From positions 10,948 to 74,947 of the forward strand of contig JAGCYH010000029.1 in the NCBI GenBank assembly GCA_017960905.1: a stretch of 64,000 bases of DNA, written 5' to 3'. Positions 1-64,000 of this stretch are shown here, piece after piece. This DNA comes from Bacteroidales bacterium. Its GTDB lineage: Bacteria > Bacteroidota > Bacteroidia > Bacteroidales > Marinilabiliaceae. Both the position numbers and the translations under genes were made by a program. Each line of letters opens with the position of its first letter. Positions within the stretch are counted from its first letter, which is position 1. A model generated the notes under the pieces. It was not told the DNA's origin. It searched no databases and saw only the letters and a program-made list of their open reading frames with translations.

Positions 1-148
1 TTTGCGTTATTAATTGTGATATCGGTGTCAATTTTTAGAGTTTCTTTTTATTTTTGCAACGCAAAAAATAAAAAGGAAACATCGAAACCGAAGTTTTCGT
101 ATTTATGAATTGGAATTTGAAAAATAACAACCTTAAATTATAATTAAA

Positions 149-1114
149 ATGAAGAAACACTTATTATTTGCGTTGGCACTCACATGCGGTGCGTCGCTTT
201 TGCTTACATCTTGTCACAAAGACGATGACGAAGATGATGATTCTGACTATGTAGCAGACTACTCAAGTCCTAAAGTGAACACGAACGTTTTCTTTGATAA
301 GATTGCCGGTTCTACCGGTGTGTCAACTTTTGTATTCTCTGATGTCAACGGCAATACCGATATTTATCATTATAATATCGATGGCCCTTTGGTGAAAGCG
401 CTTGTAGATGAAGGACTTACCTTGAACGCAGAGATAATTGACTCGATAGGCAACAACTTCTATGGCGGCTTCTGCCCGACATGGTATGCTGCCAACGACG
501 AGGATTCGTACTTCACACCGCGCTGCGGAACATACCACTCTGGTTCGGGTGCATTGCTCTGCAACCCAGGCGAATACTGCCGCGCAATATTCAGCAAGCA
601 CATGACAGTTGATTTTGCCGCTCTTACCTCGTATCTGACACTTAAGAGCATCAAAAAACTGTATGTGGCTCTCCCTGACACATATACAGCTCTGCTCGAC
701 ACCGCTCAAGAATATCGCGACGACCTTGAAATAGCACAGTTGCCGAAAAACACAAGAATCGAATTCCTTGTTTATGGCTATGTCGACAGCTTCAGATTCA
801 ACGATTTCAAATCGTTCCTTACTGCAGTTCAGTCGGGTGCAAAACAAGCTGGTCAGGGTGGTGTAAAGAGCCAGACCATCACACTTGCTGAAACCGACGC
901 CAATGGCAAAGTAACATTGCTCGATGGCTGGGCAGAACTCGACCTCACTCAGAACGGTGTTGACGACTGCTACATCTACGAGGCTTACATTCGTGTAGTT
1001 GACACTACAACAGGCAAAGAGTCAACAACTTACACGATTTCGAACGATGTTAACACATATCTTGGCTACGTTCTTGTTGACGACATCACATACGCAAGCA
1101 AGAGCTTGTTCTAA
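149..1114 (+). CDS. secreted lipoprotein of unknown function (possibly DUF4465-like)
   Basis: ATG ORF of 321 aa. Signal peptide ends in lipobox LLLTSC and is followed by an acidic DDDEDDD linker. No catalytic motif recognised. The family guess rests only on the NNFYGGF segment. Confidence 0.6.
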   Translation: MKKHLLFALALTCGASLLLTSCHKDDDEDDDSDYVADYSSPKVNTNVFFDKIAGSTGVSTFVFSDVNGNTDIYHYNIDGPLVKALVDEGLTLNAEIIDSIGNNFYGGFCPTWYAANDEDSYFTPRCGTYHSGSGALLCNPGEYCRAIFSKHMTVDFAALTSYLTLKSIKKLYVALPDTYTALLDTAQEYRDDLEIAQLPKNTRIEFLVYGYVDSFRFNDFKSFLTAVQSGAKQAGQGGVKSQTITLAETDANGKVTLLDGWAELDLTQNGVDDCYIYEAYIRVVDTTTGKESTTYTISNDVNTYLGYVLVDDITYASKSLF

Positions 1115-1141
1115 CGTACTGTAATTAAAATGTTGATAAAC

Positions 1142-1177
1142 AAACCGCCGTCGGCTCAGTAGAGCCGGCGGCGGTTT
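1142..1177. terminator. bidirectional intrinsic terminator hairpin between convergent genes
   Basis: AAACCGCCGTCGGCTC-AGTA-GAGCCGGCGGCGGTTT: a 16-bp stem with one mismatch and A/T flanks. Confidence 0.7.
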
Positions 1178-1203
1178 GGCTTTTATACGGATTTTGCTAT
1201 TAT

Positions 1204-1914
1204 CTATGTTCTTTGGCTTATCTTTTGGTAAAGCACTGCCGTAACAAGTATTCTGAATGGTATGGCTATAACAATGCCAACGCCGGTACACCACATTGCT
1301 AAGCAGATTAAGAAGCAAAGCAAAGTAGTATTGGCAACAATTTTATAATTGTTGCGCATAAGCCTCAATGCGTTGCCGAAGTTCTTAAATGTCTTTGTCT
1401 CTGTATTCTCCATCAGTATGTATGGTGCAAACATAAATAAAAACGAAACAACTAGGCTGACGAAAAGCAGTAGCCAGAACAGCAATATGTAAATGCCAAC
1501 CTCTATTGACTTGCCCAAACTCAAAAATAGAGTGGCCAAACCAGCGCAACCAATTGAAAATAAGAACTCTTTTGAGACAAGAGCACTTTCTATGCAACTG
1601 CTGAAATATGTACTAACAGAGCCGTTGCGCCTGTCGGTAATTTTGCGAAAACAAATGGAGCGCAGTAGCGATTTGATGAATATTGCCCCAAAAACGAATC
1701 CTACTAATAGAAGGAAAACCAGTATCATCAACGTCAAAGCTCCTATTGCGTTGTCGTCGAGGTCGGGCTCGTCAAGCAGATAAACCGACAAAAGTACGAT
1801 GGCGACCAATGGCAGAAGAAAGCCTACAAATGTTATTGTTGTCAGTTTCAGCCAGTTGGATTTGAAATGCCGCCATGCTTCGGCAAAAATGTCTTTAGCC
1901 TCTATGTCGTTCAT
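1204..1914 (-). CDS. multi-pass membrane protein, unknown function
   Basis: The ORF track start at 1917 is TTG; the adjacent ATG at 1914 gives MNDIEAKD. Several long hydrophobic segments. Convergent with the upstream lipoprotein gene across a bidirectional hairpin. Confidence 0.6.
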   Translation of the reverse strand: MNDIEAKDIFAEAWRHFKSNWLKLTTITFVGFLLPLVAIVLLSVYLLDEPDLDDNAIGALTLMILVFLLLVGFVFGAIFIKSLLRSICFRKITDRRNGSVSTYFSSCIESALVSKEFLFSIGCAGLATLFLSLGKSIEVGIYILLFWLLLFVSLVVSFLFMFAPYILMENTETKTFKNFGNALRLMRNNYKIVANTTLLCFLICLAMWCTGVGIVIAIPFRILVTAVLYQKISQRT

Positions 1915-1924
1915 CAATAGATTT

Positions 1925-4102
1925 TTAATATCCTAAAGTGTAACGCGACCAAGTGGAGTCGGAATTGAAGAACTTGTCGGCGTAAGAGCGCTCTTTAACG
2001 TATATCCGTTTGAGCTTCTTGCAGCCTTGGAAAACCCATATGCCAATGTCCGACACGCTGCCCGGAATGGTTATTTCGGTAATCGGTGTCTGGTAGAAAG
2101 CTGACGCAGCTATTGTCTTAAGTCCTTCGTGCAGAGTGACTTTTGTGAGGTCGGCGCATTTCGAGAATGCGCCGAAACCTATCGTTTGCACCGAACTCGG
2201 AATGTCAACTTCGGTAATGCTGCTACCGGCAAAGGCGTCCTCATCGATTTTGGTTACCGACGACGGAATGACAACTCTCTTTATCAGATTGTTGTCGCTG
2301 AAAGCCATCTTTGAAATGACTGTCGTGCCGCTCTTGATGAAGTATGTGCCGTCTTGTATGCGTTCGACGGCGGGGTTGGTGTGTATGTCGACGCCCGATG
2401 ATATGGCGTTGGTAACGACCGATATAGTGCCGTACGAGTCGGAGCCGCCGTCGGTGCGGAACTCACCGATGAGCTCTAAGTAGCGCGCGTCATTTGGTAT
2501 CGAAGTGGTAACGGAGAACGACTTGTAGGTGGCGCTTGCAGTAACCTCCGCCACTAATCCTTCGAGGCGGCGGCCGTTGCTCATGAAGTACATGTCGCGG
2601 GCGCAAAGTCTTGCGCCGCCAGTGTGCGTGAAGGTGACGCAAATCTGGTCGACGGTCGTTTTAGAGCTTTTAAGCAGCGGCGAGAAGTCGAACCCGCCCT
2701 CTTTCCACGAGGTGGAGAAATCGCCAGCGCCCCATTGGGTCGGTATTTCCGATGCGGATTGAGCAACGGGCTTTGTTGTGCTTGTGGTTGAAGTTGTTGC
2801 AGTTGAGGTTGTCGCTGGCTTTGCCGGCGACGAAGTTGTCGCGTATGTCGTATTGTTAGTGTTGCGGGTTGGGGCCAGCGACGACATGAAGGTTATGTTA
2901 CCATTGGAGTCGGTGCCGCCGTCGGTGCGGAACTCACCCTTCAGAATAAGGCTTTTAGTGCCTTTGGGCACGTTGCAGTTGATGGTGAAAGAGCGAGGGC
3001 TGCCGCCCGCGCTCACTTCGGCGGCCGAGGTGTAAATCTGTTGTCCGTCGGCCTCAATGGTGATATCGCGGGCACACAACTTGTGGCGTCCGCTGGTATA
3101 TGTGAAGGTCATTGTAGCCACTTCGGTGTAACCAGTCAGTTTCTCTGAGAAGTCGTATTCGCGTGTTGTCCATGTAGTGGAAAACTCGTTGGAAACCCAT
3201 TTTGATGGTGCCGGCGCAGCGGCCTTAGGCTGCTGCTGCACGCGTCCTTCGCCGACAATGGCAAGCCTGCTGTCGGACATAAAAACGGAATGAGCTTTCG
3301 AATTCTTTGTAACCCAAATGGTTGTGAGTTTGTTGCAGTCGTAGAAAATATCGTTGCTCAGTTCGGTTACACTTTTTGGAATAGTGATTTCGGTCATTAC
3401 GGCACTTTTGAAGGCCTTGCTGCCAATGCGGTCAAGTCCCTCGTGCAAAGTTATTTTTGAGAGCGAATAGCAATTTTCGAAAGCCGACTCATCAATTGTT
3501 TTTACCGAAGCCGGAATGTCGGCTTCGGACAGGTTGGCGCAGTTGAAAAACGCTTGTGCGCCAATAGTGCGAACCGACTGCGGCATCACTATTTTTTTGA
3601 GAGCCGAGGTGCGGTAGTACTCTTTCGCTTTGATTTCGGTAGTGCCGTCTTTGATATGTAAGATGCCGTCTTTGAGGCGTTCGTCGGCTGCTTTAGGCGC
3701 AGCGCTGACGGCAAGAGTTATCTTGCCGATGGAATTGGTGCCGCCGTCGGTGCGGGCTTGGGCTTTCATCTTAATGGTTTTCGGCTTTGCCGAAAGCGTG
3801 AATGTATATACGGCGCTCTTGGGGTTGTAACCTGCCGATTGCTCCGTGGCGTCAGTAAGTACGGTTTTTCCGTCGGCGGTTATCTGTACGTCTTTGAGGC
3901 ATAGCTTTTTCCCGCCGCTTTTGTAAGTGAAGCTGATCGTGTTGGTGCCGGCTACGAATTTATTGGCGTCGAAGCTCCATGTGCGTTCTTTCCATTCGGT
4001 AGTGAACTCGCCTTTCTTCCATGTGCCGATTTGGGTGTTTTGTGCTGTCAGTGATTTCGCTGACAGTATAAGTGCAATTGTTATAAGCAAATGTTTTTTC
4101 AT
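1925..4102 (-). CDS. BspA-type leucine-rich-repeat surface protein with three paralogous ~110-aa modules
   Basis: The ATG at 4102 gives signal peptide MKKHLLITIALILSAKSLTAQ; the track start at 4159 adds 19 unlikely residues. Two blocks of ~23-aa LRRs (IP.SV..I...AF..C..L) alternate with three modules ending TDGG(T/S)(N/D)S.G.I. A Ser/Thr-rich linker is present. Confidence 0.8.
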   Translation of the reverse strand: MKKHLLITIALILSAKSLTAQNTQIGTWKKGEFTTEWKERTWSFDANKFVAGTNTISFTYKSGGKKLCLKDVQITADGKTVLTDATEQSAGYNPKSAVYTFTLSAKPKTIKMKAQARTDGGTNSIGKITLAVSAAPKAADERLKDGILHIKDGTTEIKAKEYYRTSALKKIVMPQSVRTIGAQAFFNCANLSEADIPASVKTIDESAFENCYSLSKITLHEGLDRIGSKAFKSAVMTEITIPKSVTELSNDIFYDCNKLTTIWVTKNSKAHSVFMSDSRLAIVGEGRVQQQPKAAAPAPSKWVSNEFSTTWTTREYDFSEKLTGYTEVATMTFTYTSGRHKLCARDITIEADGQQIYTSAAEVSAGGSPRSFTINCNVPKGTKSLILKGEFRTDGGTDSNGNITFMSSLAPTRNTNNTTYATTSSPAKPATTSTATTSTTSTTKPVAQSASEIPTQWGAGDFSTSWKEGGFDFSPLLKSSKTTVDQICVTFTHTGGARLCARDMYFMSNGRRLEGLVAEVTASATYKSFSVTTSIPNDARYLELIGEFRTDGGSDSYGTISVVTNAISSGVDIHTNPAVERIQDGTYFIKSGTTVISKMAFSDNNLIKRVVIPSSVTKIDEDAFAGSSITEVDIPSSVQTIGFGAFSKCADLTKVTLHEGLKTIAASAFYQTPITEITIPGSVSDIGIWVFQGCKKLKRIYVKERSYADKFFNSDSTWSRYTLGY

Positions 4103-4271
4103 ACAAAACTGTTTTTTGATGTAAATAACAAAGTTATTGAACGTTTTTGAGTTATGCAAATGGTGTGCCAGTTTTTCTTCCGAGTGTTTCGTGGTTTTCG
4201 GAATTCTTTTTTTCGCGAATAATCATTATTTTTGACGCGATAAAAGAGTACAAACCAAAACCAAAATACAC

Positions 4272-5765
4272 ATGAACAAAGTACTTCCCATTTTTCTGTT
4301 CTTCCTTTTCGCTACGCAGGCTATGGCGAAAGATTTTGATTTTTCCGTCCAAAGCAACGGGCAAACGCTTTATTACAAAAAAACAAGCGATAAAGAAGTC
4401 TCTGTAGTATATCCAAACAAGTCAGGAGATGACTATTATAGCGGTTATACTAAGCCATCAGGCGATTTGACTATTCCACAAACTGTCACTGACGACGGTG
4501 TAAAATATACGGTTACAAGCATTGGCAAATATGCGTTCGAAGGTTGCAGTGGCCTGTCATCCGTCACTATCCCCGAGTCGGTTACAAGCATTGGCGAAAG
4601 TGCGTTCGAAGGTTGCATTGGCCTGAAATCAGTCACTATCCCCAATTCGGTTACAAGCATTAGTGTAGGTGCGTTCTGTTCTTGTAGCAGTCTGGCGTCA
4701 ATCATCATAGGCAATTCTGTTACAAGCATTGGTCGACAAGCGTTCGAAGGTTGCAGCGGTCTGACATCAGTCTCCATCCCAAAGTCTGTTACAAGCATTG
4801 GTGGCTTTGCGTTCAACCTTTGCAGTGGTCTGGAATCAGTCACCATCTCCAATTCTGTTACATCCATTGACAGAGATGCGTTCCGTAGTTGCCGTGGCCT
4901 GACAAAAGCCGAATTTGCCAGTATTGAGAGTCTGTGCAGTATAAATTTTGGTGGTCAATTTGCAAATCCGTTAAAATACGCTCATCGTCTCTACATAATA
5001 GGAGATGATAATGAAGTTAAAGCTTTGGTAATTCCCGAATCGGTTACTAGCATTAGCTGTGCGTTCTCTGGTTGCAGTGGCCTGACATCTGTCACCATCC
5101 CAAATACGGTTACAAGCATTGACGAATATGCGTTCTGTGAATGCACTGGCCTGACATCAGTCACCATACCTAATTCGGTTACAAGCATTGGCGAAGGTGC
5201 GTTCCGTGGTTGCAGCGGCCTGGCATCAGTCACCATCCCCAATTCGGTTAAAAGCATTGACGAAGATGCGTTCTATGATTGTAGCAATGCCACCTTGTAT
5301 TGCGAAGTTGAAGAAACTTCAAAACCTGGCGGTTGGAATTCTAAGTGGAACGATAGCGGCAGGCCGGAAAAATGGGGATGCAAGGTGATAAGAGCTGCGG
5401 TAAACGATGAAGAATACGGTACAGTGGCTACCGCTGGCGAGAACTATGCCGTAAGGGGCGACGATGGCTCGCTGTGGTATCTGAAAGAGACCACAAATGG
5501 CACAGCCACACTCACTGCCACGCCCAAAGATGGCTATCACTTTGTGAAGTGGCAAGAAGAGCCCGACGCGGCTGCTACACTTAACATAGACGAGGTTACT
5601 GAAAGCAAAACATACACTGCAGTTTTCGCCAAAGACGAACCGACATCGATAAAGAACAACAGCGCTGGTAATGTCCGCAAAGTTACCAAGGTGCTCGGTC
5701 CCGACGGCCTCTACATCATCAAAGATGGGGTGAAATACAATATGCTCGGCGAGAAAGTAAATTGA
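4272..5765 (+). CDS. BspA-type leucine-rich-repeat protein with C-terminal beta-sandwich-like region and short conserved tail
   Basis: Signal peptide MNKVLPIFLFFLFATQAMA. About 10 LRR units (IPNSVTSIGE.AFEGCSGLTSVT) of 23 aa. C-terminal GYHFVKW-type repeat region and a YIIKDGVKY tail. Confidence 0.8.
   Translation: MNKVLPIFLFFLFATQAMAKDFDFSVQSNGQTLYYKKTSDKEVSVVYPNKSGDDYYSGYTKPSGDLTIPQTVTDDGVKYTVTSIGKYAFEGCSGLSSVTIPESVTSIGESAFEGCIGLKSVTIPNSVTSISVGAFCSCSSLASIIIGNSVTSIGRQAFEGCSGLTSVSIPKSVTSIGGFAFNLCSGLESVTISNSVTSIDRDAFRSCRGLTKAEFASIESLCSINFGGQFANPLKYAHRLYIIGDDNEVKALVIPESVTSISCAFSGCSGLTSVTIPNTVTSIDEYAFCECTGLTSVTIPNSVTSIGEGAFRGCSGLASVTIPNSVKSIDEDAFYDCSNATLYCEVEETSKPGGWNSKWNDSGRPEKWGCKVIRAAVNDEEYGTVATAGENYAVRGDDGSLWYLKETTNGTATLTATPKDGYHFVKWQEEPDAAATLNIDEVTESKTYTAVFAKDEPTSIKNNSAGNVRKVTKVLGPDGLYIIKDGVKYNMLGEKVN
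4494..5300 (+). repeat. 69-bp periodic intragenic tandem repeat (23-aa LRR units) with high nucleotide identity
   Basis: A recurring ..TCGGTTACAAGCATTGGCGAA.GTGCGTTC...GGTTGCAG.GGCCTG.CATC.GTCAC.ATCCC.. unit, interrupted at ~4870-5030. The repeat also produces repetitive antisense ORFs (4445..4867, 4991..5257). Confidence 0.85.
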
Positions 5766-5787
5766 AAATAGAAGGTTGTAAATTTGT

Positions 5788-5822
5788 AAAAAGCGTTTGG
5801 GCATAAGCCCAAACGCTTTTTT
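5788..5822 (+). terminator. intrinsic terminator after LRR gene
   Basis: AAAAAGCGTTTGGGC-ATAA-GCCCAAACGCTTTTTT. Confidence 0.8.
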
Positions 5823-5871
5823 GTTCGTAATACATAATCAATTAGCATTCGGAAATCAGAAAAAAAACGAC

Positions 5872-5879
5872 TAATTTTG
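5872..5879 (+). promoter_or_regulatory. -7 box TAatTTTG upstream of trifunctional MMPL gene
   Basis: Matches TAnnTTTG, 27 nt before the ATG at 5906. Confidence 0.45.
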
Positions 5880-5905
5880 CACGCTTATTTTTTTTAACGA
5901 TATTG

Positions 5906-8900
5906 ATGAAGACATTTTTTGTCGGCATATATAGATTCTTTGGAAAACATAAAACGCTGTTTTACATAGTGTTGTGTGCGACGATTGTTGCATTGGCATT
6001 TTTTTCATCGAGGCTTCGCCTCGATGAGAATCTGACGGGCTTTTTCCCGAAAAGTGAGAATGCCGAGACCGACTTCGTGATGAAGAACATGAAAGCAGTC
6101 GATAAGATTGTGGTCATCATATCGCAGCGCGACACGGTAAACCAAGACTCTTACACGCTCATGGATGCCGCCGAGATGTACAACGACAGTCTGACGGCGC
6201 GCATCGACACGGCGGTGCAGGTGTCGCTCTACTACGACGACAGCGCTACCGACGAAATCATCTCGTACGTCTTTGAGCAGATGCCGCTGCTCTATACCGA
6301 AGCCGACTTTGCGCAGCTCGACAGTCTGACGACCGATGCGGCTCTTACGAGCCGCATGGCCACCAACCGCGACCTTATGCTGAGTCCGCTTTCGACGGGT
6401 TTGGCGCAGATCCTCGCCAATGACCCTATTGGCCTGTCGACCAACGTGTTGACGCGCTTGCGCGGCATCTCGGAAGACAGCCCGATGACTATGGTCGACG
6501 GCTACATAATGGACGTCCAGAACCGCAACCTCGTGATGTTCATCAACCTGTCGGACGACTTTGCGCAGACGGGCGATAACGCCCGTCTGGTGAGCGAGAT
6601 ACGCTCGCTGGCGCAAAGCGTGGCCGAGGCATGCAACGTAGATTTTTACGTTTACGGCGCGCCCGTGGTGGCGGTAGCCAACTCGGAGCGCGTGAAAGCC
6701 GACGAGACGCTGACTCTCTCAATTGCGATAGGCATTATAACAATAGTTATCTTGCTGATGTTCAGACGAAAACGCACCATCTTCGTCATTCTGATGCCTG
6801 TCGTTGTGGGCGGTTTGTTTGCTTGCGCAGTTGTCTCGATGCTTGGCATCGAGCTGTCGCTCATATCGATAGGGGCGGGCGCTACGGTGCTTGGCGTGGC
6901 CATGAGTTACTCGATACATATGGTGACGCACAGCCTGCATTCGCGCAGCATCGAAGAGCTTATAGCCGACATGGCCTATCCGATGACCGTGGGTAGCATC
7001 ACTACCATCGGCGCGTTCATCGGACTGGTGTTCACACAGTCGAAGATACTGCACGACTTGGGTCTTTTCGCCTCGCTTGCGTTGGTAGGCACGCTGCTTT
7101 TCAGCCTTATTTTTCTGCCGCATTTTCTCACTCCCGAAGCCGACGAGAAACGCAGCTTTACGCTGCGTTTCATTGAGCGCATTTCGGGTTACGATTATTC
7201 ACGGAATAAAATCTTAGTAGCTGTGCTGCTGATAGTTACGGCGGTCTGCGCGTTCTACTTCACCGATGTGAGGTTCAACAGCGACATGACCAAGCTCAAC
7301 TATCAGGGCGACGAGTGGATAGAGCAGTCGCGACAAGTGACGGAGCATGTGCTCGAAGTCGACGGGCACAGGGCCACGCTTGTGGTTACGGGGCGCAATG
7401 TAGATGAGCTGGCACGCAATGGTGCCGCGCTTTCGGCGAAAGCCGAAACGCTGCACGACCAAGGATTGTCGCGTTGTTCGTCGTTGGCGCCGGCGTTTAT
7501 AGTGCCTACCGAAGAGCAGCAGCGCCGCATCGCGCGTTGGAACAACTTCTGGACAGCGGAGCGCAAGGCTCGTGTGGTGAGCGTTCTCGACCGCGAAGCG
7601 GCGAAAAACGGTTTCGCCCCGAACGCATTCGACGGCTTTAAAACTCTGATAGACAGACAGTACGAACCGCAGCAACTGACCGATGCCGATATTGCCGAGT
7701 CGGTGCTCTTCGGCGAGTGGATTTCGAAGACCGACAGCACGTACATGCTTTATTTCAATATCACCGTCGATGTCGAAAATCGCGATGCCATAATGGAACA
7801 ACTTGTGAGTGAGCGCAATGCAGTGGTAACCGACATGGGCTACTTCGTGCGCAAAGCCACTTCGGGCATTGTCGACGACTTCAATATGATACTGTGGATC
7901 AGCTCGTTCCTTGTGGGTTTCGTGCTTTTGTTGTCGTATGGCCGCTTCGAGCTGTTTTTCATGACCTTCCTGCCCATGTGCGTCAGCTGGGTGATAATAC
8001 TCGGTCTGATGGCCATATTCGGTGTCGAGTTCAATGTTGTCAACATCATACTGTCGACGTTCATCTTCGGCGTGGGCGACGACTTCAGCATTTTCATAAT
8101 GGACGGCTTGCAGTCGGAGTACAACCGAGGCAAGCGAATGCTTGCCTCGCACAAGACGGCGATAGCGCTTTCGGCCTTTGCCATAATAGTAGGCCTTGGC
8201 GCACAGGTATTTGCGCAGCATCCGGCAGTGAAGTCGATAGGCCTGCTGTCGATATTCGGCATGGTGGCGGTGATAATCACGTCGTACATAGTGCAGCCGA
8301 TATTGTTCCGCTGTTTCATAGCCAAACCGGCCATTGCCGGTTTGCCCTACACGCTGATGAACGTTCTGAAGTCGCTGTTTTTCTACGTCATATTCCTCGT
8401 AGGCTGCGTGCTGAGCAATGTAGTGCTGCTGCTTGTGGTCGTTCTGCCAATAGGGCGCAAGCGCAAAAGCCGCGCGATGCACGTCTTTGTGTGTGGCTTT
8501 ATGCGTCTGTTTTACAATCTGATAGGCCTTGTTTTCAAAATAAAGAAAATAGGCAAAGTGGATTTTTCAAAACCTTCGGTGATAATAGCCAATCATACAT
8601 CGTTCATTGATATAATAGCGGTTTTGGCCATGTCGCCGCGCATCATACTGATGACAAAGTCGTGGGTAACATCATCGCCGTTTTTCGGGCTTTTGGTTCA
8701 ATACTGTGGCTTTTACAATGTCGACCAGGACAATGCCGACTTGATAGAGACGATGCGCCGTTGCGTAGTCGACGGCTACTCGATAATGGTGTTCCCTGAG
8801 GGCACTCGCAGCGCCGACGGTCAGATACACCGATTCCACAAAGGTGCGTTCAAGATAGCCAACGACCTTGGCCTCGACATCACGCCCGTCATCATGTATG

Positions 8901-9760
8901 GCAACAACCACGTTGTTTCGAAGCGTCAGCCGTTGCTCATCAATACCGGACTGATAGTCAATAAAGTACTGCCGCCGATAGCATCCAGCTCGTCGGAGTA
9001 CGGCAGCAACTACACCGAGCAGTCGAAACTGATAGCGGCATACATGCGCGCTGAGCTTCAGCGCGTTACCGATGAGTGCGGCACTGTCGACGACCCATAT
9101 TACTACAGCGCGGTGATACGCAACTACACTTATAAAAGTCCGGAACTTGAGTGGTACATGCGTATCAAGATACGCATGGAGAAGTGCTACCGGTTTTTCG
9201 ATGAGCTGATACCGCCTGCGGCGAAAATATGCGACATAGGCTGCGGCTACGGCCCGCTCGATTTTATGCTGGCACTGCACCGCCGCCAGCGCGCCATCGT
9301 CGGCATCGATTACGATGCCGACAAGATACAGACAGCGCAGAACTCGTTCCTCTGCCGTCAGCTCAATGCGCAGGGCAGCAGCATGCGTTTCGAGGCGGCC
9401 AATGCCGCCGAATATGACTTGCCCGAGTCCGATGTCTTTGTGCTCAACGACGTTCTGCATTACATGCCTTACGAGACGCAACGCACTGTGCTTGAGCGTT
9501 GTTTCGCAAAGCTCAACAACGGCGGCATGGTGATAGTGCGTGATGGAAATACAGAAAAGACTGAAAAACAAAAAGTTACGGCTCTTACAGAGCGTTTCTC
9601 AACGCGAATATTCAACTTCAACAAGACCGAAGGTGAGCTCTGTTTCACCAATACATCGACGATACGCGGGATAGCCGCAGCAAACGGGTTTTCGTGCGAA
9701 ACGCACGAAAAAGAGAAACGCACGTCGAATACGATTTACATCCTGCGTCGTAGGACATAA
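5906..9760 (+). CDS. trifunctional MMPL-family transporter / lysophospholipid acyltransferase / class I SAM-dependent methyltransferase
   Basis: Single ~1284-aa ORF; the track start at 5903 is TTG and an ATG follows at 5906. The N-terminal ~800 aa carry two multi-TM bundles separated by large soluble loops (RND/MMPL-like). Acyltransferase HX4D motif NHTSFID starts at 8591, and FPEGTRS starts at 8792. Methyltransferase motif I DIGCGYGPL starts at 9233. Confidence 0.8.
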   Translation: MKTFFVGIYRFFGKHKTLFYIVLCATIVALAFFSSRLRLDENLTGFFPKSENAETDFVMKNMKAVDKIVVIISQRDTVNQDSYTLMDAAEMYNDSLTARIDTAVQVSLYYDDSATDEIISYVFEQMPLLYTEADFAQLDSLTTDAALTSRMATNRDLMLSPLSTGLAQILANDPIGLSTNVLTRLRGISEDSPMTMVDGYIMDVQNRNLVMFINLSDDFAQTGDNARLVSEIRSLAQSVAEACNVDFYVYGAPVVAVANSERVKADETLTLSIAIGIITIVILLMFRRKRTIFVILMPVVVGGLFACAVVSMLGIELSLISIGAGATVLGVAMSYSIHMVTHSLHSRSIEELIADMAYPMTVGSITTIGAFIGLVFTQSKILHDLGLFASLALVGTLLFSLIFLPHFLTPEADEKRSFTLRFIERISGYDYSRNKILVAVLLIVTAVCAFYFTDVRFNSDMTKLNYQGDEWIEQSRQVTEHVLEVDGHRATLVVTGRNVDELARNGAALSAKAETLHDQGLSRCSSLAPAFIVPTEEQQRRIARWNNFWTAERKARVVSVLDREAAKNGFAPNAFDGFKTLIDRQYEPQQLTDADIAESVLFGEWISKTDSTYMLYFNITVDVENRDAIMEQLVSERNAVVTDMGYFVRKATSGIVDDFNMILWISSFLVGFVLLLSYGRFELFFMTFLPMCVSWVIILGLMAIFGVEFNVVNIILSTFIFGVGDDFSIFIMDGLQSEYNRGKRMLASHKTAIALSAFAIIVGLGAQVFAQHPAVKSIGLLSIFGMVAVIITSYIVQPILFRCFIAKPAIAGLPYTLMNVLKSLFFYVIFLVGCVLSNVVLLLVVVLPIGRKRKSRAMHVFVCGFMRLFYNLIGLVFKIKKIGKVDFSKPSVIIANHTSFIDIIAVLAMSPRIILMTKSWVTSSPFFGLLVQYCGFYNVDQDNADLIETMRRCVVDGYSIMVFPEGTRSADGQIHRFHKGAFKIANDLGLDITPVIMYGNNHVVSKRQPLLINTGLIVNKVLPPIASSSSEYGSNYTEQSKLIAAYMRAELQRVTDECGTVDDPYYYSAVIRNYTYKSPELEWYMRIKIRMEKCYRFFDELIPPAAKICDIGCGYGPLDFMLALHRRQRAIVGIDYDADKIQTAQNSFLCRQLNAQGSSMRFEAANAAEYDLPESDVFVLNDVLHYMPYETQRTVLERCFAKLNNGGMVIVRDGNTEKTEKQKVTALTERFSTRIFNFNKTEGELCFTNTSTIRGIAAANGFSCETHEKEKRTSNTIYILRRRT

Positions 9761-9803
9761 GAAAGTGACGGTGAAAATGCCGCAGCGACGTTCAGAAAAT
9801 TAA

Positions 9804-9835
9804 TTTGTCAATGGAATTAGTTTTTTATACCTTTG
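9804..9835 (+). promoter_or_regulatory. Bacteroidetes sigma-ABfr-type promoter of pheS (-33 TTTG, -7 TAccTTTG)
   Basis: TTTG at 9804..9807, a 20-nt spacer, then TACCTTTG at 9828..9835. The ATG lies 23 nt downstream. Confidence 0.55.
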
Positions 9836-9857
9836 CGCACTGAAAAAAACTAATACG

Positions 9858-10877
9858 ATGTTAGATAAGATTAAAGCTCTTGTAGAAGAGGTGAAAGCTC
9901 TGAGCGCCGCTTCGGCCGAGCAGGCCGAAGCGCTCAGAATCAAATATTTGAGTAAGAAAGGTGCCGTTTCGGCGCTCTTCGATGAGTTTAAGAACGTGCC
10001 GGCTGAGAAGAAACGCGAAGTCGGTCAGCGTCTCAATGAGCTTAAGAATCTGGCTCAAGAGAAAATCAATGCACTGAAAGACAGCTTTTTAGGCAAAGAA
10101 CAAAACTCCAAAGCTGTCGATGTTACACTGCCTGGCACATCGGCTGCCTTCGGCGGCCGACATCCGCTTTCGATTGTGAAAGACGACATTGTCGAGATTT
10201 TCTCGCACATGGGATTCACAGTGGCCGAAGGCCCTGAGGTTGAGGACGATTGGCACGTTTTCACCGCGCTCAACTTCCCGCTTGAGCATCCCGCTCGCGA
10301 CATGCAGGATACGTTTTTTATAAATACCAATCCTGACATACTTTTGCGTACCCACACTTCGAGTGTTCAAGTGCGCACCATGGAGCGTCAGAAACCGCCT
10401 ATTCGCGCCGTGTTCCCCGGCCGCGTGTTCCGCAACGAGGCCATCTCGGCCCGCGCCCACTGCATTTTCCACCAAATCGAAGGCCTCTATATCGCTAAAG
10501 ATGTTTCTTTCGCAGATTTGAAGCAAGTGCTGCTTACTTTCGCCAAAGAGTTCTTTGGCGCCGACACGCAGATTCGCCTTCGCCCATCGTATTTCCCATT
10601 CACAGAACCTTCGGCCGAGATGGACGTAAGTTGCTCGCTTTGTGGTGGTAAGGGCTGCAGCGTATGCAAAGGTACAGGTTGGCTCGAGATTCTCGGTTGC
10701 GGTATGGTCGATCCAGCCGTGCTCGAGAGCAACGGCATCGACAGCAAGGAGTACACTGGCTTCGCATTCGGCATGGGCGTGGAGCGTATAGCTATGCTCA
10801 AGTATCAGGTGAAGGACATTCGCCTCTTCTTCGAAAACGACATGCGTTTCCTATCGCAATTTAAATCTGCATTTTAA
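9858..10877 (+). CDS. pheS: phenylalanine--tRNA ligase alpha subunit
   Basis: 339 aa. Class II aaRS motifs (FRNEAISARAH, GFAFGMGVERIAML) and a typical PheS N-terminal coiled region. Confidence 0.93.
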   Translation: MLDKIKALVEEVKALSAASAEQAEALRIKYLSKKGAVSALFDEFKNVPAEKKREVGQRLNELKNLAQEKINALKDSFLGKEQNSKAVDVTLPGTSAAFGGRHPLSIVKDDIVEIFSHMGFTVAEGPEVEDDWHVFTALNFPLEHPARDMQDTFFINTNPDILLRTHTSSVQVRTMERQKPPIRAVFPGRVFRNEAISARAHCIFHQIEGLYIAKDVSFADLKQVLLTFAKEFFGADTQIRLRPSYFPFTEPSAEMDVSCSLCGGKGCSVCKGTGWLEILGCGMVDPAVLESNGIDSKEYTGFAFGMGVERIAMLKYQVKDIRLFFENDMRFLSQFKSAF

Positions 10878-10898
10878 TCAATAAAAATATCAACGAAA

Positions 10899-11549
10899 AT
10901 GAAAAAGATTCTGACATCTCTGCTTTTGGGTATTGCTCTTATAATGAGTAATATACCCGCATCGGCTCAATATGAGTACAGCCCCAATCAGGCTTCGGCC
11001 GGCATTGGCCTTATAACGCATTGCGACATTCTTGAGATCACATCCGACATTATTCTCACTGGTTTTGGTGTTGCCGAGATGAAATTCGGCAGCGACGACG
11101 AGGCTGGCATTGCATACAACTTCCAGTACAACCGCCGTTTCACCAAACATCTGAGCGCCGGTGCCGATTTCACTTATCAGCGCATTACCAATGGCGTTTA
11201 TCCGGGCTGGATAGAGAAAAGCCTCAGCAAAGAGGAGAAAAATGAGATGGTTGGCAAAATGAAGAGCCACTACCTCAGCCTTATACCGTTGGCAAAACTC
11301 TTCTGGTTCGATACGAAATATGTGGGTATGTATTCGAAGTTGGGTTTGGGCATCACCTTCCTCGACCGCGAATACGATCCTTGCAAAGCTCAGTACAGCC
11401 ATGTCGAGAAGAATTCAAACCGCCACTGTTTTCTTGGCCTGCAGTTGTCGCCTATTGGTATTGAGGTGGGTCGCGACATGCGCGGTTTCCTCGAATTTGG
11501 CTATGGTACTATGGGTCTGATCAACTTCGGATTGGAAGCCACATTCTGA
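10899..11549 (+). CDS. small outer-membrane beta-barrel protein (hypothetical)
   Basis: Signal peptide MKKILTSLLLGIALIMSNIPASAQ. Alternating hydrophobic pattern, many G/Y/F residues, and a C-terminal Phe (..GLEATF). Confidence 0.5.
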   Translation: MKKILTSLLLGIALIMSNIPASAQYEYSPNQASAGIGLITHCDILEITSDIILTGFGVAEMKFGSDDEAGIAYNFQYNRRFTKHLSAGADFTYQRITNGVYPGWIEKSLSKEEKNEMVGKMKSHYLSLIPLAKLFWFDTKYVGMYSKLGLGITFLDREYDPCKAQYSHVEKNSNRHCFLGLQLSPIGIEVGRDMRGFLEFGYGTMGLINFGLEATF

Positions 11550-11552
11550 CAA

Positions 11553-12167
11553 ATGTACACTGTATTTTTCGGCGAGCGCCGTCTCATTATTACCGACAAA
11601 CCCGAGAAGGCTATGCCTTCGGAAGGGTTCGATGCTTTGCATAAGTATTCCACACTCAACGAGTTGCGTCAGTTTGTCGCGAGGTTTTCCGAGCGCAGCG
11701 AACTGAAGAACGGTTGCGTCTATTTCCACAGCGTCTCTACGCTGTGGCAGCAGTTCTGCTCGCTTTTCAGAGTGATAGAGGCCGCTGGTGGCATAGTGCA
11801 AAATGCTAATGGAGAGGTGCTTGTGATCGACCGCCGCGGATATATCGATTTGCCGAAAGGCAAATCGGAGGCAGGCGAGACACCCGAGCAAAACGCTCTG
11901 CGCGAAGTGAATGAGGAGACAGGCCTTACAGGCCTGTCGGTCATTCGCCACGTAGCCGACACGTATCACACATATCCGCTTGATGGCGTAACAGCCTTAA
12001 AACGAACCACTTGGTATGCAATGCAAGTGCTCGGCGCACCCACTCCGACACCGCAGACCGAAGAAGACATAGTGGAGGCACGTTGGGTGTCGAAGGACGA
12101 ATTCCACCGGCTTGCCAATCGTACGTATGTGTCTCTGAAAGAGATTTTTACCAAAACAGATTTTTAA
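11553..12167 (+). CDS. NUDIX hydrolase
   Basis: Nudix box fits GX5EX7REUXEEXGU: GKSEAGETPEQNALREVNEETGL. Confidence 0.85.
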   Translation: MYTVFFGERRLIITDKPEKAMPSEGFDALHKYSTLNELRQFVARFSERSELKNGCVYFHSVSTLWQQFCSLFRVIEAAGGIVQNANGEVLVIDRRGYIDLPKGKSEAGETPEQNALREVNEETGLTGLSVIRHVADTYHTYPLDGVTALKRTTWYAMQVLGAPTPTPQTEEDIVEARWVSKDEFHRLANRTYVSLKEIFTKTDF

Positions 12168-12184
12168 TTTTTACACATTATCTC

Positions 12185-12262
12185 GAGACGCACGGCCGTG
12201 TTCTTAGTAGAGATGCACGACCGTGCGTCTCTACTTTACTCTTTACACCTTACACTTTACTC
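12185..12262 (+). repeat. hairpin (GAGACGCACGG...CCGTGCGTCTC) followed by CTTTAC-rich low-complexity run
   Basis: An 11-bp perfect stem flanks a 27-nt loop, followed by CTTTACTCTTTACACCTTACACTTTACTC. It may also act as the terminator for the NUDIX gene. Confidence 0.7.
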
Positions 12263-12993
12263 TATATCGAGCATCTGTATTTTTTCAATTCTTTTTCGAG
12301 CAATTGCTCTTTGCCTTCGCAAAGAGCATTGACAACCTCGTGGAAATGCCGTCCGTGGTTGTCTTCGATGAGGTGTCCGAGTTCGTGAAAAATAACGTAG
12401 TCGATCAGGTGTTGCGGCAGTCGCATCAGCTGAGTGTTGAGGCATATTATAGCGCGTTTCTTGCAGCAGCTGCCCCACTGGGTCTTCATGTTTTTAATGC
12501 GCAGCGTGGTGTATTTCAGATTGGCTCGTTCGGCCAGTTCTTTCAGTCGTGGCGGCAGATATTTGTGTGCTTCGACCTTCAGCGCAAAATCTATTCCGCG
12601 TTTGATAAGTTCCTGAATATATTCGCTTTCAAAGTCTGTGTCGTTGTTGTACGTCAGTTCTATGCGGCCTTGAGCCACCCGTATGCGCTCTGTTCGGGCG
12701 CTGTCGTCGCACGTCATTACAAGTGTGTGGTCGCGTGTGGCAAACTGCGTTTGCGGGTTGAACACTACGCGCTTTATCATATTTTTCTGCTTCAGGTTAT
12801 TTATAAACTGAACAATGCGGTCGCGGTTGCTGTCTAAGAAGTTGGTTATGAGTAGAGTAGGTGTGTTTCGGGGAGCCGAAACACGCACCGTGCCTTGTAT
12901 CGAAACCTTCACACTTATATAAAGCGCATTCGCCCTCTCGTTCACTTCAACAGTGCCGAAGGGCGAATGCTCTATGCTGTAAGTACACGACAT
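12262..12993 (-). CDS. YgjP-like (DUF45 / M48-type) metal-dependent hydrolase
   Basis: WGSCCKK..ICLNTQLMRLPQHLIDYVIFHELGHL contains the HExxH zinc motif typical of the DUF45 family. Confidence 0.75.
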   Translation of the reverse strand: MSCTYSIEHSPFGTVEVNERANALYISVKVSIQGTVRVSAPRNTPTLLITNFLDSNRDRIVQFINNLKQKNMIKRVVFNPQTQFATRDHTLVMTCDDSARTERIRVAQGRIELTYNNDTDFESEYIQELIKRGIDFALKVEAHKYLPPRLKELAERANLKYTTLRIKNMKTQWGSCCKKRAIICLNTQLMRLPQHLIDYVIFHELGHLIEDNHGRHFHEVVNALCEGKEQLLEKELKKYRCSI

Positions 12994-13001
12994 TCAGTGA
13001 G

Positions 13002-14039
13002 TTAATAGAATATTTGCGCGCCTGTTTTCGAGTGGCCGGTTACGACAATGCTGCCTTTGCCGGTGTTGAGTTTTTTGTTTTTCGATGTGCCTTTGGCAAT
13101 GAGCGACGCTTTAGAGTTTTCGCTCGTCAGAGCGAAAGTCAGCTCTTCTTTTGTGTTCTGGAGTCGCAGATTCACTTTGCCTTCGGTTGTCTCGAAGTCC
13201 GACGAGCCGGTCAGTGTGATGTATTTCGAGCCCAGCACTGCGCCTTTGGTGGTTTTTATGTGCATGTCGGCCTTCACGTCGTAGAGGTTTACGGGGCTGC
13301 TCGTCGTGTTGATGTTGAGCGTTCCGGTGAAAGTCGAAATCTTTATCGAGCCCGAACTGCCTTTTATAGTGAGCGTTCCATCGATGTTGCTGTACGTTTG
13401 CGTGCCGGCTATAGTGCTGCATTTCAGGTTGCCTTTGGCGTTGGTGAGAGCGAACGCGCCGTCAGGCGTGTCGAACGACATGTTGCCGTCGACGTTCTCG
13501 GCTGTTATGCTGCCCGTCGACGAGGCGAACGACATGTTGCCTTTGACGTTTTCTATTGTGTATGAGCCGTTTTTGGTCTCAATGTTCATATTTCCGTTGC
13601 AATCTTTCACTGTCACCTTGCCTTGCGTGGTTGTGGCGGTTATGTTGCAGTTGCTCATGCCGCTGATGTCCAGATAGCCCGATGTCGATGTGATGTTCAG
13701 TGCTACGTCGGGTTTCACCGAGAGCGTTATCTCGCCGGCGAACGATGCGCTTCCCTCTGGCACTGTTACCGTTACGGTGTATTCATTGCCGGCTTCGGCA
13801 ATGTTGATTGCATAGCCTTCCTCTTCCACCATGGCTTCGAGTTTTCCGCTTATGGTGTTCTCGCTATCCGACTGATTTACAATTATTTTGCAAAAACGAC
13901 AATCGACATTTATTTTCGTGGCGTTCGGAATGTTTTTGCTTGTTTCGCACATTGTTTTCAATGGTTTTACTTCGGCGAATGTTGATAAAGTGCAAAGCGA
14001 TAATGCACCTATTGTCAGTAATTTAGATATGTTACTCAT
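13002..14039 (-). CDS. DUF4097-type beta-strand repeat protein (putative adhesin)
   Basis: Signal peptide, then many degenerate ~20-aa repeats (..GNM.I.T.NGS..I..V.G...) characteristic of DUF4097. Confidence 0.65.
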   Translation of the reverse strand: MSNISKLLTIGALSLCTLSTFAEVKPLKTMCETSKNIPNATKINVDCRFCKIIVNQSDSENTISGKLEAMVEEEGYAINIAEAGNEYTVTVTVPEGSASFAGEITLSVKPDVALNITSTSGYLDISGMSNCNITATTTQGKVTVKDCNGNMNIETKNGSYTIENVKGNMSFASSTGSITAENVDGNMSFDTPDGAFALTNAKGNLKCSTIAGTQTYSNIDGTLTIKGSSGSIKISTFTGTLNINTTSSPVNLYDVKADMHIKTTKGAVLGSKYITLTGSSDFETTEGKVNLRLQNTKEELTFALTSENSKASLIAKGTSKNKKLNTGKGSIVVTGHSKTGAQIFY

Positions 14040-14106
14040 GTTTGTAAAATTTTTTAGTGAACATTGTTTTTACGAAACAAACGCCAATTTTGTTCGGTTC
14101 TATTTA

Positions 14107-14190
14107 ATGAGTAAAGTATAGTAAAGTATAAAGAGTAAAGTATAAAGAGTAAAGTGTAATGTGTAGAGACGTTGCGTGCAACGTCTCAAT
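14107..14190 (-). repeat. inverted counterpart: GTAAAG-rich run followed by hairpin GAGACGTTGC..GCAACGTCTC
   Basis: Its reverse complement reads GAGACGTTGCACGCAACGTCTCTACACATTACACTTTACTCTTTATACTTTACTC.... It shares the CGTCTCTA junction and the TACACTTTACTCT and CTTTACTCTTTA blocks with 12185..12262. Confidence 0.7.
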
Positions 14191-14396
14191 CACGAACGCA
14201 GATGACACAGATTTTTTTATTGTTAATTCGTTCCTTTTTTGTTTTGTTCGGTTCTCTTTAATGTGATTATTATTTTGTGAGAAAAGATTTTTTTGTATGT
14301 TTGCAAAAATAAATCAAACCTGCAACCGATGGATTTCTCTCAAATGTCAGAAAATGAGAATAATATACATTTTATTAACAATTAAACATTTATAGT

Positions 14397-15569
14397 ATGA
14401 AGAAGCTTTATTCTATTTTTGCGCTGCTTATAGCAGCAAATGTAACAGCACTTGCCGATGCCCCCGACTTCGAATATGTTGACCTTGGTCTGCCTTCGGG
14501 TACATTGTGGGCCAAATGGAATGTAGGCGCCACTGCGCCTCAGGGATTTGGCGATTATTTCGCTTGGGGCGAGGTGGAGCCTTACTATTCGTCATTAGAC
14601 CCTCTGGCATGGAAAGAGGGCAAGGAGGACGGCTACGCTTGGTCTTCTTACAAGTATATTGACGCCAACGTATTTAGCAATTCTGAGATTCTTGAAAAGG
14701 GTTTGTGTGTAACAAAATACACCTTTGCTGATGGCCAAACCAGCGGCGTTTGGTATGACAGTGAGGGTAATTTTATTGGCGACAATAAAACCCTGCTCGA
14801 ACCCGCCGATGATGCTGCTACCGTAAACTGGGGCGCAGGATGGATTATGCCCTCAAATGAACAATGGCAGGAGCTAATTGACGAATGTTATTCTGTATGG
14901 ACCGATGACTATAACGGAACGGGAGTAGCAGGTATCATAGTATATGCCACTGATGTTGAAGCTGATAAAGGAGTGTATGTCAAATCAGGAGAAACACCCA
15001 AAGAGTCGTACATTATTGGCCCCGATAACCATATTTTCTTGCCAGCCTCTGGATACTATGATGGTGCGGTTCTTAATGATGGGTTTTATGGATGGTCGGC
15101 TTCGGCCTCAACAGATGAATACTCGTACTATTGTTTGTATCCGTGTCTAGATAATGGTGTTTTTGGCAATAGCCGAGGAGGCCGATTTTTTGGTGACCCA
15201 GTTCGTGCGGTGCGTGCCAAGAGTTATACTGTGCAAATACAGCAGCCTGCCGAAAATGGCGGAATTATATTGGAAGATGACGATATAAGCCTTGCCGAAG
15301 GCGTGTTAGAGCGCACCATACTTCACTTCAAAGCCGATCCTAACGATGATTACGAACTCGATGAATGGACTGGCTGCAAAGCCGATGGTACGCTGGTGGT
15401 AACAGGCAATGCCACAGTTACTTGCTCGTTCAAACCGAAAACAACCACAGCAGTTAAAAACGAAAAAGCCGACGCGCTAAAAGTGCAGAAAGTGATTGAA
15501 AACGGCACAATGTACATCATCAGAGATGGTGAGAAATACAGCCTGCAAGGTGTGAAATGTAATGAGTAA
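14397..15569 (+). CDS. secreted protein with DUF1566/FISUMP-like N-domain and conserved short C-terminal tail
   Basis: Signal peptide MKKLYSIFALLIAANVTALA. Motifs YVDLGLPSGTLWAKWNVGA..GDYFAWGE and GWIMPSNEQWQEL. C-terminal beta-sandwich-like region and a YIIRDGEKY tail shared with 4272..5765. Confidence 0.6.
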   Translation: MKKLYSIFALLIAANVTALADAPDFEYVDLGLPSGTLWAKWNVGATAPQGFGDYFAWGEVEPYYSSLDPLAWKEGKEDGYAWSSYKYIDANVFSNSEILEKGLCVTKYTFADGQTSGVWYDSEGNFIGDNKTLLEPADDAATVNWGAGWIMPSNEQWQELIDECYSVWTDDYNGTGVAGIIVYATDVEADKGVYVKSGETPKESYIIGPDNHIFLPASGYYDGAVLNDGFYGWSASASTDEYSYYCLYPCLDNGVFGNSRGGRFFGDPVRAVRAKSYTVQIQQPAENGGIILEDDDISLAEGVLERTILHFKADPNDDYELDEWTGCKADGTLVVTGNATVTCSFKPKTTTAVKNEKADALKVQKVIENGTMYIIRDGEKYSLQGVKCNE

Positions 15570-15595
15570 AGTGTCAGGCTATTTATAATACAATT

Positions 15596-15632
15596 AAAAA
15601 GGCGTTTGAGCGAAAGCTCAAACGCCTTTTTT
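15596..15632 (+). terminator. intrinsic terminator
   Basis: GGCGTTTGAGC-GAAA-GCTCAAACGCC followed by TTTTTT. Confidence 0.8.
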
Positions 15633-15890
15633 CGTTACATTCGGTGTTTTCTCTGCAGTAAGGCAGCATGTTTCAGTGTTTTCCGAGTGTTTCGGGGTTA
15701 AAAATACTTTGCGCTTTCAGCGCGGCAACAATGGTAATACATTGTTTCCCAAGGCGTTGCCTTGGGTTCTGGATTTTTGCCCTTTCAGGGCGTTGTTCAT
15801 TTTTCATTGTTAATTGTTAATCGTTCATTCTCAATTAGTTTCATTTGTCCGACGCCGCAAGGCGTCATTTGTTCTGTTTTGTTTTATTCG

Positions 15891-16080
15891 GTGATAATTT
15901 TATCGTGTTTTTCGTGTTTTCCGTGGTTATTTTCGTAATTGGCTACGCCGAACTTCGTTTCGTAATTCGTAATTCGTAATTTTCTCCGTGTCCTCTGTTT
16001 TCTCCGCGTTCTCTGTGATATATTTTTATCGTTTCTTCCGTGGTTAAAATTCGTATTTCGTAATTCAAAATTCGTAATTA
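15891..16080 (+). repeat. composite short-repeat region: duplicated ~50-bp unit, (TTCGTAA)3 microsatellite, 17-18-bp doublet
   Basis: GTGATAATTTTATCGTG..TTCCGTGGTTA..TTCGTAATT (15891-15950) recurs as GTGATATATTTTTATCGT..TTCCGTGGTTA..TTCGTAATT (16016-16079). TTCGTAA x3 lies at 15959..15981. TTCTCCGTGTCCTCTGT/TTCTCCGCGTTCTCTGT lies at ~15982..16016. Confidence 0.8.
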
Positions 16081-16101
16081 TAAAAATTGCCTTCAAAATA
16101 T

Positions 16102-16109
16102 TAACTTTG
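16102..16109 (+). promoter_or_regulatory. -7 box TAacTTTG upstream of rimM
   Basis: Matches TAnnTTTG, 33 nt before the ATG at 16142. Confidence 0.45.
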
Positions 16110-16141
16110 CACCCGAAAATGATAAATGTTTCTTTTTGAAA

Positions 16142-16669
16142 ATGATAGAAAAGGCGAATACAGTTCACGTGGGTGTCATCTCGAAGCCGCATGGCGTCGG
16201 CGGTGAGGTGGTTGCGCACGTTGGCGTTGGTTTCGATGCGAGCTGTTTCGAGCAGGAGTTCCTTTTCGTCGAAATCGACGGCGGTCTGGTGCCTTTTCAT
16301 GTTGCGCATGTGCGCAACAAAAATCAGGAAGAAGCTATCGTCAAATTCGATTTTGTCGACAATCAGCAAGAGGCTAAACGCTTTGTACAGTGCAAGTTGT
16401 ATGCCGACCGCCATTCGCTCGTCGCAGCCGAAGACGCCGACGAGATGCAGATCGGAATGCTTGTCGGTTACGAGTGTTTTACCGCCAATGGCGGTAAAAT
16501 AGGCATCATAACCGACATCGACGAACAGAACGGCACCAATCCGCTTTTTGTAGTGGAACACGCTGGCGATGAGGTGCTTATACCTATCGTCGATGAGTGG
16601 ATTGTTGATATCGACGAGGACAAGCGACAGTTGTCGCTTGATTTACCCGAAGGACTAATAGACTTATAA
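16142..16669 (+). CDS. rimM: ribosome maturation factor RimM
   Basis: The ISKPHGVGGEV motif is the typical RimM N-terminus. The track start at 16136 is TTG; the ATG at 16142 lies 33 nt after a TAacTTTG box. Confidence 0.85.
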   Translation: MIEKANTVHVGVISKPHGVGGEVVAHVGVGFDASCFEQEFLFVEIDGGLVPFHVAHVRNKNQEEAIVKFDFVDNQQEAKRFVQCKLYADRHSLVAAEDADEMQIGMLVGYECFTANGGKIGIITDIDEQNGTNPLFVVEHAGDEVLIPIVDEWIVDIDEDKRQLSLDLPEGLIDL

Positions 16670-16694
16670 ACAGATAATTATAACACAAAATACG

Positions 16695-17810
16695 ATGATT
16701 TCACCTGATCAGATAAAAGATATCAGCACGCGCGAGCAGGCTTTGCACAAGTTCCTCGACATCGAGCGCCGCGAGATGGAGCTCGCCGACGACGAGCTGC
16801 GTACGCAGGCGCCTGGCTTTTGGGAAGACGCCAAGAAGGCCGAAGCCCACATGAAAAAAGTGAAGGAGAACAAAAAGTGGCTCGAAGGATACAAAAAAGT
16901 CAGTCAGGCGGTCGAAGAGTTGCAGCTGGCGGCCGAATTCCAGAAGGATGGCATTGCTTCCGAAGCCGAGCTCGACGAGGCTTACGCGCATGCCCTGAAA
17001 GAGGTCGAAGCGTTGGAGCTTAGCAACATGCTGCGCCGCGAGGAGGACCAACTGGGCGCTGTGGTGAAGATTGTTGCCGGCGCCGGTGGCACCGAGAGCC
17101 AGGATTGGGCGCAGATGCTTATGCGCCTTTACATGCGCTGGTGCGAAAACAAAGGATACAAAGTTTCGATAACTAACCTTCAGGACGGTGATGAAGCTGG
17201 TATTAAGACAGTTACGATGCAAGTCGAAGGCGATACCGTATACGGCTATCTCAAGAGCGAAAACGGCGTGCACCGTCTGGTGCGCGTCTCGCCATACAAC
17301 GCTCAGGGCAAGCGTATGACGTCGTTCTCGTCGGTGTTTGTAACACCGCTCGTCGACGACTCGATAGAGGTGAACATCGAGCCGGCGCGCATCAGCTGGG
17401 ATACATTCCGAAGCGGCGGTGCGGGCGGACAGAACGTCAACAAGGTGGAGTCGGGTGTCAGGTTGCGCTATATGTACAAAGACCCCGACACGGGCGCCGA
17501 GGAGGAGATTCTCATTGAGAACACCGAGACGCGCGACCAACCCAAAAACAAAGAGAACGCTTTGCGTCTGTTGCGCTCAATGCTCTACGACAAAGAGCTT
17601 AAGCGCCGCATGGCGGCGCAAGCCAAAATAGAGGCCGGAAAGAAGAAGATAGAGTGGGGCTCGCAGATACGCAGCTACGTATTCGACGACCGCCGCGTGA
17701 AGGACCATCGCACTAACTATCAAACATCTAACGTTCAGGCTGTTATGGATGGCGATATCGACGACTTCATAAAAGCCTATCTGATGGAGTTTGGCGGAAG
17801 CGAAGTCTGA
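16695..17810 (+). CDS. prfB: peptide chain release factor 2
   Basis: GGQ motif (SGGAGGQNVNKVESG). The sequence can be aligned by eye to E. coli RF2 from VHRLVR.SP..... to GWGSQIRSYV. The ORF is uninterrupted, with no +1 frameshift site. Confidence 0.9.
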   Translation: MISPDQIKDISTREQALHKFLDIERREMELADDELRTQAPGFWEDAKKAEAHMKKVKENKKWLEGYKKVSQAVEELQLAAEFQKDGIASEAELDEAYAHALKEVEALELSNMLRREEDQLGAVVKIVAGAGGTESQDWAQMLMRLYMRWCENKGYKVSITNLQDGDEAGIKTVTMQVEGDTVYGYLKSENGVHRLVRVSPYNAQGKRMTSFSSVFVTPLVDDSIEVNIEPARISWDTFRSGGAGGQNVNKVESGVRLRYMYKDPDTGAEEEILIENTETRDQPKNKENALRLLRSMLYDKELKRRMAAQAKIEAGKKKIEWGSQIRSYVFDDRRVKDHRTNYQTSNVQAVMDGDIDDFIKAYLMEFGGSEV

Positions 17811-17845
17811 TAATTTGTTGAATCATAAGCAAATACCATAAGCGT

Positions 17846-18598
17846 ATGGAAGAAGAACACATGATATTGCGCACCGAGAAACTGGTGAAGAAATACGGCC
17901 ATCGTACCGTTGTCGACGGCCCGTCGATACAGGTGCAGCAAGGCGAAATAGTTGGCTTGCTCGGCCCAAACGGCGCCGGCAAGACTACGACGTTCTACAT
18001 GACCGTTGGGCTCATTGAGCCCAACGACGGCCATATATGGCTCAACGACACCGAGATAACAAAATATCCTGTCTATCGCCGCGCGCAACTGGGCGTTGGC
18101 TATCTGGCGCAGGAGGCCTCGGTGTTCCGCAACATGAGCGTCGAAAACAATATCATGTCGGTGCTCGAAATGACCAAATTTCCAAAGGAATACCAGCGCC
18201 AGCGCCTCGAGGAGCTCATCGACGAGTTCGGCCTCGGACACATACGCAAAAGCAAAGGTATACAGTTGTCCGGCGGCGAACGCCGACGGACAGAGATTGC
18301 ACGCGCATTGGCCATCAACCCGAAATTCATCATGCTCGATGAGCCATTCGCCGGTGTCGACCCTATCGCTGTGGCTGATATTCAGCGCATTGTGGCAAAA
18401 CTGAAACAGAAGAATATCGGCGTGCTCATTTCCGACCACAATGTGGGCGAAACGCTCGCCATCTGCGACCGCGCTTACATTCAGGTCGAGGGCAAACTCT
18501 TCAGAGCCGGCTCGGCCGAAGAACTTGCCGACGATGCCGACGTGCGCCGCGTTTATCTCGGCGAGGACTTTATTCTGCGCCGAAGAAATTTTGACTGA
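17846..18598 (+). CDS. lptB: LPS export ABC transporter ATP-binding protein
   Basis: Walker [10 protein letters not shown], signature LSGGERRR, Walker B IMLDEP. LptB-like N-terminus [12 protein letters not shown]. An alternative ATG at 17861 is possible. Confidence 0.88.
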
Positions 18599-18599
18599 T

Positions 18600-19325
18600 A
18601 TGAAAAGAATAGCAATAACTGTAGTTGCCTTATTTGTAGTGTTTTGCGTAAACGCGCAAAACATACAGTTGCATTATGATTTTGGCCACTGCATCTACGA
18701 TGAGCTCGACGGCAGTCGGGCGCCTCTCACTTCTACTGTTGAGTTTTTCAAACCCGACAAGGTGGGTAGCACCTTCTTTTTTGTCGATATGGACTACGAC
18801 GACGGCGTGCAGTCGGCTTACTGGGAGATTGCCCGCGAGCTGTGTTTCTGGCACGAGTCGCCGCTCGGCTGGCTCTCGGCGCACGCAGAGTACAACGGCG
18901 GCCTGAGCAGCGGTGTGGGCGCTTTCAACGACGCCTGGCTCTTCGGCCTCACATATTCGGGCCACAACGCCGACTTCTCAGCGACGTGGTCGCTGAGCGC
19001 TATGTATAAGCACATTAGCCACACCGTCGACCTCGATGGCAAAAAACAGTGCAGCAACTATCAGTTCACCGGCGTTTGGAATGTTGACTTTGCTGGTAAA
19101 TGGCTTACATTCAGCGGTTTCGCCGACTTCTGGCGCGAGTGCCGCCCTTGGCAGAACACAACGCATATATTTATGACTGAGCCACAGTTGTGGCTCAATC
19201 TTAACAGAATAGAAATACTTCAAAACGTCAATCTCAGCCTCGGCAGCGAGGTGGAGCTCTCAAACAACTTCGTCGATAAAGGCTTCTATGCCATTCCGAC
19301 AGTGGCACTGAAATTCACTTTGTAA
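18600..19325 (+). CDS. DUF5020 / Tsx-like outer-membrane protein (hypothetical)
   Basis: An ATG 1 nt after the lptB stop gives signal peptide MKRIAITVVALFVVFCVNAQ. The NIQLHYDFG start and aromatic-rich beta pattern fit this family. The track ORF start at 18441 is an in-frame extension that overlaps lptB. Confidence 0.5.
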   Translation: MKRIAITVVALFVVFCVNAQNIQLHYDFGHCIYDELDGSRAPLTSTVEFFKPDKVGSTFFFVDMDYDDGVQSAYWEIARELCFWHESPLGWLSAHAEYNGGLSSGVGAFNDAWLFGLTYSGHNADFSATWSLSAMYKHISHTVDLDGKKQCSNYQFTGVWNVDFAGKWLTFSGFADFWRECRPWQNTTHIFMTEPQLWLNLNRIEILQNVNLSLGSEVELSNNFVDKGFYAIPTVALKFTL

Positions 19326-19395
19326 GTTATAGCGTTTCTGAAGAATATAAAGTGCTGTTTCCCAGTCTTTTCTGTATCTCTCTTGATGATTTTTT

Positions 19396-19530
19396 CACAA
19401 ATCACCGAACAAAACCGCCTCAAATCACCGAACAAATTCTCCTCAAATCACCGAATGAATTCACCTCAAATCACCGAATGAATTCGCCACAAATCACCGA
19501 ATGAATTCGCCACAAATCACCGAAAAATTG
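19396..19530 (+). repeat. 6 x 23-bp exactly phased tandem repeat upstream of DUF4143 ATPase gene
   Basis: The core CAAATCACCGAA starts at 19398, 19421, 19444, 19467, 19490 and 19513, a constant 23-bp step. The last three units are near-identical (CAAATCACCGAATGAATTCGCCA). Confidence 0.95.
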
Positions 19531-19589
19531 TAAAAATCTTTGGTTGACTGATATTTAAATCATATCTTAGCGCCCAAAATAGTAAAGCT

Positions 19590-20864
19590 ATGGCAAAATA
19601 TAAACAACGAATAGCAGATAGGCTTCTTGAGCGTAAGGTTCTCGGGAAGGGTGCAGTTCTTATAGAAGGTCCGAAATGGTGTGGTAAAACTACCACAGCG
19701 AAGCAAATAGCAAAAAGTATCCTTGATTTTGGCAATGCATCTATATTGAAGCAAAGCGCGCAAATGATCGAGATAAGCCCTCGGTCACTTTTAGAAGGCG
19801 CTGCACCTCGTCTTATTGACGAATGGCAGGCGCTGCCTGCCATTTGGGATTCTATACGTAGCGAGGTCGACAAGCGGGGAGAGCCATCACAGTTTATTCT
19901 CACGGGTTCGTCAGTTCTGCCAAATGCCGATGAAACCATACATAGTGGAACAGGACGTTTTGCGTATATCATGATGCGCCCGATGAGCCTGTATGAATCA
20001 GGTGAATCTTCTGGATCCGTTAGTTTAAAAGATTTGTTTGAAGGTAAAACGCCTGATGTACAACAAAATAAGTTAGAAATAGAAGACATAGCCTATCTTG
20101 TTTGTCGGGGTGGATGGCCTTGGGCAACATTAATATCCAAAGACGTAGCGCTTGATCAGGCATTCGACTATGTTGATTCTGTGATTACTCGTGATATACA
20201 GCGTGTTGATAAGGTAAAAAGAAGCCCGGAGCGTGCAAGGCTACTTTTGCGTTCGTATGCCAGGAACATATCCCAACAAGTTTCATACGCAACATTCCGT
20301 AAAGATATGCTCACAAATGATGCAAGTTCGTTAGACGAAGACACTGTTGCCGACTATATTGCAGCATTAAAAAAACTATTTGTAATAGAAGATCTTGCCG
20401 CATGGAATCCCAATTTGCGAAGCAAATCTGCAATAAGAAATAGCGATACTCGGCATTTCGTAGATCCAAGCATCGGAACAGCAGTCTTGGGCCTTGGTCC
20501 TCAAGATCTAATAAATGATTTGGATACATTCGGGTTTTTCTTTGAGGATATGGTGGTGCGCGATCTGCGCGTGTATGCCGATGCCTTAGACGGTCAAATC
20601 TACCATTACAGAGACAGTAATGGCCTTGAGTGCGACACTGTCATCCATCGACGTAATGGCAGTTATGCGCTTCTTGAAGTGAAACTGGGCGGTGAAAAAC
20701 TTATAAATGAAGCCGCTAAATCTATGATTGAACTATCACGTAATATTGATACGGACAAAATGCAGTCACCATCATTCATGGCTGTTATTGTCGGTGTTGG
20801 AAAATACGCTTATAAAAGACCTGATGGGGTATTTGTCATCCCGATAGGCTGTTTGAAAGATTAA
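19590..20864 (+). CDS. AAA+ ATPase with C-terminal DUF4143 / PD-(D/E)xK-like domain (COG1373 type)
   Basis: Walker A GPKWCGKTT, Walker B RLIDEWQ, and C-terminal ECDTVI....ALLEVKLG, a nuclease-fold-like D...E.K motif. Confidence 0.8.
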   Translation: MAKYKQRIADRLLERKVLGKGAVLIEGPKWCGKTTTAKQIAKSILDFGNASILKQSAQMIEISPRSLLEGAAPRLIDEWQALPAIWDSIRSEVDKRGEPSQFILTGSSVLPNADETIHSGTGRFAYIMMRPMSLYESGESSGSVSLKDLFEGKTPDVQQNKLEIEDIAYLVCRGGWPWATLISKDVALDQAFDYVDSVITRDIQRVDKVKRSPERARLLLRSYARNISQQVSYATFRKDMLTNDASSLDEDTVADYIAALKKLFVIEDLAAWNPNLRSKSAIRNSDTRHFVDPSIGTAVLGLGPQDLINDLDTFGFFFEDMVVRDLRVYADALDGQIYHYRDSNGLECDTVIHRRNGSYALLEVKLGGEKLINEAAKSMIELSRNIDTDKMQSPSFMAVIVGVGKYAYKRPDGVFVIPIGCLKD

Positions 20865-21019
20865 TGCCGATTTTGGTTATTGCAATCAAATTATGGCATT
20901 AATTGCCCGTGAGAGTAGTTTTTCGATAAATAAAGCAAACCTATGGAATTCAGTGACAAGGGGAGTGCAGATTGGTGGAACACGATACATTAAGCACACA
21001 GGCGTGCCGTTAGGCACGC

Positions 21020-22462
21020 TCACTCTGTTTTAAGAAGTGTTTTGATTTGCGTTTTTAGAGCGTTCTCCACATCTTCCATTGCCGCTTTGTATTTGTCGTA
21101 ATCACTCGCTGTTTGCTCTACACGAATGCCTATGCCATAAATATTGCCTCCTAAACCACACAATTGTCTTGGTATTGACAATACCGCTTTTTCTTCTTGT
21201 GTTTCATCAAGTTCAATCGGGTATAACAATGCACAATGTTTTGCTGGCAAAACGTGCATATAGGTAATCATTTGGAACAAATCGTCGCGACAAATAGAAA
21301 TATTGTTTTGCGTTTCATCGATTTCGCCACGCACCAAACGCTTATATTTAGCATCAAAAACAAAAGACTTCTCGCCTGTTTCATCGCCTTTAGTTTGTAT
21401 ATAAAAATCAGGGAAATACTTGTGGCTGCCTTTGTATATCTGAATGCCATTTTCGCCCGTTTTATTTTTGGCGTGCGTTATGCCAAGTTTCTTTTTTTCA
21501 AAAATCGTATTCAAATACTCCTCCCAAAGCCAAGCGCCATCGAACAGAATGCCGTAGATTTGGTCTTTCTGGCGGCCGTATTTGAGTTCCTCGTGGCGAA
21601 GGATTTGTAGGCAGAGCCGCTGCAGGTCGGTGTAGGCCGAAAAGTACGGGTGCCGCACGGGCCGAAGGTTCTGGCTGACGATTTTGGCGCGCTCGCGGGC
21701 ATTGTAGGTTGGCGTGGCCATAACAATCTGGCTGACAGCCGTTTTGGTGTCGGCATCGTTGTTCAGAATGGACTGCCCCTGCTCCTTGCCGCGAATGAAC
21801 TCAATGGTGTGGCGGACAAGTTGCGTGAGTTCGTTGTCGTAGGTGTGCTCGCGCGTGGTGTAGGCCACCGTGCCTCGGAACGGAATGTTCTGGCGGATAT
21901 GGCGGCTCACATCAATGGGTCCGCGAATGTTGGCGTCGTTGTGCTCAAAGCGGCGGTACTTCTTGAAAACACCCTGCGCCACCGCTTTCCGCAGAAAATG
22001 GGGAAACAGATAGAACAGGAAATCGAAAATCCGCTCGGCGCTTGTGTCGTGCTTTAAATCGAACAGATTGATTGCGAACACTTTCTGCAACATATAGTGC
22101 AGAAAATAGTCGTTGCCGTCGGTTTGGGCGAAACGCGAGCGAATGTCAATTTGCGTCTGGTTCACGCCCACAAAGCCCATTATGTTGCCCGTGCTGATTT
22201 TGCCGTCGGAAAACGACAGAATCTGGTCATCGCCGATTTCGTCGCCGTGCTGTTTCAAATCGGGCGGAAAGACAAGCAGGTTTGGGTTGTTTTTACGTTG
22301 CGTTTCAATTGTTTTGTTGGCAATAATACCAATAGCATCTTTCACATCCTCCAATTCGGCATCCGTTGCAAAATCACGATTATAGCGGTCGTTGGATTCT
22401 GCATCTAACGAAATAGGCTCGTGGTTGTCCGTTATCCAAATACTACTCATACTTGTCAGCAT
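21020..22462 (-). CDS. mcrC: McrC-like 5-methylcytosine restriction system nuclease subunit
   Basis: Overlaps the upstream McrB-like gene by 8 or 20 nt, depending on the ATG chosen. C-terminal PD-(D/E)xK motif FPDFYI....FVFDAKYK. Confidence 0.75.
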   Translation of the reverse strand: MLTSMSSIWITDNHEPISLDAESNDRYNRDFATDAELEDVKDAIGIIANKTIETQRKNNPNLLVFPPDLKQHGDEIGDDQILSFSDGKISTGNIMGFVGVNQTQIDIRSRFAQTDGNDYFLHYMLQKVFAINLFDLKHDTSAERIFDFLFYLFPHFLRKAVAQGVFKKYRRFEHNDANIRGPIDVSRHIRQNIPFRGTVAYTTREHTYDNELTQLVRHTIEFIRGKEQGQSILNNDADTKTAVSQIVMATPTYNARERAKIVSQNLRPVRHPYFSAYTDLQRLCLQILRHEELKYGRQKDQIYGILFDGAWLWEEYLNTIFEKKKLGITHAKNKTGENGIQIYKGSHKYFPDFYIQTKGDETGEKSFVFDAKYKRLVRGEIDETQNNISICRDDLFQMITYMHVLPAKHCALLYPIELDETQEEKAVLSIPRQLCGLGGNIYGIGIRVEQTASDYDKYKAAMEDVENALKTQIKTLLKTE

Positions 22463-25301
22463 TTGAATATCCGTATGCTATTGCTAACCTTTTGAGTTTC
22501 TTATATATATCTGTTGTTCCTCGCAAATACTCAAACAGTAACCCTTCCAAATGGTATTCCCATAATTCATCAAAATTATAACTACCATCTTCCTTTTTGT
22601 AATTGGTAAGTTTCAAGAAATAACTTGCGCCAATGTGGTATGCCGACGACAAACCTTCGATAGGTTTATCTTCTTCTTTTTCATCATTTTCAAGTTTGTG
22701 CCAAATAACCTTGTTAATGTTCTCTAATTTTTCCCTTGCTATTCCGATTGTTTCATCGTCAGGTTTCAATGAATTTCCATTTTCATCCTTTCCCCACGCT
22801 TCCGCGCTATCAAGCATTGCTTTCGAATCATCGGCAGTGACTTCCTTAAACGCGAACCTGCGGCGGAAGGCAAAATCCATACTCTCAACGCTGCGGTCGA
22901 TATCGTTCATTGTACCAATGATATAAACGTTTTCGGGAACGAAGAAATGACCGCAATTATCAGAATCAGTAATATTTAAAGCATCATCGAACACATTAGG
23001 CGTTTTCTGAAGATTTGCATATTGAGTTCTCAAATCATTGCATTTTTCAAGTCCTCGATATCCAGGGTCAATGGCAAAAAAAAGTTCTCCAAATATTTTA
23101 TTGATTTCTCCACGATTGATTTCATCTATTATGAAAACAAATTTTGCAGTTTTATCTGGCATTTTTTCTATAATCATTTTTCCATATCGTGATTCCACAT
23201 ATGACGCAATAGCTGTTACGTAAGGCTTCCAATCTATTATTTTGCCACTTTCCATATATACTTGAAGCATCTCTTGGGTTATGCTCATTTCTGTTGCCGC
23301 TTCAGTTTGCGGAATTGCAACCAAATTGCCATTCCGATTAACCCTTACATTAAATTTCTTTTTCTGAACAGGCGTCTCAAACTCAATACTACCTCCATTT
23401 TCAATAATTTCATCAACAAATGATTTATAGGCATCATCAAAATTGAATATTTGTTGATTACCATTTTGGCTTTTCAATGCCCGTTCACAAAACTCTTTGA
23501 AAACACCATCTTTGTGTTCAAAACCGACATTGCCGTCTTCGTTTGGCGGTGTTGGCCGCAACCCCTCAACAAAGTCGGTGTAGTCGTACGACGGGTGGAA
23601 TTGGACAAAGCCGATTTCATTGTCTGTGCAACCCATTGCCTGGGCTATCTGCTTTGCCAAATAGGTTTTGCCTGTGCCTGGGGCGCCTGTTAGGATTAGG
23701 TTGTGGTTGGATTTGAGAAGGTTAACGTAAGTGTTCAAATTTGCTTCCATATCAAGTTCGCTTTTTGTTTTAATTTCAATATAAGCCACGGCATTTTGAC
23801 GACCTGCATATTTGCCGTTATAAGTAACAAATTGATTATAATTTAATTGCTTATCCTTATTTATCCATTCAAATTTATCAATTAAGAATACAATTTTGGC
23901 CGCCTTATTATCATCCGCATAATCTGAAAAGCTATCTTCATACCAACACGGCTCGTAGTTATTTTTCCAATCATTTTTTTTGCTATCGTAATCTTTCCTT
24001 GTGGCATAATCAATAATACGAAACCTACAATTTGTTATATTGCTTGAGATATTATAAAGCCAAAAATCATCATTTTGCTTAATCACTTTTTTCAATTCTA
24101 AAATAACTTCATCAAAATCAGAAAGTTGATTTTTCCAAATTATACCATAATTGTGTTCTGCTAAATCTTTCGCAAAATCATCCATCCAATTATTAGAATC
24201 CCTAGCAATCAATCCTTGTATTATAATCTGCTCTTTTTTAATTATTTCAAGTAAATTCGGGAAACTCTCAAAAAGTTCCCAACATACATCTTGCGCAAGC
24301 AAAAGGTTGCTTTGCAAAAGACCGTGAATACTGCTGTTTTCAATTATTTCGTGCAATTCACTATCGTTTTCAATCAAATGAACCAATGGTTCAAGCAATT
24401 GCAAGTAATGCTCGTATTTCTTTCCTGCACTTTCTGTTGCCACGCCCAAATACTGGCATAGTTTTCTATAAAAACCATCTTTGTATATGGTGTAACGCTG
24501 TGGATTACTGCACGTTAGAATAGTTGCCGCCATTCGCTCATCGTTGGCTTTACTATTATAATTAGTATCAGACACCAAATCAGCCATTTGGGTTTTGAAA
24601 GCTGCCAACCTGTCTGTCAACGACAAAGACTCGTCAACCAATTGGGTTAAAACAGTCTCGAATTGCGACAATTTATTGTTAACCAAATATTTCAAGACAT
24701 TGTTGTCTCTAACAACATCATATAAATTACAGAAACCACCTTGTGTGGCATTGTTAGGGTGCTTAATATGATTCTGCACTATTTCAATTGGCTTTTTCCC
24801 CTGCGTTGCTGTAATAAGTTGCCATTTATATATTTCGTACGCGCCTTCAGCATTGAAATCAACTTCTCGGCGGTGCGCTTTATAGGTTTCAAGCATCCGC
24901 CAATAGAGCCAATCTTTCACTGCTTCAGCCAATTCGGGGCGCAATTGCCATTCGAAAGAGCCTTCTTCACCATTTTTCAATGGGCGGCCTATCCCCATTG
25001 GTATTGGCCAATAATTTTTGTTTCCTTCGGTGTTAATACATTCAAAACGATTGAGTTTGTTTTGAACGAACTTCCCAAATTGCATAATCGTAGCATTGAG
25101 CGACGCTGGCTTTTTGCCAAACGGTTTGCCTGCCGAAACGCAACTTCCCTTATGGTCGGGCAAATAGTAAAAGCAAGCCACGGCTTCTTTGTAATTATCG
25201 CTAACTGCCTTGTCTTTAAGAAATCCCAACCATTCGTCTTTGCTAATATCAACATCAGAACGGTAAACATCGCCGTCTTTATACTCTTGTATGGTTTCCA
25301 T
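22443..25301 (-). CDS. mcrB: McrB-like AAA+ GTPase restriction subunit with ~530-aa N-terminal extension
   Basis: Walker A LTGAPGTGKTY, IIDEINRG, and the McrB signature IIGTMNDIDRSVESMDFAFRRRF. The long N-terminal region has no motif I recognise. Confidence 0.85.
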   Translation of the reverse strand: METIQEYKDGDVYRSDVDISKDEWLGFLKDKAVSDNYKEAVACFYYLPDHKGSCVSAGKPFGKKPASLNATIMQFGKFVQNKLNRFECINTEGNKNYWPIPMGIGRPLKNGEEGSFEWQLRPELAEAVKDWLYWRMLETYKAHRREVDFNAEGAYEIYKWQLITATQGKKPIEIVQNHIKHPNNATQGGFCNLYDVVRDNNVLKYLVNNKLSQFETVLTQLVDESLSLTDRLAAFKTQMADLVSDTNYNSKANDERMAATILTCSNPQRYTIYKDGFYRKLCQYLGVATESAGKKYEHYLQLLEPLVHLIENDSELHEIIENSSIHGLLQSNLLLAQDVCWELFESFPNLLEIIKKEQIIIQGLIARDSNNWMDDFAKDLAEHNYGIIWKNQLSDFDEVILELKKVIKQNDDFWLYNISSNITNCRFRIIDYATRKDYDSKKNDWKNNYEPCWYEDSFSDYADDNKAAKIVFLIDKFEWINKDKQLNYNQFVTYNGKYAGRQNAVAYIEIKTKSELDMEANLNTYVNLLKSNHNLILTGAPGTGKTYLAKQIAQAMGCTDNEIGFVQFHPSYDYTDFVEGLRPTPPNEDGNVGFEHKDGVFKEFCERALKSQNGNQQIFNFDDAYKSFVDEIIENGGSIEFETPVQKKKFNVRVNRNGNLVAIPQTEAATEMSITQEMLQVYMESGKIIDWKPYVTAIASYVESRYGKMIIEKMPDKTAKFVFIIDEINRGEINKIFGELFFAIDPGYRGLEKCNDLRTQYANLQKTPNVFDDALNITDSDNCGHFFVPENVYIIGTMNDIDRSVESMDFAFRRRFAFKEVTADDSKAMLDSAEAWGKDENGNSLKPDDETIGIAREKLENINKVIWHKLENDEKEEDKPIEGLSSAYHIGASYFLKLTNYKKEDGSYNFDELWEYHLEGLLFEYLRGTTDIYKKLKRLAIAYGYSNADKYE

Positions 25302-25320
25302 TTTTATGTTTTTTCATTTC

Positions 25321-25328
25321 CAAATCTA
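25321..25328 (-). promoter_or_regulatory. -7 box TAgaTTTG upstream of mcrB
   Basis: CAAATCTA on the forward strand, 20 nt from the mcrB start at 25301. Confidence 0.45.
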
Positions 25329-25686
25329 ACAATAATATCTATCCCTTTCAAACTCACCCCCAAAAAAGCAAACGGGCTCAACGCCCGTCGGCTAATTCCG
25401 TATAAAACGGTATCCAAGTGAATTGTTCGTCTTTCATAGTTGTTTTTTATATTACATTTCAAAGATAGTAATTAAAACTAAAAATGGTAAACGAACAGAA
25501 TTGAATTAATGTTACTAACATTTTTCTTGTGAGTATGGTCTTAAAAGAATTTATTTTGTAAGATGTTTTGTATCCACCTTGTTATCAGTAAAATACAATC
25601 ATCGTAAATCAGTCCAATCTGTGTCTTCTGCGTTCCAATCACAATCTCTCTGGCGACAAAAATTTTTTTTATCGAAGGTAGTTTCT

Positions 25687-25694
25687 TACTTTTG
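25687..25694 (+). promoter_or_regulatory. -7 box TActTTTG upstream of parC
   Basis: Matches TAnnTTTG, 34 nt before the ATG at 25728. Confidence 0.45.
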
Positions 25695-25727
25695 TTTGCG
25701 AATTTTCGAACCAAAAATCCAAAATAG

Positions 25728-28379
25728 ATGAGCGACGAGATAATCGACGACCAAGACGAGAGCTTGGAAAATATTGAAGATGAGAATATTGAGTCCGGCG
25801 CCGATGAACATGCGCCGATGTGGGACAGCGAACTCGTGAAGCACAGTGTGCTTCACGGAATGTATCGTTTGTGGTTTCTAGATTATGCGTCGTATGTTAT
25901 TTTGGAGCGTGCCGTGCCGCACCTCGACGACGGCTTGAAACCTGTGCAGCGCCGCGTGCTTCACGCCATGAACCGCCTCGAAGACGGCCGCTTCAACAAA
26001 GTGGCCAACATCATTGGCGCTACCATGAAGTTCCACCCTCATGGCGATGCCTCTATCGGCGATGCCTTGGTGGGTCTGGGGCAGAAAGAGCTGCTCATCG
26101 AAACGCAGGGAAACTGGGGCAATATACTCACTGGCGATGAGGCCGCCGCGCCTCGTTACATCGAGGCGCGTCTGTCGAAATTCGCCCTCGATGTGGCTTT
26201 CAGCCCCAAAGTTACGCAGTTTAAAATGAGCTACGACGGCCGCGACGAAGAGCCTGTCACTCTGCCTGTTAAGTATCCGCTCCTGCTTGCGCAGGGCGTC
26301 GAAGGCATCGCCGTCGGCTTGGCCTCGAAGATACTGCCGCACAACTTCAACGAGCTCATCGACGCCTCTATTCTTTACCTCAAAAACGAACCCTTCGAAC
26401 TCTATCCCGACTTCCCCACGGGTGGCACAATCGATGTGTCGAAGTACAACGACGGTGTGCGTGGCGGTGTGGTGCGTGTGAGAGCAAAGATAGAAAAACG
26501 TGATGCTAAAACGCTGGCTATCACCGAAATACCTTTCAGTAAAACAACCTCGTCGATTATCGACTCGATACTGAAAGTAAACGATAAGAAGATAAAAATC
26601 AAGAAGATAGACGACAATACCGCCGCCTCGGCCGAGATAATTCTGCAACTTCCGGCGGGCACGTCGCCCGACAAAACCATCGATGCGCTCTATGCGTTCA
26701 CCGACTGCGAGTTGTCCATTTCGCCCAACTCGTGCGTCATCTACGAGAACAAGCCGCACTTCATGGGCGTGTCGGAGATTCTGCGCCGCAATACCGACCG
26801 TACGGTCGGTATATTGCAGCAAGAGCTTCAGATACATCTCAACGAACTCGAACAACAGTGGCACATGCTCTCGCTCGAAAAAATATTCATCGAAGAGCGC
26901 ATTTACAAAGACAAGGAATACGAGCAAGCGCCCAATATCGATGCCGCCTGCGAGCACATCGACGAGCGCCTGACGCCGTATTATCCGATGTTCGTCCGCG
27001 CCGTAACGAAAGACGACATCATGCATCTCTTCGAGATAAAAATGGGCCGCATTCTCAAGTTTAACTCGCAAGCTGTCGACGAAAAACTCATTGCGCTCAA
27101 GGAGGAGATGGAGCAGGTGCGGTACAACATCGAACATATAATCGATTTTACAATCGATTACTTCAGACGCATCAAAAAGCAGTATGGAAAAGGCCGCGAA
27201 CGCAAGACCGAGATACGCTCGTTCGACAATATTGAGGCCACGAAGGTTGTGGTGAAAAACGAAAAACTCTATCTCAACCGCGAGGACGGTTTCATGGGTT
27301 ACGGCCTCAAAAAAGGCGACTACATTGCCGACTGCTCCGACATCGACGACGCCATAATCTTCTATGAGGACGGACGTTACGTGATTAAGAAAATCGAAGA
27401 CAAAGTCAACGTCGGCATGGGCGTGATACACATAGCGGTGTTCAAGAAGAACGACACACGCACGATTTACAACGCCGTCTATCTCGACGGCGAATCGGGC
27501 ATCTCATACGTGAAACGCTTCTCGGTGACGGGCATCACGCACGACCGCGAATACAACGTGACTATGGGTACGCCGAAGTCTAAAATACTCTATTTCAGCG
27601 CAAACCCCAATGGCGAAGGCGAGTTGCTCAAGGTGCTGCTCAAACCGAAGCTCAAACTGCGCAATGTGGTGTTCGACTACGACATGTCGAATCTTATGGT
27701 CAAAGGCCGCGCTTCGCGTGGTAATGTGCTCACTAAGAATGAAGTACATAAGGTGGTTCTGAAACGCAAAGGCGGCAGTACACTTGGCGGTCGCCAAGTG
27801 TGGTTCGAACCCGAAACGCTCCGTCTCAACGCCGACGGACGCGGCAACTTCCTCGGCGAGTTCAATTCCGACGACTACATTCTGGTCATTAAGAGCAATG
27901 GCGAAATAGAGACTTCGCCGTTCAAATTCGAACTCCATTTCGATGATAATTTCATCCGCATCGAGAAATTCGACGACACAAAAGTCTGGACTGCAGTCTA
28001 TTGGGACGGCGAACAGAAATACTACTACATAAAACGGTTCCGCATCGAGGCCGCCAACAAGCCGCAGTTGTTTATCAGCGAAGCTGATAAATCGCGTCTT
28101 GTCCTCGTGAGCGACGAGGACCATGCGCGCATACAAATCACCTACGGCGGCGCCGACAAGTGGCGCAACAAAGAGGAAATCGACGCTTTCGATTTCATTG
28201 GTGAAAAAGGCATTAAGGCCAAAGGCAAGCGCGTAACAACCTACGAAGTGCAGAAATTCGTTGAGCTTGAGCCGCTTATACCATCGGTGCGCAACCAGCC
28301 TCAGCCCGAAAACGAGGCAGATGAAACTGCCGCCGATGACGATAACGACGAACCTGTTCAACAGTCACTGTTCGACTAA
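25728..28379 (+). CDS. parC: DNA topoisomerase IV subunit A
   Basis: LDYASYVILERAVPHLDDGLKPVQRRVLHAM and HPHGDASI motifs. Its 883 aa fits the Bacteroidetes ParC-type N-terminus rather than GyrA. Confidence 0.85.
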   Translation: MSDEIIDDQDESLENIEDENIESGADEHAPMWDSELVKHSVLHGMYRLWFLDYASYVILERAVPHLDDGLKPVQRRVLHAMNRLEDGRFNKVANIIGATMKFHPHGDASIGDALVGLGQKELLIETQGNWGNILTGDEAAAPRYIEARLSKFALDVAFSPKVTQFKMSYDGRDEEPVTLPVKYPLLLAQGVEGIAVGLASKILPHNFNELIDASILYLKNEPFELYPDFPTGGTIDVSKYNDGVRGGVVRVRAKIEKRDAKTLAITEIPFSKTTSSIIDSILKVNDKKIKIKKIDDNTAASAEIILQLPAGTSPDKTIDALYAFTDCELSISPNSCVIYENKPHFMGVSEILRRNTDRTVGILQQELQIHLNELEQQWHMLSLEKIFIEERIYKDKEYEQAPNIDAACEHIDERLTPYYPMFVRAVTKDDIMHLFEIKMGRILKFNSQAVDEKLIALKEEMEQVRYNIEHIIDFTIDYFRRIKKQYGKGRERKTEIRSFDNIEATKVVVKNEKLYLNREDGFMGYGLKKGDYIADCSDIDDAIIFYEDGRYVIKKIEDKVNVGMGVIHIAVFKKNDTRTIYNAVYLDGESGISYVKRFSVTGITHDREYNVTMGTPKSKILYFSANPNGEGELLKVLLKPKLKLRNVVFDYDMSNLMVKGRASRGNVLTKNEVHKVVLKRKGGSTLGGRQVWFEPETLRLNADGRGNFLGEFNSDDYILVIKSNGEIETSPFKFELHFDDNFIRIEKFDDTKVWTAVYWDGEQKYYYIKRFRIEAANKPQLFISEADKSRLVLVSDEDHARIQITYGGADKWRNKEEIDAFDFIGEKGIKAKGKRVTTYEVQKFVELEPLIPSVRNQPQPENEADETAADDDNDEPVQQSLFD

Positions 28380-28398
28380 TTTGTTATAAATCAGGCCG

Positions 28399-29193
28399 AT
28401 GCTGAAAGATAAGGTTAGAGCGAAAAAGAATCTGGGTCAACATTTCCTTGTCGATTTGTCGATTGCTAAGCGCATCGTCGATGCGCTTAGCGACAACCAG
28501 CGCAACGCCGTGGAGATTGGCCCCGGTATGGGCGTGCTGACGCAATATCTTATTCAGCGCAAAACGCTGAATACTAAGTTTATAGAAATCGATGGCGAGT
28601 CGGTCGAATACCTTCGCAACCACTTTCCCGAGTGCAACGACCAGACGTTGCTCCAGGCCGATTTCCTACATCTTCGCCTCGACGAACTTTTCGCTGGCGA
28701 GAAGTTCAGCGTCATAGGTAATTTCCCATACAACATATCGAGTCAGATATTTTTTAAAATACTGGAATACAAAGACTTGGTTCCCGAGACGGTATGTATG
28801 CTTCAGCGCGAGGTGGCGCGCCGGTTGGCGTCGCCACCCGGCAATAAGGACTATGGCATTCTGAGTGTCTTCCTGCAAGCCTACTACGATATAGAGTACC
28901 TTTTCACCGTCGATGAGGGTGTGTTCAATCCGCCGCCCAAGGTGAAGAGCGGCGTCATACGTCTCACGCGCAACTCCGTTGCCAAACTCGATTGCGACGA
29001 GCAACTGTTCCGCACCGTGGTAAAATCGACCTTCAACCAGCGCCGCAAGACGCTATGGAACAGCGTCCGCACAATACAATTCGACCACGAGCAAATCCGC
29101 AATCACCCCTTTATGAAGCTCCGCCCCGAACAATTGAGCGTAGCTCAATTCGTCGAACTGACAAATGTCATTGAGCAAATACAGAAACAATAG
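28399..29193 (+). CDS. rsmA: 16S rRNA (adenine1518-N6/adenine1519-N6)-dimethyltransferase
   Basis: KKNLGQHFLVD start, SAM motif VEIGPGMGVLT, and the NFPYNISS motif. Confidence 0.92.
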   Translation: MLKDKVRAKKNLGQHFLVDLSIAKRIVDALSDNQRNAVEIGPGMGVLTQYLIQRKTLNTKFIEIDGESVEYLRNHFPECNDQTLLQADFLHLRLDELFAGEKFSVIGNFPYNISSQIFFKILEYKDLVPETVCMLQREVARRLASPPGNKDYGILSVFLQAYYDIEYLFTVDEGVFNPPPKVKSGVIRLTRNSVAKLDCDEQLFRTVVKSTFNQRRKTLWNSVRTIQFDHEQIRNHPFMKLRPEQLSVAQFVELTNVIEQIQKQ

Positions 29194-29235
29194 TTTTTAA
29201 ATGTAACTTATTTATTCTCAATGTTTTAGTATTGA

Positions 29236-29383
29236 GAATTGAAGTTTTTGTAAACAAGAATTGAACATTTTGTGAAAGAGAATTGAACATTTTGCAAAAG
29301 AGATTTGAAGATTTTGTAAGCAAGAATTGAACATTTTGTATAAAAGAATTGAAGATTTTGTAATGTAGAATTGAACATTTTGT
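29236..29383 (+). repeat. 7 x 22-bp exactly phased tandem repeat upstream of second DUF4143 ATPase gene
   Basis: A 16-mer, GAATTGAACATTTTGT or a close variant, starts at 29236, 29258, 29280, 29302, 29324, 29346 and 29368. Each copy is followed by a variable 6-mer. Confidence 0.95.
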
Positions 29384-29390
29384 ATATTTG
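29383..29390 (+). promoter_or_regulatory. -7 box TAtaTTTG upstream of second DUF4143 ATPase
   Basis: Matches TAnnTTTG, 24 nt before the ATG. It sits between the last 22-bp repeat and the palindrome. Confidence 0.45.
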
Positions 29391-29412
29391 CAGCAATTAT
29401 AATTGCTGCAAA
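29387..29412. promoter_or_regulatory. perfect 26-bp palindrome (candidate operator) ending 1 nt before the ATPase ATG
   Basis: TTTGCAGCAATTA|TAATTGCTGCAAA; I verified the reverse complement by hand. It overlaps the 3' end of the TAtaTTTG -7 box at 29383..29390. Confidence 0.7.
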
Positions 29413-29413
29413 T

Positions 29414-30604
29414 ATGTATAACTATGTTCGAAGTATAAATCAAGATGTGCTCGGTCGTATCAACGAACCTCGGCGTTTTATTCAGGTTATTGCAGGTCCG
29501 CGTCAGGTGGGCAAATCAACTATGGTGCATCAGGTGCTTTCTCAAGTGAAAATACCGTATCTGTCGGAGAATGCCGATGCTGTAGATGCTGCCGATTCTG
29601 ATTGGATTCGCCGTGTCTGGAACACGGCTCGTAATAAGATGCTTGTGCTCAATTTGAGCGAATTTTTGCTCGTTATCGACGAGATACAAAAAATACGTAA
29701 TTGGAGTGAGGTCGTCAAGCGCGAATGGGATGCAGACTCTCTTAATGGTGTGAATATCAAGGTGATATTATTGGGTAGCTCACGCCTTATGTTGCGAAAA
29801 GGTCTTACAGAATCGCTTGCCGGGCGTTTTGAGCTGATACGCATGAGCCATTGGAGCTATCAAGAAATGCGTGATGCCTTCGGCTTCACGCTCGATCAGT
29901 ATATTTATTTCGGCGGTTATCCTGGTGCTGCGCCATTCATTAGTAATGAGAAACGCTGGCGGCGTTACATTAAGGACGCACTCGTCGCGCCAGCTATTGG
30001 TAAGGATGTTATATTAACATCGAATATCTATAAGCCTGCGCTTATGCAGCAGGTTTTTGAAATTGGTTGCTCGTATTCGGCTCAGTTGCTGTCGCTTACG
30101 AAGATTGTTGGGCAGTTGCAGGATGTTGGCAACGCCACCACTGTTGCGCATTATATTTCGCTACTCAATCAAAGCGAATTGCTTACGGGTTTGCAGAAAT
30201 ACGTCTTCGATGAGGCTCGCAAGTACAACTCTGTGCCGAAGTTCCAAGTGTACAATAATGCCTTGCTGACTGCTTACCGAGGGAAAAATTACGAAACTGA
30301 CCGCACTAATCCTGATGTTTGGGGCAGGTGGGTTGAGTCGGCTGTTGGCGCACATCTTGTGTGCCGTGCCAACGAGCTCGACTACAGAGTGTTATATTGG
30401 CGCGAACGTAACGATGAGGTCGATTTCATAGTTTATGGTCAGGGCAAATGCATATCTATTGAGGTAAAAAGTGGCCGTCACGCAAAAAATAAAGGTATGA
30501 AGTTATTTCATGATTTATATCAGCCGCAGATGGAATTTATTGTAGGCACAACTGGAATGCCGGTCGAAGAGTTTTTGTTAACTGATTTGGAACACTTTTT
30601 CTGA
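29414..30604 (+). CDS. AAA+ ATPase with C-terminal DUF4143 / PD-(D/E)xK-like domain (COG1373 type)
   Basis: Walker A GPRQVGKST, Walker B LLVIDEIQKI, and C-terminal EVDFIVYG..CISIEVKSG. Confidence 0.8.
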   Translation: MYNYVRSINQDVLGRINEPRRFIQVIAGPRQVGKSTMVHQVLSQVKIPYLSENADAVDAADSDWIRRVWNTARNKMLVLNLSEFLLVIDEIQKIRNWSEVVKREWDADSLNGVNIKVILLGSSRLMLRKGLTESLAGRFELIRMSHWSYQEMRDAFGFTLDQYIYFGGYPGAAPFISNEKRWRRYIKDALVAPAIGKDVILTSNIYKPALMQQVFEIGCSYSAQLLSLTKIVGQLQDVGNATTVAHYISLLNQSELLTGLQKYVFDEARKYNSVPKFQVYNNALLTAYRGKNYETDRTNPDVWGRWVESAVGAHLVCRANELDYRVLYWRERNDEVDFIVYGQGKCISIEVKSGRHAKNKGMKLFHDLYQPQMEFIVGTTGMPVEEFLLTDLEHFF

Positions 30605-30660
30605 TTCTGCTAATAGATTGTGTGTTTATAAATATCTGTATAAACGATACATAGCTATAT

Positions 30661-30808
30661 TGATAGAAGATTTTGTAACCGAGATTTGAAGATTTTGTAA
30701 AAAATATTTGAACATTTTGTAAGAGAGAATTGAACATTTTGTAAGAGAGATTTGAACATTTTGTAAAAGTCATTTGAGTATTTTGCGAAAACAAATTGAA
30801 CAAAAAAA
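30661..30808 (+). repeat. 7 x 22-bp phased tandem repeat downstream of the same ATPase gene (same word, same orientation)
   Basis: Units start at 30661, 30683, 30705, 30727, 30749, 30771 and 30793, e.g. GATTTGAAGATTTTGT, GAATTGAACATTTTGT, GATTTGAACATTTTGT. The outermost units are degenerate. Confidence 0.9.
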
Positions 30809-30843
30809 AGCGGCAAAACGCAGATGCGTTTCCACCGCTTTTT
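30802..30843. terminator. bidirectional terminator between ATPase cassette and M16 peptidase gene
   Basis: A-run, an interrupted hairpin GCGG..AAACGCA-GA-TGCGTTT..CCGC, then a T-run. Confidence 0.6.
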
Positions 30844-30871
30844 GAAAAATTTGTGAATTTACCCTTTTATA

Positions 30872-33649
30872 TCAATTTTCTGGGTTCATAGTTACAGTCA
30901 GACGGGCTCCATTGCAAATTATTTGTGCTATTTTTTTGATGTCCTCGTCGCCGATTTCGTCAACTTGTTTGTCGAAGTCGGTGTATTCGTCTATGTCATA
31001 GATCGTTTTGCGAGTGAGTAGCGAGAGCCACATTCTGTTTTGTTGCAGTTGGTCTTTGCGCGATTTGTGCATATTTTCTTTTATTTTGGCCAAGTCTGCA
31101 GCGATTGGTCCTTCGTCGGCAACCTTCTTAAGCTCGCGCCCGATTATGGGCGCGAGGTCTTCGTAGCGGTTTGGATCGGTGTCGAATTGCATGAAGAGCT
31201 GGTACATGCCCTCCACGTTGTCGATTGCACCGCCACAGCCGACACCATAGGTGCCGCCTTCGTCTTCGCGCATGGTCTCGAGGTATCTGAGGTTTAGCAG
31301 CTCGCTCAACATTTTGAGTGTCAGTTCTGTAGTGCGGCTGTAGGCCATATCGCCCGAGTAATATACTATGCTCGAGGTCTTCTTGGTTGTCATCTCGTGC
31401 TCGAAGATTTTAGTGAAGTCGTTGTGGTACTTCGAGTTACGGAAGATGTAGTTTTCGCGTTTGTCGGTGGTCGGCAGACCACCGAGCCATGTGAGCACAA
31501 GCGGTTTTATTGTCTCTTTGTCGAAGTCGCCAACGATAAAGAACTGGAAGTCAGCGGCATTGCTGAATCTGTCAGCGTAGATTTCGAGAGACTTCTCGAA
31601 ATCTACTTTATCGATGTTGTCCAGTCTGACCATCGGGAGATAAGGGTTTCCGCCGCGTATGATGTAGTTAACCGTGTCGGAGAACGATGCGTCGGGGCTG
31701 CTTGCGCGGGTTATCAGCTGCGACTTCATTCGGTTCATGTAGGCGTCGAATGCGTTGCGGTCTTCGCGAGGCTTGCCGAACGAAAGATACGTCAGTTGCA
31801 GCATTGTTTCAATGTCTTTCGTGTTGCTTTGTCCCGACAAATTCTCGCTGTACAGTCTGATGTTCGAGCTTACCGATGCCGATTTTCCAGTCAGTACTTT
31901 CCGCAGTTCGGTAGCGCTGTATTCGCCTTTGCCGTACTCGGGTATCAGTCCGTTGATAGCAGTTGCCGTTACGGCGTATTCGGGCGCCATGCGCGAGTAG
32001 CCGCCCAGGCTGAATCCTTGCATTACAACTTCATTGTCGGCGTAGTTGGTGGGCAATACGAACACTCTTACGCCATTGCTCAAGAGCCATTCATCGGCGC
32101 CCCAGAGAGCGTTCTCGGTAGTCTTGACGAGAGTGCCGGCTTGTGGCGCTTGCGCCACAAGCGGTTTGTTGTAGTCGAATTCTTCGTAAGCTGCCAACTC
32201 TTTGTCTTTCACGCTGTTGTATTCTGCCAGCATCTCGGCGTCGGTCGGAATGGGTTCGTCGGTTGGTGCCGAAGCTCGCAATATGGCTTTGGGCTGCATT
32301 AGGTTCTGTACCAGAGCGTTGGTCATTTGAGTGTTGATTTGCGGCATTATTTTTTGCACCAAATCGTAGTCGAATTCAATTGAAGTAATGGTCTCGTCTT
32401 CGAGGAAGTTGTAGATGTAGTCCTGAAACTCGTCGGTCTGGCGTTTGGCGCGTGCGTTGAAGCGATTTTCGTACGATTTCAGAGTATTCGTCTGCGCTCT
32501 TTCAAGTTCGCTTTCGGTTATGCCGTAGCGTCTGAGTTTCTCAGCCTCATCGAGCAAAAGCGTGTAAGCCTCTTTGGCCATGCCTTTTTTGGCCGTAACC
32601 GAAATGGTGAACACGTCTTTCGTCTTTATTTCGTTGCCATAGTAGCATTGTCCGTTCATGATTGGCGAGTCGGCTTTTTTCACAATGTCGTTGAAGCGTT
32701 CTCTCATGCTTTGCGAGATTGTGTTAACTGCCAGTTGCGTAGCAAAGTAAGCCGCTGTGTTTCTGACTTCTGCGGGTGCGCGGTCGATGCGGAATTGAAT
32801 CTCGAAGCTTGTCGATGTGAGTTCTTTATCGGTAACCACCGAGGTGATTATCTCTGTGTTGTTGTCGATGGTGTAAATCACGCGTTCCGCGGGATTTTCC
32901 TGAGCGGGAATGTCCTCCCACAGTTTTTCGATTTTCTCGGCCACCTTATTGGCGTCAACGTCGCCAATGACGATAATGCCTTGCAAATCAGGTCTGTACC
33001 ATTTATGATAATATGCTCGCAACTCGTCGTATTTGAAGTTGTTGATTACGGCCGTATCGCCTATCACGTCGCGTTTGGCGTACTGCGAGCCGGGCATCGT
33101 GTTGCGGATGTGTTTGAAGTAAGTGCGTCGCGACGCGCTGCTGCTTGTGCGCCACTCTTCGCGTATCACACCGCGTTCTTTGTCTATTTCGGCGCTCTCG
33201 AGCGATATGAAGCCCGACCAGTCGTGAAGTATCAGCAGCGCGCTGTCAATCACGCTTTCGCGTGTTGTGGGCACGTTGTGGAAGTGATACACAGTCTCGT
33301 CGATCGAGGTATATGCATTGAGTTCCGAACCGAATCGACAACCGACTGACTGTAAGTAGTTTATGATTCCCTTGTCGGGGAAGTTCTTGGTGCCGTTGAA
33401 GGCCATGTGTTCAAGGAAGTGGGCCAAACCGTTCTGGTTGTCCTCTTCGAGAATCGCGCCTACTTTCTGAGCTATGTAGAAGTCGGCTCTGTCCTTCGGA
33501 TATTCGTTGTGGCGTATGATGTAAGTCAGTCCGTTTGGTAATTTGCCCGTTACAATTTCGGGGTCCTGAGGCAATTGCTGCGCATTTGCGTCAAAAAGCA
33601 ACCCATTGACTATCAGTGCGATTGCTGCTAATGTTGTTCTTGCTTTCAT
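30872..33649 (-). CDS. M16-family (insulinase-like) zinc peptidase
   Basis: The ATG at 33649 gives signal peptide MKARTTLAAIALIVNGLLFDANAQ. HxxEH zinc motif HFLEHMAFNG. The track ORF runs on to 34327, but that extension overlaps the GT2 gene and lacks protein-like features. Confidence 0.85.
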   Translation of the reverse strand: MKARTTLAAIALIVNGLLFDANAQQLPQDPEIVTGKLPNGLTYIIRHNEYPKDRADFYIAQKVGAILEEDNQNGLAHFLEHMAFNGTKNFPDKGIINYLQSVGCRFGSELNAYTSIDETVYHFHNVPTTRESVIDSALLILHDWSGFISLESAEIDKERGVIREEWRTSSSASRRTYFKHIRNTMPGSQYAKRDVIGDTAVINNFKYDELRAYYHKWYRPDLQGIIVIGDVDANKVAEKIEKLWEDIPAQENPAERVIYTIDNNTEIITSVVTDKELTSTSFEIQFRIDRAPAEVRNTAAYFATQLAVNTISQSMRERFNDIVKKADSPIMNGQCYYGNEIKTKDVFTISVTAKKGMAKEAYTLLLDEAEKLRRYGITESELERAQTNTLKSYENRFNARAKRQTDEFQDYIYNFLEDETITSIEFDYDLVQKIMPQINTQMTNALVQNLMQPKAILRASAPTDEPIPTDAEMLAEYNSVKDKELAAYEEFDYNKPLVAQAPQAGTLVKTTENALWGADEWLLSNGVRVFVLPTNYADNEVVMQGFSLGGYSRMAPEYAVTATAINGLIPEYGKGEYSATELRKVLTGKSASVSSNIRLYSENLSGQSNTKDIETMLQLTYLSFGKPREDRNAFDAYMNRMKSQLITRASSPDASFSDTVNYIIRGGNPYLPMVRLDNIDKVDFEKSLEIYADRFSNAADFQFFIVGDFDKETIKPLVLTWLGGLPTTDKRENYIFRNSKYHNDFTKIFEHEMTTKKTSSIVYYSGDMAYSRTTELTLKMLSELLNLRYLETMREDEGGTYGVGCGGAIDNVEGMYQLFMQFDTDPNRYEDLAPIIGRELKKVADEGPIAADLAKIKENMHKSRKDQLQQNRMWLSLLTRKTIYDIDEYTDFDKQVDEIGDEDIKKIAQIICNGARLTVTMNPEN

Positions 33650-33705
33650 TTTAATATTCTTTTGATTAAGTTTCTGCGAATATACATTCTTTTTTTGGAA
33701 CATAA

Positions 33706-34908
33706 TCACTCCGCATCGACTTTTTTCGTTTTCCTTCTGAAAAGTTTGCAAATGGATAAGATCGCGTACATCAGCAAGCCGGCTGCAAGGCCTGCTACGC
33801 AGGCCAGCAGCATACTGCCTATTAGGTATTGCGCCAGACTTCCGAATGCAGCCTCTACTGTGATGTTGCCAAAGTCGGGCAATGCCGAGTTGCCCAGCAC
33901 GAGTCCGCCAGTCCACAAACTGCCATATACTATTATAGGTATCATTGGCGGTATGCTGATGTTCGAGAAGGCGAGGACAATTATTTTGTTGAGTTTCAGG
34001 AAATGCGCCAGCGTAACGCCCAGAATCATCTGGAAACCCCACGCCGGAACGATGCCCATGAAAACGCCAAAACCAGCCGAAATGGCTAATGTTGAGGTAC
34101 TTTCGTGTGTGTGGGTGAGGTTCCTTCTGAAAAAATCGGCCACTTTGCGCGGACTGAAGATGAACTTCAGGAAACATTTCGGATAATAGTAGAGCAGAGC
34201 CAATGTTACGAGCACTGTGTTCAGCACGCTTATGCGTCCGAAGTCGCGTAGTGGCTTGAAGTGCGACACGCGGTCTTCGGGGTAGATGACCTTTATGGGT
34301 ATATTTGATATTTTCACGCCGCGCCACGCGCAGCGTACAATTATCTCTATTTCAAATTCATAACGTGGCGTTATGAATTTCATGTCTTTGATGTGTTCGA
34401 GAGGGTAGAGTCGGAATCCGCTTTGTGTGTCGTCGAGGGTAATCCACGTCTCCACTTTGAACCAGAAGTTTGAGAATTTGTTGGCGAAGGTATTTTTGTT
34501 GGGCATGCCGTCGGCTTGCAGGTTGCGCGCGCCAATGATGAGCGAGTCGGGGCTTTTCTCAATCGCCTCTACAAAACCGGGTATGTCGTCGGCGAAGTGC
34601 TGCCCGTCGGCGTCGAGGGTGATGGCGTATCGGTATCCCATTTCGCAGGCTTTGCGAAGCGCTGTTTTCAGCGCGAAGCCTTTGCCGCGGTTCTGTCCGT
34701 CGGCGTATTCTATCAGAGTTATGTCGGTGCGGTTGGTGAGCAGGTCGTGGGTTGCGTCGGTCGAACCGTCGTTAACAACCATTATGTCAGCGCAATACGG
34801 CTGAACGCTGGCGATAACTTTAGTTATCGTCTGCGCGTTGTTGTACGTTGGTATTATTACCGTGCAATTCAGTTGCTTGAGCTGTTCCTGACACTCTTCC
34901 TGCCGCAT
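33706..34908 (-). CDS. family 2 glycosyltransferase fused to a DUF2062 membrane domain
   Basis: GT2 N-terminus TVIIPTYNN..., and DGSTD and TLDADGQ (DxD) motifs. C-terminal ~170 aa with TM helices (GFGVFMGIVPAWGFQMILGV) typical of DUF2062. Confidence 0.8.
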   Translation of the reverse strand: MRQEECQEQLKQLNCTVIIPTYNNAQTITKVIASVQPYCADIMVVNDGSTDATHDLLTNRTDITLIEYADGQNRGKGFALKTALRKACEMGYRYAITLDADGQHFADDIPGFVEAIEKSPDSLIIGARNLQADGMPNKNTFANKFSNFWFKVETWITLDDTQSGFRLYPLEHIKDMKFITPRYEFEIEIIVRCAWRGVKISNIPIKVIYPEDRVSHFKPLRDFGRISVLNTVLVTLALLYYYPKCFLKFIFSPRKVADFFRRNLTHTHESTSTLAISAGFGVFMGIVPAWGFQMILGVTLAHFLKLNKIIVLAFSNISIPPMIPIIVYGSLWTGGLVLGNSALPDFGNITVEAAFGSLAQYLIGSMLLACVAGLAAGLLMYAILSICKLFRRKTKKVDAE

Positions 34909-34912
34909 ATAA

Positions 34913-35257
34913 TCAGATTAGGCTGCCTTTAATGGTCAGCAGTGGCGTCCCTTCGTTGTCGGATATCTCGCCCTTGAGCGTAAGGGCTTCATCTACCGAT
35001 AGTTTTACGGTCAGTGTTTTGCCGTCGGGAATTATTACGTTGTGGTATTTGCATTGCGAGATGTTTTCGAAACGCGTTTCGCGTTTCGTAATTTTCTCGG
35101 CGCACTGCCGCACTATCATCATCGACATCACGCCGGGCACCACCGGGTTCCCAGGGAAATGTCCTTCGAAAACAGGGTGCTTGCTGTTGATTTTTATGCT
35201 GAAAATGTGCAAATCGCCCTCTTGCGCGTAGCCTGTTATTTCAAAAAAGTCGTTCAT
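34913..35257 (-). CDS. FabZ/FabA-like hotdog-fold dehydratase
   Basis: 114 aa with the HFPGNPVVPGV active-site motif. Its start abuts the stop of the upstream LolA-like gene. Confidence 0.75.
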   Translation of the reverse strand: MNDFFEITGYAQEGDLHIFSIKINSKHPVFEGHFPGNPVVPGVMSMMIVRQCAEKITKRETRFENISQCKYHNVIIPDGKTLTVKLSVDEALTLKGEISDNEGTPLLTIKGSLI

Positions 35258-35896
35258 CTATGGTAAAAAATGCTTGTTGTCTATTATTGTGTTTATTTTC
35301 TTGTTTGTGTAGGTGTATTCCGAGTAGTCGCCGTTTGGCTCTGCCAAACGCATCGACATCAGCGTGTTGTCTTTTTTGTCGAATCGCAGAACTATCTCAT
35401 TCATATATCGTTTCACCCTTTTGTTCGATGGTTTTATGCTTATGGTGAATGTGCTGCCGTTGTCGTAATAGCTCGTTTCCGAATGTTCGCCGAGCGACAT
35501 GAAGTTGCCTGTCATACAGGCTGTTATCATGTTTTTCAACTGCGAAAGAGCCGGATTTCTCGACAATTGCATCGACGATGTTTTGCCGTTTGTGGTCAGA
35601 GTGAATTTTGTGTCGCTTATAAGTATCTTGTTGTCGGCGGGTTCGGTATAGTCGAGGCAGAGCTGGCTACTGGCCTTGCTGTAGTAGAATTTGCCGTAGC
35701 TCTTTTCTATGTCGCTCATCAGCGATATTTTTTTCACCAAGGTGAAATCGCTTTCTATGCTGCGTGTCGAGCTGCTTGCGGTTTTTATCTTTTCAAGTTG
35801 TGCGGTGGCGTCGGCGACTTTGTCGCCGAACTCGCTCGCCGCCAGTGCGTTAGTGGTTAGCGCCAGTGCCAGTATGATTGTTGTTATTTGTCTCAT
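35258..35896 (-). CDS. LolA-like outer-membrane lipoprotein carrier family protein
   Basis: 212 aa with a signal peptide. Size and sequence pattern are consistent with the LolA fold family, and the gene neighbourhood (hotdog + GT2) is typical. A TAcaTTTG box lies 20 nt upstream. Confidence 0.55.
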   Translation of the reverse strand: MRQITTIILALALTTNALAASEFGDKVADATAQLEKIKTASSSTRSIESDFTLVKKISLMSDIEKSYGKFYYSKASSQLCLDYTEPADNKILISDTKFTLTTNGKTSSMQLSRNPALSQLKNMITACMTGNFMSLGEHSETSYYDNGSTFTISIKPSNKRVKRYMNEIVLRFDKKDNTLMSMRLAEPNGDYSEYTYTNKKINTIIDNKHFLP

Positions 35897-35915
35897 TTTG
35901 TCTTTTTACGAAGTG

Positions 35916-35923
35916 CAAATGTA
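35916..35923 (-). promoter_or_regulatory. -7 box TAcaTTTG upstream of LolA-like/hotdog/GT2 operon
   Basis: CAAATGTA on the forward strand, 20 nt from the start at 35896. Confidence 0.45.
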
Positions 35924-36096
35924 TTCATAATCTTTGACATAAAAAAAGCCGGGCGAAATCACTTCGTCCGACTTTTAACATCTTCAGCTTTTTTGAAGCA
36001 TCCGATGTGTCTTTGAGTATAATATAAACGGAAATTCTTTTTTTTCAACGATACAAAGTAACATGGTATGAGAAATTTGTGCAAATTAAAGTGACC

Positions 36097-36245
36097 TTTG
36101 GGGTGAACGATGTGGTTTTTTGCCCTATTTTGGGGCAAAATACCACTATTGGGGACTAAAATTGTTGCGTTATTTGGTTTTTGGGGTGAAAAATTCTGAT
36201 TTTGGGGTGAAATTTTGCGGATTTTTTTTGAAATTTTTACCCCAA
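36097..36245 (+). repeat. five direct TTGGGG(T/C/A) words plus one inverted copy upstream of the LytTR gene
   Basis: TTGGGG starts at 36098, 36130, 36149, 36181 and 36202. The last two full words, TTTTGGGGTGAAA, are 21 bp apart. An inverted CCCCAA lies at 36240..36245. Confidence 0.8.
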
Positions 36246-36274
36246 ATAATATCAATTATATAGTTTTTATGCAT

Positions 36275-36282
36275 TATTTTTG
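36275..36282 (+). promoter_or_regulatory. -7 box TAttTTTG upstream of LytTR gene
   Basis: Matches TAnnTTTG, 40 nt before the ATG at 36322 and just downstream of the TTGGGG word cluster. Confidence 0.45.
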
Positions 36283-36321
36283 TGCTCGAACTGGAAACGA
36301 GATTTTTTTTATTGTAAAAAA

Positions 36322-37179
36322 ATGGATTTGGGCAAACTCATACCGCTCTATTTGTTGGAAAAACGGAATATCATCAGATTGATACTTCTGACGGCCACTT
36401 TTGCGTTGATTTTCATCAACACATATCAGCCTTTCGGGTCTGAGAACTGGCTCACGCAGTACGATTCGCCCAAATATATGTACTTTGTCTATTCTTCGGT
36501 TTTGGTGCTTTTCGGCATGTTGGTGGTTACCATCAGCCGCGTCATTATGTATAAGTTGCACAAGTACAAAGGCTACACGCCGATTCTCGGACATTATTTG
36601 TTGTGGATTCTTGCCGAGCTGTTTTTTATGTCGCTCTCGTTTGTGATGTTCGAGAAGTTAGCTTTCGACGACTCTCGTAATGTTATAGAGCTTTTCAAAA
36701 CGTCGGCGGTCAACACGTCGCTGGTGCTTTTGCTGCCTTATAGCGTGCTCTGGCTCTACTTCTCGTGGAGCGATAAGAAACGCCTTATCGAAGAGTTGAA
36801 AAAGAATCAAACCATTGAGAATCATAGCTCTAAGTCGCAGATGATAAACTTCTTCGACAACAAGGGTGAGGTGAAGTTCAGCGTGAAACTGCACGACCTG
36901 GTTTACATCAAAGGCGCTGATAATTATATAATTGTATATTATAAGAACGACGACAAAGTGTCGTCGATAATGATACGATACTCGATGAAGCAGGTCGAGG
37001 ACGAGCTGTCGCCGAAAGGCGTCATCCGTTGTCATCGCTCCTATATTGTCAACACGATGCTTGTGAAGACCTTCACGCGCTCGAGCGATGGCTTTGTTAT
37101 TTCGCTCGAGGCGCCTGGAGATGTATCTGTGCCAGTATCAAAGAGTTATGCTAAAGATGTTTTTGAATTGTTTGGTTAG
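36322..37179 (+). CDS. membrane-anchored LytTR-domain DNA-binding protein
   Basis: The ATG at 36322 lies 40 nt after a TAttTTTG box; the track start at 36280 lies inside that box. Four N-terminal TM segments. C-terminal LytTR signature VYIKGADNYIIVYY......RCHRSYIVN. Confidence 0.78.
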   Translation: MDLGKLIPLYLLEKRNIIRLILLTATFALIFINTYQPFGSENWLTQYDSPKYMYFVYSSVLVLFGMLVVTISRVIMYKLHKYKGYTPILGHYLLWILAELFFMSLSFVMFEKLAFDDSRNVIELFKTSAVNTSLVLLLPYSVLWLYFSWSDKKRLIEELKKNQTIENHSSKSQMINFFDNKGEVKFSVKLHDLVYIKGADNYIIVYYKNDDKVSSIMIRYSMKQVEDELSPKGVIRCHRSYIVNTMLVKTFTRSSDGFVISLEAPGDVSVPVSKSYAKDVFELFG

Positions 37180-38034
37180 ATGATGACGTTGTTTCGTATT
37201 CTGTTTTCCGTGTTTGCTGTTTGTGTGGTTGCGGCTTGTGCGCGGCCTACGGCCAGCGCTCTTAAGCCGCAGGTCTCGGTGAGCATCCCTGTGGTAGGTT
37301 ATTTTATCGACCGCATTGCGGGCGATAAAATCGACGTCAACGTTATGATTCCTCAGTCGGTAGGCCATTCCGACTATATCCCGTTGCCGTCGCAGATGCT
37401 AGCTGTGGCAAATTCCGACGCATATTTCGCCATTGGCAATCTCGATTTCGAGATTGCATGGAAAGACCGCATTTGCGATGCAAATAAAGCTATGAAGTGG
37501 GTCAGTTTGAATGATAACATTAAGATTATAAACGATTTAAGTGACCATCACCATGGCGGTTCCGACCCTCACTATTGGATGTCGCCCATAAGGGCTAAGG
37601 ACCTCAGCGCAAATATCTTACGCGAAGTGAAACTGCTGATACCCAACGATGTACAGTCTCTCGACTCGGCTTACGCCGAGCTCTGTGCCGATATCGATAG
37701 TCTCGACAGCGGTTTTCGCGCTCTTCAGCGCGAAAACGGGTCGCTCTCGTTTCTCATTTACCATCCGGCTCTGACCTATTTGGCTGAGGACTATGGTTTT
37801 AGTCAGTTTGAGATTGAGCACGACGGCAATGCGCCGTCGCCTCAGACTTATATAGAACAACTTGAGCGCGCCCGCCAGACTGGCGCCCGCGTTGTGTTCG
37901 TGCAGCCCGGCTACGACGTGCAGAAAGCGCAGACGGCTGCCGAGTCGTTGGGAGCGCAAGTGGTGCAGATTTCGCCCGAAAGCTCCGATTGGATTGTGAC
38001 TATGTCGCTTATTTTAAATGCATTACGACAATGA
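37180..38034 (+). CDS. znuA: metal (zinc-type) ABC transporter substrate-binding lipoprotein
   Basis: Lipobox VVAAC and His-rich loop DHHHGGSDPHYW. The start codon directly follows the LytTR gene stop. Confidence 0.75.
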   Translation: MMTLFRILFSVFAVCVVAACARPTASALKPQVSVSIPVVGYFIDRIAGDKIDVNVMIPQSVGHSDYIPLPSQMLAVANSDAYFAIGNLDFEIAWKDRICDANKAMKWVSLNDNIKIINDLSDHHHGGSDPHYWMSPIRAKDLSANILREVKLLIPNDVQSLDSAYAELCADIDSLDSGFRALQRENGSLSFLIYHPALTYLAEDYGFSQFEIEHDGNAPSPQTYIEQLERARQTGARVVFVQPGYDVQKAQTAAESLGAQVVQISPESSDWIVTMSLILNALRQ

Positions 38035-38765
38035 CAGAACCGCTTGTTAGTTTACGCAACGTCAGTGCCGGATACGAAGGTCGAACGATAGTCAGCTCGG
38101 TGAGCCTCGATGTCCACAGCGACGATTTTATAGCCTTCATCGGTCCTAATGGCGGCGGCAAAACAACCATAGTGAGGCTTTTGCTCGGTCAGTTGCGCCC
38201 CATGTCGGGCGAAGTGCGCTTTGCGCCTTCGCTCCGAATAGGTTATCTGCCACAGGTCAACGATGTTGATTTGAGATTCCCCATCAGCGTTACCGATGTG
38301 GTGCTCTCGGGGCAACTCGACGGCAGCCGTCTGTTCCCTTCCCGCGCCGAACGGGCGCGGGCGTTGGAGTTGCTTCGTTTCGCACAGCTCGAGCAGTATA
38401 AAGACAAGCCGCTTGGCTCGCTCTCTGGCGGCCAGCGCCAGAGGGTTTTCCTCTGTCGTGCCATAATGGGCAATCCGCAACTGCTAATTCTCGATGAACC
38501 AGTGACTTATATGGATAAGGTGGCCGAGACAAATCTCTACAAACTCTTGCCCGAACTCTCGAAACAGATGGCCATTGTGCTCGTTTCGCACGACATTGGC
38601 ACCATCTCGAGCGTGGTGAAAACGATAGCCTGCGTCAATGGCACGCTTCATTACCACGCCACCAACAAGATATCCGAAGAGATGCTTTCGGTGTACGAAT
38701 GTCCGATAGAAATACTGTCGCACGGCGTCATTCCGCATCGTGTGCTCAAAACCCATAATTTCTGA
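38031..38765 (+). CDS. znuC: metal ABC transporter ATP-binding protein
   Basis: ATGA overlap with the upstream gene. Walker A GPNGGGKTT, signature LSGGQRQR, Walker B LILDEP. Confidence 0.8.
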   Translation: MTEPLVSLRNVSAGYEGRTIVSSVSLDVHSDDFIAFIGPNGGGKTTIVRLLLGQLRPMSGEVRFAPSLRIGYLPQVNDVDLRFPISVTDVVLSGQLDGSRLFPSRAERARALELLRFAQLEQYKDKPLGSLSGGQRQRVFLCRAIMGNPQLLILDEPVTYMDKVAETNLYKLLPELSKQMAIVLVSHDIGTISSVVKTIACVNGTLHYHATNKISEEMLSVYECPIEILSHGVIPHRVLKTHNF

Positions 38766-38767
38766 CC

Positions 38768-39571
38768 ATGCAAATGTTTCTCGAATACGATTTCATGCGG
38801 AATGCCGTTTTTGCCATGTTCCTGCTTTCTGTAATAGCCGGAATAGTAGGCACTTACATCGTTGTGCGCCGTATGGTCTTTGTGGCGGGCGGCATCACAC
38901 ATGCGAGTTTTGGCGGCATTGGCATAGCCTATTATCTGGGCATGTCGCCAATCGTCGGGGCGTTGGTGTTTGCAGTGCTGACGGCTCTCGGCGCTGAGTG
39001 TCTTGGCTGCAAGGCGCGCGTGCGCACCGACAGCGCCATAGCTATGCTATGGTCGCTCGGCATGGCGGTGGGTGTCATTTTCATGTTCCTCACGCCTGGT
39101 TATGCACCCAATCTGATGGGATTTATGTTTGGCGATATTCTGGCGGTGAGCGATGTCGATGTAGTGTCATTACTGATTATGGCACTGATAGTTATATGCG
39201 GGGCGCTGCTCTTTTACCGCCCGATAATGTACACGTCGTTTTCGCCGGCCTACGCCCGCATAGCGGGCTGGCGCGTCCGTCTTATCAGTTCGCTGATGTC
39301 GGTTGTGGTTGCCGTTGCTATAGTGCTGTCTATCAAAGCAGTAGGCATAGTGCTGATATTGTCGATGTTTACCATTCCGCAGTCGATAGCCAACTTTTTT
39401 GTGGGTCGCCTGAACCGTATGATGATATTATCTACGATAATATCGGTTGTGGGTGGCATGGCGGGTTTGGCTATAGCTGTAATGCTTAATCTGCCTGTGG
39501 GTGCGGTGGTAACGGCCTTCCTGGTTATATTACTGATAATCATACGTTTAATAATTAAAATAAAAAAATGA
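38768..39571 (+). CDS. znuB: metal ABC transporter permease
   Basis: 267 aa, about 8 hydrophobic helices, ABC-3 family layout. Starts 3 nt after the ATPase stop. Confidence 0.8.
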   Translation: MQMFLEYDFMRNAVFAMFLLSVIAGIVGTYIVVRRMVFVAGGITHASFGGIGIAYYLGMSPIVGALVFAVLTALGAECLGCKARVRTDSAIAMLWSLGMAVGVIFMFLTPGYAPNLMGFMFGDILAVSDVDVVSLLIMALIVICGALLFYRPIMYTSFSPAYARIAGWRVRLISSLMSVVVAVAIVLSIKAVGIVLILSMFTIPQSIANFFVGRLNRMMILSTIISVVGGMAGLAIAVMLNLPVGAVVTAFLVILLIIIRLIIKIKK

Positions 39572-40302
39572 AAACAGTATTTACATTGTTGTCGGGGGCG
39601 TGCGTGGTTGCGCTTTTGACAGGTTGCTCCCAAGGCGCAACCAACGATGCCGGTGCGGCAAGCGCGCCGGCTTCTGGCAATGTCAATTGGGAAAAGCCGT
39701 TGTACACTGTCAATAGCGATGGCGACACGATAGATATTTGGACCTACGACAAAGCCGGAAATTGTGTGAAACACATCTCGTCGAAGTACTATTACTCCGA
39801 GGTCGTTAATGAATACGATGCGCAGAACCGCCTTGTGAAAAGTACTGACAGTGAGTCGGCTACAGAGTATATCTACTCGCCCGACGGCAAACTGACTGAA
39901 GAGCGCCTCTTCATTGCCGGAAACGATGAAGGCCAGTACGATGAGACTGTTTACACGTACAATGACAAAGGCCAAATTGCTACAAGACACGACGTTACAG
40001 GACTTTACACATACACTTACGACAGCGAAGGCCGTTTGAGCACTGTTGATGATGATGGTGATGTGTACCTTCAGTATGAGTATCTTGGTGAAGGCGACAA
40101 GGCTCATCGTGAGATTAGTCAGTTCTTCAACGCTTTGTACGATGATATGGGTCGCTGCGTATACTATTCTGAAGAAGGCGGCGGCGATGAGGTTAAATAC
40201 GAATACGCTGATAATGTGCGTACTGCGAATATCACATCGATAGCTGTCGATACGGAAGAGGTTCGGACGATGGTCGAAAAAACCTACTACGCTGTTGAGT
40301 AA
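39568..40302 (+). CDS. lipoprotein with YD/RHS-like repeats
   Basis: ATGA overlap with the permease gene. Lipobox LLTGC. Repeated Y.Y...G.L motifs (YIYSPDGKLTEE, YTYNDKGQIATR, YTYDSEGRLSTV). Confidence 0.55.
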   Translation: MKTVFTLLSGACVVALLTGCSQGATNDAGAASAPASGNVNWEKPLYTVNSDGDTIDIWTYDKAGNCVKHISSKYYYSEVVNEYDAQNRLVKSTDSESATEYIYSPDGKLTEERLFIAGNDEGQYDETVYTYNDKGQIATRHDVTGLYTYTYDSEGRLSTVDDDGDVYLQYEYLGEGDKAHREISQFFNALYDDMGRCVYYSEEGGGDEVKYEYADNVRTANITSIAVDTEEVRTMVEKTYYAVE

Positions 40303-40316
40303 GAAAATGACAGAAT

Positions 40317-40354
40317 AAAAAAAAGCAACATACAAAGTATGTTGCTTTTTTTTT
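40317..40354. terminator. bidirectional terminator between znu-operon lipoprotein gene and OmpA gene
   Basis: A8-GCAACATAC-AAA-GTATGTTGC-T9. Confidence 0.8.
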
Positions 40355-41453
40355 ATTTCAACTGGTCGATTATCTGGTCGATGTTTGGCGCGAGAATAAT
40401 CTCGGTCCGTCGGTTTTTCTTGCGTCCTTCGGGTGTCGCGTTGGTGTCTACCGGGCATGTGTCGCCGCGACCGGCCGCCTCAATGTTGTTCTTTGCGAAG
40501 TTACCGTTGGCGAGCAGGATTCTGAGTACCGAGGTGGCGCGTTTGGCGCTCAAATCCCAGTTGTCGAGAATCACCTGGCCGCTGTACGGAACATTGTCGG
40601 TATGTCCCTCAACCACAATGTTTAAGCCGCTTTGCTGTGCAAGTACCGAAGCTATTTTCTTAAGCGCGTCGACGCCTTTGGCGTTGACGTCGTATTTGCC
40701 CGATTCGAAGAGAAGTTTCTCTTCGAGCGAAACGTACACTTTGCCGTCTTTATGATTGACCGTGAGGTCGTCGCTGCTGAAATCCACAAGTGCCGAGGCA
40801 ATCTTGTTGCGCAGGTTGGCCATGGCTTCGTCTTTGGCCTTCAGCGCGGCTTCGAGTTCTCTCAGCCGCGCGGCCTGTTCCTCTATATTGCGCTGTGCTG
40901 AAGCAAGTTCCGTGTCTTTCTGGCGCAGTTGTCGCTCTTTGTCCGAAAGTTCGTTCTCTTTGTTCTGCAAGGCTTGCGCGTTGAGCGCAAGCGCCGATTC
41001 GCTCTCAGCGAGCGCGTTTTCGGTCTCGGCCAATATCTGTTTCTGCTTTTCTATGGCTTTCTCGGTGTCCATGCGTTTGCCTTCGCTGTCGACGAGCTGA
41101 TCCTGCATTTGCAGCAGATGCTTCATAAGGGCCTCATACTCAGGCGTGTTGCCAAGCTTTGCGGCCAAGGCGCGAAGGTCGTTTTCGAGTATGGCAAGCT
41201 GCTTGAGCAGCGTGCGGTTTTTCATGCCGTAGAGCATTGTGTCTTGTTCGAGCTCGTGCTTGGCGGCCTCGAGCGTTGTCATGTCGTTTTCAAGTTGGCT
41301 CACACGCTTTTTCAGCAAGCCTACTTCAACCTTGCAGTCTTCGTTCTGCTCGCGGTAAAGGCGCGAAGCTTTTTGCGCTTCGTCGTATTTCTTTGCTGGT
41401 ACACAGGCAGTTACGAGTGCAACGATTGCGATTGTAAAAAGTCTTTTTACCAT
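40353..41453 (-). CDS. OmpA-family lipoprotein with long coiled-coil
   Basis: The ATG at 41453 gives MVKRLFTIAIVALVTAC (lipobox). The track start at 41483 is TTG and falls inside a TAttTTTG box. C-terminal OmpA motif VEGHTDNVPY...NWDLSAKRA. Confidence 0.8.
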   Translation of the reverse strand: MVKRLFTIAIVALVTACVPAKKYDEAQKASRLYREQNEDCKVEVGLLKKRVSQLENDMTTLEAAKHELEQDTMLYGMKNRTLLKQLAILENDLRALAAKLGNTPEYEALMKHLLQMQDQLVDSEGKRMDTEKAIEKQKQILAETENALAESESALALNAQALQNKENELSDKERQLRQKDTELASAQRNIEEQAARLRELEAALKAKDEAMANLRNKIASALVDFSSDDLTVNHKDGKVYVSLEEKLLFESGKYDVNAKGVDALKKIASVLAQQSGLNIVVEGHTDNVPYSGQVILDNWDLSAKRATSVLRILLANGNFAKNNIEAAGRGDTCPVDTNATPEGRKKNRRTEIILAPNIDQIIDQLK

Positions 41454-41692
41454 TTTTGTTGTGTTATCTGTTTTGGCGTACAAAAATATATTTTTTGCTG
41501 ATTTTACTGAATTTTAACGCCGATTTTTTTTCGGTAGAGGTGTGGATGTTTTTTTTGCAAAGAGCAAAAACTTGTCGGATGAGCGTTTGAGCGCTGCGAG
41601 TAGGAAGGTTCTTTTATATGGGATAATTTTTTCAATAACAGATATAACTATATCAATTAAGCTACGTTTAAGTACTTAGTAAATATTATTGT

Positions 41693-42019
41693 ATGCCTAA
41701 ACTTTATATATACGAGACAGAAACAGTTGAAGACTTGTTGTCGATACTTGCGCAGAATTTGCAGCGAAGGCGTTTGGAGAAAGGGCTTTCGCGAGATGCG
41801 CTGTCGCTTATGAGTGGCGTTCCTTCGGCAACTATTGCCAAATTTGAGAGCAAGCATACTATTTCTCTTTCGTCATTTGTTGCTATGGCTAAGGCTTTAG
41901 GTTATTCCGATGATGTTAAGCAGTTGATTTCTAGTCCGTTATATAGCACAATGGATGAATTGGAAACCATAAACAAAAACAAAAACAGAAAGCGTGGAAG
42001 GAATTGTTTCGATAGATAA
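41693..42019 (+). CDS. XRE-family HTH protein (HipB-like antitoxin)
   Basis: HTH segment LSRDALSLMSGVPSATIAKFESKHT. Overlaps the downstream HipA-like gene. Confidence 0.7.
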   Translation: MPKLYIYETETVEDLLSILAQNLQRRRLEKGLSRDALSLMSGVPSATIAKFESKHTISLSSFVAMAKALGYSDDVKQLISSPLYSTMDELETINKNKNRKRGRNCFDR

Positions 42020-43109
42020 ACTGGTGGTTACCTTGAATGGGAAGAATGTTGGGCGGCTGACAATGACCCCCGATGGTAAGTTGTGCGCTTTCGAGTATAG
42101 CGACTCGTGGATTGCCGAAGGCTTCTCTCTTTCGCCGTTGGAACTACCATTGCAACGAGGTGTGTTTGTTGCTAAGCCAATGCCGTTTTGGGGTAATTTT
42201 GGAATCTTTGAAGATAGTTTGCCCGATGGATATGGACGATATCTGCTTAATAGAATGTTGCGAAGGCAGAATATCGACGAGCGCACTCTAACGCCGTTGC
42301 AGCGGTTGAGTATAGTAGGATGTTCGGGAATGGGTGCCCTTTGCTACGAACCTGAAGTGTCTGTTGGTGAACGAGTATCACTGCCGCCTTTCGACAAGCT
42401 CCAGCAGATGGCTCTTGATATTTTATCGGAGCGTACTGATGCAGAAGCGGATACGCTATATTACAATAGTGGCAATTCGGGCGGTTGCCGCCCGAAATGC
42501 CTCTATAAAGACGCTGATGGACAGTGGCTTGTGAAATTCAGGCACACTTTCGACCCTACGGATATGGCATTGCAGGAATACACATACAATATGGTAGCCC
42601 GCAGATGTGGAATAGATGTCGCCGACTTCAAGCTTATCGATGGTAAGTATTTCGCTTCGAGGCGTTTCGACATTATTAACGGAGTACGGCTGCACACTGC
42701 GACAGCCGGAGCTCTTTTGAATGTATCTATTCAGATGCCGACTCTCGATTATCATAATCTGCTGAGTCTGACAGGATTTCTTACACAAGACCCTGCTCAA
42801 GTCGAAGAAATGTTCCGACGCATGGTTTTCAATGTCGCGGCCGAGAATAAGGATGACCACCCTAAGAATTTTGCTTTTATTTGCCAGAATGGCAAATGGA
42901 CATTGTCGCCTGCTTACGACCTGACACATAGCGCAGTAGGATATAATGGGGAACACGCAACATCGGCGAATAACAACGGCAATCCGTTGATAGCAGATTT
43001 GCTGGCAGTCGGAACGCAAATAAGGATTCCGCAAAAAAAGTGCGGTCAGATTATTGACGAAGTGCGTTGTGCTGTAAAAGAGGAACTTGGCATAGATGTT
43101 CTCAAGTAA
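41994..43109 (+). CDS. hipA: HipA-family serine/threonine kinase toxin
   Basis: N-terminal HipA coupling-domain pattern (LVVTLNGKNVGRL). Catalytic NKDDHPKNFAF motif. The only upstream in-frame start is a GTG at 41994, so the start is uncertain. Confidence 0.78.
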   Translation: MEGIVSIDKLVVTLNGKNVGRLTMTPDGKLCAFEYSDSWIAEGFSLSPLELPLQRGVFVAKPMPFWGNFGIFEDSLPDGYGRYLLNRMLRRQNIDERTLTPLQRLSIVGCSGMGALCYEPEVSVGERVSLPPFDKLQQMALDILSERTDAEADTLYYNSGNSGGCRPKCLYKDADGQWLVKFRHTFDPTDMALQEYTYNMVARRCGIDVADFKLIDGKYFASRRFDIINGVRLHTATAGALLNVSIQMPTLDYHNLLSLTGFLTQDPAQVEEMFRRMVFNVAAENKDDHPKNFAFICQNGKWTLSPAYDLTHSAVGYNGEHATSANNNGNPLIADLLAVGTQIRIPQKKCGQIIDEVRCAVKEELGIDVLK

Positions 43110-43163
43110 TGATGTTTAAAGAGTATTTGTCTTCCCATTTCCCTTTTTCATTCAATTTGTTAG

Positions 43164-43171
43164 TATCTTTG
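43164..43171 (+). promoter_or_regulatory. -7 box TAtcTTTG upstream of dxs
   Basis: Matches TAnnTTTG, 24 nt before the ATG at 43195. Confidence 0.45.
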
Positions 43172-43194
43172 CACTCGTTTTCGAGTGATTAAAG

Positions 43195-45090
43195 ATGTAT
43201 GAATTGCTAAATAAAATTGATTCGCCGGCCGACCTGAAACGGCTTGACATTGAGCAACTTCCGCAGTTGTGCGATGAGTTGCGGCATTTCATCATCGAAT
43301 CGCTGTCGCACAACCCGGGACACTTCGGGGCTAGCCTTGGCGTGGTCGAACTCACTGTGGCTCTGCATTATGTGTTCAACACGCCTTACGACAAGTTGGT
43401 GTGGGACGTAGGCCATCAGGCCTACGGTCACAAGATTCTGACAGGCCGCCGCGACCGCTTCGAGACAAATCGTAAATATCACGGTATCAGTGGTTTCCCG
43501 AATATCTTCGAGAGCGAGTACGACGCCTTTGGCGTCGGACATTCATCGACATCGATATCGGCGGCGCTCGGAATGGCTATGGCGTCGAGACTCAGCGGCG
43601 AGACCGACCGCGACATAGTCGCGGTCATCGGCGACGGCTCAATGACTGGCGGTGAGGCTTTCGAGGCTATCAACAATATGGCCTCGACTAACCCCAATAT
43701 GCTCGTCATCCTCAACGACAACAACATAGCCATCGACAAGGTTACTGGCGGTCTGAGCCAGTATCTGCTCGATATTTCTACCTCGAAAACTTACAACAAA
43801 CTGCGTTCGCGAATATGGGAAGTGCTCGACAAGAGCAAAGCTGCCGGTCGCGGCCCTAAGAACTTCATTGTCAAGCTGAAAAATAGTCTGAAGAATCTCA
43901 TCATACGCCAGACGAATATGTTCGAAGGACTGAATGTCAGATATTTCGGCCCGGCCGATGGCCACGATGTGATATATCTGGTCAAGATTCTTCAGGATTT
44001 GAAAAAAATAAAAGGTCCGAAAATGCTTCACGTGATAACCGTGAAGGGCAAGGGCTTCAAAGCGGCCGAAGAGAACCAGACGGCGTGGCATGCAGTGGGC
44101 AAGAGTTTCGATATTGAGACTGGCGAAGTGCTTGATAAAAAGACAGATGCACCGTGCCCGCCTCGTTTCCAGGACGTTTTCGGGCATACGCTTTTGGAAC
44201 TTGCGCGGCAGAACGAGAAGATACTTGGTATAACGCCCGCCATGGCGTCGGGCTGCAGCCTCAACATAATGATGGAGGCAATGCCCGAACGTACGTTCGA
44301 TGTAGGCATAGCCGAACAACACGCCGTTACTTTTGCTGCCGGACTGGCCGTCAGCGGATATATTCCCTTTTGCAACATATACTCTACATTCGCGCAACGT
44401 GCTTTCGATCAGGTGATTCACGATGTGGCTTTGCAACGGCTCAATGTCGTTCTCTGTTTCGACCGTGCCGGCCTCGTGGGTGCCGATGGTGCTACGCACC
44501 ACGGCGTGTTCGACATAGCAATGCTGCGTCCCGTGCCCAACCTCACTATTGCGTCGCCTATGGACGAAGTTGAGCTGCGCAATATGATGTACACCGCCCA
44601 GCAACCCGACATGGGGCCGTTTGTCATACGCTATCCGCGTGGGCGCGGGTCGGTTGTCGATTGGCGTCAGCCGATGAAGGCTCTTGCCATAGGCAAGAGC
44701 AGGCAGCTGTGCAGCGGTGCCGACATAGCAGTGCTCACTTTGGGCCCGTTGGGCGTTACGGTGCAAAGTGTGGCGCAGTCGCTCGCCGCCGAGAATATCG
44801 GCGTGGCGGTTTACGACATGCGTTTCGCAAAACCGCTCGACGAGGATATGCTGCGCTCGGTATTGCCTCAGTATCCGACAGTTATCACTGTCGAAGACGG
44901 CGTTGTCGCTGGCGGTTTCGGCTCGGCCGTTGAGCAGTTTGCCAACGACAAAGGCATCGCGGTGCGTGTTGTAACGCTCGGCTTGCCCGACCGCTTTGTG
45001 GAGCATGGCTCGCCCGAAGAACTCTACGCCGAGTGCGGTCTCGACTTCAATGGCATTGCCAATGCCATTCGTTCTGTTTTGAAGAAATAA
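43195..45090 (+). CDS. dxs: 1-deoxy-D-xylulose-5-phosphate synthase
   Basis: 631 aa. [13 protein letters not shown], the TPP-binding [15 protein letters not shown] motif, and a transketolase-like C-terminus. Confidence 0.93.
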
Positions 45091-45124
45091 AGCCGTTTAT
45101 CGACGATAAAAGCAAAATGTTTCA

Positions 45125-45132
45125 TACCTTTG
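45125..45132 (+). promoter_or_regulatory. -7 box TAccTTTG upstream of leuB
   Basis: Matches TAnnTTTG, 36 nt before the ATG at 45168. Confidence 0.45.
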
Positions 45133-45167
45133 CGGCACGAAAAATTGAAAATCAAATACATAAACAA

Positions 45168-46229
45168 ATGAAACTTAAAATAGCAGTACTCGCGGGCGAT
45201 GGTATTGGCCCCGAAATCTCAGCTCAAGGCGTAGCTGTAATGTCGGCCGTATGTGAGAAATTCGGCCACGAAGTGACTTCCAAAGAGGCAATTTGCGGCG
45301 CAACGGCAATTGATGCCGTTGGCGACCCGTTCCCCGAAGAGACTTTCAAAACCTGTATGGACGCCGATGCCGTTCTGTTCTCGGCTGTAGGCGACCCGAA
45401 GTTCGACAACAACCCTTCGGCCAAAGTGCGCCCTGAGCAAGGTCTTTTGGCTATGCGCAAAAAACTCGGACTCTTTGCCAACATCCGTCCGGTGCAGACA
45501 TTCGACTGCCTTGTGCACAAATCACCGCTCAAAGATGAGCTCGTCAAAGGTGCCGACTTCATCTGCATTCGCGAACTCACTGGCGGTATGTACTTCGGCG
45601 AGAAGAAAGAGGGCGACGACTACGCTTACGATACCAACGCATATACGCGCAACGAAGTTGAGCGCATTCTCAAAGTGGCTTACCAATACGCACGTCAGCG
45701 CAACAAGCATCTGACTGTTGTTGATAAAGCTAACGTGTTGGCTTCGAGTCGTTTGTGGCGCAAGGTGGCACAAGAGATGGCACCGCAATATCCCGACGTG
45801 AAGACCGACTTCATGTATGTCGATAACGCTTCGATGCGTATGATACAAGAGCCGCGTTTCTTCGACGTGATGGTTACCGAAAACACATTCGGCGACATTC
45901 TGACCGACGAAGGTTCGTGCATCACAGGTTCAATGGGTCTGCTGCCTTCGGCATCGACAGGCGAGCATACACCTGTGTTTGAGCCAATTCACGGCAGCTG
46001 GCCGCAAGCCAAAGGCCTCAACATTGCCAACCCGCTTGCTCAGATCTTGTCGGTGGCTATGCTCTTCGAGTACTTCGGCCTTAAGGCCGAAGGCGAACTC
46101 GTTCGCAAGGCTGTCGACGCCTCGCTCGACGCTAATGTGCGCACACCTGAGATTCAGGTCGAAGGCGGCGCTAAATACGGCACAAAAGAGGTCGGCGCTT
46201 GGATTGTCGACTACATCAAAAAAGCCTAA
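45168..46229 (+). CDS. leuB: 3-isopropylmalate dehydrogenase
   Basis: The ATG at 45168 gives [29 protein letters not shown] motif. A TAccTTTG box lies 36 nt upstream. The track start at 45033 overlaps dxs. Confidence 0.88.
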
Positions 46230-46256
46230 AACGTAGTTTTTTTGTATATTCAAGTC

Positions 46257-46296
46257 GGTCGTTGGGAACGAAAACGTTCCCAACGACCTTTTTTTT
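46257..46296 (+). terminator. intrinsic terminator after leuB
   Basis: GGTCGTTGGGAACG-AAAA-CGTTCCCAACGACC followed by T8. Confidence 0.85.
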
Positions 46297-46403
46297 GCAT
46301 CGAACAAAAAAAAAATTACGTATTAAGTTGCAATGGAAAAACTATTTAATATATTTGTCGAAAGTAAAAACAGAATTTTTATAAACCATAAAAACAAAAC
46401 AAT

Positions 46404-46898
46404 ATGTATTGTATAAAATGTGGAGCGTATTTAGACGATAGCGCGACATTCTGTCCGAAGTGCGGGACAAATGTTACACCAACAGCAACACCGCCACCAG
46501 TTCCGCCCGTTCCGCCGACGGATCAGGAAAACCCGAATCAAGCAGGTGCGGCACCGCAACAACCTTACCAGCAGCAATATCAGCAGCCGGTATATCCGCA
46601 ACCGCGTGCACCTCAGGTTTATCCGCCAAGTTCGAACTTGATATGGGGTATTCTCACAACAATATTCTGCTGTCTGCCGCTTGGTATTGTGTCGATAGTT
46701 TACGCAGCCAAAGTCGATGGCTTGTGGGCTGCAGGACGTTTCGATGAGGCTCGTGCTTCTGCCAAGAAAGCCGGCACTTGGGCTATGTGGGCTGCTATCG
46801 CGGCTGTAGTAGGTCTTATCCTGTACTTTGTGTTCATTTTCGTTTTCGCAGGTGGATTAGTGGGCTTAGGTACATTATTCCAGAATATGCAGCAATAG
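46404..46898 (+). CDS. zinc-ribbon + Pro/Gln-rich linker + CD225/dispanin (IFITM-like) membrane protein
   Basis: CIKCG....CPKCG zinc ribbon, a PPVPPVPP/QQ-rich linker, and the CD225 pattern WGILTTIFCCLPLGIVSIVYAAKV. Confidence 0.7.
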   Translation: MYCIKCGAYLDDSATFCPKCGTNVTPTATPPPVPPVPPTDQENPNQAGAAPQQPYQQQYQQPVYPQPRAPQVYPPSSNLIWGILTTIFCCLPLGIVSIVYAAKVDGLWAAGRFDEARASAKKAGTWAMWAAIAAVVGLILYFVFIFVFAGGLVGLGTLFQNMQQ

Positions 46899-46904
46899 GC
46901 GGAA

Positions 46905-47279
46905 ATGTCGTTCAAAAAACTATTTATACCACTCGCCATAATCTTTGCGATTATGTGCGTGTGGTATTTTTTTTATAATCCTTCAGAGTCGGTTTTTGCA
47001 CCTAAGTGTCCGTGGTGGCTGCTTACGGGCACGCAGTGTCCTGCGTGCGGGTTTCAGCGCGCTCTGCATGCATTGTTGCACGGTGAGGTGTTGAACGCCT
47101 TGGCGTTCAACTATTTCTTTATCATTTCTGTACCATTTTTCATTCTGGTTGCAATAGCCGAAATCTTTAGGGAGCGCGTCCTTAGGCTGTATCTCTTCGT
47201 TCACAGCCGTTATACTCTCTGGACATATATTATCCTGTTTTTCTTGTGGTGGATAATGCGCAATGTATTAGGCATTTAG
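46905..47279 (+). CDS. DUF2752 family membrane protein
   Basis: The CPWWLLTGTQCPACGFQRA motif is typical of DUF2752. Starts 6 nt after the CD225 gene stop. Confidence 0.7.
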   Translation: MSFKKLFIPLAIIFAIMCVWYFFYNPSESVFAPKCPWWLLTGTQCPACGFQRALHALLHGEVLNALAFNYFFIISVPFFILVAIAEIFRERVLRLYLFVHSRYTLWTYIILFFLWWIMRNVLGI

Positions 47280-47289
47280 CAGTGACACC

Positions 47290-48207
47290 TCACGTTTGGT
47301 AGAATGGTGTGCCTTTGTGCTCTTTCTTGCCTTCGATGAGCGATGGGCGCAGCATGTAAACTATTCCGGGAACGGAGCTTATGAGCGAAACAACGTAGAA
47401 GAGCAGGCTCAGCGAAATGGCTACCGTCTCGTCGGTGCCAAGAGTCTGTGAACCAAAGAAAAAGACGGCTTCGCGCACGCCAAGTCCGCCCGGCAGGGCA
47501 ATGGGTATGGCCGACGCTATTGTGCTGACGAAGAAGAGAAACATGTAGCTCTCCATGTCGGCGGTGGTGCCGCTGAGTGAGTAGAGCACAAAAGTGGCAG
47601 CGCACATCTGCATTCCCTGTATGAGAAACGACATGCTTACGACTTTGGTAAATGCCTGACACAGACCGCGTTTTACTATTCGTAGGAACAAATAATAGGC
47701 GCCAACGACGAGCGGAATAAGCAGAAATGTGTATTCGCGCATCGGAATGGGCAGCTTCTCGACGAAGAAACTCGAGAAGAGCAGCAGATAGATAACAATG
47801 GCCGTCATGCCACTCAGCCGGTCGCCTAATACGGTGGCTATCAAATCTTTAACGTGCTGGCGGTAATGCTTGTTGAGGTAGTATACTTTGTAGCCGTCGC
47901 CACCGATGCCGCCCGGCAGGAAAAAATTGTAGAACATGCCGAGCCAGTATAGGCGCATGTTCATTGCCGTGCCTAAAGGTAGCGGCATGGCGGCAAACAT
48001 GAAGTTGAGCCGTATGGCGCTTAGCATCTGCGAAGCGACGTAAATGACAAGTGCGCCAACGAGAAACCAAATGTTGGCGGTGCATATCTCATTCCAAACC
48101 TGATTGACGTCTATTTTGCTTATAATGAAAGTGATGGCGACACCCGAAACGAACAATTTCAGGACGAACTTCAGTACTTTCTTGACAGTCAGGCTAATGG
48201 GCTTCAT
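47290..48207 (-). CDS. flippase-like / lysylphosphatidylglycerol-synthase TM-region family protein
   Basis: 305 aa, about 8 TM segments. FLPGGIGGDGYKV and LPGGLGVRE motifs typical of UPF0104/LPG_synthase_TM. Confidence 0.6.
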   Translation of the reverse strand: MKPISLTVKKVLKFVLKLFVSGVAITFIISKIDVNQVWNEICTANIWFLVGALVIYVASQMLSAIRLNFMFAAMPLPLGTAMNMRLYWLGMFYNFFLPGGIGGDGYKVYYLNKHYRQHVKDLIATVLGDRLSGMTAIVIYLLLFSSFFVEKLPIPMREYTFLLIPLVVGAYYLFLRIVKRGLCQAFTKVVSMSFLIQGMQMCAATFVLYSLSGTTADMESYMFLFFVSTIASAIPIALPGGLGVREAVFFFGSQTLGTDETVAISLSLLFYVVSLISSVPGIVYMLRPSLIEGKKEHKGTPFYQT

Positions 48208-48209
48208 TT

Positions 48210-48539
48210 TTATTTATTTGTTACTTCTGCGAGAATCTCATCAGCAATATCCACGCAACGCGGACAAGGCACTTTCGCGCTCTGTTTCAGCTCTTTGCAC
48301 GTGGCGAATCCTGCTTGTTTGACGAATTCTTCTTTAATCTGTTCTGCAAATTGTGGGCAGGCTTTCATTGCTGCGTAGAGTGCGCCGCAGAGGCCGCTTT
48401 CGGCGCGGCCGCCACCGTTGGCTTTCATCTCTTCGACAATGGTTGACGGATTGGCGTATAGCTGCGTGTGCTTGTATGCAACGGCTTGGGCACAATTGTG
48501 CCCAAATGCCGGATTGTGGAATGTTTCTGATGCTTTCAT
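48210..48539 (-). CDS. C_GCAxxG_C_C family protein
   Basis: Motifs GHNCAQAVA, LCGALYAA and a C-terminal CPRC. The ATG at 48539 is preferred over the track start at 48599. Confidence 0.6.
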   Translation of the reverse strand: MKASETFHNPAFGHNCAQAVAYKHTQLYANPSTIVEEMKANGGGRAESGLCGALYAAMKACPQFAEQIKEEFVKQAGFATCKELKQSAKVPCPRCVDIADEILAEVTNK

Positions 48540-48640
48540 ACTAATCGTTTTTTTCTCAACAAAGATAGCTATTAGAACTGAACAATTATAAACTAACAAT
48601 TAAAAAATGATTCCGCCGAGCTTCCTTTCGTTATCTGTTA

Positions 48641-49642
48641 TTATAAATTGTTGTCATTCAGTGTATTCCATAGTATATCCTTGAGCTGTTGCAAGCCTTC
48701 GCCCGAGTGCGACGAGAAGATAATGCATGGCATGTCGGTTGGCAGTTGCTTGCTTATCCCTTCTTTTCGTTTCTCATCGATGATGTCGGCTTTCGATATT
48801 GCCAGAACGCGCTGTTTGTCAAGTAGTTCGGGGTTGTATTGCTCGAGTTCGTTGTACAGAATGCGGTATTCGGCCATCACGTCTTCGCTTTCGGCCGAGA
48901 CGAGGAAAAGCAGAATAGAGTTGCGCTCTATGTGGCGTAAGAATCTCAGCCCTAGGCCTTTGCCTTCGCTAGCGCCTTCGATGATTCCGGGAATGTCGGC
49001 CATGCAGAACGAGCGTCCGCCGCGGTACTCGACGATGCCGAGGTTAGGCACGAGGGTAGTGAACGGATACGAGGCTATTTCGGGTTTTGCGGCCGAAACG
49101 ACGCTCAAGAGCGTCGATTTGCCAGCGTTGGGGAAGCCTACGAGGCCCACATCGGCTAGGACTTTAAGTTCCATTATGGCCGTGACTTCCACAGCCGGCT
49201 CGCCCGGCTGTGCATATCGCGGCGTCTGATTGACGGCGTTGCGGAAGTGCCAGTTGCCTTGTCCGCCACGGCCGCCGCGGCAGAGAATCTGCTCTTCGCC
49301 GTCGTCGGTGATTTCGAACATAACTTCGCCAGTATCAGCGTTTTTCACCACAGTGCCAAGCGGCACGTCGATGTATATGTCGGCGCCGTCTTTGCCGAAC
49401 GAGCGTTGTTTGCCGCCATTTTCGCCGTTTTCGGCGAAAATGTGGCGTGCGAATTTGAGGTGTATGAGCGTCCAGTATTGTGCGTTGCCACGCACAATGA
49501 TGTTGCCGCCGCGCCCGCCGTCGCCGCCGTCGGGACCGCCTTTCTCAACGAATTTCTCGTGGCGCAGATGCGCCGAACCGGCTCCGCCTTTGCCCGAGCG
49601 GCAGAATATTTTCACATAGTCAACGAAATTTGAACTCGCCAT
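48641..49642 (-). CDS. obg: GTPase Obg
   Basis: Obg fold start [19 protein letters not shown]1 [10 protein letters not shown]3 DIPG. The ATG at 49642 gives MASSNF. Confidence 0.92.
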
Positions 49643-49729
49643 GATGTCTCTCTTTTTTTGCGCCGACAAAAATAACCACGAGCAATCAATATTCAATTGA
49701 TTGCCCGTGGTTTAGTCTGTGATTTTTAT

Positions 49730-50305
49730 TTATTTAACTTTATCTACTGCTTCGCAGATAGTTTCAAAAATCGTCTCGATAGCACCAACGCCTTCGATGT
49801 TGGCCAATTTGTTTTCGGCCTTGTAGAAGTTCATAACAGGCTTAGTCTGAGTGTTATATACTTCGATGCGTTTCTTGATGGTCTCCTCGTTGTCATCGCT
49901 GCGTCCAGATACTTTGCCACGCTCGATGAGGCGTGTCATGAGTTCCTTGTCGGGAACTTGCAGGTTGAGCATGATGGTAACGTCGGTTTTGTACGAGTTG
50001 AGAATGGCTTTGAGAGCTTTAGCCTGCTCGACAGTGCGCGGGAAGCCGTCGAAGATGACGCCTTTGGTGTCCTTGTTGAGTTTATCTAAGAAGCTGTCAA
50101 TCATGCCAATAATGACATCGTCGGGGACGAGCTCGCCCTTGTCGATGTGCGATTTGGCGAGTGCGCCAAGCTCTGTGTTTGTCGATATTTCTTTACGAAG
50201 CAAGTCGCCCGTAGAGATGTGGGCGAGGCTGTATTTCTTTATAAGGTACTCACTCTGAGTGCCTTTTCCAGAGCCCGGGGGGCCGAATATTACAATGTTC
50301 AGCAT
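49730..50305 (-). CDS. adk: adenylate kinase
   Basis: P-loop GPPGSGKGTQS and short-form Adk length (191 aa). Confidence 0.93.
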   Translation of the reverse strand: MLNIVIFGPPGSGKGTQSEYLIKKYSLAHISTGDLLRKEISTNTELGALAKSHIDKGELVPDDVIIGMIDSFLDKLNKDTKGVIFDGFPRTVEQAKALKAILNSYKTDVTIMLNLQVPDKELMTRLIERGKVSGRSDDNEETIKKRIEVYNTQTKPVMNFYKAENKLANIEGVGAIETIFETICEAVDKVK

Positions 50306-50312
50306 TTTTTTG

Positions 50313-50849
50313 TTATTGTATTAATGTATAAATGTCTTTCAAATTGCGGCCGTAGCCGTTGTAGTCGAGTCCGTGGCCAACGATGAAGTCGTTGGGTATG
50401 TTAAGCCCGATATACTCGGGCTTAATGTCCATGCGGAACGAGTCGGGCTTGTAGAGCATGGTGGCTACTCTGACGTCGGCAGCGCCTTTGGCGCTGACCT
50501 GCTTTCGCAGCATGTCGATGGTGATGCCGGTGTCGACAATGTCTTCGACGAGGACTACCGTACGTCCGTCGAGGTTTTCATTGAACCCGATGAGCTCTTT
50601 CACTTTGCCGGTGGTCGAGGTGCCTGCGTACGACGCCACTTTGACGAACGATATCTCGCAGGGAATGCTGACGCACTTCATAAGGTCGGCGGCGAACATG
50701 AAGGCGCCGTTGAGTATGCACACAAACAGCGGATCCTTGCCTTCAAGGTCGCGGTTGATTTTCTCGGCAACAGCGCGCACTGCGTCTTGTATTGCCGATT
50801 CGGGAATCGAGGTTTCAAATTCTTTGTCGAGAACTCTGACTTTGGCCAT
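50313..50849 (-). CDS. hpt: hypoxanthine phosphoribosyltransferase
   Basis: PRPP-binding motif VVLVEDIVDTGIT; 178 aa. Confidence 0.9.
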   Translation of the reverse strand: MAKVRVLDKEFETSIPESAIQDAVRAVAEKINRDLEGKDPLFVCILNGAFMFAADLMKCVSIPCEISFVKVASYAGTSTTGKVKELIGFNENLDGRTVVLVEDIVDTGITIDMLRKQVSAKGAADVRVATMLYKPDSFRMDIKPEYIGLNIPNDFIVGHGLDYNGYGRNLKDIYTLIQ

Positions 50850-50967
50850 TTTAAAAGTCTTATTTGTAAAGGTTTCTACGTATCATCTTCAAAAATGATT
50901 GTGCAAAATTACTAAAAGTTGTAGTGATTGTCTTAAATAAATCTAATGCTTTGCAGCAAGTCGGTGT

Positions 50968-52098
50968 TTATTTCCATTTTCTTTTGCTTCTGAAGAGTGA
51001 TAAAGTGCAGATAATGAGTATTATAAACGGATAAAGAACCGACAGCACGAAGGCGTAGCGGAATCTGACGCGGATATTCCAGAAGTTGCGTCCTTTGAGC
51101 AGCAGGGCGAAATCAGCGATGAGTTTCAGCAAGAAAGCGGCTGCGGCACAAATGCCGCAGTCGGCCGACCATATCGCAAGTATGGCGAAGGCGGGCCAAA
51201 TCATGTGGGCTAAGAAGATGAGCACGCTGAAGGCTATGAGCTGCCAGTCGGTGTATCCTGTCGATTTGCGCAGCCAGCGCGTGCGCTGGCGCAAATATTC
51301 GCTCAGTGTGCGTGGCGCAACGGTCGAAACCATTGCGCCGGCGTTTTTTATGAAGCTTATTTTGCCTTTGTTCTTTTTCACTTCTGAAAGCAGAAACATG
51401 TCGTCGCCCGAGACATATTCGCTGTGGCAGTCGTGTTGCTGGTAGGTCGTTTTGTCGAACGACAGGTTGGCGCCGTTGCACAAGATAGGGTAGCCGGCCA
51501 AGGCTGCGCCTGCGGTGCAGAATTGTATTGCAAGGAACTCTATTTCAAACAGATGGCCCATAAAAGTGTCGTCGGCTCGCATAGCCACAGGCGCAATGAG
51601 CATATTGGGATGGTTGGCGGTGTGGAACGTTTTGAGGGCTTTGCACCAGCTCTCCTGTATCTCGCAGTCGGCGTCGATCATGGCTATGGTGGCGTGCCGG
51701 GCAAGGCTTACGCCATGCCGAATGGCTTGTTTTTTGCCTTGCGGCAATGGGTTATCCACGACGCGCACTTGCCGGTAGTCGCGTGTGAGGCGGCGCAGGT
51801 TGTCGTCGGTGCCGTCGGTGCAGTGGTCGCATACGAAGATGAGGTCGTCGAAATCGGTGCTTTGCTTGAGCATGGAGAGCAGCAACGGGTTCATGTTGTC
51901 CAACTCGTTGTGCACGGGCACGATAACCGACATGGGCTCGGCGTCGGACGTGTTGCTGAGGTCGAAGTTTGGCGCTTTGCGCCAAACAACCATGAAGCTG
52001 ATTATGGATTTGACGTAAATAAGCAGTATGACAAGCAGAATGATCTGTACGGCTAGCATATTGAGTAAAAAAATGAGGAAACCGTAAGGTTTCCTCAA
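50968..52098 (-). CDS. membrane-bound family 2 glycosyltransferase
   Basis: VIVPVHNE start of the GT2 fold and the IDADC DxD motif. TM helices at both ends. The track start is TTG; an alternative ATG lies at 52059. Confidence 0.7.
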   Translation of the reverse strand: MRKPYGFLIFLLNMLAVQIILLVILLIYVKSIISFMVVWRKAPNFDLSNTSDAEPMSVIVPVHNELDNMNPLLLSMLKQSTDFDDLIFVCDHCTDGTDDNLRRLTRDYRQVRVVDNPLPQGKKQAIRHGVSLARHATIAMIDADCEIQESWCKALKTFHTANHPNMLIAPVAMRADDTFMGHLFEIEFLAIQFCTAGAALAGYPILCNGANLSFDKTTYQQHDCHSEYVSGDDMFLLSEVKKNKGKISFIKNAGAMVSTVAPRTLSEYLRQRTRWLRKSTGYTDWQLIAFSVLIFLAHMIWPAFAILAIWSADCGICAAAAFLLKLIADFALLLKGRNFWNIRVRFRYAFVLSVLYPFIILIICTLSLFRSKRKWK

Positions 52099-52122
52099 AT
52101 ATTTTGATCTGAATTGTTTACT

Positions 52123-53166
52123 TTATTCTCCGGCGTTGGTTATCCAGCTTTCAATGCGGTAAGTGTCGACTATCAGCTCTTGTCGGGCTTCAGCTTCGAC
52201 GAGCGATGAGTGTGACTCGATGACAGCAGCGAACCAACCGTCGAGTTGTGTTGCGAATGCGCTGGTGAATCCTTTGCTTTTGAGTGTAGCGACACGAGCT
52301 TCGGCCAACTCCATAGTCTTGTAGCAGCCTACAACTATATTGTAGCGCTTCTCAAGCGGGTTGGTAACGGGTGCGGGCGGCGGCACTACTATAGTGTCTT
52401 TCGGTGCAGGCTCTGGGTCTTTGATAGGAATAGGTTCTACCACTTCGACCTTTTCACCGAAGAAGAATTTGTATACGCAGTTGTCTTTGTTGATTATGAA
52501 CAAGCAGACGAACGCTATAATGAACAGAAGGAGAATGATGAGCAGAACCCAAAGCCATGTTTTCGGCTTTTTCTCCTCTTCGTCGTAATTATTAATAATC
52601 ACTGTGTTGTTCGAATCTGAAGTCTCGGCAGCGTTGTCGGTTTTTTGCTCCGGTTCAGGTGTTGTCTCAACGGTAACAGCGGGTTGCACTGGCACCGAAA
52701 CAAAAGGTTGTGGCTCAGGTTCAGAGTTGTTGCTTGGCTGTTCTTCGTTTTGCTGTTGTTCCTCGTTGCTCGGCTGTGGCTCTTCGCTGCCTTTGTCGTC
52801 GGTTGGCAGGACGAGGTCGTCGATGCCATCGTCGGTCGAATCGGCGGGCTGGCCGTTGTCGTCGGCGCGGAAAGTTATCTTTCCGTCGGCTTGCGAAATA
52901 GTGCCTAATCCGTTGAGAGTTACGGTTTCGCCGCGCTCAAGTCTTGATTTTATGTCGGCAACGAAATCGTTAATCTTTTGGAGAGCTTCGTCGGGCGTAA
53001 CGCCTTCTTTCTGAACGATATAATTTGAGAGTAAGCCGTCGTTAAAATTGAGGTACTGGTTGAACAGAATACTGCTTGCACCGTCGTTGGGCGCTATGAA
53101 GGCGCCAAAACCCGGCAGATTGACTCTTTTTCCTGGCTGCAACAGCTCTTTTATGTATTGTTCCAT
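52123..53166 (-). CDS. HU-like domain + SPOR domain protein
   Basis: N-terminal LPGFGAF repeats (HU-CCDC81-type). Acidic/Pro-rich linker and a single TM. C-terminal SPOR-like YNIVVGCYKTMELAEARVATLKSKGF. Confidence 0.6.
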   Translation of the reverse strand: MEQYIKELLQPGKRVNLPGFGAFIAPNDGASSILFNQYLNFNDGLLSNYIVQKEGVTPDEALQKINDFVADIKSRLERGETVTLNGLGTISQADGKITFRADDNGQPADSTDDGIDDLVLPTDDKGSEEPQPSNEEQQQNEEQPSNNSEPEPQPFVSVPVQPAVTVETTPEPEQKTDNAAETSDSNNTVIINNYDEEEKKPKTWLWVLLIILLLFIIAFVCLFIINKDNCVYKFFFGEKVEVVEPIPIKDPEPAPKDTIVVPPPAPVTNPLEKRYNIVVGCYKTMELAEARVATLKSKGFTSAFATQLDGWFAAVIESHSSLVEAEARQELIVDTYRIESWITNAGE

Positions 53167-53281
53167 AAACGGTTTTATAGATTACGAACCGCAAATATAG
53201 AAAAAACAAATAATATTTTTATTTTATTTATATTTTTTTTTATGTCGAAGCCGAAAAATGTGCCTTTTTTCAGAAATCACG

Positions 53282-54472
53282 CTATTCTTCGTATGCCGGT
53301 TCGTTGTAGTAAGTCGGTTCGCTGAGAGTGCATTGCACGCCGTCGAGTGTGCGAATGTAAATTTCGGTCGAGGCCGAGAGAAATACGTTGCCTGTGCCAC
53401 CGCTGACGTTCGAGGGCACTTTTATAGTGCCCGACAGGACGTTCTCGTCATCGCTGTAGTAATCGGAGTCGATGCTGTTGAGGAGTTTCAGGTAGTAGTA
53501 TTGGTCGGCATCGATGGCGATGATGCGTACCACACCGTCGAGGAAATATTGCGGCGCTATCGCCGCAATCTGCTCATTAGTAAGGTTGTATGTGTATCCG
53601 TGATAGAAATAGTCGGTGGAGTATCTGTAGTAGTTTTTGTAGAGTGTCATTTGTTGCGCCGATCCGCTGAAACGTTTGTCGTTCATCACGTGGTATTTGT
53701 TTTTTATTGTGGGCATTATGAAGTCGAAATCTTCCATTTTGGTGTTCGACTCTTCGTCGGTGAGCGAGGGCACTTCGGCATGTGTGAAATCGCAGTCGGG
53801 CTTAACGAAGTTGGTGGTGCTCTCGAAGAGGGCATCGGTGCCACTTGCTTCTGGTAAGTATTTGCGTTGCAGCTCGTTCCATTCGGTCGAAAAGAAGATG
53901 TAGTAGTCGCGCGACTCAGGGTCGGGGTCGAGCATGAGGGGCGATGCGATACTGTCGGCTGTGCCGCACGTTATGCGGTAATAGTTGGTTTGTGAGGCGT
54001 CGGTGTCGGTAACGCTGAAGGTCAGAGCTATGCTCTGACCGGCTTCGCGGAATCCGTCGTTGCCGTAGCTGAATTGCACTATGGCGCCTTTTATTGCCTG
54101 TGCCTTAGGCGGTTGCGGAACAATTCCTTCCGATGTGGCTTTACGCCCCTGATATTCAGCTTCAACACGTACGTGGTCGCCCGGACGGAACACGCCGTGG
54201 AGCACATTGCTATTGCTAAAGTAATAAGGCGTTTCGGTAACGCTCTCGCTCGCCAAAACGTCATTGATGTAGAGCCGTAGTACAGCACCGCTTACCTCGT
54301 GTGTGGTAGTGTAGTCGGTGGTCGAAAAAGAGATGACGTGCGTTGTGTCGCCGGCGTTGAGGAAGGCGTTGAGGCAGAACGTGCCGCGCGAGTCTTCGCC
54401 GTTGAAGTCGATGTCGTTTTCGCAGCTTGCGAAAACAACTGAGAGCAGTATCGTATATAATAATTTATTCAT
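53282..54472 (-). CDS. DUF4249-like lipoprotein
   Basis: Lipobox VVFASC. Lies immediately downstream of a CarboxypepD_reg-type TonB-dependent receptor, the usual partner arrangement. The family call is by context and size only. Confidence 0.5.
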   Translation of the reverse strand: MNKLLYTILLSVVFASCENDIDFNGEDSRGTFCLNAFLNAGDTTHVISFSTTDYTTTHEVSGAVLRLYINDVLASESVTETPYYFSNSNVLHGVFRPGDHVRVEAEYQGRKATSEGIVPQPPKAQAIKGAIVQFSYGNDGFREAGQSIALTFSVTDTDASQTNYYRITCGTADSIASPLMLDPDPESRDYYIFFSTEWNELQRKYLPEASGTDALFESTTNFVKPDCDFTHAEVPSLTDEESNTKMEDFDFIMPTIKNKYHVMNDKRFSGSAQQMTLYKNYYRYSTDYFYHGYTYNLTNEQIAAIAPQYFLDGVVRIIAIDADQYYYLKLLNSIDSDYYSDDENVLSGTIKVPSNVSGGTGNVFLSASTEIYIRTLDGVQCTLSEPTYYNEPAYEE

Positions 54473-54479
54473 CAGATAA

Positions 54480-56894
54480 TCAGTATTTTAAAGTAAACGT
54501 AATTGAAGGAATGATAGGCAAAACTGTCAGTTTTGTCAGTTTGGGTTTGTTGTACATGTTGCCGTTGTCGTCTTCGTGAGTAACGAAGACGAACGATGGG
54601 TTCATGGCGTTGTAGGCGTTGTAAAGCGAGAAGTTCCACGTGCGCTCGAAGCATCGCCATTTCTTAGTGTTGTTGACGCTGAGGCAGAGCAGGTGGTGCG
54701 GCGGCAGTCGGTAATTGTTGCGCATCGGAATGTAGCTGTACACACTGCGGAAATAGTCGTCGTCGGGTGCGGGCAGGTCTTCCATCGAAGTCGATATTGT
54801 AGCTCGCGCGCCCGAGGCGAACTGCCACGAGGCATCGATGGTCCATTTGTCGTTGAGGGCGTATGAGGCGACAAGGTTGATGCAGTGCCGTCGGTCGTAG
54901 GTGAAGGGGAATCGTTGGCCGTCGTTGACGCCCGACTCGCGGCTGAATTTGCGGTCCGACTTGGCAAGCGTGTACGTTATCCAACCGGTGGCGCGACCTA
55001 CGTCGCGCCGTGCCATAAACTCTATGCCTCGGTTGTAGCCACGGCCCATCGCCACCATGTTGTCCCAGCTGGCAGTGAAGCCCATATAGCTCATACCATC
55101 CTTATATTCAAGCACATTGCGTTGCTCTTTGTAATACACTTCGGCCGACAGCTCCCAGCCGCTGAACCCGGTGTAGTATCCGCCGAAGCTTATCTGGTCG
55201 GCTGTCTCGGGCTCTATGTCCTTGGTTATCGGCACCCACAAGTCGGTAGGCATGGCTATGATCGACGAGGTGAGCATGTGAACGCATTGCGTCATGCGGG
55301 TGTACGAGGCTTTAGCGGCCCAGTCGTCGCTGATGGCCAACCGTGCCGAAAGGCGCGGTTGCCAATTCTGATATGTCCGTTGTTGTACTTTGAAAAGAGT
55401 CCAAGCCACACTCGGACAGATACTTAAGCGCTCGCCAAGTTGTATGTTGTCTTCGGCGTAAACCGAAAGTTCGTGTGCGTAGATGGTGTTGGCTATGGTT
55501 GTCAGCGATGTGTCGATGCCCGCCACGTCGTTGTTGTATTTCGACTTCTCGCGTGCCGTCGATGTCTGTGGCTTGAAGTTGTGATAGATGTAGTTGGCAC
55601 CGTATTTCACAGCGTGTTGCGGCAGCGGATGAAAATCGAAGTCGGTGGCTGCGTTGTAGTCTATTATCTCGCTGCCGCATTCAGAGTTGATGTCGTTGTA
55701 GCCCATGTAACTCGACGTCTTGCTTGAGTTGTCGATGTTCATGCGGTAATGGTTGTACGACACTGTAGTGTTGGCGAACAGGTCGCCGGTGAAAATGTGG
55801 TTCCAGCGCAGCGTGCCGAGGGTGTTGCCCCACGACAGGTGCGAGCCGTATTCCTCATTGACTGTGTACATGCCGCCATTTTCGCCGTTGCCGCCCGGAA
55901 TGTAATCGCTGTATGCGGTGTAGTCGTCGGCATATTTGTCGAAATAGCGGTCGCGGCCGTTGTACAGACCGGCGTAGAGGCGGTCGTTGTCGGAGAATTT
56001 GTGGTTTATTTTTGCATTCAGGTCATAAAACCAATAAGAGAATTTCGCTTCGTCGGGTGAAAAGGCGCGGGTGAAAATGCCTATGTAAGTGGTTCTCGCT
56101 GACAGCGAGAACGATGTGCGGTCTCTTACTATCGGTCCTTCGACGTTGAAACGCGATGTTAGCAGACCGAGCGAAACGCTTGCGTGGTAATTCTGCATGT
56201 CGCCGTCTTTGGTGCGTATGTCGAGTACCGATGAGGTGCGGCCGTTGTAGCGTGCGGGAAACGACGACTTATAGAACGATACTTTTTTGACGGCTTCGGG
56301 CGTGAATACCGAGAAAAAGCCGAACAAGTGGTCGACTTTGTAAATAGGTGATCCATCGAGTAATACGAGGTTCTCGTCGTCGGTACCGCCGCGCACGAAG
56401 AACGCCGAGCCCAGCGAGCCTTGCTGTACGCCGGGCGTAAGTGCCACGGTGCGTATCACATCGGTTTCGCCAAGAAGCGCTGGCGTGTGCTCAATGAGCG
56501 TCAGCGGAACATCGAGGCTGCCCATGGCGGTACTCTGTACGCCAACGTCGGTGCGCTTTGGGCGCACCATCACTTCGTTGAGCGACGCTTCCGAGTGAAG
56601 GCGTATGTTGATTACTGTGTCCGATGTCAGGTTTATGGTCTTCTCGACGCGCCCGAAACTTACATACGAATAACTCAGCGTTACTTTGCCTTGCGGTATG
56701 GTGAGCGAATAGAAGCCGAATGAGTTCGAAACAGTGCCGGTGCTTGTGCCTGCGATGATAACCGTGGCCCCGATGATGGTTTCCGACGAACTGTCGTCGA
56801 CAATGTGGCCGCTCACGGTGTATTTGCGTTGCGCCTGTGCCGCAACTGTCTGTATTGCAAGGCAAAAGATAATCAGGTTAAGTATTAATTTCAC
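54480..56894 (-). CDS. TonB-dependent receptor with CarboxypepD_reg-like N-domain
   Basis: GTG start with no in-frame ATG nearby. Signal peptide, then YTVSGHIVDDSSSETIIGATVII (CarboxypepD_reg), a plug region, and a C-terminal beta-barrel ending ..FTLKY. Confidence 0.8.
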   Translation of the reverse strand: MKLILNLIIFCLAIQTVAAQAQRKYTVSGHIVDDSSSETIIGATVIIAGTSTGTVSNSFGFYSLTIPQGKVTLSYSYVSFGRVEKTINLTSDTVINIRLHSEASLNEVMVRPKRTDVGVQSTAMGSLDVPLTLIEHTPALLGETDVIRTVALTPGVQQGSLGSAFFVRGGTDDENLVLLDGSPIYKVDHLFGFFSVFTPEAVKKVSFYKSSFPARYNGRTSSVLDIRTKDGDMQNYHASVSLGLLTSRFNVEGPIVRDRTSFSLSARTTYIGIFTRAFSPDEAKFSYWFYDLNAKINHKFSDNDRLYAGLYNGRDRYFDKYADDYTAYSDYIPGGNGENGGMYTVNEEYGSHLSWGNTLGTLRWNHIFTGDLFANTTVSYNHYRMNIDNSSKTSSYMGYNDINSECGSEIIDYNAATDFDFHPLPQHAVKYGANYIYHNFKPQTSTAREKSKYNNDVAGIDTSLTTIANTIYAHELSVYAEDNIQLGERLSICPSVAWTLFKVQQRTYQNWQPRLSARLAISDDWAAKASYTRMTQCVHMLTSSIIAMPTDLWVPITKDIEPETADQISFGGYYTGFSGWELSAEVYYKEQRNVLEYKDGMSYMGFTASWDNMVAMGRGYNRGIEFMARRDVGRATGWITYTLAKSDRKFSRESGVNDGQRFPFTYDRRHCINLVASYALNDKWTIDASWQFASGARATISTSMEDLPAPDDDYFRSVYSYIPMRNNYRLPPHHLLCLSVNNTKKWRCFERTWNFSLYNAYNAMNPSFVFVTHEDDNGNMYNKPKLTKLTVLPIIPSITFTLKY

Positions 56895-56950
56895 GTCGAA
56901 TACGTTTATTTGGTGGTAAAATTATTGTTTTTTCAAAATTTTGAAACGTT

Positions 56951-60544
<3,594 letters not shown>

Positions 60545-60587
60545 TCGTCTCCGATGTGAATACTTTATTTCAGTGTTTTTATTGTGA

Positions 60588-61067
60588 TTAGTCTTTGATA
60601 ATCAATACAGTAGCATAAGCCGAAGCGCCTGTTCCTTCGCCTTCGAAGCCCAGATGCTCGGTTGTCGTGGCCTTTATCGAAATGCGGTCGGCGTCGGTGC
60701 CTACAACTTCGGCCAGGCGTTGCTGCATGGCCGGAATGTGGTTTTTGAGTTTCGGCTGTTGCATGGCTATCGTACTGTCGATGTTGCCTACTTTATATCC
60801 CTTAGTAGCAATGAGTTCCACGGTTTTGCGAAGCAAAACCGTACTGTCTATTCCTTTGTAGTCGTCGCTGTTGTCGGGGAAGTGATAGCCAATGTCGCGC
60901 ATATTGGCCGCACCGAGCAGCGCGTCGCATATCGCGTGTATGAGCACATCGCCGTCGGAATGCGCCACCCAGCCTTTCTCGTAGTCGATTCGTATACCGC
61001 CGATGGTCAGCGGCAGACCTTTCTCAAGTCTGTGCACATCGTAGCCGTATCCAACTCTAATGTCCAT
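60588..61067 (-). CDS. ispF: 2-C-methyl-D-erythritol 2,4-cyclodiphosphate synthase
   Basis: [11 protein letters not shown] start and [10 protein letters not shown] motif; 159 aa. Confidence 0.93.
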
Positions 61068-61076
61068 CGTTTTGAG

Positions 61077-62237
61077 TTATTTTACGAAACGTCCGAGGTC
61101 GAAACCGAGAGTTATTCTTATGGTGTTGGCGAGCGCACTGTTACTGTTGGCTTGTCCGACAGTGAAAATGTAGCTCGCGTCGACGTTAATCATCTGATAT
61201 TTAATACCAATGCCGGCCGAAGCGTATTTCAGGTTGCCTTTGTTCTCGTGGTTGTGGTGGTAGCCGAAACGCGCCGAGAACATGTTGTTGTACGTGTACT
61301 CGATACCGCCCATGATGTCGATCTCCTCAAGCTCTTCCTTGCCGCCGCGGGGCGCGTCGCCAAAAGAGCTGAAGAGCGAGCCTACTACCGACTTGTCGTA
61401 GTAGTCGAGCTTGGCCTGATAGAGGTCGTCTTCTGATGTCTTGCTGCGGTAGTCGGGCGTGGGGACTAGCAGTTTGTTGAAATCGACCGTCGCGCCTATC
61501 TTGTTGTACGAGTCCATGTCGTACCAGAAACCGCCGCCAATCTTCAGATTGGCAGGCAGATACTCGTTTGTAACGCCATCGTCGTATGTTATTTTCGTAC
61601 CTATGTTCGAGATGTTCAAGCCCGCCATCACCTGTGCGTTGTTGCCTTGTATGTTCAGGTCTTTTTTGAAGTAAAAGGCAATGTCGGCGGCGAATGCGTT
61701 GCCTGCGGTGGCGGCATCGTCGATTTGCTGGTAGCCCATGTCGGAGTGTATGTATCGGAGCGCTATAGCGCCCGATGTTACGTCGGACATCTTCAGCGCG
61801 TAGGCTGCGTCGATGGAGAACTCGTTGGGCTTGTACGTGCCGTTCTCGTCGCCTTCGTCATTGAAGAAGATGAGGTCGCCGAGCGAAAAGTATTTTATTG
61901 AGGCACTTACGGTGTTGCGTTTGTTGATTTTGTAGTATCCGGCAGCATAAAACAGGTTGATGTCGTTGACCAGTTTGCGCAGCCACGGCGTTATCGAGAG
62001 CGAAGCGGCCGCTTTGCTCTCCATGAATGAGTATTTTGCCGGGTTCCAGTGTTGCGAGTTGACGTCGGGTGTCGATGCTACGCCCGCATCGCCCATGCCT
62101 GTGCCGCGCGCTTCGGGAGCTATGTTGAGCATTTGTACGCTCGACGGTATAGGGTTCAACTCCACCTCTTCCGCTGTCGCTTGTGTTGCTGTTATGCTGA
62201 GTGCTATTATTGTTGTCGCTAAAAATCGTATGTTCAT
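61077..62237 (-). CDS. porV: type IX secretion outer-membrane protein PorV (LptO)
   Basis: Signal peptide. APEARGTGMGDAGVASTPDVNSQHWNPAKY matches the conserved PorV N-terminal motif as I recall it. Lies directly downstream of the PorU-like gene. Confidence 0.7.
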   Translation of the reverse strand: MNIRFLATTIIALSITATQATAEEVELNPIPSSVQMLNIAPEARGTGMGDAGVASTPDVNSQHWNPAKYSFMESKAAASLSITPWLRKLVNDINLFYAAGYYKINKRNTVSASIKYFSLGDLIFFNDEGDENGTYKPNEFSIDAAYALKMSDVTSGAIALRYIHSDMGYQQIDDAATAGNAFAADIAFYFKKDLNIQGNNAQVMAGLNISNIGTKITYDDGVTNEYLPANLKIGGGFWYDMDSYNKIGATVDFNKLLVPTPDYRSKTSEDDLYQAKLDYYDKSVVGSLFSSFGDAPRGGKEELEEIDIMGGIEYTYNNMFSARFGYHHNHENKGNLKYASAGIGIKYQMINVDASYIFTVGQANSNSALANTIRITLGFDLGRFVK

Positions 62238-62286
62238 TTTTTATGTTTTATCTATACTAAATATATATAACTCTGTTGTTTCTTGT

Positions 62287-64000
62287 TTATTGTGCAGTAA
62301 CTATTAATTTTTTGGCGAATGAGCCCGAGCGCGCCTTGCTATCTACGTCAACTTTCAGCAGATAAGCGCCTTTGGGCAATGCAGCCACGACGGGCATTCC
62401 CGCGCTGAGGTTTATCTCGTCGGTCTGCGTGTTCGATGCTATTACAGTCATCTTTTTAGAGCCGAGCTGCTGCCCGCTCATCGAGTAAAGCCTTACCGTT
62501 ACATCGAGTGTCGAACCGCTGTCGTTGTGGCTGAAACGTAGTTTCAGCTCTTGGTTGTTCTGACTGTATGGCATCGGGTAAAGCTCTGTCTTACCGAACG
62601 TTATCTTGCAATTGCTCGATACCGAGAACGACAGCGTCGTGCTCGTCGAGTTGTTGGCGTTGTCCCACGCCTTGAGCGTTATGTCGTATTTGCCGTCGGG
62701 CAACGACTTCAGACGGTACGCCAGCGTACCGTCGGTGTAGCTGCCTTGTTTGTAGCCGAAGTAGCTGTTGAGGTTCAGCGCATTGTCGCGGTCGCCGTTG
62801 ATAATCAGCGTGATGTCGTGCCCTATGCCCAAGCCCGAATTGTTGATGCCCGACTCATCGCTTATGCTTGCATAAAGCGTTGGATTTGAGCCTGTTTGGT
62901 CACCGTTCCTGAATTCCGGATAATCTATCCACGCTTTTATTTCGGGCCCTATAGTGTCGGCAACCGACGAGCCGTCGATGCCGCCTATCAGAATGGCGTT
63001 CGTGGCGCCTATGGCGTCACGGTCGTCGGACGAGAAGGCGTAGTAACTTACTCTGCCACAGCCTTCTTCGATGTTTATGTCTTTCGGAAGCTGAAAATGT
63101 ATCTCAAACTGTCCGTTCTCTACATTCGTTATGCCGTTGAACAACAGGCTGTTATACTCGTCGTATTTGAATTCGGGCGTGCTGTTCACCTTCACCGTTT
63201 TGCGTTTGTCGAAGAGCGACATTTCAACCTGTCCGTTGAAGTCGCTCTGCACGTTGCCTTCGGCATCGCGCACGCTGCCTTTTACTATGCATTTCGACAA
63301 TGCCGAAATGGGCTCCGCCGTGTCGAACGGTTGGCCGTTGACATAGTCGGTCTGTACTGTAAGCTGGTTGCCGCGGTCGAGTACTATTGCCGGGTCGCCT
63401 ATCAGTAAGTATTTCAATGAATTAATCATCGAACCTGTTTCTATTTTCGCATTTTTCACTGCGTCGCCGATGGAATATCGGCGACCATTTTCGTCGGTCG
63501 AAAGCACTGTGTTGAAGAATGCTTTGTTAATGAGGTAGTTGCTGTCGCCGTAAACAAGGCGTGTGGTGGTTAGCAGACCGATGAACCCGCCATATCGGTA
63601 AGTGAACGACTCTTCGCCAGCCGAGATTTTGTCGTTGTTGTCGAAAGGTGCGAAGTCGCATGTTGCTGTGATGAAAAACGGCAACCGTTTTTCATTTGTC
63701 CAGGTGCTTATGTACGATTGTTTGAACAAATGCTCGTCGGTCAGTGCGTTATGGCCGCCGTGCCCTACGTAGTTGATTATCAGGCTGCCGTTGTTTATGG
63801 CGTCGGCAAACTTGGTTATTGCCAGCGGATATTCTATGCCGGTGCTTGTCTTCACCGATGCAAACGACTCTAAATAAATGCGTTCGACATCTATGTCGGT
63901 GTATTCTTTTTCAATGCGCGAGGCATGTTTCTCGGCAAAGTCAATGTGCTCGTTGTTGTCGCCGTCGTCGGCTACTATGGCTATGCGTTTTTTCCACGCG
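62287..64000 (-). CDS. porU: type IX secretion sortase PorU (C25 peptidase family), 5' end outside window
   Basis: I checked by hand that the frame stays open from 63855 to the window edge (..AIVADDGDNNEHIDF..). C25-type NYVGHGGHN motif. C-terminal CTD-like GAYLLKVDV....KKLIV. Confidence 0.7.
   Translation of the reverse strand, partial: AWKKRIAIVADDGDNNEHIDFAEKHASRIEKEYTDIDVERIYLESFASVKTSTGIEYPLAITKFADAINNGSLIINYVGHGGHNALTDEHLFKQSYISTWTNEKRLPFFITATCDFAPFDNNDKISAGEESFTYRYGGFIGLLTTTRLVYGDSNYLINKAFFNTVLSTDENGRRYSIGDAVKNAKIETGSMINSLKYLLIGDPAIVLDRGNQLTVQTDYVNGQPFDTAEPISALSKCIVKGSVRDAEGNVQSDFNGQVEMSLFDKRKTVKVNSTPEFKYDEYNSLLFNGITNVENGQFEIHFQLPKDINIEEGCGRVSYYAFSSDDRDAIGATNAILIGGIDGSSVADTIGPEIKAWIDYPEFRNGDQTGSNPTLYASISDESGINNSGLGIGHDITLIINGDRDNALNLNSYFGYKQGSYTDGTLAYRLKSLPDGKYDITLKAWDNANNSTSTTLSFSVSSNCKITFGKTELYPMPYSQNNQELKLRFSHNDSGSTLDVTVRLYSMSGQQLGSKKMTVIASNTQTDEINLSAGMPVVAALPKGAYLLKVDVDSKARSGSFAKKLIVTAQ

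What the first reader, a model, noticed from the sequence alone, without database searches (positions are those of the whole stretch)
19326..20864. Paralogous DUF4143 ATPase has its own different 6 x 23-bp phased array, suggesting word/ATPase pairing
Seen: the core CAAATCACCGAA recurs at 19398, 19421, 19444, 19467, 19490 and 19513, a constant 23-bp step. The array ends 66 nt before the ATG of a 424-aa protein. That protein has the same architecture as the 29414 gene: Walker A GPKWCGKTT, Walker B RLIDEWQ, and C-terminal ECDTVI...LLEVKLG.

The repeated word is unrelated to the 22-bp word of the other locus, and there is no downstream array here. Two diverged paralogues in one 64-kb window each carry a private, helically phased array in the same relative position. 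This is hard to attribute to chance microsatellite expansion.

Inference: the arrays and ATPases co-evolve as specific DNA-site/protein pairs, serving autoregulation, self-marking or filament nucleation.
Basis: partly seen in the sequence, partly recalled or inferred. Interest (0 to 1): 0.72.

Follow-up and report, generated by a model that had tools for sequence, protein, structure and literature searches.

The report
ATPase-nuclease gene with private operator array
A very common but uncharacterised bacterial ATPase-nuclease gene (a candidate anti-phage defence gene) carries, just upstream of its promoter, a row of 23-bp repeats. The variable letters of these repeats change in step with the predicted DNA-reading helix of the protein, so the protein most likely binds its own promoter.

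Summary
Six exact CAAATCACCGAA cores at a 23-bp step (19398-19524) end 65 nt before the ATG of a 424-aa AAA_14+DUF4143 protein (PADLOC candidate PDC-S01).

It is not a local microsatellite. In 72 of 77 related loci (55-87% identity, several phyla), 23 bp is the best self-match lag upstream of the gene. The signal is strong in 36/77 upstream segments against 1/1136 control segments. The single control hit lies in front of a second paralogue. The array persists down to about 28% identity. The second window paralogue belongs to a subfamily with a 22-bp array (60/72 loci).

Each unit has a constant frame (CAA...AA). It also has about 7 positions that are uniform within an array but differ between arrays, and a loose spacer. 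Differences at those positions track divergence of the predicted winged-helix domain only, peaking at residues 241-260. Residue 251 pairs with base 11 (Fisher p=0.0013 on 36 independent pairs).

The last unit sits at a fixed distance from the promoter in every phylum. The best reading is a self-recognised operator array that sets the gene's own expression and nucleates the oligomer. Binding, the sign of regulation and any defence role are untested. No paper I could search describes this.

The parts
19396..19524 (+). Array of six direct 23-bp units. Each has a 14-bp core C[AT]CAAATCACCGAA and a 9-nt variable spacer. In the sixth unit, promoter-proximal sequence replaces the spacer.
   Evidence: for this window. 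The array is homologous to arrays upstream of orthologues in other genomic contexts. The unit frame is shared by 75 arrays.
19539..19542 (+). Predicted Bacteroidota -33 element TTTG, starting 14 nt after the last core.
   Evidence: Read from the sequence. The same +14/+15 position is seen in most of the 18 Bacteroidota-type loci whose -7 box lies at +37..39. This is a consensus match only; no transcription start data exist.
19563..19570 (+). Predicted Bacteroidota -7 element TATCTTAG (consensus TAnnTTTG, one mismatch), 20 nt after the -33 element and 19 nt before the ATG.
   Evidence: Orthologues have TACCTTTG at the aligned position. The +38 spacing class is.
19590..20864 (+). 424-aa AAA_14 + DUF4143 ATPase-nuclease (PADLOC candidate PDC-S01).
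   Evidence: Pfam. PADLOC PDLC04790, E=2.1e-63. AlphaFold2 model with pLDDT 92.1 and pTM 0.91. Walker K33 and D77/E78, and nuclease D325, E347, E363 and K365 are invariant in 75 relatives; D349 is in 74 of 75.
19590..20069 (+). AAA+ ATPase domain (about residues 1-160). Walker A GPKWCGKTT lies at 19668-19694 and Walker B RLIDEWQ at residues 74-80.
   Evidence: The closest solved folds are SSO1545 (2fna) and PABY2304 (2qen), then STAND/NLR and Orc1/Cdc6.
20226..20465 (+). Predicted winged-helix domain (residues 213-292): helices 213-225, 233-241 and 250-262, then a beta wing at 264-290.
   Evidence: Secondary structure of the model. This is the only domain whose divergence tracks word divergence.
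20331..20375 (+). Candidate recognition helix (residues 248-262, LDEDTVADYIAALKK). The D251 codon lies at 20340-20342.
   Evidence: Sliding-window covariation peaks at residues 241-260 (rho 0.50). The top single residues are 251, 249, 215, 16, 284, 248, 19 and 250, with 286 tenth; 16 and 19 lie outside the winged helix. Residue 251 against base 11: Fisher p=0.0013 on 36 independent pairs.
20466..20861 (+). PD-(D/E)xK nuclease domain (residues 293-424; D349, E363-V-K365).
   Evidence: DUF4143 is listed in the PD-(D/E)XK superfamily (PMC3424549).
29235..29384 (+). Upstream array of the second paralogue: 22-bp units, 6.8 copies, core TTGAA[CG]ATTTTG. It runs into the -7 box TATATTTG.
   Evidence: The 22-bp lag is best in 60/72 relatives.
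29414..30604 (+). Second AAA_14 + DUF4143 paralogue (396 aa, PDC-S01 model PDLC04791, E=1.1e-177).
30666..30785 (+). Downstream 'orphan' array with the same 22-bp word and orientation, between convergent genes. It is atypical for the subfamily.
   Evidence: Only 1 of 71 relatives has a strong 22-bp-period downstream array.

Best explanation
The array is a row of head-to-tail binding sites for the winged-helix domain of the ATPase-nuclease encoded next to it.

Each 23-bp unit has three zones:
- a frame shared by the whole subfamily (CAA at columns 3-5, AA at columns 13-14);
- about seven specificity positions (columns 6-12) read by the N-terminus of helix 250-262 and by the wing;
- a loose A-rich spacer.

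Protomers bound to the 3-10 units are held at a fixed pitch. That should nucleate the ATP-dependent AAA+ oligomer right against the -35/-33 element of the gene's own promoter, so the protein controls its own synthesis. I lean towards negative feedback, because the core promoters look strong and many arrays overlap them. Array, promoter and gene travel together between genomes and phyla as one self-regulating cassette, and the helix-plus-word specificity diversifies quickly.

What is shown and what is inferred:
- Shown: the array, its conservation, its geometry and the covariation.
- Inferred: binding, oligomer nucleation, the sign of regulation and any link to defence.
For: 1. The array is real and non-random.
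2. It travels with the gene. A homologous array lies upstream of 86%-identical orthologues in two other genomic contexts, and homology ends about 20 nt after the stop codon.
3. Family-wide enrichment. The best lag is 23 in 72/77 upstream regions. The signal is strong in 36/77 against 1/1136 control segments, and that one control lies upstream of another paralogue. Loci with no TRF call still have 1-3 units. The array is still present at 57, 44, 39 and about 28-29% identity in Bacteroides, Collinsella, Prosthecochloris, Lentilactobacillus and Mycobacterium. Agrobacterium and Brucella show weak 22-bp periodicity. The second subfamily has a 22-bp array.
4. Constraint pattern. Within-array conservation is 0.8-0.9 in columns 3-14 and 0.65-0.70 in the spacer. 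Between arrays, columns 6-12 carry only 0.05-0.8 bits.
5. Covariation. Word distance correlates with the winged-helix domain only (rho 0.35, regression z=6.6). AAA is -0.01 and the nuclease -0.01. Spacer distance shows no such domain-specific signal (rho 0.02-0.08). The peak is at residues 241-260. Matching pairs recur in different taxa: LDEDTV with ACCGAA, LDENTV with ACTGAA, xEETV with TCGGAA. Independent sister pairs give p=0.0013. Among close relatives, helix divergence triples with word change while the rest of the protein barely moves. In subfamily 2 the top residues, Y271 and N272, align with wing residues 284 and 285 of subfamily 1.
6. Fold. AAA+ followed by a winged helix, as in SSO1545 and Orc1/Cdc6-DNA complexes.
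7. Fixed geometry. The -7 box lies at +37..39 (18 loci) or +15..18 (12 loci) after the last core in Bacteroidota-type promoters. In Firmicutes the -35 lies at +6/7 and the -10 at +27/28. In spirochaetes the last unit overlaps the -35.
8. The only gene that always accompanies the array is the ATPase itself.
Against: - There is no experimental binding, footprint or expression data anywhere.
- Promoters are consensus matches only.
- The sign of regulation is undetermined. In one geometry class the sites lie just upstream of an intact -35, which is activator-like. In another they overlap the promoter, which is repressor-like or -35-replacing.
- The covariation replicate in subfamily 2 is weak. There the word mostly tracks whole-protein phylogeny (rho 0.39).
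- Simple autoregulation does not by itself explain why specificity diversifies so fast between close relatives.
- Orphan arrays without an adjacent ATPase gene exist (window 30666-30785; L007, L009, L049).
- A 23-bp step is not an integral number of helical turns, so a straight same-face filament is not expected.
- Word consensus and register were derived by my own scripts.
Confidence: 0.66

Rival explanations
1. Specificity module of an exclusion or self-marking system. The array is mainly a 'self' platform rather than a transcriptional operator. It holds the nuclease-ATPase as an inactive DNA-bound oligomer. The protein then acts on other DNA carrying the same word at the same pitch, such as an incoming copy of the cassette or a replicon with matching iterons. 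Fast diversification of helix plus word would then resemble plasmid incompatibility.
For: - Helix and word co-diversify rapidly among close relatives.
- Co-resident paralogues have different words.
- ATPase and nuclease catalytic residues are essentially invariant: one N at D349 in 75 relatives.
- The window gene sits next to an McrBC system.
- The family is a defence candidate enriched in such contexts.
- Plasmid and phage origins typically use 22-23-bp iteron pitches (established knowledge).
Against: - No off-array copies of either word occur in the 64-kb window.
- No array of the commonest word exists in 2.9 million viral contigs.
- The strict spacing to the promoter is not needed under this model.
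- No defence phenotype has been published for PDC-S01.
Confidence: 0.14
2. Replication-origin, partition or mobility site. The repeats are iterons or a centromere-like or recombination site of a small mobile element, and the AAA+/winged-helix protein is its initiator or mobilisation factor.
For: - Direct repeats at a 22-23-bp pitch beside the gene of a winged-helix AAA+ protein resemble iteron/Rep and ORB/Orc1 modules. Foldseek hits include Orc1/Cdc6-DNA complexes.
- An identical protein occurs in different genomic contexts, and many contigs of under 2 kb suggest a repeated or mobile unit.
- In one context the cassette is flanked by direct repeats next to a tRNA-Met gene.
- Relatives occur on 290 plasmids.
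Against: - The gene sits between housekeeping genes on long chromosomal contigs.
- Several paralogues occur per genome or window, which is incompatible with a chromosomal origin role.
- There is no Rep-type domain and no recombinase in the cassette.
- All units are direct and abut the promoter at a fixed distance, rather than flanking an unwinding element.
- A 22-bp-period downstream array is seen in only 1 of 71 relatives.
- Only 0.4% of plasmid records carry a relative.
Confidence: 0.07
3. Host-factor site or structural promoter element. The repeats are bound by a host transcription factor, or act as phased A-tract curvature or an UP-element. The ATPase would not read them.
For: - The spacers are A-rich and the array lies where UP elements and activator sites lie.
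- The promoter type adapts to the host phylum.
Against: - The array with the same frame follows the gene across Bacteroidota, Bacillota, Spirochaetota and Actinomycetota, and by periodicity alone into Chlorobiota. No host factor is shared across these phyla.
- The most constrained letters are the non-A/T core, not the A-tracts.
- Word changes track the ATPase's own winged helix.
Confidence: 0.06
4. Neutral tandem-repeat expansion or a contingency locus. The array arose by slippage, and its only effect, if any, is to change promoter strength through copy-number changes.
For: - Copy number differs by exactly one unit (6 against 5) between contigs encoding the identical protein.
- Array length ranges from 1 to more than 10 units across relatives.
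- L030 has 6.6 perfectly identical units, which suggests recent expansion.
Against: - The period is constant at 23 bp across phyla and down to about 28% protein identity.
- Core and spacer are under different constraint.
- The distance to the promoter is fixed.
- The word covaries with the protein.
- Copy-number variation is compatible with, and probably modulates, a binding-site array.
Confidence: 0.05

Closest known systems
Iteron/Rep modules of plasmids (for example pPS10, R6K, F, RK2), from established knowledge
   Same: - Direct repeats of about 17-22 bp at a 22-23-bp pitch, beside the gene of the protein that binds them.
- Winged-helix recognition.
- The same sites serve oligomer assembly and autoregulation.
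- Specificity diversifies into many private word/protein pairs (incompatibility groups).
   Different: - The protein here is an AAA+ ATPase fused to a PD-(D/E)xK nuclease, not a WH1-WH2 Rep.
- The loci are mostly chromosomal and multi-copy per genome.
- The array abuts the promoter at a fixed distance.
- There is no evidence of replication.
Archaeal Orc1/Cdc6 with origin recognition boxes; DnaA with DnaA-box arrays in the dnaA promoter
   Same: - An AAA+ protein with a DNA-reading domain binds repeated elements near its own gene and oligomerises on them.
- Orc1/Cdc6-DNA structures are among the closest folds (2qby, 2v1u).
- DnaA autoregulates through such boxes (established knowledge).
   Different: - The match is structural only (TM about 0.25-0.3).
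- ORBs are inverted around an unwinding element, whereas these units are all direct.
- There is an extra nuclease domain.
- There are many paralogues with different words.
OmpR/PhoB-type winged-helix regulators on tandem direct repeats; ParR/parC and omega-heptad arrays; C-protein control of restriction-modification genes
   Same: - Head-to-tail sites stacked upstream of, or overlapping, the -35.
- Cooperative occupancy.
- ParR, omega and C-proteins give a mobile gene set host-independent autoregulation, which suits a horizontally transferred nuclease gene.
   Different: - The regulator is the effector itself, a 424-aa ATPase-nuclease, not a small dedicated DNA-binding protein.
- The unit length is 22-23 bp.
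- There is no receiver, ribbon-helix-helix or C-protein domain.
PADLOC candidate defence system PDC-S01 (AAA_14 + DUF4143, COG1373)
   Same: Both window proteins match its models strongly. The family is described as an ATPase fused to a PD-(D/E)xK domain. It is the fourth most common defence (candidate) system across prokaryotes and has not been validated (PMC12988326; PMC13356809).
   Different: None of the papers I could search mentions upstream repeat arrays, sequence-specific DNA binding or a winged-helix specificity code. That part appears to be new.

Membership tests
AAA_14 + DUF4143 ATPases (COG1373; PADLOC PDC-S01) | N-terminal AAA_14 and C-terminal DUF4143, both above Pfam gathering scores | tested here: met
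   AAA_14 scores 55.4 bits (cut-off 27). DUF4143 scores 115.2 bits (cut-off 28.1).
AAA_14 + DUF4143 ATPases (COG1373; PADLOC PDC-S01) | Full-length match to a PDC-S01 profile | tested here: met
   PDLC04790, E=2.1e-63, residues 1-422. The paralogue matches PDLC04791 at E=1.1e-177.
AAA_14 + DUF4143 ATPases (COG1373; PADLOC PDC-S01) | Intact Walker A/B and PD-(D/E)xK catalytic residues | tested here: met
   K33, D77, E78, D325, E347, E363 and K365 are invariant in 75 relatives, and D349 is in 74 of 75. All are present in the window protein.
AAA_14 + DUF4143 ATPases (COG1373; PADLOC PDC-S01) | Protects against phage or foreign DNA | not testable with these tools
   The papers I read list the family as an unvalidated candidate. 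The only support here is context: an McrBC system lies next door.
Iteron-type replicon (Rep + iterons) | Direct repeats at about a 22-bp pitch beside the gene of the binding protein | tested here: met
   Six units at 23 bp, conserved family-wide.
Iteron-type replicon (Rep + iterons) | Rep-type (WH1-WH2) initiator protein | tested here: not met
   Only AAA_14 and DUF4143 are found. The fold is AAA+, lid, winged helix and nuclease.
Iteron-type replicon (Rep + iterons) | Resides on an autonomous replicon, one per element | tested here: not met
   The gene lies between prfB-like, ABC and DUF5020 genes and McrBC on contigs of 41-101 kb. There are two paralogues in one window. Only 290 of 72,556 plasmid records hold a relative.
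Iteron-type replicon (Rep + iterons) | Adjacent AT-rich unwinding element and DnaA boxes | not tested
   No dedicated scan was run. The array is followed directly by the promoter.
Orc1/Cdc6-type initiator with ORB elements | AAA+ module followed by a winged-helix DNA-binding domain | tested here: inconclusive
   Foldseek hits 2qby and 2v1u at E=2e-5 to 2e-4, but with TM only 0.24-0.30. There is no sequence-level match.
Orc1/Cdc6-type initiator with ORB elements | Inverted ORB repeats flanking an unwinding element | tested here: not met
   All units are direct, in one orientation, and abut the promoter.
CRISPR array | Repeats of at least 23 bp separated by unique spacers of similar length, with cas genes nearby | tested here: not met
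   The whole period is 23 bp, with 9-nt spacers that are similar to each other. No cas domains were found in the nine window ORFs scanned, including both flanking genes. There is no Rfam match.
Phase-variable simple-sequence contingency locus | Frequent copy-number change between otherwise identical strains | tested here: inconclusive
   One of five contigs with the identical protein has one unit fewer. Of the ten contigs carrying P0056, nine score 4.5-4.7 TRF copies. L013 scores 2.5 by TRF but aligns with five cores.

The most novel reading that the evidence does not exclude
PDC-S01 proteins may be programmable, sequence-specific AAA+ nucleases. Their specificity module would be one recognition helix plus a private array of matching words, and it would diversify like plasmid incompatibility determinants.

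Under this reading:
- The array is the assembly platform and the 'self' reference.
- The system excludes or cuts DNA that presents the same word at the same pitch, such as a competing cassette, or plasmid and phage origins built from 22-23-bp iterons.

A simple residue-to-base code (for example residue 251 with base 11) could then make these proteins re-targetable.
Probability: 0.15. Interest if true: 0.9.

Novelty: new variant of a known kind. Interest (0 to 1): 0.76.

Why it matters
AAA_14/DUF4143 (PDC-S01) genes are reported as the fourth most common defence (candidate) system across prokaryotes. They are the most frequent single defence locus in rumen genomes (PMC12988326, PMC13356809). 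Their function is unknown and no cis-element has been described for them.

This work adds four things:
- These proteins carry a conserved array in their own promoter whose word matches the protein. That gives them a first concrete molecular property: sequence-specific DNA binding through a winged helix.
- It supplies a candidate recognition code (residue 251 with base 11, plus wing residues).
- It supplies a ready-made substrate for binding, structural and reporter experiments.
- It offers an explanation for how a nuclease gene can move between phyla while staying under control.

It also explains a practical nuisance: assemblies break at these cassettes.

If the specificity turns out to serve exclusion rather than only autoregulation, this would be a new logic for a very abundant system.

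Tried and rejected
- **Chance or microsatellite.** Rejected by shuffles and by conservation across phyla.
- **RNA element.** No Rfam match on either strand of 19200-21100.
- **Sigma-70 promoter and terminator scan.** No sigma-70-type promoter site upstream of the ATG on the gene's strand; the promoter is of the Bacteroidota -33/-7 type, read by eye and by comparison.
- **Solved-structure sequence search.** Only a Walker-A-level match to Rix7. Fold search was needed.
- **First genome-contig query.** An alignment of 27 diverse sequences had no stretch conserved enough. Eight sequences worked.
- **Downstream array as a general feature.** Rejected; a 22-bp-period one is seen in only 1 of 71 relatives.
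- **'P0145 and 19 TRF-negative loci lack arrays'.** Rejected on inspection. They hold 1-3 units, and one has an assembly gap at the expected place.
- **Array as a phage-borne target.** No CAAATMACCGAA-N11-CAAATMACCGAA in viral contigs. Relatives are almost absent from phage records.
- **Covariation replicate in subfamily 2.** Only weakly informative, because the words follow whole-protein phylogeny (two of these scripts failed and were rerun).
- **Linkage as the cause of covariation.** Rejected. The domain nearest the array (AAA+) shows no correlation.
- **Literature.** Searches for DUF4143, COG1373, PDC-S01, AAA_14/PF13173/PF13635, 'guilt-by-embedding' and iteron-like+AAA++anti-phage found no description of the arrays.
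Full report
**1. The observation**

The sequence is as described.
- CAAATCACCGAA occurs exactly six times at a constant 23-bp step: 19398, 19421, 19444, 19467, 19490 and 19513.
- Tandem Repeats Finder reports 19398-19524, period 23, 5.5 copies, 92% matches.
- With one mismatch allowed, the only matches in the 64-kb window are these six. Shuffles give 0.55 expected and none of 100 reaches six.
- The last core ends 65 nt before the ATG at 19590.
- ORF 19590-20864 encodes 424 aa with GPKWCGKTT, RLIDEWQ and ECDTVI...LLEVKLG. It matches Pfam AAA_14 and DUF4143.
- The 29414 gene has the same two domains but about 24% identity over the alignable part. Its 22-bp word TTGAA[CG]ATTTTG is unrelated and confined to its own two arrays.
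- In the whole window, TRF finds only three arrays with a 20-25-bp period and more than five copies. All three flank these two genes.

**2. Local anatomy**

In register, the unit is a 14-bp core C[AT]CAAATCACCGAA plus a 9-nt spacer that varies between units. In the sixth unit the spacer is replaced by promoter-proximal sequence. Starting fourteen nucleotides after the last core there is TTTG (19539-19542). Twenty nucleotides further lies TATCTTAG (19563-19570), and 19 nt after that the ATG. This is the Bacteroidota -33/-7 promoter layout (TTTG ... TAnnTTTG, from established knowledge), with one mismatch. Orthologues have TACCTTTG at the aligned position. A sigma-70 scan finds no promoter site upstream of the ATG on the gene's strand, and there is no Rfam match.

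**3. The protein**

- Both window proteins match the PADLOC candidate system PDC-S01 (E=2.1e-63 and 1.1e-177).
- The gene lies next to McrC and a 952-aa McrB-like ATPase.
- An AlphaFold2 model built with 27 homologues is confident (pLDDT 92.1, pTM 0.91). It shows an AAA+ core (about residues 1-160), a helical lid, a three-helix bundle with a beta wing (residues 213-292, third helix 250-262), and a PD-(D/E)xK domain.
- No solved structure is related by sequence.
- By fold, the nearest are the archaeal AAA+ proteins SSO1545 (2fna) and PABY2304 (2qen). STAND/NLR ATPases and Orc1/Cdc6-DNA complexes follow.
- Walker K33 and D77/E78, and nuclease D325, E347, E363 and K365 are invariant in 75 relatives; D349 is in 74 of 75.
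- The literature I could search treats the family as function-unknown (PMC3424549). [quoted passage not shown]

**4. The array travels with the gene**

- The identical protein is on seven contigs. Of the five read, all have the array, but L002 has one unit fewer, and its intergenic distance is exactly 23 bp shorter.
- An 86%-identical protein (P0056) sits in at least two unrelated genomic contexts. In each it has a homologous array of five units (cores CAAA[TC][CA]ACCGAA) followed by the same promoter. Similarity between contexts stops about 20 nt after the stop codon.
- For this protein, 241 of 458 index blocks have contigs under 2 kb. This fits a unit that recurs in different contexts and breaks assemblies.

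**5. Family-wide survey**

A scan of one genome per species returned 80 loci with 55-87% identity. They come from Bacteroidales, Lachnospiraceae, Oscillospiraceae, Erysipelotrichaceae, Negativicutes, Treponema, Victivallis, Fibrobacter and others.
- TRF finds a 23-bp array (one of 22 bp) ending 13-123 nt before the start in about 58 of them.
- In a lag scan of the 260 nt upstream, 23 is the best lag (range 8-40) in 72 of 77 loci.
- Self-match of at least 0.6 over 92 nt occurs in 36/77 upstream segments against 1/1136 other 260-nt segments of the same loci.
- That one control lies in front of a second, 48%-identical paralogue in tandem, with its own different word.
- Control segments are mostly coding, which weakens the control somewhat. 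The window-level count in section 1 makes the same point.
- TRF-negative loci still contain one to three units, and one has an assembly gap at that spot.
- The 23-bp array persists in plasmid-borne relatives at 57% (B. ovatus), 44% (B. uniformis), 39% (Collinsella), 29% (Prosthecochloris) and 28% (Lentilactobacillus, Mycobacterium). Agrobacterium and Brucella relatives show only weak 22-bp periodicity.
- For the other window paralogue, 80 metagenomic relatives (51-67% identity) show a best lag of 22 in 60/72. The signal is strong in 23/72 upstream segments against 1/481 controls.
- A strong 22-bp-period downstream array occurs in only 1 of 71 relatives. The window's 30666-30785 array is therefore atypical.
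- The most distant members of that subfamily, and a distant paralogue in L008, use the same half-sites as palindromes.

**6. What is constrained**

I aligned 75 subfamily-1 arrays in register.
- Within an array, columns 3-14 are 0.8-0.9 conserved and the spacer 0.65-0.70.
- Between arrays, CAA (columns 3-5) and AA (columns 13-14) are near-universal at 1.4-1.75 bits. Columns 6-12 carry only 0.05-0.8 bits.
- Columns 6-12 are therefore uniform inside each array but differ between arrays. That is the signature of specificity positions.

**7. Covariation with the protein**

I fixed the domain boundaries from the model beforehand.
- Pairwise differences at columns 6-12 correlate with divergence of the winged-helix domain (Spearman 0.35). 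They do not correlate with the AAA+ domain (-0.01), the nuclease (-0.01) or the whole protein (0.07). The lid gives 0.15.
- In a joint rank regression the winged-helix coefficient is 0.52, or 6.6 null standard deviations from 300 label permutations. Spacer differences show no such domain-specific signal (rho 0.02-0.08).
- An unbiased 15-residue sliding window peaks at residues 241-260 (rho 0.50). The best single residues are 251, 249, 215, 16, 284, 248, 19 and 250, with 286 tenth. Most lie at the N-terminus of the third helix, the first helix or the wing; residues 16 and 19 lie in the N-terminal AAA+ region.
- Matching pairs recur in unrelated taxa: LDEDTV with ..ACCGAA, LDENTV with ..ACTGAA, xEETV with ..TCGGAA, ITEDTxY with ..CGCCAAAT, ITYETV with ..TTGCGGAAT, and FDKExL with ..ACTCGGTT.
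- I chose 36 phylogenetically independent sister pairs by distance outside the winged helix. A change at residue 251 goes with a change at base 11 (7/3/3/23, Fisher p=0.0013).
- Among pairs no more than 25% diverged elsewhere, divergence of residues 244-257 rises from 0.15 (same word) to 0.445 (4-7 word differences). The rest of the protein moves from 0.15 to 0.20.
- Physical linkage cannot explain this, because the domain closest to the array shows no signal.
- In subfamily 2 the word follows overall phylogeny (rho 0.39), so the test has little power. Even so, the top partial-correlation residues, Y271 and N272, align with wing residues 284 and 285 of subfamily 1.

**8. Geometry with the promoter**

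The distance from the last core to the promoter is quantised.
- Bacteroidota-type promoters: the -7 box starts at +37..39 in 18 loci, and the -33 TTG sits at +14..17 in most of them. The window's mismatched box falls at +38. In 12 loci the box starts at +15..18, so the last core covers the -33 region. In 5 loci it starts at +60..62.
- Firmicutes: the -35 TTGnnn lies at +6/7 and the -10 at +27/28.
- Spirochaetes: the -10 lies 8-10 nt after the core, the ATG at +19, and a -35-like TCGACA sits inside the last unit.
- The promoter type thus follows the host while the array and its register to the promoter are kept.
- In the second window paralogue the last core runs straight into the -7 box.

**9. 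Interpretation**

The only protein that accompanies the array through all these genomes is the ATPase itself, and its predicted DNA-reading surface changes with the word. The best-supported reading is that the array is a set of head-to-tail binding sites for the protein's own winged helix. The array would hold protomers at a 23-bp pitch (about 70 degrees of rotation per unit) against the promoter. This would give host-independent autoregulation of a horizontally mobile nuclease gene and a nucleation platform for the AAA+ oligomer.

I lean towards negative feedback, because the core promoter elements are good and many arrays overlap them. The data do not decide the sign. Copy-number changes (6 against 5 units with an identical protein) would tune the circuit.

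What autoregulation alone does not explain is the fast co-diversification of helix and word, or why co-resident paralogues carry different words (L039; L089 and L093 from one MAG; the two window genes). Selection against cross-talk, or an exclusion or incompatibility function, are the candidates.

Alternatives fit less well:
- A host factor or DNA curvature.
- A replication, partition or mobility site.
- Neutral slippage.

Each is weighed in the rival explanations.

**10. Comparison and novelty**

Functionally this resembles several known arrangements:
- iteron/Rep modules;
- Orc1/ORB and DnaA-box arrays;
- ParR/parC and omega-heptad operators;
- OmpR/PhoB tandem sites;
- C-protein control of restriction genes.

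It is not a member of any of them. The Rep domain, replicon location and inverted ORB layout were tested and not met. It is a member of the AAA_14/DUF4143 (PDC-S01) family. None of the papers found for that family mentions upstream arrays or sequence-specific binding. The searchable library is limited, so prior description elsewhere cannot be excluded. I rate it a new variant of a known kind of arrangement, in a very abundant family of unknown function.

**11. Limits**

- Everything about binding, regulation and defence is inferred.
- Promoters are consensus matches.
- Word consensus, register and statistics come from my own scripts on 75 (subfamily 1) and 53 (subfamily 2) loci.
- The Mantel-type permutation does not fully remove phylogenetic structure, which is why the sister-pair test was added.
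- Orphan arrays without an adjacent ATPase gene (window 30666-30785; L007, L009, L049) remain unexplained.

Noticed in passing
window 30666-30785: An orphan array of the 22-bp word of the second paralogue. It has the same orientation as the upstream array and lies between the convergent ATPase-2 and M16 peptidase genes, with no gene downstream on that strand. Downstream arrays are rare in the subfamily: a strong 22-bp-period one occurs in only 1 of 71 relatives.
   Followed up: partly
L007 898-1040; L009 168-401; also L011, L012, L014, L015: 23-bp arrays (5-10 units) of a different word, CCAACGTTAGACAAGGGTGTTAT. tblastn detects no DUF4143 gene next to them. In L007 the array lies between convergent genes, near the ATPase cassette. 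They could be relics of lost cassettes or trans sites.
   Followed up: partly
L049 1537-1617: A 23-bp array (ATACTTGGCAAG...) lies 100 nt upstream of a 171-aa ORF with a tRNA_SAD domain. It sits directly upstream of the ATPase's own array and gene.
   Followed up: partly
L008 and L010, about 1483-1880 (upstream of the minus-strand gene 226-1482): A distant AAA_14/DUF4143 paralogue has no tandem array. Instead it has three palindromes, TGCCAAyATTGGCA, which are inverted GCCAA half-sites. One lies between a TATCTTTG -7 box and the start codon.
   Followed up: partly
L007/L008, about 2750-2775 and 4395-4418; tRNA-Met at L007 4470-4544 (-): In one Prevotella-type context, a roughly 35-bp direct repeat (AGTTTGTTTACGCATTGTTTACG) flanks the array-plus-gene cassette, and a tRNA-Met gene lies just beyond. 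This may be an integration or recombination signature.
   Followed up: partly
window 29384-29413: The -7 box TATATTTG runs into a perfect 26-bp palindrome, TTTGCAGCAATTATAATTGCTGCAAA, which ends directly at the ATG of the second paralogue. It could be a second operator or a 5' hairpin.
   Followed up: no
L039 784-866 with 926-2182, and 2347-2416 with 2501-3763: Two tandem paralogues (48% and 61% identical to the query) each have their own 23-bp array, with words GCCAACTCTCCAAAC and CACAAACTCCCGAAT. Both arrays begin with one or two units of a third word, GCCAAATGGCAAAAT, so they are composite. L083 is also composite.
   Followed up: partly
P0056 contigs; L085 upstream of 2501: More than half of the index blocks for this protein hold contigs under 2 kb. 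One genome assembly has a run of N exactly where the array is expected. The cassettes and arrays appear to break short-read assemblies.
   Followed up: no
window 21020-25301 (-): McrC (PF10117) and a 952-aa McrB-like AAA_5 protein lie directly downstream of the ATPase gene, convergent with it. This is a defence-island context.
   Followed up: partly
window 4510-5281: 69-bp (and 138-bp) tandem repeats lie inside ORF 4272-5765. They are probably a repeat-domain surface protein.
   Followed up: no
window 15793-16079: A cluster of short 7-9-bp micro-repeats (TTGTTCA, TTTTTCGTG, TTCGTAA, AATTCGT) spans about 300 bp.
   Followed up: no
L016-L023, about 3700-4900: The region downstream of the P0145 ATPase gene differs in length between strains. 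Called ORFs of 124-312 aa have no Pfam match.
   Followed up: no

Follow-up and report, generated by a model that had tools for sequence, protein, structure and literature searches.

A stretch of 64,000 nucleotides from a member of the Bacteroidales, hereafter the window, carries between two housekeeping genes an ATPase gene with short, phased direct repeats on either side, which raises the question of what such arrays do and to what they belong. The arrays are conserved, gene-linked, subfamily-specific and positioned at the promoter. On sequence grounds, it is moderately probable that they are iteron-like, namely cognate head-to-tail binding sites for the product of the adjoining gene, which would autoregulate its own expression by occupying them.

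The gene in question (29414..30604, + strand) encodes a 396-aa protein combining AAA_14 and DUF4143, as found with Pfam and with the PDC-S01 models of PADLOC. Upstream of it (29236..29389, + strand), direct reading and a repeat scan returned seven 22-bp units starting at 29236, 29258, 29280, 29302, 29324, 29346 and 29368, i.e., with a step of exactly 22 bp, in agreement with the initial annotation; all seven units match GAATTGAACATTTTGT with 0–2 mismatches each and are made up of a conserved 16–18-nt core, (a)GAATTGAACATTTTGTa, and a variable spacer of 4–6 nt. The seven further copies that had been counted downstream (30661..30808, + strand) do keep the orientation and 22-bp phase of the upstream array, but the good units number four (30683, 30705, 30727 and 30749; 0–2 mismatches), those at 30661 (4 mismatches) and 30771 (5 mismatches) being degenerate and that at 30793 a half unit, so that this count was generous. 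With up to 3 mismatches allowed, the 16-mer occurs 12 times in the 64-kb window against 1.28 expected, a number reached by 0 of 100 shuffles, and 11 of these 12 matches lie inside the two arrays, the extra one elsewhere having 3 mismatches. The neighbouring genes, namely rsmA (RrnaAD, + strand) and an M16 peptidase gene (− strand), both point toward the ATPase gene, and the unit between them is the more AT-rich, as had been noticed (GC content of 26–31% in the flanks, 46–47% in the gene and 50–54% in the neighbours).

The upstream array runs into the promoter. A Bacteroidetes-type −7 box read directly in the sequence, TATATTTG (29383..29390, + strand), fits TAnnTTTG, reportedly the −7 consensus of Bacteroidetes, and does not just abut the last unit, as first described, but overlaps its end. 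A TTTG in the sixth unit (29357–29360), 22 nt upstream of the −7 box, could act as a −33 element. A palindrome extends from the −7 box over the likely transcription start to the AT of the ATG; its arms are ATATTTGCAGCAATTA (29384–29399) and TAATTGCTGCAAATAT (29400–29415), and the whole covers 29384..29415. This palindrome is indeed perfect and close to the start codon, but it is 32 nt long rather than 26 nt and includes part of the ATG; it has no loop, and its 16-nt arms were reached by 0 of 100 shuffles. When 59 orthologs were compared, the arms were of 8 nt at most in all 58 others, and the palindrome is thus species-specific, so that a function as an operator conserved across orthologs was rejected. 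The short-read contigs L013–L015 stop inside the palindrome. On the other side of the gene, a terminator (30801..30842), recognised from the sequence and a hairpin reported on the − strand at 30815–32, is flanked by A8 and by T5, and could end transcription of the ATPase gene as well as that of the convergent M16 peptidase gene. The downstream array, being located between the stop codon and this terminator, is probably part of the 3' UTR.

When 185,579 species genomes were searched for the 22-bp word in two phased copies, 95 stretches were returned, with 80 loci read, almost only in Bacteroidales. An ortholog (54–78% identical) is found directly downstream of the array in 56–57 of the 80 loci, always on the same strand and with its start 0–130 bp away (287 bp in one locus), and most other matches in Bacteroidales correspond to decayed gene copies, i.e., truncated or deleted, or to locus edges. 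The link of the word to this gene family was a point that the initial annotation had singled out for verification. A genome has about one array locus, and every intact locus is upstream of one gene family, so that the word is neither a dispersed repeat scattered over the genome nor the mark of a regulon. Orthologs retrieved by protein, four in all, each had the array, in four different genomic neighbourhoods, and no other gene was consistently linked to these loci. In a logo of 243 units from 60 loci, the information content is about 2 bits at core positions 5–16 and about 0 bits at positions 19–22, which indicates that selection acts on each repeat unit. The number of units per array varies from 2 to 13, and no fixed oligomer size is thus implied. 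Downstream of the gene, a second array is present in 2 of about 50 intact orthologs with readable downstream sequence and in the L073/L056 contig, i.e., 3 loci in total; one is found in L016, an 84% identical ortholog in a different genomic context. This two-sided bracket being rare, the general unit is the array plus the gene. Of the bracketed, self-contained cassette originally proposed, what sequence comparison supports is that the array belongs to the gene; the bracket and the palindrome are not general features.

A second gene encoding an AAA_14 and DUF4143 protein (424 aa; 19590..20864, + strand) is present in the window, where it adjoins a McrBC system, and it too is preceded by an array. 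According to the repeat scan, this array (19398..19524, + strand) comprises five full 23-bp units and a sixth core, with an invariant core, CAAATCACCGAA, and the other 11 nt of the unit variable; it ends 65 nt before the ATG, and a −7-like box, AATCTTTG (19535–19542), lies in between. The 424-aa and 396-aa proteins are only about 20% identical, and these two paralogs of one genome have different words and different periods (23 and 22 bp). The search of DUF4143 loci for phased arrays, which had been advocated at the outset, was extended to 77 relatives of the second gene (25–86% identical) with arrays called by TRF: 56 have an array before the ATG, which in 55 of these ends 28–86 bp from it, with a period of 23 bp in 52 and of 22 bp in 4. 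Considering weaker copies, 23 bp is still the best phase in 17 of the 20 remaining relatives. Array density reaches 2.0/kb in the 400 bp upstream of these genes against 0.03/kb elsewhere, i.e., a 62-fold enrichment. In this subfamily, the more the proteins diverge, the more their words differ, at constant period and position (Spearman 0.39; Mantel 0/2000), although such a co-variation of word and protein can result from shared descent alone. An array downstream of the gene is again uncommon (2 of 77).

As for the protein itself, the reading of a 396-aa open reading frame with Walker A (GPRQVGKST), Walker B (LLVIDEIQ) and a C-terminal nuclease motif of the PD-(D/E)xK type (EVDFIV...IEVKSG) was upheld by motif inspection and by Pfam, where AAA_14 (PF13173) and DUF4143 (PF13635) matched at 1e-23 and 8e-22, respectively. 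From the N-terminus, the domain order is (i) the AAA+ ATPase (AAA_14), (ii) the helical half of DUF4143, and (iii) the PD-(D/E)xK nuclease. G33, K34, D89 and E90 are invariant across 54 sequences, and so are D337 and E350-V-K352 in the nuclease motif. In the helical half of DUF4143, the sequence pattern T-V-x-x-Y-I-x-x-L-x4-L-L suggests a putative winged-helix region at about residues 217–264; Pfam gave no HTH match there, and the excised region matched DUF4143 only. The full-length AlphaFold model has a pLDDT of 73 overall and of 31–51 over residues 190–250, and a model of residues 185–396 was no better (33–49 over its first 110 residues). A fold search with the whole-protein model returned AAA+ proteins, with ORC, Cdc6, RFC and PABY2304 among the top matches at a TM of about 0.3, which is generic for AAA+; ORC, Cdc6-DNA, RFC and PABY2304 pair an ATPase with a winged helix. 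The only other fold matches were weak ones to PD-(D/E)xK nucleases, in support of the nuclease motif. In the PDB, a sequence search with the single protein gave nothing, and a profile search gave only marginal P-loop/AAA matches and an archaeal ATPase (2fna).

The DUF4143 family is listed as PD-(D/E)XK (PMC3424549), and the ATPase-plus-nuclease architecture described for PDC-S01 (PMC12988326) is shared by both window proteins, which match the PADLOC models PDLC04791 (396-aa protein, 1e-177) and PDLC04790 (424-aa protein, 2e-63). Among the defence candidates of prokaryotes, PDC-S01 is reported to rank fourth in abundance, with copies numbering about 29,500 in bacteria and 10,000 in archaea (PMC12988326), and in rumen genomes no other single locus is as frequent (PMC13356809). 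Its validation as an anti-phage system is pending (PMC12988326), and one representative, out of 8 candidates examined in E. coli, was not among the 4 that gave protection against T4, T5 or T7 (bioRxiv 10.1101/2024.09.26.614923). The searchable descriptions of PDC-S01 treat the protein only and mention no flanking arrays, and no description of such arrays was found in the literature on DUF4143, COG1373, PDC-S01, or iteron-like repeats and defence.

We infer that the gene product binds its own array, that it represses itself by so doing and that its helical region reads the DNA. One AAA+/winged-helix/nuclease protomer would sit on each unit, contacting the conserved 12–18-bp core via the helical half of DUF4143. 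Because direct repeats set about two helical turns apart (22 or 23 bp, depending on the subfamily) would make the protomers line up head to tail, the arrangement would be that of the subunits in AAA+ spirals and in iteron-bound initiators. As the array lies on or against the core promoter, or just past the start site, its occupancy would shut down transcription of the gene, whose potentially toxic ATPase-nuclease would thereby limit itself to low amounts; the occasional second array after the gene would then act by looping or pairing, like the P1 incA and F incC arrays. The variability of the protein is in line with this proposal, the putative DNA-reading region following the pattern expected of a specificity determinant: where the word is conserved, it ranks with the most conserved regions (entropy of 0.5–1.06 versus a mean of 1.12), and where the words vary, it is more variable than average (1.98–2.28 versus 1.54). 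Orthogonal specificity also fits the occurrence of paralogs within one genome each having its own array, as in the window genome and in L020, where two such paralogs are adjacent. The original suggestion of cognate sites for the ATPase is supported, by sequence comparison, as to the arrays belonging to the gene, which would fit cognate sites. More tentatively, and with considerable doubt, the gene and its arrays could be a novel type of autonomous unit, in which the AAA+ nuclease nucleates a head-to-tail filament on its own array and this array is a 'home address' on self DNA, where occupancy or array pairing would set both expression and the activation of a defence or selfish nuclease, where the arrays would be the points at which cassettes move, are swapped or are lost, and which would hold as a general principle for PDC-S01.

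Among the alternatives, arrays might rather be sites of recombination or mobility, i.e., boundaries of a cassette or hot spots, where the encoded nuclease possibly acts. Arrays accompany orthologs into unrelated contexts between housekeeping genes, they are the outermost feature common to the window and L016, and direct arrays on both sides would permit excision by recombination. Moreover, the promoter and array, otherwise conserved, are followed by a replacement gene in two loci, namely another ATPase-nuclease gene in L086 and an RNA-ligase-like gene in L030, so that an array can outlast its presumed partner; numerous deletions start or stop at the array (L027, L048, L079, L090 and L093), and solo arrays exist (L077, L080 and L092). 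Yet, this explanation is unlikely since most loci lack the second array, there is no linked target-site duplication, recombinase or transposase, and the gene with its arrays is identical in three long same-species assemblies spanning them, three short contigs agreeing up to their ends; furthermore, it leaves unexplained the position by the promoter as well as the subfamily-specific word and period. An empty site that would define the ends of the cassette was not found next to the nearest RsmA orthologs (74–83% identical), because their neighbourhoods are rearranged.

A separate host factor, or an intrinsic promoter architecture made of phased A/T tracts, extra TTTG motifs or UP-like or curved DNA, could in principle account for arrays located at promoters. 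The units are AT-rich with TTTG motifs resembling those of Bacteroidetes promoters, a −7-like sequence, TAGATTTG, is formed at some unit junctions, and the arrays persist before the non-cognate genes of L086 and L030. Still, one factor or one architecture would hardly provide paralogs of the same genome with distinct words and periods, and a single array locus per genome makes no regulon. The pattern further reaches loci with signals of the sigma-70/SD type, where, among relatives of the second gene, the array is near the −35/−10 region, and in L191 the 22-bp word is GC-rich; nor do the TTTG motifs, spaced by 9, 13 and 22 nt, match the −33/−7 distance. The chance that this explanation is the right one appears small.

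The array might also act as RNA. Transcribed with or just ahead of the gene, it could bind and neutralise the ATPase-nuclease or control its translation, as in ToxIN. In about 31 of 53 ortholog loci, a consensus scan located a −7 box 14–18 nt ahead of the first unit, with the last unit ending 1–16 nt before the ATG, so that the array there would be in a transcribed 5' leader and a role at the RNA level is possible; Bacteroides finegoldii (L195) shares this leader layout. The probable 3' UTR position of the downstream array in the window and the status of PDC-S01 as a candidate defence gene point the same way, and type III toxin-antitoxin systems (ToxIN, CptIN and TenpIN) likewise have a short direct-repeat array directly upstream of a single defence-type gene, with the promoter ahead of the array, as the predicted promoter is in many orthologs. 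On the contrary, the box comes after the array in the window and its closest relatives, as well as in the second subfamily, where each of the 28 loci of Bacteroidetes type has it between array and ATG and none has it ahead of the array. The box position of the window, 23–33 nt from the ATG, recurs in about 19 ortholog loci. The units are of 22–23 nt rather than 34–45 nt, the window sequence has no terminator hairpin between array and ATG, and a Pfam search placed the protein outside the ToxN/AbiQ-type endoribonucleases. A known or structured RNA family was rejected, with no Rfam match and array folding no better than that of shuffles (z = −0.5, +0.5 and −1.2). All in all, we give little credence to an RNA function.

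A close likeness is with iteron replicons, i.e., the R6K gamma origin (7 x 22 bp, bound by the pi protein), mini-P1 (incC-repA-incA), mini-F (ori2-repE-incC), RK2 and pPS10; in mini-P1, mini-F and R6K, arrays with a 22-bp step lie over the promoter of the adjacent gene and a second array follows the gene. The initial annotation knew of no description of such an arrangement, but the layout resembles these classic iterons; what is new is the protein family carrying it. Common to both are direct repeats of 17–22 bp with a step of about 22 bp, an array over the promoter of the adjacent gene, a possible second array in the same orientation after it and a word proper to each system; the gene product binds the array and represses itself in iteron replicons, and would be predicted to do so here. 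By contrast, the protein is an AAA+ ATPase with a PD-(D/E)xK nuclease instead of an initiator of the RepA/pi/TrfA type, and the locus is chromosomal and made of a single gene. That a minimal replicon has become integrated here, with the arrays as its iterons and the AAA+ protein as an ORC/Cdc6-like initiator, is hence most improbable: the geometry matches those of R6K, P1 and F, the flanks are AT-rich, ORC/Cdc6 is among the fold matches and relatives occur on plasmid records, but Pfam found no Rep-family domain (AAA_14, DUF4143 and weak AAA families only), the site between rsmA and the peptidase gene is a stable chromosomal one in several samples and assemblies (on contigs of as much as 101 kb), a genome has two or more such genes, the plasmid-borne relatives are accessory genes on records with their own replicon types, and the nuclease domain is left unexplained.

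Other DNA-bound assemblies share part of the design. As with DnaA and DnaA boxes or archaeal Orc1/Cdc6 and ORB elements, an ATPase of the initiator/clamp-loader branch would be paired with an HTH or winged helix (putative here) and would oligomerise on arrays of boxes beside its own gene, although the resemblance in fold to Orc1/Cdc6 is at the generic AAA+ level given above; besides, ORB elements are inverted around an unwinding region, whereas the present repeats are strictly direct and the protein also has a nuclease. Partition centromeres such as parC1/parC2 of pB171 par2 and parC of R1 flank and regulate their own operon, with short direct repeats upstream and sometimes downstream that serve as operator and as the site of a higher-order protein-DNA assembly, but they are bound by a small separate adaptor (ParB/ParR) working with a ParA/ParM ATPase, where here there is one gene and no partner. 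Finally, that the arrays are slippage products without function, or a generic dispersed repeat of the REP/MITE kind, is hardly credible, for even if tandem repeats can expand by slippage and copy number varies, each array combines a conserved core with random spacers, proteins 25–99% identical share the position, strand and period of their arrays, the upstream enrichment is strong, and the word is dispersed neither over the genome nor in the window.

A conserved, subfamily-specific phased array at the promoter provides a first concrete handle on the PDC-S01 family and makes its function testable: it is the predicted DNA ligand of the protein, it predicts autoregulation of the gene, and it suggests a possible reason for poor heterologous behaviour of constructs devoid of the native flank. 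The variety of words further offers a candidate natural set of orthogonal protein-site pairs and, for annotation, arrays mark gene copies that are live, decayed or replaced. More distant subfamilies are without arrays; in 9 of 23, however, the −10 box or the start site is surrounded by strong inverted repeats, which is the same logic with dimer sites.

The 396-aa AAA_14 + DUF4143 gene (29414-30604) is preceded by seven units of 22 bp (starts 29236 through 29368), exactly as the initial annotation described, each composed of a core with 0-2 mismatches to GAATTGAACATTTTGT and a variable spacer. A downstream array of the same orientation and phase lies 3' of the gene (~30661 to 30808), though the seven full copies first reported come down to four good units (30683, 30705, 30727 and 30749), two degenerate ones (30661 and 30771) and a final half unit at 30793; a hairpin bordered by A and T runs stands 3' of this array. 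Allowing up to 3 mismatches, the 16-mer GAATTGAACATTTTGT has 12 matches in the window against 1.28 expected, 11 of them inside the two arrays. The surroundings likewise agree with the earlier description, namely rsmA and a convergent M16 peptidase gene, with AT-rich flanks (26-31% GC vs ~50% in the neighbour genes). The gene's final codons (EFLLTDLEHFF; 30570-30598) look like two array units (72% identical over 29 nt); the likeness could be accidental, or could provide a substrate for array/gene-end deletions.

Whether such an array predicts the gene can be read from a scan of 185,579 genomes, one per species, for a phased pair of cores, i.e., TTGAANRTTTTG, 10 nt, TTGAANRTTTTG, which gave 95 stretches, almost all in Bacteroidales; six matches in other phyla look like chance. 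Eighty loci were read; in 56-57 of these, an ortholog (54-78% identical to the 396-aa protein) starts 0-130 bp 3' of the array (287 bp in one locus), always on the same strand. Most of the remaining Bacteroidales loci hold an array beside a shortened or internally deleted gene (loci L027, L037, L049, L079, L093, L048 and L090), and others an array cut off at the locus edge, a short solo array or a downstream array (L056, on a contig shared with L073). Since the ortholog or its decayed copies account for most of these loci, the 22-bp word is not dispersed but marks the 396-aa gene family, and a generic dispersed repeat is ruled out; the restriction of the word to this family, a check proposed initially, thus holds with two exceptions. 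In L086 (981-2620), a promoter and array near-identical to those of L019 are followed by an AAA_35/AAA-ATPase_like + PDDEXK_3 ATPase-nuclease, and in L030 (1671-3212), a promoter and array in common with L037 by an RNA-ligase-like gene; in both, another gene has taken the place directly after the array. Copies of the gene are often decayed, with deletions tending to end at the array, which in several loci (L027, L048, L079, L090, L093, L037, L049, L077, L080 and L092) is fused to a 3' or 5' gene remnant or stands alone. These replacements and deletion ends speak for arrays acting as recombination or mobility sites, a role we nonetheless consider improbable.

Conversely, the gene predicts the array. 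Four orthologs retrieved by exact protein (84, 78, 69 and 64% identical), from four unrelated neighbourhoods, all carry one (~13, 6, 10 and 3-4 units, respectively), so no ortholog locus of this set lacks an array; in contigs of the same species, the flanks of the gene are identical to those in the window. Outside the coordinates of the original observation, and key to generalising it, the window holds a second AAA_14 + DUF4143 ORF of 424 aa (19590-20864), only ~20% identical to the 396-aa protein, with a TRF array of 23-bp period (19398-19524) ending 65 nt 5' of it in which six copies of the invariant core CAAATCACCGAA alternate with 11-nt spacers of variable sequence. The two paralogs of this one genome thus differ in both word and period. 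A metagenome scan gave 80 relatives of this second gene (25-86% identical), 77 of them with enough upstream sequence; scoring these flanks as had been suggested, a TRF array was found 5' of the ATG in 56 of the 77 (period 23 in 52, 22 in 4), ending 28-86 bp before the ATG in all but one. Among relatives without a TRF array, 23 bp was the best phase in 17/20, with two or three weaker copies. In the 400 bp upstream of the genes, the density of arrays of period 15-35 was 2.0 per kb, vs 0.03 per kb in the other 341 kb, where 2 of the 11 arrays were same-word arrays directly after the gene. The observed array-gene linkage proves to hold across the family, and no description of these arrays at PDC-S01 (a PADLOC candidate defence system) or DUF4143 genes was found in the searchable literature, in line with the initial remark on novelty. 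Tandem DUF4143 paralogs of differing subfamilies also occur (L020:4332-7100, L040:5269-7880 and L061:2026-4700), the two in L020 each accompanied by a separate array, with periods of 23 and 22 bp.

The simplest account, towards which we lean, is that each array would be the cognate site of the neighbouring protein; as initially proposed, sites for the ATPase are plausible and backed by sequence comparison. One protomer would sit on each core and, with direct repeats spaced by roughly two turns of the helix, protomers would line up head to tail; at an assumed 10.5 bp per turn, the offset per unit would be ~+34 degrees for a 22-bp step and +69 degrees for a 23-bp step. Such a complex on or beside the promoter would limit expression of a potentially harmful ATPase-nuclease. 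We infer binding and autorepression alike, as well as the identity of the reader domain discussed below. Arrays bound instead by a separate host factor seem unlikely.

The promoter bears on an alternative in which the arrays act as RNA. In the window, the -7 box TATATTTG (29383-29390), which fits the Bacteroidetes TAnnTTTG, is joined to the last upstream unit as annotated, and ~19 other first-subfamily loci also have the box 3' of the array. In ~31 ortholog loci, the box (..TTTGCAGC) lies 14-18 nt 5' of the first unit, with the last one ending 1-16 nt from the ATG, so that the array would form the mRNA leader, as an RNA role expects. In the second subfamily, however, the box precedes the array in no locus; about half have a Bacteroidetes -7 box between array and ATG and the rest TATAAT/GGAGG-type signals, whereby the array pattern extends beyond Bacteroidales. 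While either side of the start site is workable for a DNA-level operator, an RNA element is unworkable upstream of the start; moreover, array RNAs are folded no more stably than shuffled sequences and match no Rfam family, leaving an RNA role doubtful. The type III toxin-antitoxin systems were also considered, and the locus does not qualify as one.

Iterons of the plasmids R6K, P1 and F have the very geometry found here, from the 7 x 22 bp to the second array placed 3' of the gene, and their initiators are controlled by an array-bound complex at the promoter, as proposed here for the ATPase. In contrast to an iteron replicon, the locus has no Rep protein and a fixed chromosomal site and therefore fails as a member, which makes arrays serving as iterons of a replicon very improbable.

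In 243 phased units from 60 first-subfamily loci, the information content is ~2 bits per position at 5-16 (TTGAACATTTTG); conservation is partial at 1-4 and 17-18, and 19-22 are random. Conserved cores beside random positions show that each core is under selection and that the arrays did not arise by recent duplication, so that junk DNA is hardly credible. Second-subfamily units share a loose frame, CAAaT..CCGAAyrAAA, changing by clade; unit similarity is 0.65-0.8 at >=70% protein identity and at chance level below 50%, and word divergence follows protein divergence (Spearman 0.39; Mantel 0 of 2000), with the 23-bp period and array position constant despite word drift.

The annotated ATPase-nuclease architecture of the 396-aa protein is borne out by AAA_14 (1e-23), DUF4143 (8e-22), Walker A and B, and a D...ExK nuclease motif invariant across 54 aligned relatives. 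In its AlphaFold model (pLDDT 73), the AAA+ core and nuclease domain are confident and the helical region 190-284 is of low confidence; a fold search with this model gave matches of a generic AAA+ kind, among which ORC subunits, archaeal Cdc6 on DNA, RFC and PABY2304 ranked high. The segment ...LSLTKIVGQLQDVGNATTVAHYISLLNQSELLTGL... is, in our own reading of its pattern, a putative helix-turn-helix followed by a wing, which neither Pfam nor the AlphaFold model confirmed. Its conservation equals that of Walker A in the first subfamily, where the word is conserved, and its variability is above average in the second, where words vary. Both window proteins match PDC-S01, which is very abundant and without validated activity (PMC12988326), one representative being outside the 4/8 candidates that protected E. 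coli from T4, T5 or T7 (bioRxiv 10.1101/2024.09.26.614923); PMC3424549 gives DUF4143 as a PD-(D/E)XK family whose function is unknown. An iteron-like or putative operator array is seen here on a protein family that is very abundant and new for such elements. Directly 3' of the 424-aa gene lie a McrC-like gene (PF10117) and a 952-aa AAA_5 ATPase gene, probably McrB (21020-25301, minus strand), and these McrBC neighbours place it in a defence-island context.

The two-sided cassette and the palindrome that accompanied the initial proposal are local features. A same-word array 3' of the gene recurs in L016 (the 84% ortholog, in another genomic context), the L073/L056 contig, L113 and L117, the last two being of the second subfamily with no second gene after the array; absent from ~50 other orthologs of the 396-aa gene, the downstream array is recurrent but rare, and may serve as a partner in looping or be left over from a tandem cassette with a lost gene. 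A perfect palindrome does stand at the start codon, at 16+16 nt (29384-29415) bigger than first claimed and spanning the -7 box to the first two bases of the ATG, and was found in no other species among 59 orthologs. It breaks assemblies: the same-species short-read contigs L013, L014 and L015 all end within it, at window position 29412. Palindromes just 5' of the ATG occur in orthologs 45-47% identical from Thermus (L193), Coxiella (L192, pQpDG) and Collinsella (L194, a plasmid record), the last having the same pair of 16-bp palindromes 5' and 3' of the gene. Among distant DUF4143 genes on viral contigs, 9/23 have inverted repeats (>=9 matches) at the -10 box or start site vs 5% of shuffles. 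Strong palindromes at the -10 box, start site or ATG, with no tandem arrays, were seen in L192, L193, L194, L201, L211, L219 and L221. Gene-specific operator-like elements seem general in the family, tandem arrays being their form in these two subfamilies.

Other repeats in the window include dense 7-14-bp tandem repeats (AGTAAAGTATAAAG, TTCGTAA and TTGTTCA among them) in the intergenic regions (14110-14165 and 15793-16079) either side of the ORF 14397-15569, which encodes 390 aa and matches no Pfam family. Within the ORF 4272-5765, repeats of 69 and 138 bp (4510-5281) are likely tandem protein repeats. A 21-bp direct repeat of 2.5 copies, ATTCGGATTTTGGGGTGAAAA (36172-36225), lies just 5' of a LytTR DNA-binding domain gene (36280-37179) and is probably that gene's own operator.
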